Shown piece after piece: positions 1 through 32,000 of a stretch of DNA of 32,000 nt. This DNA is from Caedibacter taeniospiralis (GTDB lineage: Bacteria; Pseudomonadota; Gammaproteobacteria; Francisellales; Francisellaceae), in the NCBI RefSeq assembly GCF_002803295.2, contig NZ_PGGB02000002.1, forward strand, positions 133,222-165,221, in the 5' to 3' direction. The notes beneath the pieces were generated by a model, which saw only the letters and a list, made by a program, of their open reading frames with translations, ran no database searches and was not told the DNA's origin. The stretch's first letter is position 1, and each line of letters begins with the position of its first letter. The position numbers and the translations under genes were made by a program.

Positions 1-303
1 GAGTTTTATACCTACGAGGCAAAATATACTAAGGAAGCAGGGACTTGTTATCACTGCCCCAGTGGAATTAGTGAAGCATTCGAAGAAGAGACTCAAGCAA
101 TTGCATTAAAGGCTTTTAACATCGTTGGTTGCCGTGGTTGGGGGAGAGTGGATTTCATGTTATCGCCACAAAATAAGCTTTACTTGATCGAGGTTAATAC
201 GGTGCCTGGGATGACAAATTTAAGTTTAGTCCCAAAGGCTGCACAGCAATATGGTTGGGATTTTGAAACCCTGGTGCTAAAAATACTCGAAAGTTCTCTA
301 TGA
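1..303 (+). CDS. ddl: D-alanine--D-alanine ligase, C-terminal fragment (5' end outside window)
   Basis: Frame 1 is open from base 1 to TGA at 301-303. My translation ends ...GWGRVDFMLSPQNKLYLIEVNTVPGMTNLSLVPKAAQQYGWDFETLVLKILESSL, matching the conserved Ddl C-terminus. ATGA overlap with the ftsQ start. Canonical ddl-ftsQ-ftsA-ftsZ order. Confidence 0.85.
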   Translation, partial: EFYTYEAKYTKEAGTCYHCPSGISEAFEEETQAIALKAFNIVGCRGWGRVDFMLSPQNKLYLIEVNTVPGMTNLSLVPKAAQQYGWDFETLVLKILESSL

Positions 304-1034
304 AGCTCAGGTTATATCTAAAGATCACGTGTCTTGTCCTCATGGTCGTGCTTCCATTGGCAGGAGTGCGTTACATCTTTAAGGAAAGTAGCGTGCATCT
401 GCAAAAGGTGAACATTCTGACTAAAGGAGAGCTGGATTATATTTCCAAACCCCAAATTATCAACTTAATTAAGCCATTTCAACAGGAAACCTGGTGGGAG
501 CTCAGAGTGAGTGAGGTTGAGTCGGCACTGAAGACCTATCCTGGAATTAAAGCGATAAAGGTCCAAAAAAAATGGCCAGATCAACTGACGCTTGAACTAA
601 CAGAATATCAACCCAAAGCTTATTGGAATTCTCAGAGCCAGATTTTATTGGAGAATGGTGAGATCATCGCACCCAAATACTTTACTGCCAAGACCGCATT
701 GCCCATATTTTCTGGAGATGAGGAAAATAAAGCGATTATTGCTGACAAGTACCAGGTCTTAGCAAAGATCGCCAGGCAGAATCGTTTTGAGCTGATGGAC
801 ATCAAGTATCAGGGGAATCAATGGCAAGTCGGTTTAAATACAGGTGTAAAGGTATGGTTAGGCGATGTGGATGTAGAAAATAAGTTGAGTGACTTGCTAA
901 GCAACTACCAAAATATAGAAGTTCCAAAAGGGCAAAAACTAATGAGTGTAGACATGCGCTATCATAGTGGTTTTGCCGTTGGTTTTGCGCCTGATGGCGT
1001 GGAAAACAGGAATACTGCAAGTGTAAAAAAATAG
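300..1034 (+). CDS. ftsQ: Cell division protein FtsQ (N-terminal TM helix + POTRA domain)
   Basis: 244-aa ORF with an N-terminal hydrophobic helix, sitting between ddl and ftsA. Overall FtsQ-like sequence (KWPDQLTLELTEYQPKAYW, MRYHSGFAV). Confidence 0.88.
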   Translation: MKLRLYLKITCLVLMVVLPLAGVRYIFKESSVHLQKVNILTKGELDYISKPQIINLIKPFQQETWWELRVSEVESALKTYPGIKAIKVQKKWPDQLTLELTEYQPKAYWNSQSQILLENGEIIAPKYFTAKTALPIFSGDEENKAIIADKYQVLAKIARQNRFELMDIKYQGNQWQVGLNTGVKVWLGDVDVENKLSDLLSNYQNIEVPKGQKLMSVDMRYHSGFAVGFAPDGVENRNTASVKK

Positions 1035-1070
1035 CTTTGATAGAGTTTCTGTCTATCACTAAGTGTGAGC

Positions 1071-1102
1071 TGTCGGTGTGACACTGATTACTCACACCGA
1101 CA
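1071..1102. repeat. Perfect 11-bp stem hairpin (tgtcggtgtga / tcacaccgaca, 10-nt loop) in the ftsQ-ftsA spacer
   Basis: Inverted repeat read directly from the sequence. Confidence 0.6.
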
Positions 1103-1140
1103 CGCTTGGGAGAATTATTTTCCCATGCCAATAAACGCAG

Positions 1141-1162
1141 GGGCGTATTAAATACGCCCTTT
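1141..1162 (+). terminator. Terminator-like hairpin gggcgtatt-a-aatacgccc followed by only TTT
   Basis: 9-bp inverted repeat followed by a short T tract, ~105 nt after the ftsQ stop. The T tract is weak, so this may just be a structural hairpin. Confidence 0.35.
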
Positions 1163-1415
1163 GAGGTGGAAATCCTGGTAAAGCCAAAAAATATCAAGTT
1201 TACGGTGTAAGCAAGATTCAGTTTTATTGAATTTATGGTACAGTGGGCGCAGTTTATTAAAACCTTGGGGCAGGGTGGCGTCGTTGTCGTTTTTAGATCG
1301 TTGAACCAAGTAGAAAATGACTGTTTTTCCAGTCCTACTGTGTTTTCTGATTGAAAAACAAGCGTGTGCAAAACCTATAGTGCAATGCTAAAACAGGAAA
1401 ATGAGTATTTAGAAT

Positions 1416-2651
1416 ATGTCTGGAATCGTGGAAAAAAAGATACTGTGTGCCATTGATATCGGAACCTCGAAAGTTGTTGCTCTGGTTGCTGAAGTCAATG
1501 AAGATGAGCAGATCAATATTATTGGGATTGGCACACAACCTTCAAAGGGGCTCAAAAAGGGTGTGATTGTCAACATTGATGCTACTGTGAAAGCGATTCA
1601 AAAAGCGGCTCAAGAGGCGGAGGATGTGTGTGGATTTAATATCAAAGAAGCCTATATTGGAATCGCAGGAAGCCATATCCGTAGTTTTGACTCGCACGGG
1701 GTGGTGGCGATTGAGAGTTCAGAAGTTTCTCAGCAAGATTTGGATCGAGTGATCGATTCAGCAAAGGCCGTGCCGATGCCCGCGGATCAGGAGATTTTAC
1801 ACATTCTATATCAAGACTTTATGATTGATAATCACAATGGCATAAAAGAGCCGTTGGGGATGTCAGGGGTCCGTTTGGAAGCTAAGGTGCACATGGTTAC
1901 GGCTTCATCAAGCGCCACCCAAAACATTAAAAAATGTGTCAACCGTTGTGGTATTAAGGTGCAGGATATTGTACTGGAGCAGCTTGCTTCAAGCTATGCC
2001 GTACTGACAGATGACGAGAAAGAGCTCGGTGTATGCTTGATCGACATCGGTGGCGGCACAACTGATGTGGCTGTTTTTGTTGAAGGTGCGATCAAACACA
2101 CTTCGGTTATTCCGATCGCAGGAAGTCAGATTACGAGTGATATTGCCCATGCGCTACGTGTGGCAACCGATACGGCTGAGCGGATTAAAATTCAGTATGG
2201 CTGCTCAATGAGTAATCTTGTGAAATCAGATGATGCGATTGAAATTCCAGGTCTTGCAGATCGTTTGGCGCGACGCGTACCTTTGCAAACTTTAGCGGGC
2301 GTGATTGAAGCCAGAACTGAAGAGCTGTTTGGCATTGTCTATGAAGCCTTAGATAAAAATAATCTGCTGGAAGCGATTTCGGCAGGGATTGTTTTAACTG
2401 GGGGAGCCGCCAAAATGAAGGGTATTGCGCAGCTGGCGGAAGAGATTTTTAAAGTTCCTGTGCGCATTGGTGGACCAACTAATATTACAGGCGTTCAGGA
2501 TGTGTTACATAACCCCGTACACTCTACAGGTGTGGGATTAATAAAATATAGTCATATGCAGCTGGAAGAAGGGCAGCTTGCCTACGATGATGTGGTCGAA
2601 ACATCAGGCATGTGGAGCAAGATGAAAGGCTGGTTTGGCAAGCACTTTTAG
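1416..2651 (+). CDS. ftsA: Cell division protein FtsA (actin-like ATPase)
   Basis: 411-aa ORF. Motifs: IDIGTSKVVALV phosphate-1, DIGGGTTD phosphate-2, LTGGAAKMKG adenosine. Lies between ftsQ and ftsZ. Confidence 0.97.
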   Translation: MSGIVEKKILCAIDIGTSKVVALVAEVNEDEQINIIGIGTQPSKGLKKGVIVNIDATVKAIQKAAQEAEDVCGFNIKEAYIGIAGSHIRSFDSHGVVAIESSEVSQQDLDRVIDSAKAVPMPADQEILHILYQDFMIDNHNGIKEPLGMSGVRLEAKVHMVTASSSATQNIKKCVNRCGIKVQDIVLEQLASSYAVLTDDEKELGVCLIDIGGGTTDVAVFVEGAIKHTSVIPIAGSQITSDIAHALRVATDTAERIKIQYGCSMSNLVKSDDAIEIPGLADRLARRVPLQTLAGVIEARTEELFGIVYEALDKNNLLEAISAGIVLTGGAAKMKGIAQLAEEIFKVPVRIGGPTNITGVQDVLHNPVHSTGVGLIKYSHMQLEEGQLAYDDVVETSGMWSKMKGWFGKHF

Positions 2652-2695
2652 TTTAGATTTAAAGCTTAAATATTACAGTAAAGGAGTAATTTTAG

Positions 2696-3895
2696 ATGTT
2701 TGAAATTTCAGAATCGCTAACAGATAACGCGGTGATCAAGGTTATTGGTGTTGGTGGCGGTGGCGGTAATGCGGTTGAACACATGTTATCGCAAAATATT
2801 GAAGGAGTTGAGTTTATTTGTGCCAATACTGACTCCCAAGCCCTTAAAAATTCCAGTGCACGTCATGTGATTCAAATTGGTACTGAACTGACAAAAGGAC
2901 TTGGTGCGGGCGCTAATCCTGAAGTTGGTAAACGTGCGGCTCAGGAAGATCGTTCGCGTATTCAACAGGCACTAGAAGGTGCGGATATGGTGTTTATTAC
3001 GGCTGGAATGGGTGGTGGTACAGGCACAGGAGCAGCTCCAATTATCGCTGAAGTTGCCAAAGAGATGGGTATTTTAACCGTTGCAGTCGTTACTAAGCCT
3101 TTTCCTTTTGAAGGGCGCCGTAGAATGCAACTGGCCGAGTATGGCATTAGTGAGTTATCACAAAGTGTGGATTCTTTGATCACTATTCCTAATGCTAAAT
3201 TATTGAGTGTTTTAGGTAAAAACATCAGCCTTCTTGACGCCTTTAAAGCAGCCAATGGTGTGCTTCAAGGTGCGGTTCAGGGAATTGCTGAATTAATTAC
3301 ACGTCCAGGTCTTATCAACGTAGACTTTGCTGATGTCAGAACGGTGATGTCAGCCATGGGCGTTGCGATGATGGGAACAGCGACAGCGACAGGTGAAAAT
3401 CGCGCGCGTCAAGCGGCAGAAGCGGCAGTGGCAAGCCCATTATTAGAGGATGTAAATTTGGCATGGGCAGAAGGTGTGCTTGTCAATATCACTGCAGGCA
3501 TGGATATGTCAATTGGTGAGTTTGAAGAAGTGGGTGATGTGATCAAAGCCTTCACCTCAGATCAAGCGACGGTTGTTGTTGGTACGGTCATCGATTCAGA
3601 GATGTCAGATGAGCTACGTGTCACTATTGTGGTTACAGGTCTTGAAACAAATGTGGACAAGGTGGCTTTGGCTGGTGGTATTCACAAAGCAGCAAGCCCG
3701 TATTCACGCCAACCCGTCTCATTTCAGCAACAGCCAAAAATTGGTGAAAACAGTCCTTTTAATTCATCTAACATATTAAAGCGCCAAGCGCCTTCAATGG
3801 AAGTGTTAGAGAATGACAAAGAGCAAAAAACGACTGCTGAAGCGAGTGGTGAATATTTGGACATCCCAACTTTCTTGCGTCGCAAAGCAGATTAG
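2696..3895 (+). CDS. ftsZ: Cell division GTPase FtsZ
   Basis: [10 protein letters not shown] and the [10 protein letters not shown] tubulin signature, plus the conserved C-terminal peptide [19 protein letters not shown] upstream. Confidence 0.98.
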
Positions 3896-3908
3896 AGGTT
3901 ATTTTGCT

Positions 3909-3944
3909 GTAGTGCAGTAGCCTCCTCCGAGCGGTAGTGCAGTA
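3909..3944 (+). promoter_or_regulatory. Two exact 11-bp direct repeats gtagtgcagta (3909-3919, 3934-3944) upstream of the HlyD/M50 operon
   Basis: Exact direct repeat with 25-bp periodicity in the 96-bp ftsZ-HlyD spacer. A regulatory role is inferred only. Confidence 0.3.
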
Positions 3945-3991
3945 AAAGTACGCAACTCCAGTAACAAAAAACATTAACAAGGAGGTTTCCA

Positions 3992-5047
3992 ATGATGACA
4001 CGTGTTCTCCCATTCATCCTCTGTGCTGTAGGTTTTCTGCCGCTCTCAATTTCTGCTGCGAACCTCCTCACGGCAGATGAAAAAAATTTTAGTGCTTACG
4101 CATCCCTTACCGCAGTCAATGAAGCAACGCTTTCGAGCAAACTAGCAAGCAGCATTGAGAATATCTTCTTTCGTCCAGGAGAAACTTTTAAAAAAGGCGA
4201 TGTGTTGATCGCATTTGACTGTGAAGAAATACAGTTAGAGCTGGATAAAGCCAAAGCGGATTTCAAGTTGAGTGAAGCGGTGTTAAAAAGCACCAAGGAT
4301 TTGAGGAAGTTGAATTCGGCGAGTAATCTGGAAGTGGCTAAGGCAGAAGGTGAGCATGAACGTAATATAGCACAAGTGCGCTTATTACAATTCAAAGAAA
4401 AGCAATGCAAACTGACAGCCCCTTATGATGGTGAGACCATTGTACAAGAGGTTAATGCGCATGAGACGGTAAAAATAGGGGATCCGCTACTGACGATTGT
4501 GAACAATCAGTCCTTGGAAGTGGAAATCTATGTCCCTTCTATTTGGCTGAAGGACATCCATATTGGCTCTTCTTTCCAGTTGCACCTTGATGAGTTTAGC
4601 CTAGACAAGACCTTTCATGGAGTCGTCACACAAATTGTCGATCGTATTGATCCTGCCAGTCAATCTGCCTTAATTTATGGCAGGCTGCAAAATAATACAG
4701 GGCTTTTTGCAGGAATGAGTGGTGTTGCGCAATTTGAAGTTAATTCTCCAATTAACGAATCAGCTAAAAGTCCAGGTATAATGAGTTCTTTGCTACCTCA
4801 GGATATTATGTCGGTAGTTAATGATTGGAGCTACCCACTTTCGCTGCACTACCCCGCCTCGCAGGCTCGGCACCCCTTCACCAGTGAAGGGGAATTTGGG
4901 GAATGCGTGTCGCTTAATTCCCCTTCACTGGTGAAGGGGTGGACGCAAAGCGGACGGGGTAGTCTTCAAAACCAGCAAAAGTGCATAACTTCAGTGAGTG
5001 AAGCGCATATCAATTCCGATTTAATGACAAATACGAAAGGATCATGA
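3992..5047 (+). CDS. Exported HlyD-family periplasmic adaptor (membrane fusion protein); C-terminal ~100 aa reads through a palindromic repeat element
   Basis: AAGGAGG RBS. Signal-peptide-like N-terminus (LPLSISA-AN). Lipoyl/barrel-sandwich halves (FFRPGETFKKGDVLIAFD ... KLTAPYDGETIVQEVNAHETVKIGDPLLTIV) flank a coiled-coil hairpin, followed by a beta-barrel. ATGA overlap with the next gene. Confidence 0.8.
   Translation: MMTRVLPFILCAVGFLPLSISAANLLTADEKNFSAYASLTAVNEATLSSKLASSIENIFFRPGETFKKGDVLIAFDCEEIQLELDKAKADFKLSEAVLKSTKDLRKLNSASNLEVAKAEGEHERNIAQVRLLQFKEKQCKLTAPYDGETIVQEVNAHETVKIGDPLLTIVNNQSLEVEIYVPSIWLKDIHIGSSFQLHLDEFSLDKTFHGVVTQIVDRIDPASQSALIYGRLQNNTGLFAGMSGVAQFEVNSPINESAKSPGIMSSLLPQDIMSVVNDWSYPLSLHYPASQARHPFTSEGEFGECVSLNSPSLVKGWTQSGRGSLQNQQKCITSVSEAHINSDLMTNTKGS
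4849..4962. repeat. 114-bp nested-palindrome (MITE/REP/RPE-like) element inside the 3' end of the HlyD gene, in frame
   Basis: Termini ctaccccg ... cggggtag. Two internal hairpins, ccccttcaccagtgaagggg and ccccttcactggtgaagggg, are reverse complements of each other. 114 nt = 38 codons with no stop. A related half-copy lies at 24410-24476. Confidence 0.7.
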
Positions 5048-6387
5048 TCGTGCAGGATGTTTTGCTGAACTTATTATCCATACAGCAGGCGCTGAATAAA
5101 ATTAAAAAACTTCGTGAGCTTGCCTTCTTTATCAGTCATCAAACCAAATCAGTTATCGACTATGATCGAGCCATCGTGTGGTCAGTCAATCACTGGGATC
5201 ATCCGCATGTGCTATCCGTTTCGGGGGTAACACAGCTTGATCGCCATAGTGACTATCAGATTAAATTCGATCATTTTATTTCGCTGATCCTGAAATCATA
5301 TAAAACCACCAGCGACACCCTAATCATTAAACACAGTGAGGTGTCGGATAAATTGGCGGAGCTTTGGCCTGATAATTTGAGTGACAAGCTACTGCTGTAT
5401 TTTTTTAAAGACCGTCATCAACGCATCTCAGGTGGCATGATTCTTTCCTCAACAGATGGGTTTAATGAACAAACCACCAAACAGCTGGAGTGGCTTGTTG
5501 AGGCGTACCAGGAAAGCTGGCAAAGGCTGTCTCATCCAAGTAAGCTTGTGCATAAACTGCTGTTTTATTTCACCTTGAAACGTGCCATTGTCTGGGCGGT
5601 CGTATTGATCGCATTGCTATTGATGCTGGTCAGGGTGCCAGAGACGACAGTTGCTCCAGCTTCCATTATTGCCAAGGATCCCTTTATTGTCACAGTTCCT
5701 ATGGAGGGGGTGATTGAAAAAATAGAGGTATTCCCCGACCAAACGGTTGTTGCGGGGGATTTACTCTTTAGTATGGATAAGCGTGATCTTAAGAACGCTA
5801 GTGAGCTTGCTAAGCGTGAGCTTGCCACCGCGGTTGCCAAGTATAAAACGGCAATTCAAAGTGGTTTTGAGGACGTGAAAAAACGCGCAGAAATCAAGGT
5901 ATTGCAGGCACAAATCAGTGAAAAGGAACTGGAGGTCGATTACACAAGCCATCTGCTGCAGGAAGCCGATGTCAAAGCTGAAGTTGCAGGAATTATTGTA
6001 CTTGATAATAAAAACAGATGGATAGGCAAACCCGTGTCAACAGGTGAAAATATCATGCAGATCGCAGATAGTAATAGAGTCGAAATTGAGATATCGCTGC
6101 CAGTGGATCACGCTATTTTTTTCCACCCAGGTGACAAGGTGAAACTATTTTTAAATGCTGATCCCTTAAACCCTGTTTTGGGTACGATTGAATACAGCAG
6201 CTTTGAGGCAGCGATCGTGAATTCCAACATTTTGGCTTACCAAATCATTGCCAGTATTGACCGAAATCAAAGTGCTCCGCGCATTGGTAGCCAGGGAACG
6301 GCAAAAATCATCGGGAATAATGTCAGTCTGTTTTATTACTTGTTTAGAAAGCCAATCAGTAGTTTCAGGCAATTTACGGGGTGGTAG
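5044..6387 (+). CDS. Bitopic HlyD-family adaptor with a ~170-aa cytoplasmic N-terminal (GAF-like?) domain and one TM helix
   Basis: 447-aa ORF. TM helix AIVWAVVLIALLLMLV. Periplasmic part has HlyD hallmarks (PMEGVIEKIEVFPDQTVVAGDLLFSMD ... coiled coil ... VKAEVAGIIVL ... GENIMQIAD). The N-domain assignment is by pattern only. Confidence 0.75.
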   Translation: MIVQDVLLNLLSIQQALNKIKKLRELAFFISHQTKSVIDYDRAIVWSVNHWDHPHVLSVSGVTQLDRHSDYQIKFDHFISLILKSYKTTSDTLIIKHSEVSDKLAELWPDNLSDKLLLYFFKDRHQRISGGMILSSTDGFNEQTTKQLEWLVEAYQESWQRLSHPSKLVHKLLFYFTLKRAIVWAVVLIALLLMLVRVPETTVAPASIIAKDPFIVTVPMEGVIEKIEVFPDQTVVAGDLLFSMDKRDLKNASELAKRELATAVAKYKTAIQSGFEDVKKRAEIKVLQAQISEKELEVDYTSHLLQEADVKAEVAGIIVLDNKNRWIGKPVSTGENIMQIADSNRVEIEISLPVDHAIFFHPGDKVKLFLNADPLNPVLGTIEYSSFEAAIVNSNILAYQIIASIDRNQSAPRIGSQGTAKIIGNNVSLFYYLFRKPISSFRQFTGW

Positions 6388-6390
6388 ACC

Positions 6391-8010
6391 ATGTTAGTCA
6401 GTATGAATAAATTACCACCCTTTCTTCCCCCATTGCGTGAGGATATTCATCTGCAAGAAGGAGGACAGGATTTTAATGGTGGACCCACCTGGATCATTCA
6501 CGACAAAGTCAGCGCTCAGTTTTTTCATTTGGGTTGGAAGGAATATGAAATATTGAGGCATTGGCAAGCCATTGCACCAACTGAGTTTCTCATCAAGCTT
6601 AAAAAGGAATCATTGGTAGAGGCAACAGAAGAAGATTTGGTAAAAATATTGCATTTTTTGTCGACAAATTGTCTTATTGAGCAAAATGTGGAAACTATGC
6701 AAAAGCTCTATCAAAAGCAGCATGGTAAGCAACTGAATTTTTTCCTGTATCTCGCGAAAAATTATTTATTTTTCAGGATTCCCCTTGTGCATCCGAACGA
6801 CTTTTTAGATAGAATCTACCCGTATACGCGCTTTATTTTTACGAAAAGCTTTGCATTGATCATGCTTTTTTTTGCGCTTATGGGGCTTATCCTTTTAATG
6901 AGAGAGTGGACACAGTTTACCCATACCTTCTTTGCATTTTTATCCTTTAAATATATTTTGCTCTATGCCATTGCCTTGGTGTGCGCCAAGAGTTTTCATG
7001 AGTTTGGGCATGCGCTCATGAGTAAGAAATATGGGCTTAATATTCCCTCCATGGGGGTGGCTTTTCTTGTCATGTTTCCCATGCTTTATACCGATACCCA
7101 GGAAAGCTGGCAGATCAAATCCCCTAAAGAGCGCATTACCATAGCTCTGGCGGGTATTATGATGGAAGTGTATATCGCTATCATCGCTATCTGGTTGTGG
7201 CTTTTCTTACCTGATGGGGCATTAAAAAGTATCTGTTTTTTTCTTGCTACCTATAGCCTTTTAACCACGCTGCTCATTAACATCAGTCCGTTTTTACGCT
7301 TTGATGGCTATCATGTTCTCTCTGATCTTTTATCCATGCGTAATTTGCAAACCAGAAGCTTTGCGCTTATGCGCTGGCGTTTACGTAAACTTTTGTTCGG
7401 CTTCAAAGATCCAGCACCAGAAGCCTTCACAGCACATAAGCAAAAAATTTTGATGCTATACGCCGTCGCTACACTTATTTATCGATTTGTACTTTTTTTG
7501 AGTATTGCTATCCTGGTTTACTATTTATTCTTTAAGATGCTCGGCATCGTTCTATTTGCGATTGAAATCATCTATTTCATTTTGCTGCCTATCTGTCGTG
7601 AGCTTAAGGTGTGGTATGACATGCGCGCGAACGTTCGTTTAAACCGAAATACCGTTATTTTAAGCGTGACTCTCGTTGTACTCCTGGGTGTGTTGTTTAT
7701 TCCATGGCAATCCACCGTCAGCATGCCTGCCACACTATCCTATCAAAGCCAGACGCTCTTTAGTGAGCTCCCTGCCAAAGTAAAAACCGTTAGAGTAAAA
7801 AAAGGGCAACAAGTTAAAGCAGGCGATGTCTTAGTAATCCTTGAATCCCCTGAGCTTGACTTTAGGATTCAAAAAACACGGTCGCTGCGAGCCATGGAGA
7901 GCGGAACGCGAGGGCGAGTAGACCCGGGTAGCCTTGCGCTGTTGATCAGCAAGCGACGTGCCGAAGGCGCCAGAGCGAAGTCTGTGAAACAGCTTTTACC
8001 CAAGGCGTAG
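6391..8010 (+). CDS. M50 (site-2-protease family) intramembrane zinc metalloprotease with a PqqD/RRE-like N-domain and the start of a C-terminal HlyD domain; reading frame runs into a repeat insertion and terminates
   Basis: HEFGH zinc motif at 6997-7011. NISPFLRFDGYH (NxxPxxxxDG-type) motif from 7279. Multiple TM helices. From aa ~455 a HlyD lipoyl half (VKTVRVKKGQQVKAGDVLVILESPELD). The last ~43 aa (from ~7879) are encoded by GC-rich repeat DNA, ending at TAG 8008-8010. Confidence 0.85.
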   Translation: MLVSMNKLPPFLPPLREDIHLQEGGQDFNGGPTWIIHDKVSAQFFHLGWKEYEILRHWQAIAPTEFLIKLKKESLVEATEEDLVKILHFLSTNCLIEQNVETMQKLYQKQHGKQLNFFLYLAKNYLFFRIPLVHPNDFLDRIYPYTRFIFTKSFALIMLFFALMGLILLMREWTQFTHTFFAFLSFKYILLYAIALVCAKSFHEFGHALMSKKYGLNIPSMGVAFLVMFPMLYTDTQESWQIKSPKERITIALAGIMMEVYIAIIAIWLWLFLPDGALKSICFFLATYSLLTTLLINISPFLRFDGYHVLSDLLSMRNLQTRSFALMRWRLRKLLFGFKDPAPEAFTAHKQKILMLYAVATLIYRFVLFLSIAILVYYLFFKMLGIVLFAIEIIYFILLPICRELKVWYDMRANVRLNRNTVILSVTLVVLLGVLFIPWQSTVSMPATLSYQSQTLFSELPAKVKTVRVKKGQQVKAGDVLVILESPELDFRIQKTRSLRAMESGTRGRVDPGSLALLISKRRAEGARAKSVKQLLPKA

Positions 8011-8292
8011 AGTAGAATCGGAGGAGTGTTGTCCGTTCGGAATGAGCGTAGCGAATTTGTGAGGACATGCCGAGGAGGCGGACGGCAGGCGCCAGAGCGA
8101 AGTCTGTGAAACAGCTTTTACCCAAGGCGTAGAGTAGAATCGGAGGAGTGTTGTCCGTTCGGAATGAGCGTAGCGAATTTGTGAGGACATGCCGAGGAGG
8201 CGGACGGCCCGGGCAAAATTTATACCGCCGAGGATAGCCGATTCGATTTTGTGTATGGATATACAAAATCTATCATGAGGCCCGAGGCACCC
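7879..8292. mobile_element. ~414-bp GC-rich non-coding insertion interrupting the M50::HlyD gene (boundaries +/- a few bp)
   Basis: Sharp change from AT-rich coding sequence to GC-rich sequence at ~7879 and back at ~8292. The HlyD-domain reading frame stops making sense at 7879 and resumes in another frame at 8279+. Contains a tandem repeat and a hairpin gattttgtgtat/atacaaaatc (8244-8269). Confidence 0.6.
7966..8207. repeat. Tandem direct repeat, 2 copies of a 122-bp unit (7966-8087 and 8088-~8207)
   Basis: The string ggcgccagagcgaagtctgtgaaacagcttttacccaaggcgtagagtagaatcggaggagtgttgtccgttcggaatgagcgtagcgaatttgtgaggacatgccgaggaggcggacgg occurs twice head-to-tail. cccggg sites flank it at 7923-7928 and 8208-8213. 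Confidence 0.9.
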
Positions 8293-8983
8293 TAATCAGA
8301 TCGAAGAAGTACAATGGCAATTACGCAATATTGCTCATTTTCAGAAAGATTTACAACAGCAGGAAACACTCAAAAGCACCCTAAGATATAATCAAACGGA
8401 GCTTCAATATCTTCGTGAGAAAAAGGCAAGTCTTATAGTCAAAGCCCCCTTTTCTGGTGTCATTGAGTCGCTTTCAGAAGATATGCGTCCCAATGCCTGG
8501 GTTAAAAAACGCCAGGCGATGATGATACTGGTGAATAAAGATACGGTTATTTTGCATGCTTATCCAAGTAGTGCTGACTATGAGAGATTGCAGGAGGATC
8601 AACAAGGTCAGTTTATTCCCGAAAATATTGATCTTCCGAACCTTCAGGTCGGTATTTCAAATCTATCAAAGCACAATGTCAACGAGCTTTATACCTTAAA
8701 TCAAGACCACGCCGAAAATCGTTTTATCAGATCTTCGGCTCCCCTTGGCGCTTATCACGCTTCAAACTTAGGTGGCAGTATTGCTGTAACGCAAAATAGT
8801 GAGCAGCAAATTATCCCAAATATCAATACCTTTATTATTTCTCTCAAAGTGAGTCCCCCTATGGGCTATCCCCTGGAAAATGTGGTGCGTGGCAAAGCAT
8901 TTATTACAGTTGATAGCATATCGATAGCTTCCTATATCACGCGACATATTTTAATCTTTTTTGTCAAGGAAAGCGGATTTTAA
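8279..8983 (+). pseudogene. 3' fragment of the split M50::HlyD gene (rest of the HlyD adaptor domain); no start codon until ATG 8483
   Basis: Frame 2 is open from 8279 (after TGA 8276-8278). My translation PRHPNQIEEVQWQLRNIAHFQKDLQQQETLKSTLRYNQTELQYLREKKASLIVKAPFSGVIESL... is the coiled-coil hairpin plus second lipoyl half expected after ...VLVILESPELDFRIQKT upstream. The ORF track lists only 8483-8983. Confidence 0.7.
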
Positions 8984-9043
8984 AACTCGTGGCACTCAGC
9001 ATTTAGCATTAAAAATTTAACATTTAAATTCACTAATCACATT

Positions 9044-9071
9044 GTAGGGGCAAAATATTTTTCACCCCTAC
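9044..9071. terminator. Hairpin gtagggg-N14-cccctac between convergent genes
   Basis: 7-bp GC-rich stem with an A/T-rich loop and flanks, between the HlyD fragment (+) and the rbfA side (-). Confidence 0.4.
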
Positions 9072-9074
9072 GCA

Positions 9075-9221
9075 TCAAAACGACTCAGACACTAAATCAA
9101 CCACATTACGCGCATGTGAGTCGAAGCTTATGCCGATCAAATAAACAGGTTTATTGCTGCTAAAGTATTTTTCCGCATAGTTTTTGTCTTTAATCTGTTG
9201 TATGGCACTTTTAGCATCACC
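9075..9221 (-). pseudogene. C-terminal remnant (~48 aa) of a PD-(D/E)XK nuclease / AAA-ATPase-like (DUF1703, PDDEXK_9-type) protein
   Basis: GDAKSAIQQIKDKNYAEKYFSSNKPVYLIGISFDSHARNVVDLVSESF resembles the characteristic C-terminus of that family (A..QI..K.Y.EKY...IYLIG..F....RN). The upstream part of ORF 9075-9311 overlaps rbfA in another frame and looks non-coding. Confidence 0.4.
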
Positions 9222-9225
9222 CAAC

Positions 9226-9636
9226 TTACTCATCCTCATTATCCTGATGATCATCTGTATTGGACTCATCATGTTGAATAAATTGTGCATCTTCATTGCG
9301 CGCTTTCTCAATCAATGAATTCATTTTGTTCCCATATGCCAGCGAATCATCATAAAAAAATCGCAGGTCTGGAGCGACACGTAAGCGTAATTCCCTGGCC
9401 AAAGCACTGCGAAAAAAACCCTTGGCAGCATCAAATGCTTTGATCATTTGCTCGGGGTTTATTTCAGTATTTAGTGAGGAAAAAAATACCTTGGCATAAG
9501 AGAGATCTTTTGATACTTCAACACCGGTAATGGAAATCCATTGTAAGCGAGGATCGCGTATTTTCGTTGATAACAAAGACACGATTATCTTCTGAATTTC
9601 ATCACCAACACGCTCAACACGTGAACTAGTTGCCAT
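9226..9636 (-). CDS. rbfA: 30S ribosome-binding factor RbfA with an acidic C-terminal tail
   Basis: RVERVGDEIQKIIVSLL...DPRL..ISITGVEVSKDLSYAKVFF is typical RbfA. Lies immediately downstream of infB. Confidence 0.95.
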   Translation of the reverse strand: MATSSRVERVGDEIQKIIVSLLSTKIRDPRLQWISITGVEVSKDLSYAKVFFSSLNTEINPEQMIKAFDAAKGFFRSALARELRLRVAPDLRFFYDDSLAYGNKMNSLIEKARNEDAQFIQHDESNTDDHQDNEDE

Positions 9637-9638
9637 GG

Positions 9639-12314
9639 TTACATCTCTCTTTTAATTTCAATCGTTTCAAATACTTCGATCTGATCCCCTGCTTTGACAT
9701 CATTGTAGTTTTTGACCCCGATACCGCACTCCAGACCCTTTTTTACTTCAGACGCATCATCTTTAAATCGTTTCAAAGACTCTAATGACCCTTCATAAAT
9801 AACGACCTGATCACGCAGCACGCGAATTGGGTTATGACGCTTAATGACGCCATCAATTACCATGCAGCCTGCAATTGCACCAAACTTGGAAGATCTAAAC
9901 ACATCCCGCACTTCAGCAACCCCAATAATCTGTTCTCTAAGTTCAGGAGATAACATCCCTGACATTGCTTGTTTCACATCATCGATAAGATCATAAATAA
10001 TGCTATAGTAACGAAGTTCAATGCTGTCGGTTTCTGCTTGTTTTCTAGCCGTAGCGTCAGCTCGTACGTTAAACCCAAACAGCACAGCTTGGGATGCAAC
10101 TGCCAAAGATACATCAGAGATGGTAATCCCACCGATACCCGCGGCAATAACATCCACTTTGACCTCATCATTTGATAGCTTAATTAATGATTCACGAATC
10201 GCCTCAACTGAACCCTGAACGTCCGCTTTGACAATGACGTTTAGTGTTTGACGTTCGCCAGTAGACTCACCCATCCGATCAAACAAGCTTGATAGTTTAC
10301 CTGCTTGCTGTTGTTTCAAACGCTCCTCTTTTTTCTTTTGTGATCTGTGCTCAGCAACCTCACGCGCCGTTTTCTCATCTTTCACAGCAACCATTTCATC
10401 CCCTGCATTAGGGACGCCTGAGAGTCCTAAAATCTCGACAGGCATTGAAGGTGTTGCGGTATTAATTTTTTGACCAAGATCATCCATCATCATGCGAATA
10501 CGACCATATTCTGTTCCGCACAAGATAATATCACCCTGCTTTAGTTCACCACTTTGCACTAAGACAGAAGCGACAGCGCCACGCCCTTTATCCAGGCGTG
10601 ATTCAAGGACAACACCTTTGGCAAAGCCTTTATTGACCGCTCTAAGTTCAAGTACCTCGGCTTGCAGTAACACCGCATCCAACAGCTCATCAATCCCCTG
10701 ACCAGACTTAGCTGAGACATGAGCAAACATTGTATCTCCTCCCCATGCCTCAGAAATTACATCCAGCTGGGATAACTCCGTTTTGACACGATCTGGATCA
10801 GCTTCTGGTTTATCCATTTTGTTGACGGCAACCACAATTGGAACTCCTGCGGCACGCGCATGTTGAATGGCTTCTTTTGTTTGCGGCATCACCCCGTCAT
10901 CTGCGGCAACGACCAGTACGACTATATCAGTACTCCCTGCTCCGCGTGCGCGCATTGCCGTGAACGCTTCATGTCCTGGGGTGTCAAGAAAAGTAATCTG
11001 CCCTTTTGCAGTTGTTACTGAGTAAGCACCAATATGCTGAGTAATCCCACCTGCTTCACCAACTGCCACACGAGTCTTGCGAATATAATCCAGCAGCGAG
11101 GTCTTGCCATGGTCGACGTGTCCCATAATCGTCACGACAGGGGCTCTTGGCATCAATTCCTGATTAGAGGAATCAACAATTACGGTTCCCTCTAAAGTAT
11201 CTTCTTTATGCAAGGTATATTCATGTCCAAACTCTTCGACAATTAAAATGGCTGTTTCTTGATCCAGAGGCTGGTTAATAGTTGCCATCACGCCCATTTT
11301 GAAAAGCACTTTAATGAGCTCGGCCGCCTTAACTGCGATTTTTTGTGCAAGCTCGTTGACCGTAATCCCTTCAAAAATAACCACTTGTCGGGTTTCTTTT
11401 TCTACGGGTTTGGTAAACTGCTGAGTTTTCACTTTATTAAGCTGCAACTTCTTAGGCTTTAATGATTTACGAGAGAAGCCTTCATCATCATCTTCAGCGG
11501 AGTAGATGGTGCGTGACGATTTCTTGCTTGTGGTTGATTTCACTTTTTTCTGTGACTTACGTGAAGCCTCTTCTTCTTCCTCGTCTACCTTTTTCTTGGG
11601 TTTTTCCAGCACTTTTTTGTGTGCGCTTTTGACCTCGCCGTCCCCTATATTTTCTTTTTCGGTAACTACTGGCTCTGGTCTTGACGTAATGTTGAAACCA
11701 CTGTTTTTGGGTTTAGTTGTCATTTTTATCTCAACCTTGCCACTAGACTGTTCTTCGGATCCAGAAGAGACTACGGATTTTTCCTTGACTGGTTTCTTGG
11801 GCTTAGGAATAGGTTTATTTTCAGGTGTTATCTTATCGACTTTTGCCACATCTTCTGCATTTGTAAATCCTGATACGGATAATGACTGGTCATCGTTCCA
11901 TTTAGTTTCTATGGCTTCCTTCGCTAAAGGTTCATAAGGTTTGTTATGTTTTACCGCGACATGAGTTACTGATTCATCTGTTGTGGAAGCTTCGAACTCT
12001 AGAGCCTTGTCATGGACATCAGATCCTTCTTTGGCTGTTGGTGCAATCAAGGTTTTCTTCTTACGCACCTCAATGTTGACCTTGCGATTACCCGCAACTT
12101 TTAACTGTTTCGTTGTTTTTCTTTGTAAGGTAACTGCTGATTTCTTCTCTGTAGTACCTCCTTGAATAAAGCTTAACAACTGGTTTTTTTCAGCATCACT
12201 AACCAGAGCGTTAATGCTTTTTTTATGGACTCCAGATTGCTCAAATTTCTCCAATAACACGTTTTCATCAATTTTAATTAATTTGGCTAATTGCGCCACC
12301 GTTATCTCTGCCAT
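9639..12314 (-). CDS. infB: Translation initiation factor IF-2
   Basis: G-domain motifs [26 protein letters not shown]-rich N-terminal region. I place the start at ATG 12314 ([11 protein letters not shown]) with AGGAGA 7 nt upstream. The track start at 12359 would overlap nusA. Confidence 0.96.
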
Positions 12315-12324
12315 CACATTTCTC

Positions 12325-13806
12325 CTACTTCTCATTATCCTTCTCAAACCAAGGTGCACGCGCAGTCATAATCAATGCTGCAGCTTGTTCTTCGGAAATG
12401 GAAATAATTTCACGTAAATCATCCACTGCTAACTCAGCCAGATCATCCATCGTAATCACATCTTTTTTTGCTAAAGTGTTTGCCCATGCTTCGGTCATGC
12501 CGTCCATCGCAAGCAGGTCTTCTGCAGGCTTATTAGCAGCCAATGCCTGTGAAATCAATGCCGTTTTCGCACGCGCCTGGAGTTCTTCACAAATTTCATT
12601 GTCAAAGCCTTCTATTTCAAGCATTTCTTCGCGGGCAACATAGGCAACCTCTTCAAGACTGGTGAAACCTTCTTCAATCAGCACTTCTGCAATGTCCTGG
12701 TCAATATCTAGCGACTCCATAAATAGTCGCATGTTTTTTTGCTCTTCTTCCTGTTGTGCCTTTTCTGCGAGGGTGTTGGCAATAACATTAATATGCCAGC
12801 CAGTGAGCGCTGTCGCTAAGCGTACGTTTTGTCCATTTTTACCAATGGCTTGCGATAACTGATCTTCTTTGACTGCTACCTGCATCGATTGCTTATCTTC
12901 ATCCTGGACAATCGAAGTCACCTCAGCGGGGGATAGCGCATTAATCACAAATTGTGCAGGGTTATCATCCCATAGAACAATGTCAACACGTTCGCCTTGC
13001 AATTCATTGGTAATCGCCTGGATGCGTGAGCCACGCATCCCCACACAGGCACCCACAGGATCAATGCGTTTATCATTGGATTTAACCGCTACTTTGGCGC
13101 GAGACCCTGGGTCGCGTGCAATGCCCACGATGTCCATCAGCTCTTCTGCAACTTCGGGAACCTCAAGGATCAAGAGTGCGTGCAACATTCTTTTATTCGC
13201 GCGTGACAGAATAATTTGATGACCTTTAATATCATCATCAATACGCAAAATACACGCACGCAACTTATCATTTAAGCGATAATTTTCTTTTGGCAACAGC
13301 TCTTTTCTTGGTAACACGCCTTCCGCATCATTGCCTAAGTCAATAATTAAGAAATCACGTGTTGCGCGTTTAACTTCACCATAAACGATCTTGCCAACCT
13401 TGTCGCGAAATCTTGATACCATGAGGCGGCGTTCTTCATCACGCACTTTTTGCATAATGATCTGCTTAGCAGTCATCGCGGCAATACGTCCAAATTCAAC
13501 AGATTCAACAGGTTCTTCCAGTATGTCGCCCACACTAACCTTATGACCTTTTTCCTGTGCTACATCGACGTAAAGTTCAGCGGCATAATTTTCAATTTCG
13601 TGATCCTCTCCTACGATCTGCCATTGCCGAAATGTCTCATATTCTCCTGTTTTGCGATCAATCCTGACGACGATCTTTGCCCCTTCTTCAAAGCGTTTTT
13701 TAGTTGCCATTGCCAACGCTTCTTCCATCGCTAGAAACAGCAAATCTCTTGAGACTTCTTTCTCATTTGCAACACTTTCAATAACTAACAGTAATTCTTT
13801 ACTCAT
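12325..13806 (-). CDS. nusA: Transcription termination/antitermination factor NusA
   Basis: [24 protein letters not shown] aligns with the E. coli NusA N-terminus. S1 + KH domains. Start ATG 13806 is preceded by GGTGAGG. The track start at 13815 is an upstream GTG. Confidence 0.96.
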
Positions 13807-13834
13807 AACCCTCACCTATATCGAAACTAAATGA

Positions 13835-14299
13835 TTAAAACTTTGGCACAACGCGCATTTTCTCAACGTTATGGAAGTCAAAACGAATTTCTTCACTTTC
13901 TTCCGTTTTAACTAAAATCTGTTCATTCTCAACTGATAGGATAACCCCTTTAAATCGGCGACGATTATTCTCTGTTGCGTGATGCAGTTGCACTTTCACC
14001 TCAAAGCCTTCTAAAGCTTTCGCTTGTGTCACATTAAATACACGGCGATTAATCCCAGGGGAAGAAACTTCCAAAGCGTAAGGCGTGCTAATGGGATCCT
14101 CGACGTCTAGAATTGCACTTACTGCCTGACTTACTTCCTGGCAGTCATCAATAGAAACACCTTCTTCATGATCGATGAATATGCGTAAGGTCATTCTGCC
14201 GGTATCTGTGGAATAGGCATCCATTTCAATACCCCATAAAATAAAGCCAAGGCTCTCCACTTCTGGCGCAATAAGCTCTTTTAACTGGTCAATTAACAT
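13835..14299 (-). CDS. rimP: Ribosome maturation factor RimP
   Basis: VSAILDVEDPISTPYALEVSSPGINRRVF closely matches E. coli RimP ([29 protein letters not shown]). Lies between metY and nusA. Confidence 0.93.
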   Translation of the reverse strand: MLIDQLKELIAPEVESLGFILWGIEMDAYSTDTGRMTLRIFIDHEEGVSIDDCQEVSQAVSAILDVEDPISTPYALEVSSPGINRRVFNVTQAKALEGFEVKVQLHHATENNRRRFKGVILSVENEQILVKTEESEEIRFDFHNVEKMRVVPKF

Positions 14300-14321
14300 T
14301 CCAATACACCCCTTGGGATAT

Positions 14322-14344
14322 AAAAAAAGGACTACGATGAGTCC
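14322..14344 (-). terminator. Hairpin ggact-N6-agtcc followed by T7 (minus strand) between tRNA-fMet and rimP
   Basis: Minus strand reads aaaagggactcatcgtagtccttttttt. This resembles the attenuating terminators between metY and rimP in E. coli. Confidence 0.45.
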
Positions 14345-14356
14345 CTTTTATTCAGC

Positions 14357-14381
14357 AAAACAAAAGGGCCCATGAGGGCCC
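14357..14381 (-). terminator. Hairpin gggccc-tcat-gggccc followed by ttttgtttt (minus strand) just downstream of tRNA-fMet
   Basis: 6-bp GC stem plus a U-rich tract, read directly. Confidence 0.55.
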
Positions 14382-14404
14382 GCAATCTTTTAAAATCATT
14401 TTGG

Positions 14405-14481
<77 letters not shown>

Positions 14482-14494
14482 GTCAACTGCGACA

Positions 14495-14522
14495 CATATT
14501 AACAACTATTTCCTAAATTGCA
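14495..14522 (-). promoter_or_regulatory. Sigma70-type promoter for metY operon: TTGCAA-16 bp-TAATAT
   Basis: Minus strand has TTGCAA (14522-14517), a 16-bp spacer, and TAATAT (14500-14495). The -10 ends ~13 nt before the mature tRNA 5' end. Confidence 0.5.
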
Positions 14523-14664
14523 ACACCAAAGTTTGGGTTTTTAATAGATTTATTTTGGGCATTGACAATAGCTTTGCTCATAATGACGCATTGTGTGGGG
14601 CGTATTGCAAAAGATGAAACGATAGTGTGGGTTATAATAAATAGAGAATAGTCTAATTCAATGG

Positions 14665-14820
14665 TTATTTAATTTTGGCTTCCTTGTAAAGCACGTGCTG
14701 GCGAGCAACGGGGTCAAACTTTTTGATTTCCATTTTGTTTGGCATGGTGCGCTTATTTTTGGTCGTTGTATAAAAATGACCGGTGCCTGCACTTGAAACT
14801 AATTTGATTTTATCACGCAT
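14665..14820 (-). CDS. rpmG: 50S ribosomal protein L33 (51 aa; below ORF-track cutoff)
   Basis: My translation is [51 protein letters not shown]. Lies directly downstream of rpmB. Confidence 0.93.
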
Positions 14821-14849
14821 GTTAATTTACTCCTAAACTGTTAAATGAA

Positions 14850-15086
14850 TTAGAATTTTACGTTGCGGGCACGAAGATCAGCCAGAACAAAATCGATCCC
14901 TTTTTTATCGATAATGCGCATACCTTTTGAGCTTACACGTAAACGAACATAGCAGTTTTCACTTTCAACCCAAAAACGGTGTGAATGTAAGTTAGGTAAG
15001 AAGCGACGCTTGGTTTTATTTTGCGCGTGCGACACTTTATTGCCCGTTAGTGGGCGTTTGCCTGTGACCATACAAACTCTAGACAT
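14850..15086 (-). CDS. rpmB: 50S ribosomal protein L28
   Basis: [43 protein letters not shown]... is canonical L28. GGAGGA RBS. Confidence 0.96.
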
Positions 15087-15120
15087 GTTATCCTCCAGTC
15101 AATTGCTGTAAATTAAAATA

Positions 15121-15149
15121 GTTATAATTGTTAAATTCTCAAGGGGCAA
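15121..15149 (-). promoter_or_regulatory. Candidate promoter for rpmB-rpmG: TTGCCC-17 bp-TATAAC
   Basis: Hexamers read on the minus strand with a 17-bp spacer, ~35 nt upstream of the rpmB ATG. Confidence 0.35.
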
Positions 15150-15293
15150 CTTTATAGCAAAAAAACGACGCAAAGGCAATCGGAATCTATATCATACTTT
15201 TTCCACAAAAAGCACCAAGCTGCCAGATCGTGACAATTCGTCGCGCATTCTAGCACCAACAGTGGTAGCTTACAATTGCTAAGTTTGGGATAT

Positions 15294-16080
15294 TTAGACT
15301 TGGTTGAGTTGGAGTGAGTATTTATCTTGTGAGGCGAGCACCTGGAATTTAGCACGATATTCATTTAAGGCTTGCTTATCAAACTCATGACACAGCACAC
15401 CTTGGGTTTTAGGTGGAAGCTTCGCCATGATCTCACCGTCGAAATGAACGCATAGACTGTCGCCACTGTAATCAAATCCTAAACCATCTGTGCCAACGCG
15501 GTTACATCCAACAACATACACTTGATTTTCAATAGCGCGTGCAACTAAAAGTGAACCCCAGTGCTTGCGTCGTTTACTTGGCCAACTGGCAACGTTGAGT
15601 AAGAGATCATGGTCATTATTATTGCAATTAAAGACGGGAAAACGTAGATCAAAGCAGATGCTCAGCAGAATTCTGAAATTTTTATAGGTGACGATCACAC
15701 GTTTATTGCCCGCATCGAGCAATTTGTGTTCATCGGATAAAACAAATAAGTGGCATTTATCATAATGCCATATGCCACCTCCTGGCGTGATAAAAATAAA
15801 GGCGATTAACAGGTTTTTGGGCATCATTTAAAACAACGACACTGCCAGTGACTGCCGCATTTTTAGCTTGTGCTTGCTGCATAAGCCAGGTGATGATCTC
15901 ATTTTGATCAGTGACCGCAATTGCCAGATTGGGAGTGAAACCAACGTTAAACATTTCGGGTAATACGATTAAATCGCAAGGGTTTATGCTGCTAATCACT
16001 TTCTCAAAATGTGCATAATTTGCTGTTTTATCTTCCCAGGCGAGATCTGATTGAATCACTGCTACTTTTAAACTTGACAT
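15294..16080 (-). pseudogene. yafV: Omega-amidase / carbon-nitrogen hydrolase YafV-like, split by a 1-nt frameshift near 15791-15801
   Basis: ORFs 15760-16080 and 15294-15827 together align along E. coli YafV (LPEMF..GF; ...FITPGGGIWHYDKCHLF...; CFDLRFPVF; ARAIENQVYVVGCNRVG). The frames switch within ccTTTaTTTTTat. Removing one T restores VNRLIFITPGGG. Confidence 0.8.
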
Positions 16081-17204
16081 AATCGCTTTACCCCTTCTAA
16101 TAACGCATCATCATACTTTGCAAAACATAAGCGTACCAAGCCTTGTTTTGGTGTTTCGTATAGTGACGAAATCGGCACAAGACCAACGCCATATTCCTGG
16201 ATTAAGCGTTGGCAAAATGTAAAGTCATCTTCATTTGAAACCGCACTATAGTCAAGAATTTGAAAAGGTGATCCTGACCAGGGAAGGAGCTTAAAGCGGC
16301 TGCTAGATAAACCGTCGACGAGTTTTTGCTGTTGTGTTTGATAAAGCTTAGGTAATTCTTGCCAATACTCAGGATGTGCATTTATCCCATCGGCTAACGC
16401 CAACTGCATTGGGTGAGGTGCGCCAAAGCTTGTAAATTGCTTGACTGCATTAATGGTAGTTATAATTTGTTTAGGGGCAATACAGGCGCCTAAACGCCAA
16501 CCAGTCAGGTTGTATGTTTTACCTAAGGACTGCACGACAATCAGCTTGTCTTTTAAACCAGGAATTTGTAAGGCACTGGTGTATGATTCGCCAGCATATA
16601 TATGCTCGTACACTTCGTCGCTTAAAACGAGAATATCTTTGCCCCTGATCAGGTGTGCAATGGCTTGATATTGTGCATGAGTAATGACTCCGCCCATGGG
16701 GTTGTGGGGTGAATTGAGAATGATTAATTTTGTTTTATCGTTGATGCTCTGCGCTAAAAGTTCAAGGTTAATGTCGGCATTTTCCTGTACAGGGATGCGA
16801 CGGCTAACTCCCTGATTGAATGCCACAATGGCAGGATACGCATCAAAAGCGGGATCAAAATAGATGACTTCATCGCCCTTGTTAATCACTGCACTGATAA
16901 GGGCAAATATTGCTTCAATGGCGCCTGAACATATTGAAACATTGTCCTCTGGAACTGTTGTGATGTCATAGCACGCCTTAATCTTCTGTGCTATAGCTTT
17001 TCGTAAGCTAAGGGTTCCTGGAATTGGCGCATATTGGTTAAATCCAGATCTTGTGTAGTATTCAAGGCGTTCCATTAGCCAATCTGGTGTTTTAAAGTCA
17101 GGGGCGCCCTGGGTGAAGTTAATCGCATTATGCGCTTTAGCAATGGCAGACATTTTGCCAAAAATGGATGGTGCAGTGTTGATATAAGGCTTAAAATTCA
17201 TCAT
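16068..17204 (-). CDS. ybdL: PLP-dependent methionine/glutamine aminotransferase (YbdL-like, class I)
   Basis: Collinear with E. coli YbdL: INFTQGAPDF, NQYAPIPG, SDEVYEHI, SLGKTYNLTGWRLG (PLP-lysine), LVRLCFAK. Confidence 0.88.
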   Translation of the reverse strand: MMNFKPYINTAPSIFGKMSAIAKAHNAINFTQGAPDFKTPDWLMERLEYYTRSGFNQYAPIPGTLSLRKAIAQKIKACYDITTVPEDNVSICSGAIEAIFALISAVINKGDEVIYFDPAFDAYPAIVAFNQGVSRRIPVQENADINLELLAQSINDKTKLIILNSPHNPMGGVITHAQYQAIAHLIRGKDILVLSDEVYEHIYAGESYTSALQIPGLKDKLIVVQSLGKTYNLTGWRLGACIAPKQIITTINAVKQFTSFGAPHPMQLALADGINAHPEYWQELPKLYQTQQQKLVDGLSSSRFKLLPWSGSPFQILDYSAVSNEDDFTFCQRLIQEYGVGLVPISSLYETPKQGLVRLCFAKYDDALLEGVKRLCQV

Positions 17205-17350
17205 GAATCGTTAGGGTGAAGTGCTTGTGGTTCATAGCATAAAGCAAATTTATGCGAACTACTATGGAGTTTTCGGGCATGGCACTCATGAGATCGCTAG
17301 TACTCATTTGGCATCCAATCAAAATTAACTCACGTAAACCGATTAAGCAG

Positions 17351-17359
17351 TGATATAAT
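17351..17359 (+). promoter_or_regulatory. Extended -10 element TGaTATAAT upstream of rlmKL
   Basis: Consensus TATAAT at 17354-17359 with an upstream TG, 36 nt before the ATG. No good -35. Confidence 0.35.
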
Positions 17360-17394
17360 CCGCAGATTCAATTTTATGTGCATGATAATTTCAG

Positions 17395-19614
17395 ATGAAT
17401 TCTTCTTTGACAACTGAGCAAGATTCCCTCCTCATATTTTTTGCAAACTGTGCCAAAGGCATCGAGCTTTTACTGAAAGAAGAGCTTTTAATGCTCGGTG
17501 TTACAGAGGCTCACGAGAAGCTTTCTGGTGTTGAATTTGTGGCAAGCCTGGGTGTTGCCTACAAAGTGTGCTTATGGTCGAGACTGGCGAACCAGGTACA
17601 TCGAAAATTACACAGTGCCAAATTTGAAAGTTCTGAGGACTTTTATAATGAGCTCTATGCTTTGCCATGGAGCAGCTATTTTGCTGTGGAAAAATCCATA
17701 AAAATAGAAGTTTCAGGCAAACATAGCGCCTTTAATAATACTCAGTTTGCGGCTCAAAAAGCCAAGGATGCCATTGTTGACTATTTCCGCGATCAAATGG
17801 AGGTTAGACCTGATGTGAGTCTTGATAACCCAGATATTGTGATTGCGATTCACTTTCAAAAAGGGATGATGATGAGTTATTTATCCCTTACCGGCGAGAG
17901 CTTGCATAAAAGAGGTTATCGCTTGGGACAAGGAGAAGCGCCCTTAAAAGAAACACTGGCTTCGGCGTTACTCATTAAAAGTGGCTGGCTTGATATGCTG
18001 CAAACTGATGAGCCTGTGTTGCTTGATCCTATGTGTGGCTCTGGGACTATTTTAATTGAAGCTGCGATGATGGCATATCAGATTGCGCCAAACTTGCGAC
18101 GTGAAACCTTCTGTTTTACGCACTGGCATGATTTTAATGCAAGCTTGTGGCAACAGCTGAAAACAGATACACACGCGCAGCAGATGGAAGGTTCGCAAAG
18201 ACAGAAGATTAAACTGGTTGGTTATGATTACGATGAAGAAATATTGCATAAGGCCAGGCAAAATATTCAGGCGGCTGGATTAAGTGATTATATTGAATTG
18301 GCATGCCAGGATATCAGAGATTTAACGAATAAGCCTGGTGTTAAAACGGGTTTGATACTTACTAATCCACCTTATGGCGAGCGCTTATACCACGCACAAC
18401 CCGAAAAGTTAAACCATTTATTTAGATGTTTTGGCAAGGCTTTAATCGAAGCATTTACAGGTTGGCGTGTTGCGATTTTTAGTGCCGCAAGCGAATCTGT
18501 AAAAGCTCTGGGATTAAGATCAAACAAGCAAAATAAATTTTTCAACGGCGCGCTGGAAACGGTGCTATACCAGTTTGAAGTAAGTGATGAATGGGTAATG
18601 AAACGTGAATCACCTACACAAAAACTAAAGCGTCAGGCAGCTAATGCTATTTTACAGGATGACGCTCATGAGGCATTTAAGAATCGCCTGACGAAGAATT
18701 ATCAACAATTACAGAAATGGGCGAAACAGCAGGATTTGGAGTGCTACCGCGTTTATGATGCTGATTTGCCAGAATATGCTGTAGCGATTGATTTGTATAA
18801 TACCCATGTGCACATACAGGAATATCAGATGGGTAAAGGTGTTGATGAGAAGCTGGCACAAAAGCGCTTGTTACAAGCCATTTATCATGTTGCAGAAGTA
18901 CTTAAGGTAAAGTATGACCATATTCATCTGAAGATAAGACAACGTCAAAGGGGGGTAAACCAATATGAAAAGCGGGCGACGACGAATACATTTCATGTAG
19001 TCAAAGAATATGGCGCCTTGTTCTATGTAAATTTTGATGATTATCTAGATACAGGTTTATTTTTAGATCACCGCAAAATGCGTCAGATTATTGCGAAGTC
19101 ATCACAGTATAAAACTTTGCTGAATCTGTTTGCTTATACCTGCAGCGCGAGCGTTGAAGCCGCATTGCAGGGTGCTAAAACGATCAGCGTTGATATGTCA
19201 AAAACGTATTTAGAGTGGGGAAAACGTAACTTTACCCTTAATAAGCTTGATCTGAATCAACATATATTTATTCAGGCAGATTGTTTGTCATGGTTAAAAG
19301 AAGCGGTGAAATCTGCTAAAACATTTGATGTGATCTTTTTAGATCCCCCAACCTTCTCCAATTCAAAGCGTATGCAGATGGTATTAGATATTCAGCAGGA
19401 TCACGTTGAGCTGATCGATTTGGCGATGCGGCTTTTAGCAAAAAATGGCATCCTTTATTTTTCCAATAACTATAGAAGGTTTAAGCTGGATGCTGACTTA
19501 TTGACAAGGTATAACTGTCAAAGTATCGATGATCAATGTTTGTCACGTGATTTCTTAAGGCGCCCCAATATTCACCATTGCTGGAGAATAGTAAAAATGG
19601 AAACCGTTTCATAG
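17395..19614 (+). CDS. rlmL: Bifunctional 23S rRNA methyltransferase RlmKL (m2G2445 / m7G2069)
   Basis: 739 aa. THUMP-type N-terminus, DPMCGSGTILIEAA SAM motif, NPPYGERL catalytic motif, and a second C-terminal methyltransferase domain (FLDPPTFSNSK). Confidence 0.94.
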   Translation: MNSSLTTEQDSLLIFFANCAKGIELLLKEELLMLGVTEAHEKLSGVEFVASLGVAYKVCLWSRLANQVHRKLHSAKFESSEDFYNELYALPWSSYFAVEKSIKIEVSGKHSAFNNTQFAAQKAKDAIVDYFRDQMEVRPDVSLDNPDIVIAIHFQKGMMMSYLSLTGESLHKRGYRLGQGEAPLKETLASALLIKSGWLDMLQTDEPVLLDPMCGSGTILIEAAMMAYQIAPNLRRETFCFTHWHDFNASLWQQLKTDTHAQQMEGSQRQKIKLVGYDYDEEILHKARQNIQAAGLSDYIELACQDIRDLTNKPGVKTGLILTNPPYGERLYHAQPEKLNHLFRCFGKALIEAFTGWRVAIFSAASESVKALGLRSNKQNKFFNGALETVLYQFEVSDEWVMKRESPTQKLKRQAANAILQDDAHEAFKNRLTKNYQQLQKWAKQQDLECYRVYDADLPEYAVAIDLYNTHVHIQEYQMGKGVDEKLAQKRLLQAIYHVAEVLKVKYDHIHLKIRQRQRGVNQYEKRATTNTFHVVKEYGALFYVNFDDYLDTGLFLDHRKMRQIIAKSSQYKTLLNLFAYTCSASVEAALQGAKTISVDMSKTYLEWGKRNFTLNKLDLNQHIFIQADCLSWLKEAVKSAKTFDVIFLDPPTFSNSKRMQMVLDIQQDHVELIDLAMRLLAKNGILYFSNNYRRFKLDADLLTRYNCQSIDDQCLSRDFLRRPNIHHCWRIVKMETVS

Positions 19615-19688
19615 CATAAGATACAGCACTGCCCATTTTGTGGGCATATGAAACGCTAAGGGAGCTCCACCCTAATCGCATACTCCAG

Positions 19689-20582
19689 TTAGATTGTGAT
19701 ATAAACGTAAACCACATTGTCTTTAAAATGGTCTTTATAGTGCTTTAACAGCACTGCTTTTAAACTGCGAAGCTCTTGTGTTGGTAAAGCAGCTGGAAGT
19801 TTTAAGCGTAGGTCAGCGAATAGAAATCTTCCTGACTGTGTGATTTTTATATCCTGTAACGTTAGCTGATGGTTACTGCAAATGATATTAGCCGCATCAG
19901 TAAGTTTGTTTTTTAAATCGGGTTCAACCGAAGCGTCTAACAAGTTTAGTCCAGCTTCTTTTATGAGTTTTAAGGGTTTGATCGTAATGGCAATACCCAT
20001 GACAATGGCAATAATTGGATCGATATAGCTGGCCATATTGTGTAGATTAAAGAAAATAAGCACTAATGCAGTAGCAAGTGAAATATCGACCGAGGCGCTT
20101 AAGAGAGCATCTGCTTTCCAAAGCTCAGCATCCGCATGCAGAATTTTTGAACCTGTTTTTTTGGCAGCTCCTCTGACATATAGATACATAATGCCGCAGA
20201 CGAGTGTGCCACTAAAAGAGGCGATAATTGCGAAAATATAATTAGGCGTTATCGCGTGTGTGACAAGGTTGATAATAGCCATGATGATAACGCTTGCCGC
20301 GACGAGTAAAATAAAGCCAGCTTGTAATAAGACAAAAACGGGCTCTAAACGGTAGTAACCATAAGGGTAGCGTTTATTAGCTGGCTGGTTAATTTTCTTA
20401 ATGACGTACAGTGAAGCCGCATAAATCAGCAAAGTAATGACGGAATAGCCAACATCGAGTAAAACCGTTAAAGATTGCGCAAAATAAACGATGACCAGGC
20501 TAAATAGCACATAAACAATCGATAAAATAAAGTTGACCTGTAAGGTTTGGGTTTCAATTTTTTGTTTGTTTTCGGTAAACAT
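19689..20582 (-). CDS. Cation diffusion facilitator (CDF) family transporter
   Basis: Six predicted TM helices plus a C-terminal cytoplasmic domain. CDF-like signature region SLTVLLDVGYSV and TM5 LHADAELWKADALLS. By-eye family assignment. Confidence 0.8.
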   Translation of the reverse strand: MFTENKQKIETQTLQVNFILSIVYVLFSLVIVYFAQSLTVLLDVGYSVITLLIYAASLYVIKKINQPANKRYPYGYYRLEPVFVLLQAGFILLVAASVIIMAIINLVTHAITPNYIFAIIASFSGTLVCGIMYLYVRGAAKKTGSKILHADAELWKADALLSASVDISLATALVLIFFNLHNMASYIDPIIAIVMGIAITIKPLKLIKEAGLNLLDASVEPDLKNKLTDAANIICSNHQLTLQDIKITQSGRFLFADLRLKLPAALPTQELRSLKAVLLKHYKDHFKDNVVYVYITI

Positions 20583-20875
20583 ACTTATATCCTAAGGGTG
20601 TTGTGTTAAAGCAATGTTGCTTTTGAAGTATCAGTGGTTGTAAAAATCGAGTAATGCTGGAACGCTAAGGATTTTTTAACAAATAGATGATGACTGAAAA
20701 CAGGAAACTATTATTAGCTTTGCAGCTTTGCATGAGTCGTGTAACTAAAATCACTCTAAGTAGCGCCATCCTAACAGATTTTCGCCAGGTTTGTAAGTGT
20801 TAAAAACGATGATAACGAATGGAAAATGGGGTATAGTGGCCTGCCTGTCTTGGTTTTGGTCCATTTCATTGAACC

Positions 20876-21379
20876 TTACTCAAAAACCTCTTTGATTGTA
20901 TCCATTGTCATAAACAGTTGATTATCTCTCAGCTCTAGAAAACCATATCGTTTGTAGAAATTCATTGCCTCTTTGTTTTTTGCGTCAACAACCACCGCAA
21001 TTGAACCTATTACAGAACTATTAACATAAGTACGAGTTAAAGCATTTACTAACAGCAGTTGACCATAACCTTTGCCTTTAGTCTCACTCTTAACAGCTAA
21101 GCGACCTAATAAGGTTGCAGGTAGATAGGGATATTTAGGCAACTTTTTTGCTATCACACCGTCAATACCAGATAGTTGATCCAAATGAATAATGGTTGAG
21201 GATAATGTATAATAACCAAGCAAAGACGAATCCTCTAACAGTACATATGTAGCACAAACATGACGCTTCATGTCCTGTTTGGCTTGCTTGAGTATGTAGT
21301 TGTTTAACGCTTCTTCCCCACAATCAAATTTAATGCCAGACATTTTTTGCTTTGTCAGCAACTCTATTGTTATTGCCAT
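20876..21379 (-). CDS. GNAT-family acetyltransferase toxin (TacT/AtaT/KacT-like)
   Basis: 167 aa. N-terminal F.CG...LN.YL..A motif (FDCGEEALNNYILKQAKQD), acetyl-CoA loop KGKGYGQLLL, C-terminal FYKRYGF. Lies 8 nt downstream of a DUF1778 gene. Confidence 0.88.
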   Translation of the reverse strand: MAITIELLTKQKMSGIKFDCGEEALNNYILKQAKQDMKRHVCATYVLLEDSSLLGYYTLSSTIIHLDQLSGIDGVIAKKLPKYPYLPATLLGRLAVKSETKGKGYGQLLLVNALTRTYVNSSVIGSIAVVVDAKNKEAMNFYKRYGFLELRDNQLFMTMDTIKEVFE

Positions 21380-21387
21380 TAATCAAC

Positions 21388-21657
21388 CTACTGTGACAAA
21401 ATATTTTTATGAGCTTGGTAAGCGCTTTTCAGCAGATCATTTGCCTTAGGAGGATTTTTTAATGCTTCAAAAAAATTCTCTTGCTGAGCTACAGTTAGTT
21501 TGATCAGGTTCTGCTCCGTTGTGACTTTCCTGGCAAAGCTCGTCATCGCTCTCATGCCAAATTCAGTGAGTGACACGCCCATTAGTTGAGCCGCTCTTTC
21601 AAAAATAGCCTTGCTATCTGCTGTAACCTTAAACTCTATTCGTGCTGTTTTACTCAT
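21388..21657 (-). CDS. DUF1778 (RHH) antitoxin, TacA/AtaR/KacA-like
   Basis: 89 aa. MSKTARIEFKVTADSKAIFERAAQLMGVSLTEF is typical of the DUF1778 N-terminal ribbon-helix-helix. Paired with the GNAT toxin. Confidence 0.88.
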   Translation of the reverse strand: MSKTARIEFKVTADSKAIFERAAQLMGVSLTEFGMRAMTSFARKVTTEQNLIKLTVAQQENFFEALKNPPKANDLLKSAYQAHKNILSQ

Positions 21658-21669
21658 TGTGTCACCATG

Positions 21670-21716
21670 TCCGTAATGTGTACGGATATTTTAGTTTTCA
21701 ATAACTGATAAGTCAA
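21670..21716 (-). promoter_or_regulatory. TA-module promoter TTGACT-17 bp-TAAAAT with palindromic operator candidate tccgta-N5-tacgga (21670-21686)
   Basis: On the minus strand: -35 at 21716-21711 and -10 at 21693-21688. The palindrome lies between the -10 and the ATG at 21657. Confidence 0.5.
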
Positions 21717-21804
21717 TCTCGTGCTAGAGTTCTCTGGAGGGTAAATAAACTATGCCTTAAAATGAGAAAAATCATCGCGTACAGAGAGCATTCTAAAACA
21801 TCCA

Positions 21805-21906
21805 TCGACAGCACCTGTACTTTACGCTAGAATGCCGTGTCTTGAAATTGCAGATGAATAAGTTTGGCATTTTATAATTGACCGAATCTTGTTTTTGGCT
21901 TAGAAT
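21805..21906 (+). promoter_or_regulatory. Two tandem candidate rpmH promoters: TCGACA-17-TAGAAT (21805-21833) and TTGACC-17-TAGAAT (21878-21906)
   Basis: Hexamers and 17-bp spacers read directly. Both lie upstream of the rpmH ATG at 21974. Confidence 0.45.
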
Positions 21907-21973
21907 CCGCGCTTTGCATGAACTTTGACAGATTTGCAGCAACCTTTATAAATATAAACTCGAGGATAGTACG

Positions 21974-22108
21974 ATGAAAAGAACGTTTCAACCAAGTAAC
22001 TTAAAAAGAAAAAGAACACACGGCTTTCGTGCCCGTATGAAGACATTAAGCGGACAAAAGGTGATTCGTAACAGACGTGCTAAGGGCAGACATAAGCTTG
22101 CCGCTTAA
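21974..22108 (+). CDS. rpmH: 50S ribosomal protein L34 (44 aa; below ORF-track cutoff)
   Basis: My translation is [44 protein letters not shown]. Confidence 0.96.
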
Positions 22109-22439
22109 TTCATTAACAAAAGATCATATTCTAGAGGCCAAGGGTTTTTCCCTTGGCTTTTCGCGTATCTGCCACAAAGTTCATACTAAACACTTTTCCT
22201 ATCTGATTGCCAAAGGCTCTGATCTTAAAGCAAGTATTGGTGTAATTGTTGGCAAAAAAAAAGTAAAAAAAGCAGTGCAGCGCAATCTATGTCGCCGCTT
22301 GAACAAAGAAATGTTTCGTCAGCATAAGGATAAATTCGCGCAGACGATGTTGATTGTTATCGCTAACCATAACGCATCCAAGGCGACAAAGGAGGAATTA
22401 TGGCAGTCTATCAACGGATTTCTAAAGCAGTACGTCTAG
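22077..22439 (+). CDS. rnpA: RNase P protein component (start uncertain: GTG 22077 or TTG 22098)
   Basis: Position after rpmH. Basic RNR-like motif [22 protein letters not shown]. ~115-120 aa. Confidence 0.85.
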
Positions 22440-22666
22440 CGTTTGCAATTCCTTTTATCTTTCTCATTCGATTTTATCAAATTGCGATCAGTCCGTTTTT
22501 AGGTACGCGCTGCCGCTTTTATCCAAGCTGCTCACAATATGCGCTTGAGTCAATTAAATTGCATGGTTTACTGATTGGGCTTTGGCTAATAACAAAAAGG
22601 CTGTTAAAATGCCACCCAGCTTGCCAAGGCGGCTATGATCCAGTTCCAAAGAAAGAAAAGGTTTAA
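22400..22666 (+). CDS. yidD: Membrane protein insertion efficiency factor YidD
   Basis: [32 protein letters not shown]...[13 protein letters not shown] is canonical YidD. Confidence 0.92.
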
Positions 22667-22670
22667 GTAG

Positions 22671-24347
22671 ATGAAGTCAAACTATATAAGAATATTCTTG
22701 ATTGCACTGATTGTCGTGATTTTTATGTCACTGACGGCACGCTGGGAGGAAATGTTTGTCCCAAAGCCAGCTAAAACAGAAAGTGGTGCGCAAAGTACGC
22801 AATTGGTTCAGCAGGAAAATAATGCACAAAATAAAGCCGTAGATACGGTAATAACCGATGTTACAAAACAAGATTTCTCAAATGCTGATGCTAAACCTAT
22901 TTCGTTAAACACCAGTGTTTTTGCGAACCTGGAAATCAGTCTGTTAAATGGTGCGATTATTAATGCTGAGCTTAAAGACTATGACGTGAGTCTTACGGAT
23001 AAACAGCCTATGCCGATGCTTAATAACAACGCAGGAACCAGGTATATTGCGCAAAGTGTCATCTATATCAATGATCAGCCGCAAAGTATTCTGTTTACTG
23101 AGCAGAGCGTGGTGAAAAAGGATAGTGAAACAGCGGTAACCTTAGCTGCAAAAGTACAAGGGTTGGAGGTTATACGCCAATATCATATTAACGATTTGAC
23201 TTATGCGATTACCGTTAAGCAAAGCGTGAAAAATACAACCAACACCCCAATAAGTGTGAGTTTTGATAATGAAATTACTCGGCAAGTGCCTCCTGAAACG
23301 CATAGCTTTAGTATTTTGGATGCGCATTCCTACTCTTTTCAAGGAGTTGGACTTTCGTCAAACCAGCGCACTTTCCAAAAAGAGTCATTTGCTGATTTAG
23401 CCAAATCAACTGCAGCGGTTAATGTGTCCACCAGTAAAGGCTGGGCTGCAATGATTCAACATTATTTTGTCAGTCTTTGGGTTCCCAGTAATCCAGGGAC
23501 AAGCTTCAGTGTCTACGCTAATAAGCTTGCGGAACACACCTATCAATCAGGCGTTAAAACACAAGCGGTGGTGTTAAGTGAGAATCAAAGTGTTGAAAAT
23601 GTAAATATTCTTTATACGGGTCCCACGATTACCAAAAACCTGGAGGCTATGGTCAAAGATTTTGGTGCCAATAAACCAGAAGGCTTAGATAAGCTGGTTG
23701 ATTATGGCATGCTGTCGTTTATCTCGGTGATTATTTTTTGGTTGATGACCCTGATTCACAGCGTGGTTGCCAACTGGGGGCTTGCGATTATTCTGGTTAC
23801 CGTGCTCATTAAAGTGTTATTTTATCCGTTATCGGCGAAAAGCTATAAGTCTATGGCTAAAATGCGCATGCTACAGCCGCGCATGAAAAAGCTGCAAGAG
23901 CTTTACAAAGGTGATCGCCAGAAACTTGGGCGTAAGATGATGGAGATGTACAAGGAAGAAAAGGTAAACCCAGCAAGTGGCTGTTTGCCCATCTTAGTAC
24001 AGATCCCCGTATTTATCGCGCTTTACTGGGTATTGCTGGAAAGTGTGCAATTGCGCCAGGCACCGTTTGTTTTCTGGATTAATGACTTAGCATCAAAAGA
24101 TCCGTATTTTATTCTGCCGATACTCATGGGTATTTCCATGTTCGTACAACAAAAACTCAGTCCAACGTCAGCAGACCCAACACAGGCCAAGATCATGATG
24201 TTGATGCCAGTGATATTCACCGTTTTCTTTGCGTCATTCCCATCTGGTCTGGTGCTATACTGGTTGACTAACAACGTCATCAGTATTGCACAGCAGTGGT
24301 ATATCACCAGGAAATACACAGCCATTTATAAAGCAAAGCGTGCGTAA
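22671..24347 (+). CDS. yidC: Membrane protein insertase YidC
   Basis: 558 aa. N-terminal TM, large periplasmic P1 domain, and a conserved C-terminal core (YPLSAKSYKSMAKMRMLQPRMKKLQE, GCLPILVQIPVFIALYWVL). Confidence 0.97.
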   Translation: MKSNYIRIFLIALIVVIFMSLTARWEEMFVPKPAKTESGAQSTQLVQQENNAQNKAVDTVITDVTKQDFSNADAKPISLNTSVFANLEISLLNGAIINAELKDYDVSLTDKQPMPMLNNNAGTRYIAQSVIYINDQPQSILFTEQSVVKKDSETAVTLAAKVQGLEVIRQYHINDLTYAITVKQSVKNTTNTPISVSFDNEITRQVPPETHSFSILDAHSYSFQGVGLSSNQRTFQKESFADLAKSTAAVNVSTSKGWAAMIQHYFVSLWVPSNPGTSFSVYANKLAEHTYQSGVKTQAVVLSENQSVENVNILYTGPTITKNLEAMVKDFGANKPEGLDKLVDYGMLSFISVIIFWLMTLIHSVVANWGLAIILVTVLIKVLFYPLSAKSYKSMAKMRMLQPRMKKLQELYKGDRQKLGRKMMEMYKEEKVNPASGCLPILVQIPVFIALYWVLLESVQLRQAPFVFWINDLASKDPYFILPILMGISMFVQQKLSPTSADPTQAKIMMLMPVIFTVFFASFPSGLVLYWLTNNVISIAQQWYITRKYTAIYKAKRA

Positions 24348-24364
24348 CTACATACGAGTGTTTT

Positions 24365-24476
24365 TCACCCTCTTCGCCAACGAAGGGTGATTTTCGGAAA
24401 GCTTGTCACTAATTCCCCTTCACCAGTGAAGGGGTGGCTGCTTGCCTGACCACTTTAAAGTGGTCAGGCGGGGTAG
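24365..24476. repeat. Cluster of hairpin/palindromic repeats in the yidC/parC convergent spacer, including a half-copy of the 4849-4962 element
   Basis: Hairpins tcaccctcttcg..cgaagggtga (24365-24390), ccccttcaccagtgaagggg (24415-24434) and the perfect 24-bp palindrome cctgaccactttaaagtggtcagg (24445-24468), then cggggtag (24469-24476). aattccccttcac..gtgaaggggtgg and cggggtagt match 4916-4963. Confidence 0.7.
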
Positions 24477-24527
24477 TTTTTAAAGCCCCACTTTACTTGT
24501 GAAGGTGGCAGCGTCAAGCTTATCGCA

Positions 24528-26765
24528 TTATCCACAGGAAAGATCATCCACATTTTGGAATCCACGTGGCAGGATCTTACCACGGGAACCTCGGTTACCT
24601 TGATAATCTGCAAGCTCAGTAAAACTTAAGCGCATATGACGTTTACCTGAGTAAATCGTTAAGCTCTCGTGTCCTGCAACAGCGGCAATAAACTTAAGCT
24701 TCTCACCAGTTGCCAAGTGGCTTGGCATATTAATCAAACGGTTGCCTTTGCCCTTGGCTAAGGTCGGTAACTCGTGCTTTTGGACGGCAAGTAAACGCCC
24801 CTGGTTTGAGATCGCAATAATCAAGGTATTTTCATGCTCGTGTGCATTTACTGGTGGTACCATTTTGTCATCATCCAGCGTGATCACCTGCTTACCTGAG
24901 CGATTTTTGCTAATCAAATCATCAACCTTAGCTACAAAAGCATTACCAGCTGTTGATGCCAAAACGATCCGATCTTCTGTTTTAACGAATGTAATGGCAA
25001 TAATGGTTTCATTTTGTTCGAGTTTTAAATGTCCCGTGATGGGCTCGCCTTGACCTCGGGCTGAAGGAAGATCAGTACTTAGCAAACTATACACTTTACC
25101 TAAGTTTGAGAAGAATAAGCATGGCTGATTACTCTTACCCATGCTAGATATAAAGTAGCTATCCCCCGTTTTATAGCTTAAGCCCTCAACGTTGACCTCG
25201 TGCCCTTTTGCCACGCGAACCCAGCCTTGTTTTGACAGTACAACAGTGACACTTTCAACAGGTTGTAAATCCGCTTCTTTTAACGCTTTTGCTTCAGATC
25301 TTACGACTAAAGCTGATTTTCGCTGATCACCATGCTTTTGCCCAGCGGCTTTCAATTCTTTTTTAATTAAATTTTTCAATTTTGTTGGATTTTCCAAATA
25401 ACCCAAAATCTCATCGCGCTCTTTTTCAAGCTCATGTTTTTCCTTCTTAAGGGCTATTTCTTCAAGTTTGGCCAGATTGCGCAGGCGTAAGTTTAAGATG
25501 GCTTCAGCCTGTGCATCCGTAAGCTCAAAGCGTTTTTTTAAAGCTTCCTTCGGTTCATCCTCATAGCGGATAATCGCAATCACCTCATCAATATTCAAAA
25601 AAGCGATTAAAAAACCATCCAGAATATGCAAGCGCTCTAAAATTTTATCCAGGCGAAACTCCAAACGCTTGGTGGTGACCTCCGTTCTAAACACCAGCCA
25701 CTCTGTCAATATCTCCAATAACGACTTGACCTGTGGCTTACCGTTGATGCCAATCATATTCAAATTAACTCGATAGCTTTTCTCAAGATCGGTGGTTGCA
25801 AATAAGTGGCTCATTAGCACATTGGTATCGATGCGATTAGAGCGTGGAACAAGTACGATTCTCACCGGATCATTATGATCTGACTCATCACGAATATCGC
25901 TTAGCCAGGAGATTTTCTTGCCGTTTATCTGGGCTGCAATCTGCTCAATGACTTTAGCACTTGAAACCTGATGTGGCACTCGCGTGATAACGATATTGCC
26001 TTCTTCAACGTGGAAAACGGCACGTAAACGAATGCTGCCTGTTCCTGTTTCATAGATCTTTTTACGTTCTTCAAAGGGAGTAATCACCTCAGCACCCCCA
26101 GGATAATCAGGTCCTGGAATATGTGCCATTAAACCATCCAGATCAGGATCCTTGGTGCTTAATAAATATAAACATCCATCGACCACTTCTGTTAGATTAT
26201 GGGATGGAATATCGGTGGACATCCCGACTGCAATCCCCATGCTGCCGTTTAAAAGTACATTAGGCACCTGGGCTGGTAACATTTTGGGTTCTTGCAGTGT
26301 GCCATCAAAGTTTGGCGCCCAATCAACGGTACCAAGTTTCAATTCATTCAGCAGGACTTCTGAATATTTGGATAATCTTGATTCGGTGTAGCGCATCGCG
26401 GCAAATGATTTTGGATCATCGGGTGACCCCCAGTTACCCTGTCCATCGACTAGAGTGTAGCGATAAGAGAAATCCTGCGCCATGAGCACCATTGCCTCAT
26501 AACAGGCGCTATCGCCATGGGGATGATATTTACCTAAAACATCACCCACGGTGCGCGCAGATTTTTTGTGTTTACTTAAGGCTGATAATCCGATTTCACT
26601 CATCGCATAGATAATTCTGCGCTGCACGGGCTTAAGTCCGTCACCGATATGAGGTAATGCGCGATCTAAAATGACATACATCGAATAATTTAAATAAGCC
26701 TGACGACTAAATGCGCTAATCGTCTGCTTTTCGTTATTCTCAAAAGAAAGACTTAGTTGATCCAT
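24528..26765 (-). CDS. parC: DNA topoisomerase IV subunit A
   Basis: Collinear with E. coli ParC ([43 protein letters not shown] active-site Tyr region, PSARGQGEP). Start placed at ATG 26765 (MDQLSL). The track start at 26780 is an upstream TTG. Confidence 0.95.
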
Positions 26766-26954
26766 AAACTTAAAAATCAAGACTCATTGAACTCGCCACA
26801 TCATAACAAATGATCGCCTGATGGTCACGGGCGATTTTGGTAAGTGAAAGAGCCTGGCATTGGGGTATATGCTTTGTACATCAAATCGTTCTTGTCAATG
26901 ATTAGCATCGTGTTACCATATGCTTTCATTGACACTACAACCCCAAGATGATTC

Positions 26955-28667
26955 ATGTTTTTTCACAACTTCCTGCGTTTACTGCTACCACTTTTTTGCG
27001 TTTTTTTCACGCAGTTTGGGGTTGCGAGCAACACGGCTTTTTTTAGCGCTGACAACCTGGTAAACATGGGGGTTTTCAACACACATCAACAGTCTTTCGA
27101 CAAGATACGTCTTATCGCAGTCAAAGGGAAAGCAGAAGTAACACTGTGCTGGGAAATTCCTAAAGGGCAATACCTCTATAAAGATAAAATAAGCCTTCAA
27201 CTTAGGAATGCTGACCATGCAAAAATCGGTAATATTTTCTTTCCTGAAGCAATCACACACCCTATGTTTGCCAATGAAAAAGTCTATGCACATGAATTAT
27301 TTTTGCGCGTTCCTTTATCTGGAGAAATCTCAGCAGATAGTTTCTTAGAAGTTCGTTATCAGGGCTGTGACAAAAATTTATGTCACTTGCCTCAGGTCAA
27401 AGAAATTTTGTTAGATCAACAAGTCCTTCCCTTGCAAAAGCAAATCTTTAACTGGCTTTCTATCTTAGCCTTATTAGGTATTGGTTTGTTATTGGCGTTT
27501 ACTCCTTGCGTACTGCCTATGGTTCCTATTATTAGCGCCATTGTTATTGGTAAAAGCCATGGCAAGCTGCATAGTTTCTTTCTTGCTTTAGCGTATGTGC
27601 TTGGTATGTCAATAATGTATGCCATGCTTGGCATTATCATCAGCAGCATTGGTCTTTCTTTCCAGTTGTTTTTCCAGCAAGCGTGGGTAATTATTTTAAT
27701 CAGCCTGCTCTTTGTTGCTTTGGCACTGTCGATGTTTGGCTTATTCCAAATTAAGCTACCTTCTTTTATTAGTGCACGGATTGGACAATCGCAAAGTAGA
27801 TTCAAATCAGGTGGTATTATCGGTAGCTTTTTGATGGGAGCTATTGCGAGCTTGGTGCTATCACCCTGCACCTCGGCACCTTTAATTGGTGTATTGACAA
27901 CGATTGTCCAGACAGGGGATGTCATCTACGGTGGCGTGGCACTTTTCACGCTTGGCTTTGGCATGGGTATTCCTCTTTTGCTTATTGCTTTAGGTCTCAA
28001 GCGATTTGTGCCAAAATCTGGCAGCTGGATGCAAGAAATTAAGATTCTCTTTGGTTTTGCGATGCTGGCAATGGCTATTTTCTTACTCAGCCGTGTCGTC
28101 AATGACGTTCTTTTTGATGTTATGGCTTATCTATTATTGATTAACGTATATGTGATTTATCTTATGTATGCTTCGGTTATCAGTGAATATATGAAGCAGA
28201 AAACCAAGCATTTTGTTGGTGCAAGCGTTGTGCTTATAAGCTTGTTTGGCATGGTAAGCTATATTACCCATGTCACGCAATCACAGCTTACTGTGCGTCA
28301 GGATGGCGATGTGATCACTGTGTTTACAGTCAAAGAGCTTGATGCACAACTTAAGCAATCTCTTCAAACCCACGACTATGTTCTAGTGGATTATTTTGCG
28401 CATTGGTGTGAAAACTGCCTAAAACTTAAAGAAATCCTGCAAAACTCCAGAATGCAGCAGTATTTTAAAAATCATAATATTCAAATTATTAAGGTCGATG
28501 TATCGCAATACAGTAGCGACAGCACGGAACTCTTGAATCAGGCAAATATTTTGGGATTGCCCACACTGATACTGCTGAACAAAGATCAGCAGGAAATAAA
28601 ACGTGTCGCTGGCGTGCTTGATGAAAAGGTCGTAATTTCAGGATTTGATGCCGTACTGTATCGTTAG
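26955..28667 (+). CDS. dsbD: Thiol:disulfide interchange protein DsbD
   Basis: N-terminal periplasmic domain, TM core with paired cysteines (FTPCVLPMVP, LSPCTSAPLIG), and a C-terminal thioredoxin fold with WCENC. Confidence 0.93.
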   Translation: MFFHNFLRLLLPLFCVFFTQFGVASNTAFFSADNLVNMGVFNTHQQSFDKIRLIAVKGKAEVTLCWEIPKGQYLYKDKISLQLRNADHAKIGNIFFPEAITHPMFANEKVYAHELFLRVPLSGEISADSFLEVRYQGCDKNLCHLPQVKEILLDQQVLPLQKQIFNWLSILALLGIGLLLAFTPCVLPMVPIISAIVIGKSHGKLHSFFLALAYVLGMSIMYAMLGIIISSIGLSFQLFFQQAWVIILISLLFVALALSMFGLFQIKLPSFISARIGQSQSRFKSGGIIGSFLMGAIASLVLSPCTSAPLIGVLTTIVQTGDVIYGGVALFTLGFGMGIPLLLIALGLKRFVPKSGSWMQEIKILFGFAMLAMAIFLLSRVVNDVLFDVMAYLLLINVYVIYLMYASVISEYMKQKTKHFVGASVVLISLFGMVSYITHVTQSQLTVRQDGDVITVFTVKELDAQLKQSLQTHDYVLVDYFAHWCENCLKLKEILQNSRMQQYFKNHNIQIIKVDVSQYSSDSTELLNQANILGLPTLILLNKDQQEIKRVAGVLDEKVVISGFDAVLYR

Positions 28668-28747
28668 TCTCTTTTAGCTAAAGATAACAAAACTGTAACA
28701 TTTAAGCTTCATGCTATCTGTGACGGTAACAAATCCTACTTTAGCTT

Positions 28748-28914
28748 TATACCCATCGTAAATCATTTTCCAGACTTTCTGGCATTGAATTTCGGCTGAT
28801 TTTAAAGGATTGAATTTTGACAATAGAACTCACTATTACCTACAAGTCAATTCTTCAAAATCCCCGCGAACTTCTTCCCTCATAAAACCCGTAAAATGAT
28901 TTATGATGGGTATA
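28748..28914. repeat. 167-bp unit bounded by 22-bp inverted repeats (21/22 match) upstream of the alkaline phosphatase gene
   Basis: tatacccatcgtaaatcatttt (28748-28769) versus aaaatgatttatgatgggtata (28893-28914). Internal hairpin ccagactttctgg and a duplicated attgaattt. Confidence 0.55.
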
Positions 28915-28986
28915 TATGTTGCTTAAAGAGTGAAGTTATCGTGACATTACAGCGTACCGCAACATAAATTATAAGAGGAGAGATAG

Positions 28987-30441
28987 ATGAATATGAAAAA
29001 TGTTTGTATAGGTTTGCTAGTAGTAGCTATTTTACAAGAAAGTCATGCAGCTTATGACACAAGTGATTATAAAGTCCAGCAACTTAAAATCAAGCAAGCT
29101 GAGTCTCGACTTCCTGATAATCGCCGTGCCAGAAATGTGATTTTATTTATTGGTGATGGGATGTCTTTAGGAACAATAACAGCCACGCGAATTTATGCAG
29201 GACAGCAACAGGGCGGCGATGGGGAGTCCTATTGCTTGAGTTTTGAAAGTTTTCCATATGTAGCCATTTCAAAAACTTACAATACGAATATGCAAACGCC
29301 AGATTCTGCGGGAACAGTAACGGCAATGGTCACGGGTTATAAAACTAAAAGCGGGGTTATCAACGTAAGCGATAAAGCTAAGAGGGGTGTTTGTGCTGGG
29401 GCTACTGCTGAACAGTTAGCGACTATTTTTGAGCAGGCTGCTAAACAAGGCTTATCAGTCGGGCTAGTCACAACAACACGTATTACACACGCAACTCGTG
29501 CTGGTGTATATGCCCATTCATTTGATCGTGATTGGGAAGCAGATACACTGATGCCGCAAAATGCAAAACAAAATGGCTGCCAGGATATTGCCAGACAATT
29601 CATAGACCAAGGTGATGTCGTTGAAGTGGCGCTGGGAGCTGGCTTATCCATGTTTACCCTTGAAAAAGATGGAGGTAAACGCAAAGATGAAAACCTGATT
29701 TCCTTATGGCAATCGCGTTATCCACAAGGAAAATATATAACAAATAAAAATGAGCTGGTTGGCGTAAAACCGTCAAAAGACTTGAGAGTGCTTGGATTAT
29801 TTGCCGAAAATCATATTCCCTATGTCTTGGATAGAAATGCCGACACGCCATCTTTAAGTCAGATGACAGAGAAAGCTATTGAAATTTTATCAACAAATCC
29901 AAAGGGTTATATACTCATGGTTGAAGGGGGGCGTATTGATCATGGGCATCATGCAGGTAATGCACAACGTGCACTTTCTGAAGCAAAAGAGTTTGACGAA
30001 ACCATCGCAAAAACTTTGAGTATGATTGATACGAGAGACACATTGGTGATTGTTACTGCAGATCATGGGCACGGTTTTGTCATGAATGGCTATGCAGCAC
30101 GCAATAATGCTATATTGGGTTTATCTAAAGGACTAGATGGGCAACCCAATAAGGACATGGAAGGTCGTGTGTACACAACAATTGCTTATGCAAATGGTCC
30201 TGGAGGGAATCAAATCGCAGGTGATTTCAGTGAGCAAAAGGTGCTAGCAAAGGATTATACACAAAATGCACTCATTCCATTGGAGGAAGAAACACATTCA
30301 GGAGAAGATGTAATCATATCTGCAACAGGTCCAAAAGCCTGGCTATTTCAAGGTTTTGTTGAGCAAAACTATATTTTCCACGTAATGAGCAAAGCACTGG
30401 GTATGGACGATGAAAAGTTATCATATTCTAACTTGGGTTAA
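28987..30441 (+). CDS. Secreted alkaline phosphatase, metazoan/TNAP-like branch of the PhoA superfamily
   Basis: GAGGAG RBS and a signal peptide (..ILQESHA-AY). Motifs FIGDGMSLGT, active-site DSAGT (29302-29316), TTTRITHATRAGVYAHSFDRDW, EGGRIDHGHH, VTADHGH. Confidence 0.92.
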   Translation: MNMKNVCIGLLVVAILQESHAAYDTSDYKVQQLKIKQAESRLPDNRRARNVILFIGDGMSLGTITATRIYAGQQQGGDGESYCLSFESFPYVAISKTYNTNMQTPDSAGTVTAMVTGYKTKSGVINVSDKAKRGVCAGATAEQLATIFEQAAKQGLSVGLVTTTRITHATRAGVYAHSFDRDWEADTLMPQNAKQNGCQDIARQFIDQGDVVEVALGAGLSMFTLEKDGGKRKDENLISLWQSRYPQGKYITNKNELVGVKPSKDLRVLGLFAENHIPYVLDRNADTPSLSQMTEKAIEILSTNPKGYILMVEGGRIDHGHHAGNAQRALSEAKEFDETIAKTLSMIDTRDTLVIVTADHGHGFVMNGYAARNNAILGLSKGLDGQPNKDMEGRVYTTIAYANGPGGNQIAGDFSEQKVLAKDYTQNALIPLEEETHSGEDVIISATGPKAWLFQGFVEQNYIFHVMSKALGMDDEKLSYSNLG

Positions 30442-30630
30442 CTTGGAGAATTCTACGCAGTCTGTAAATAATTGCTAACGGGAAATGGCAACCTCCTACA
30501 AATACCTCTCATAAGCAATCAAATTGTCCGATATTCGCGGCTGATATTCTTCAGCGGGTCTACATTGTTTACACTACAAAACTAGTAGCTAAACACACTT
30601 ATTACTTGGATTTAGAAAGGAGAAATTATA

Positions 30631-32000
30631 ATGCCTCATGATGTGAGAAAGCGTGTAGAAGAGTATCTTAGCGAGAACTCTATAAATTTTGATAACGATG
30701 GTGCTAGGGATGGTTTTGTTGAGTTGCTAACAGAACTTATCAGCCAGAATGAAGAGGATGAAAATACCATTAATGACTTGAGAAAACTTGTTAAAGACCA
30801 TGAGGAATCTGAGACAGAAGTGTATAACTACCGTGATAAGCTTGTAAAACATATTGATAAAATTGAGCGAGAACTGGTGGAGAAAGAAGAGCATATCGAT
30901 AGTCTTAAGAATCTTGTTAATGATGGCAAGATTGAACTTGAAGATGCCAAACATTTGGAAAAACGCCTGAAGAGATACGACCAAGCTTTTTATGAGCAAA
31001 AACTTTCTCATGATGAAGAGCGCGAAAGACATGAAAAAGAAGTGTCAGAATTAGATAGACAACTTGAAACTTTAAAACAAGAACTTAAGCAATATAAACA
31101 GGACCAAAAGTCGTATTTTGAGCAAATAGATAATAACGCCCATACTGAGAGGCAACTGAAAGAAAGGTTAAACGAAAATAACAAAAAAATTGATGATCTG
31201 ACACTCAAGTTGAAAAACAAAGGTGAAGATTTCAATAGGATATGCGAAGCAAATGATGAACTTCTTAAAGAACAAGAGGTATACCTGAACAATAATGAGA
31301 ATTACAAGAAAGAAATTGATTTGCTTTGGAAGCAAGTAACTTCACTTCAAAATGAGAAGAACGATCAATCGCAAACATTCAAGAAAGAAAAAGAAACTTA
31401 CATGCAAGAGCTGCTACGTTACAAAGAAATTAGTGATGTGTTTGAATTTCAGCTTAGCCTGAAAAACCAGAATCTTGAGGAAGCGCATAAGGAGATAGAA
31501 CGTTTAACTAATCAGCAGGTGACTAAACTTCCAAGCCTAGAAGATGAACTCAAAGGAGGAAGTTTCTTAGATGAATTTAATACGTTAGAAGAAGATTTAA
31601 AGACAGCGAAAAAAAATATTGAAAGACAAACTCTACTGATAGCTGATCTTCAAAAGGAGCTTCAGGAAAAGGAAATATCTTATAAGCAGTCATTGGAAGA
31701 AAAGGAATCTCAACATTTAAAGGATACAGACGAAATAGCACACCTAAGGAAAGACATTGAAAATAACAGTAATGCTATTGAAGAAAACGAGAAAAATAAG
31801 CTCAAGATGCAGAGTGATCTTGAAGAAAAAGAACAACAGATTAACAACTTGAAAAGTCAGGCTGAAAAGACAATAGAAGAACAAAAAAATTTCGAACAAA
31901 GGATAATTGATTTAGAAACAAAGCTCAAAGAGGCTACTAATACTTATGAGCAAAAGAAACTGGAGCTTGAAGAGTCTAGAAAACAGCTTGAATCCAAGAA
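30631..32000 (+). CDS. Large coiled-coil protein, N-terminal >=456 aa (3' end beyond window); not in supplied ORF track
   Basis: AGGAGA RBS 7 nt before ATG 30631. I translated frame 1 codon by codon to base 32000 without a stop. The product is E/K/Q/L-rich with heptad-like repeats (MPHDVRKRVEEYLSENS...KKLELEESRKQLESK). The track ORFs 30727-31032 and 31008-31292 are antisense to it. Confidence 0.8.
   Translation, partial: MPHDVRKRVEEYLSENSINFDNDGARDGFVELLTELISQNEEDENTINDLRKLVKDHEESETEVYNYRDKLVKHIDKIERELVEKEEHIDSLKNLVNDGKIELEDAKHLEKRLKRYDQAFYEQKLSHDEERERHEKEVSELDRQLETLKQELKQYKQDQKSYFEQIDNNAHTERQLKERLNENNKKIDDLTLKLKNKGEDFNRICEANDELLKEQEVYLNNNENYKKEIDLLWKQVTSLQNEKNDQSQTFKKEKETYMQELLRYKEISDVFEFQLSLKNQNLEEAHKEIERLTNQQVTKLPSLEDELKGGSFLDEFNTLEEDLKTAKKNIERQTLLIADLQKELQEKEISYKQSLEEKESQHLKDTDEIAHLRKDIENNSNAIEENEKNKLKMQSDLEEKEQQINNLKSQAEKTIEEQKNFEQRIIDLETKLKEATNTYEQKKLELEESRKQLESK

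Follow-up and report, generated by a model that had tools for sequence, protein, structure and literature searches.

In peptidase-containing ABC transporters (PCATs), a C39 cysteine peptidase is combined with an ABC transporter for double-glycine-leader bacteriocins, and a leader-recognising protease is in this way coupled to an MFP/OMF route. Substrates of type I secretion systems carry a C-terminal signal. Tripartite efflux and type I secretion assemblies consist of a transporter, an MFP and a TolC-like OMF (PMC8277102). Closest to the central protein of the locus described here is MpaP of the daptides, which joins an RRE to an intramembrane protease and cuts off an N-terminal leader peptide bearing a short conserved motif (Ren et al. 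2023, PMC10036551). MpaP lacks an adaptor domain, and the RiPP clusters in which it occurs are Gram-positive and encode small precursors together with modifying enzymes. YydH/LiaK is an M50-type membrane metalloprotease of epipeptide maturation; YydH had been named as a distant precedent in a preliminary description of this DNA, MpaP being the closer precedent for a joined RRE and site-2 protease.

The locus lies within a 32,000-nucleotide stretch (the window) of Caedibacter taeniospiralis, a Paramecium endosymbiont, and comprises three coupled genes, g1, g2 and g3. Like MpaP, g3 encodes an N-terminal RRE-like domain followed by a site-2/M50 protease, and the NCBIfam daptide RRE-site-2-protease model (NF041824, daptide_HExxH) aligned to aa 31-399 at an E-value of 6e-43. 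The score of 147.3 bits falls below the family cut-off of 300, so that g3 is, as judged from the alignment, homologous to this equivalog without being a member of it. Unlike MpaP, g3 carries an adaptor domain, and no modifying enzymes or small precursors (ORFs of at least 80 aa) were seen beside it. The YydH/LiaK model (NF058609) matched aa 137-320 at 1.7e-10 and 41 bits, far below its cut-off of 225, leaving the RRE and adaptor domains unaligned. With tripartite efflux and type I secretion the locus shares the MFP folds of MacA, EmrA, MexA and HlyD and, in most g3 operons, a dedicated OMF beside giant repeat proteins. It differs in having no ABC, RND or MFS transporter, in having three different adaptors and in an inner-membrane partner that is a protease-adaptor fusion; the conserved signal of the giant proteins is, moreover, N-terminal rather than C-terminal. 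The logic of cytoplasmic leader recognition would be shared with PCATs, the g3 version consisting of an RRE and an M50 metalloprotease without an ATPase.

Domain content of g1, g2 and g3

Open reading frames were re-derived and reproduced those listed in the preliminary description, including the ATGA overlap between g1 and g2 at position 5044 and the 3-nt gap between g2 and g3 (6388-6390). The genes are flanked on the 5' side by ddl'-ftsQ-ftsA-ftsZ and on the 3' side by rbfA-infB-nusA-rimP on the opposite strand (feature coordinates are collected in Table 1). A scan for promoters and terminators gave signals at or below chance. No ABC, RND or OMF gene adjoins the module within the window, from which both a TolC-like channel gene and a giant-protein gene are missing.

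Table 1. Coordinates of the module and its insertions within the window
Feature	Position	Strand	Basis
g1, short periplasmic adaptor (MFP), signal-like N-terminus	3992-5047	+	TIGR01730, HlyD_3, HlyD_D23, hydrophobic aa 1-28
178-bp insertion at the 3' end of g1, perfect 26-nt inverted arms (4871-4896 and 4916-4941)	4842-5019		missing from sister strain L001
g2, intact; tentatively GAF-like cytoplasmic domain (~aa 20-160), one TM, adaptor	5044-6387	+	HlyD_3/HlyD_D23, comparison with L005, TM
g3, interrupted; ORF in two pieces (6391-8010 and 8483-8983)	6391-8983	+	ORFs
g3 5' part: RRE-like domain, S2P/M50 membrane core, last TM, adaptor start	6391-7882	+	ORFs, Pfam, NCBIfam, model, comparison with L001
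Predicted RRE/PqqD-like domain of g3, aa ~17-95	6439-6675	+	AF2 model, Foldseek (TbiB1/CteB), daptide_HExxH coverage
HEFGH, zinc-binding motif of g3	6997-7011	+	sequence; H203, E204 and H207 invariant or nearly so
NISPFLRFDG (NxxPxxxxDG), second S2P motif of g3	7279-7308	+	sequence, homologue alignment
412-bp non-coding insertion splitting g3, perfect 122-bp tandem duplication (7965-8208)	7883-8294		missing from sister strain L001; TRF
g3 3' part: remaining adaptor (hairpin, beta-barrel, C-terminal helix)	8295-8983	+	in frame after excision; MacA/EmrA/MexA structural matches

All three proteins match the Pfam adaptor families HlyD_3 and HlyD_D23 and are classed as membrane fusion proteins (periplasmic adaptors), the kind built of lipoyl, alpha-hairpin and beta-barrel domains. 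The g1 product additionally scored 113 bits against the NCBIfam model TIGR01730 (RND_mfp, cut-off 94.9) and begins with a hydrophobic, signal-like segment, which bears out its earlier reading as a HlyD-type adaptor with a signal peptide; its orthologues are about 250-300 aa long. The g2 product consists of some 170 cytoplasmic residues, a single TM at about aa 171-206 and an adaptor domain. This layout is as had been described, while the GAF assignment given to the cytoplasmic part is weaker. Among 57 g2 orthologues, 7 matched Pfam GAF and 4 GAF_2, the best match lying above the cut-off, whereas neither family was found in the g2 of the window and no GAF structure appeared among the matches of its N-terminus in a PDB profile search. 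The g2 of locus L005, 28% identical over the full length, does match GAF (29.9 bits), hinting at a GAF-like domain.

By its motifs and polytopic core g3 is assigned to the predicted M50/site-2 proteases. Peptidase_M50 (PF02163) matched at 42.4 bits (cut-off 27.2) together with Biotin_lipoyl_2/HlyD, and the HEFGH and NxxPxxxxDG motifs, noted previously as intact, are kept across 108 homologues. The full-length model (pLDDT 90) comprises the RRE, about seven TM helices and then the adaptor, for which structural searches returned MacA, EmrA and MexA at E-values of 1e-10 to 1e-12, in keeping with the C-terminal HlyD domain proposed earlier. An RRE/PqqD-like fold had also been proposed for the N-terminus and is supported by modelling. 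The AlphaFold model of aa 1-135 (pLDDT 80) has three strands (19-26, 32-38 and 43-47) followed by helices (49-56, 63-73 and 80-92), and in the PDB it matched best the RREs of TbiB1 and CteB (probability 0.98-1.0, TM-score to target 0.63-0.66, Foldseek E-value only ~0.05). Pfam PqqD gave no match at E<=1, and the alignment to the daptide model covers most of the predicted domain.

Insertions in the Caedibacter taeniospiralis copy

Comparison with the sister strain, which is about 96% identical at the DNA level, set the edges of two insertions. The interruption of g3 was already recognised, with bounds of 7879-8292; these are corrected here, the start being ambiguous between 7883 and 7894 and the end lying at 8294. 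Taken as in Table 1, the insertion is 412 bp long, equal to 1 modulo 3, and the g3 reading frame runs into it and stops at 8010. Without it, g3 encodes a protein of 726 aa that is 96% identical to the intact protein P0001. A second insertion, overlooked before, constitutes damage beyond the interruption of g3. It is a palindromic element of 178 bp that replaces the last ~9 residues of g1 with an unrelated tail of ~68 aa, and a 20-mer from it occurs again at 24415-24434. Neither insertion matched Rfam.

The lesions of the sister strain differ, consisting of a stop at g1 codon 19 and a 1-nt deletion in g2. Between the two strains dN/dS of g1-g3 was 0.05-0.22, the same range as for the flanking housekeeping genes. 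Because these values are low, the lesions are taken to be recent and strain-specific, and a long-decayed remnant is ruled out. The copy in Caedibacter taeniospiralis is thus recently inactivated: g3 is split, the tail of g1 is replaced, and neither the channel nor the giant protein is adjacent.

Gene neighbourhoods and giant LEPR-XLL/DUF4347 proteins

Relatives of g3 are numerous: close matches exceed 1198, and the family spans at least 598 representative species, with 5704 cluster representatives found at E<=1e-30. Neighbourhoods were counted at the 61 loci whose flank upstream of g3 reached 4.5 kb or more, genes being called crudely as longest ORFs. g2 lies next to g3 at all 61 loci and g1 is nearby at 57, so the co-occurrence on which the preliminary description had staked its reading is found in other genomes. 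A TolC-like OMF was present near g3 at 51 of the 61 loci and an ORF of at least 1000 aa at 44. An outer-membrane channel is therefore absent from the window, as had been observed, while the system as such does possess one. The transporter-less character, by contrast, extends to the family. ABC-ATPase-like ORFs were seen at 6 of 84 loci, mostly non-adjacent, and the survey revealed neither a conserved ABC or RND pump beside g3 orthologues nor an energy source encoded in the operon. The three genes are thus members of an envelope system that is widespread and as yet uncharacterised.

The gene order in Fangia is OMF-g1-g2-g3-giant. In Cysteiniphilum g1-g2-g3 are kept together and the OMF stands alone elsewhere. 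Cysteiniphilum, Facilibium and Fastidiosibacter each have an OMF orthologue, and none named Caedibacter was found among the 120 best matches. A search for a Caedibacter giant with the N-terminus of the Fangia DUF4347 protein returned only proteins of up to 613 aa and did not recover the query itself.

Giant repeat proteins are usual near g3 and carry DUF4347 and LEPR-XLL (NCBIfam NF012209). A basic stretch followed by LEPRxhhDGA (LEPRxLLDGA) was found at 19 of 20 visible giant N-termini. All 10 cyanobacterial DUF4347 proteins examined were without the LEPR motif, and no g3 system was present at the 2 cyanobacterial neighbourhoods checked. For the DUF4347 fold, a PDB profile search returned only a chain of a T6SS effector (9qpe_G) and spurious designed TIM barrels. 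Since it is the giant protein that recurs beside g3 with a conserved motif at its N-terminus, the likely substrate is its N-terminal leader rather than a small peptide, and the peptide, one of the substrates considered in the preliminary description, appears doubtful.

Putative role and alternatives

We give an even chance to the reading that the module supplies the inner-membrane and periplasmic components of a leader-cleaving system for export or display of giant proteins, of which the copy in the window was recently inactivated. The complete system would comprise a giant LEPR-XLL/DUF4347 protein, a TolC-like channel, g1, the GAF-like adaptor g2 and the RRE::site-2-protease::adaptor g3. The N-terminal leader of the giant, i.e. 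the basic stretch and LEPRxLLDGA, would be bound by the cytoplasmic RRE of g3, a link that we infer from gene neighbourhood, and would then be cut by the membrane-embedded M50 site. The three adaptors would connect cleavage to the outer-membrane channel, and the giant would reach the outside or the cell surface with no ABC, RND or MFS pump involved, a process that the cytoplasmic domain of g2 may gate. More doubtful, and proposed tentatively, is the stronger version in which the five genes form an unrecognised ATPase-less route of trans-envelope secretion, the RRE reading LEPRxLLDGA and the protease-adaptor cleaving the giant and handing it to a conduit of three adaptors and a TolC-like channel. 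Counting against export, the low dN/dS and the channel and giant not being adjacent imply that selection acted until recently without adjacent partners. The function in Caedibacter could therefore differ; Cysteiniphilum also keeps g1-g2-g3 apart from the OMF.

An unlikely alternative is regulated release or signalling, in which the giant leaves the cell by other means and the site-2 protease, controlled by the GAF-like domain, cuts either a regulator or the anchor at the N-terminus of the giant, with a logic analogous to LapD/LapG control of LapA. Site-2 proteases act classically in regulated intramembrane proteolysis, g2 has a cytoplasmic domain of sensory type, and the operon is without an energy source, all of which fit such a role. 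Three adaptors and a dedicated TolC-like channel are, however, the signature of a trans-envelope conduit, and alternative secretion genes are not conserved nearby. The maturation and export of a small peptide (RiPP or bacteriocin), in which a short precursor would be cut by the RRE-M50 protein and its product would pass out through the adaptors, is less probable still. It draws on the RiPP leader peptidases being the nearest characterised relatives of g3 (daptide_HExxH and YydH/LiaK; PMC10036551) and on RRE domains being otherwise known from RiPP pathways; yet no small ORF (screened at >=80 aa) or modifying enzyme was conserved in 80 neighbourhoods, the daptide match, at 147 bits, stays under the 300 bits required of family members, and the partner that is conserved, and that bears a conserved motif at its N-terminus, is a giant protein.

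Public records annotate all three proteins as efflux adaptors and g1 exceeds the RND_mfp cut-off, as would be expected if the genes were what is left of an ordinary efflux (ABC/RND/MFS) or type I secretion operon, with the pump encoded elsewhere or lost. This origin is highly improbable and, on neighbourhood counts, essentially excluded: the architecture is pump-less at 61 of 61 loci, ABC-like ORFs being rare and mostly non-adjacent, and g3 brings its own polytopic membrane domain.

Literature searches on DUF4347, LEPR-XLL and the combination of M50, HlyD, GAF and TolC, among others, turned up no account of the system, and what they did return was incidental. Its parts are each of a known kind and the way they are put together is new; what the window contains is no more than an incomplete copy that was broken recently. 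In Caedibacter taeniospiralis, the locus shows the system being lost recently, and in a strain-specific way, by an endosymbiont of Paramecium. Should the role proposed for the leader-cleaving export or display system be correct, giant surface proteins of thousands of Gram-negative lineages would be exported or processed by a route in which no ABC, RND or MFS motor takes part, and how translocation is powered would become a question. The reach of RRE domains would then extend from small-peptide biosynthesis to protein sorting, the LEPR-XLL motif would gain a function and DUF4347 a context.

Strain differences and small repeats

Comparison with the sister strain gave a synonymous divergence of 0.36 for the 5' part of g3, the gene encoding the RRE-like, M50 protease and adaptor fusion, versus 0.03–0.13 for flanking genes, and recombination is possible. 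A CN_hydrolase/nitrilase-like gene, which is a single 261-aa gene in the sister strain, is broken into two ORFs of 177 and 106 aa in the window strain and is likely a pseudogene there. A 98-bp segment adjoining tRNA-Met was missing in the sister strain. The palindrome CCCCTTCACCAGTGAAGGGG was found in the insertion within g1, the short periplasmic adaptor gene, and again between yidC and parC, and its occurrence at two sites suggests a small repeated REP/MITE-like element.

Coordinates of the features (window positions unless a locus is named)
Feature	Position	Strand
Palindrome, g1 insertion	4871-4941	
g3 5' part	6391-7882	+
g3 LPxLRxDL (aa 12-20)	6424-6450	+
98-bp segment	14544-14641	
CN_hydrolase/nitrilase-like gene	15294-16080	-
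Palindrome, second site	24415-24434	
Apparently interrupted giant gene and genes after g3, Marinobacterium sediminicola	L003:2788-8657	
DUF4347	L064:282-1100	
DUF4347	L016:12289-13300	

Giant repeat proteins and their neighbours

In the Marinobacterium sediminicola locus a transposase apparently interrupts the gene for the giant repeat protein, and g3 is followed by a 7TMR-DISM histidine kinase and a response regulator. The conserved LPxLRxDL stretch at the g3 N-terminus loosely resembles the LEPRxLLDG leader of the giants; that it might serve as a pseudo-substrate is pure speculation. Within DUF4347, a domain of the giants that also occurs in the P. aeruginosa T6SS effector PA0256 (PDB 9qpe chain G), a His (SHG) and a Cys (YGC) are both invariant in alignment A4 and could constitute a catalytic dyad.
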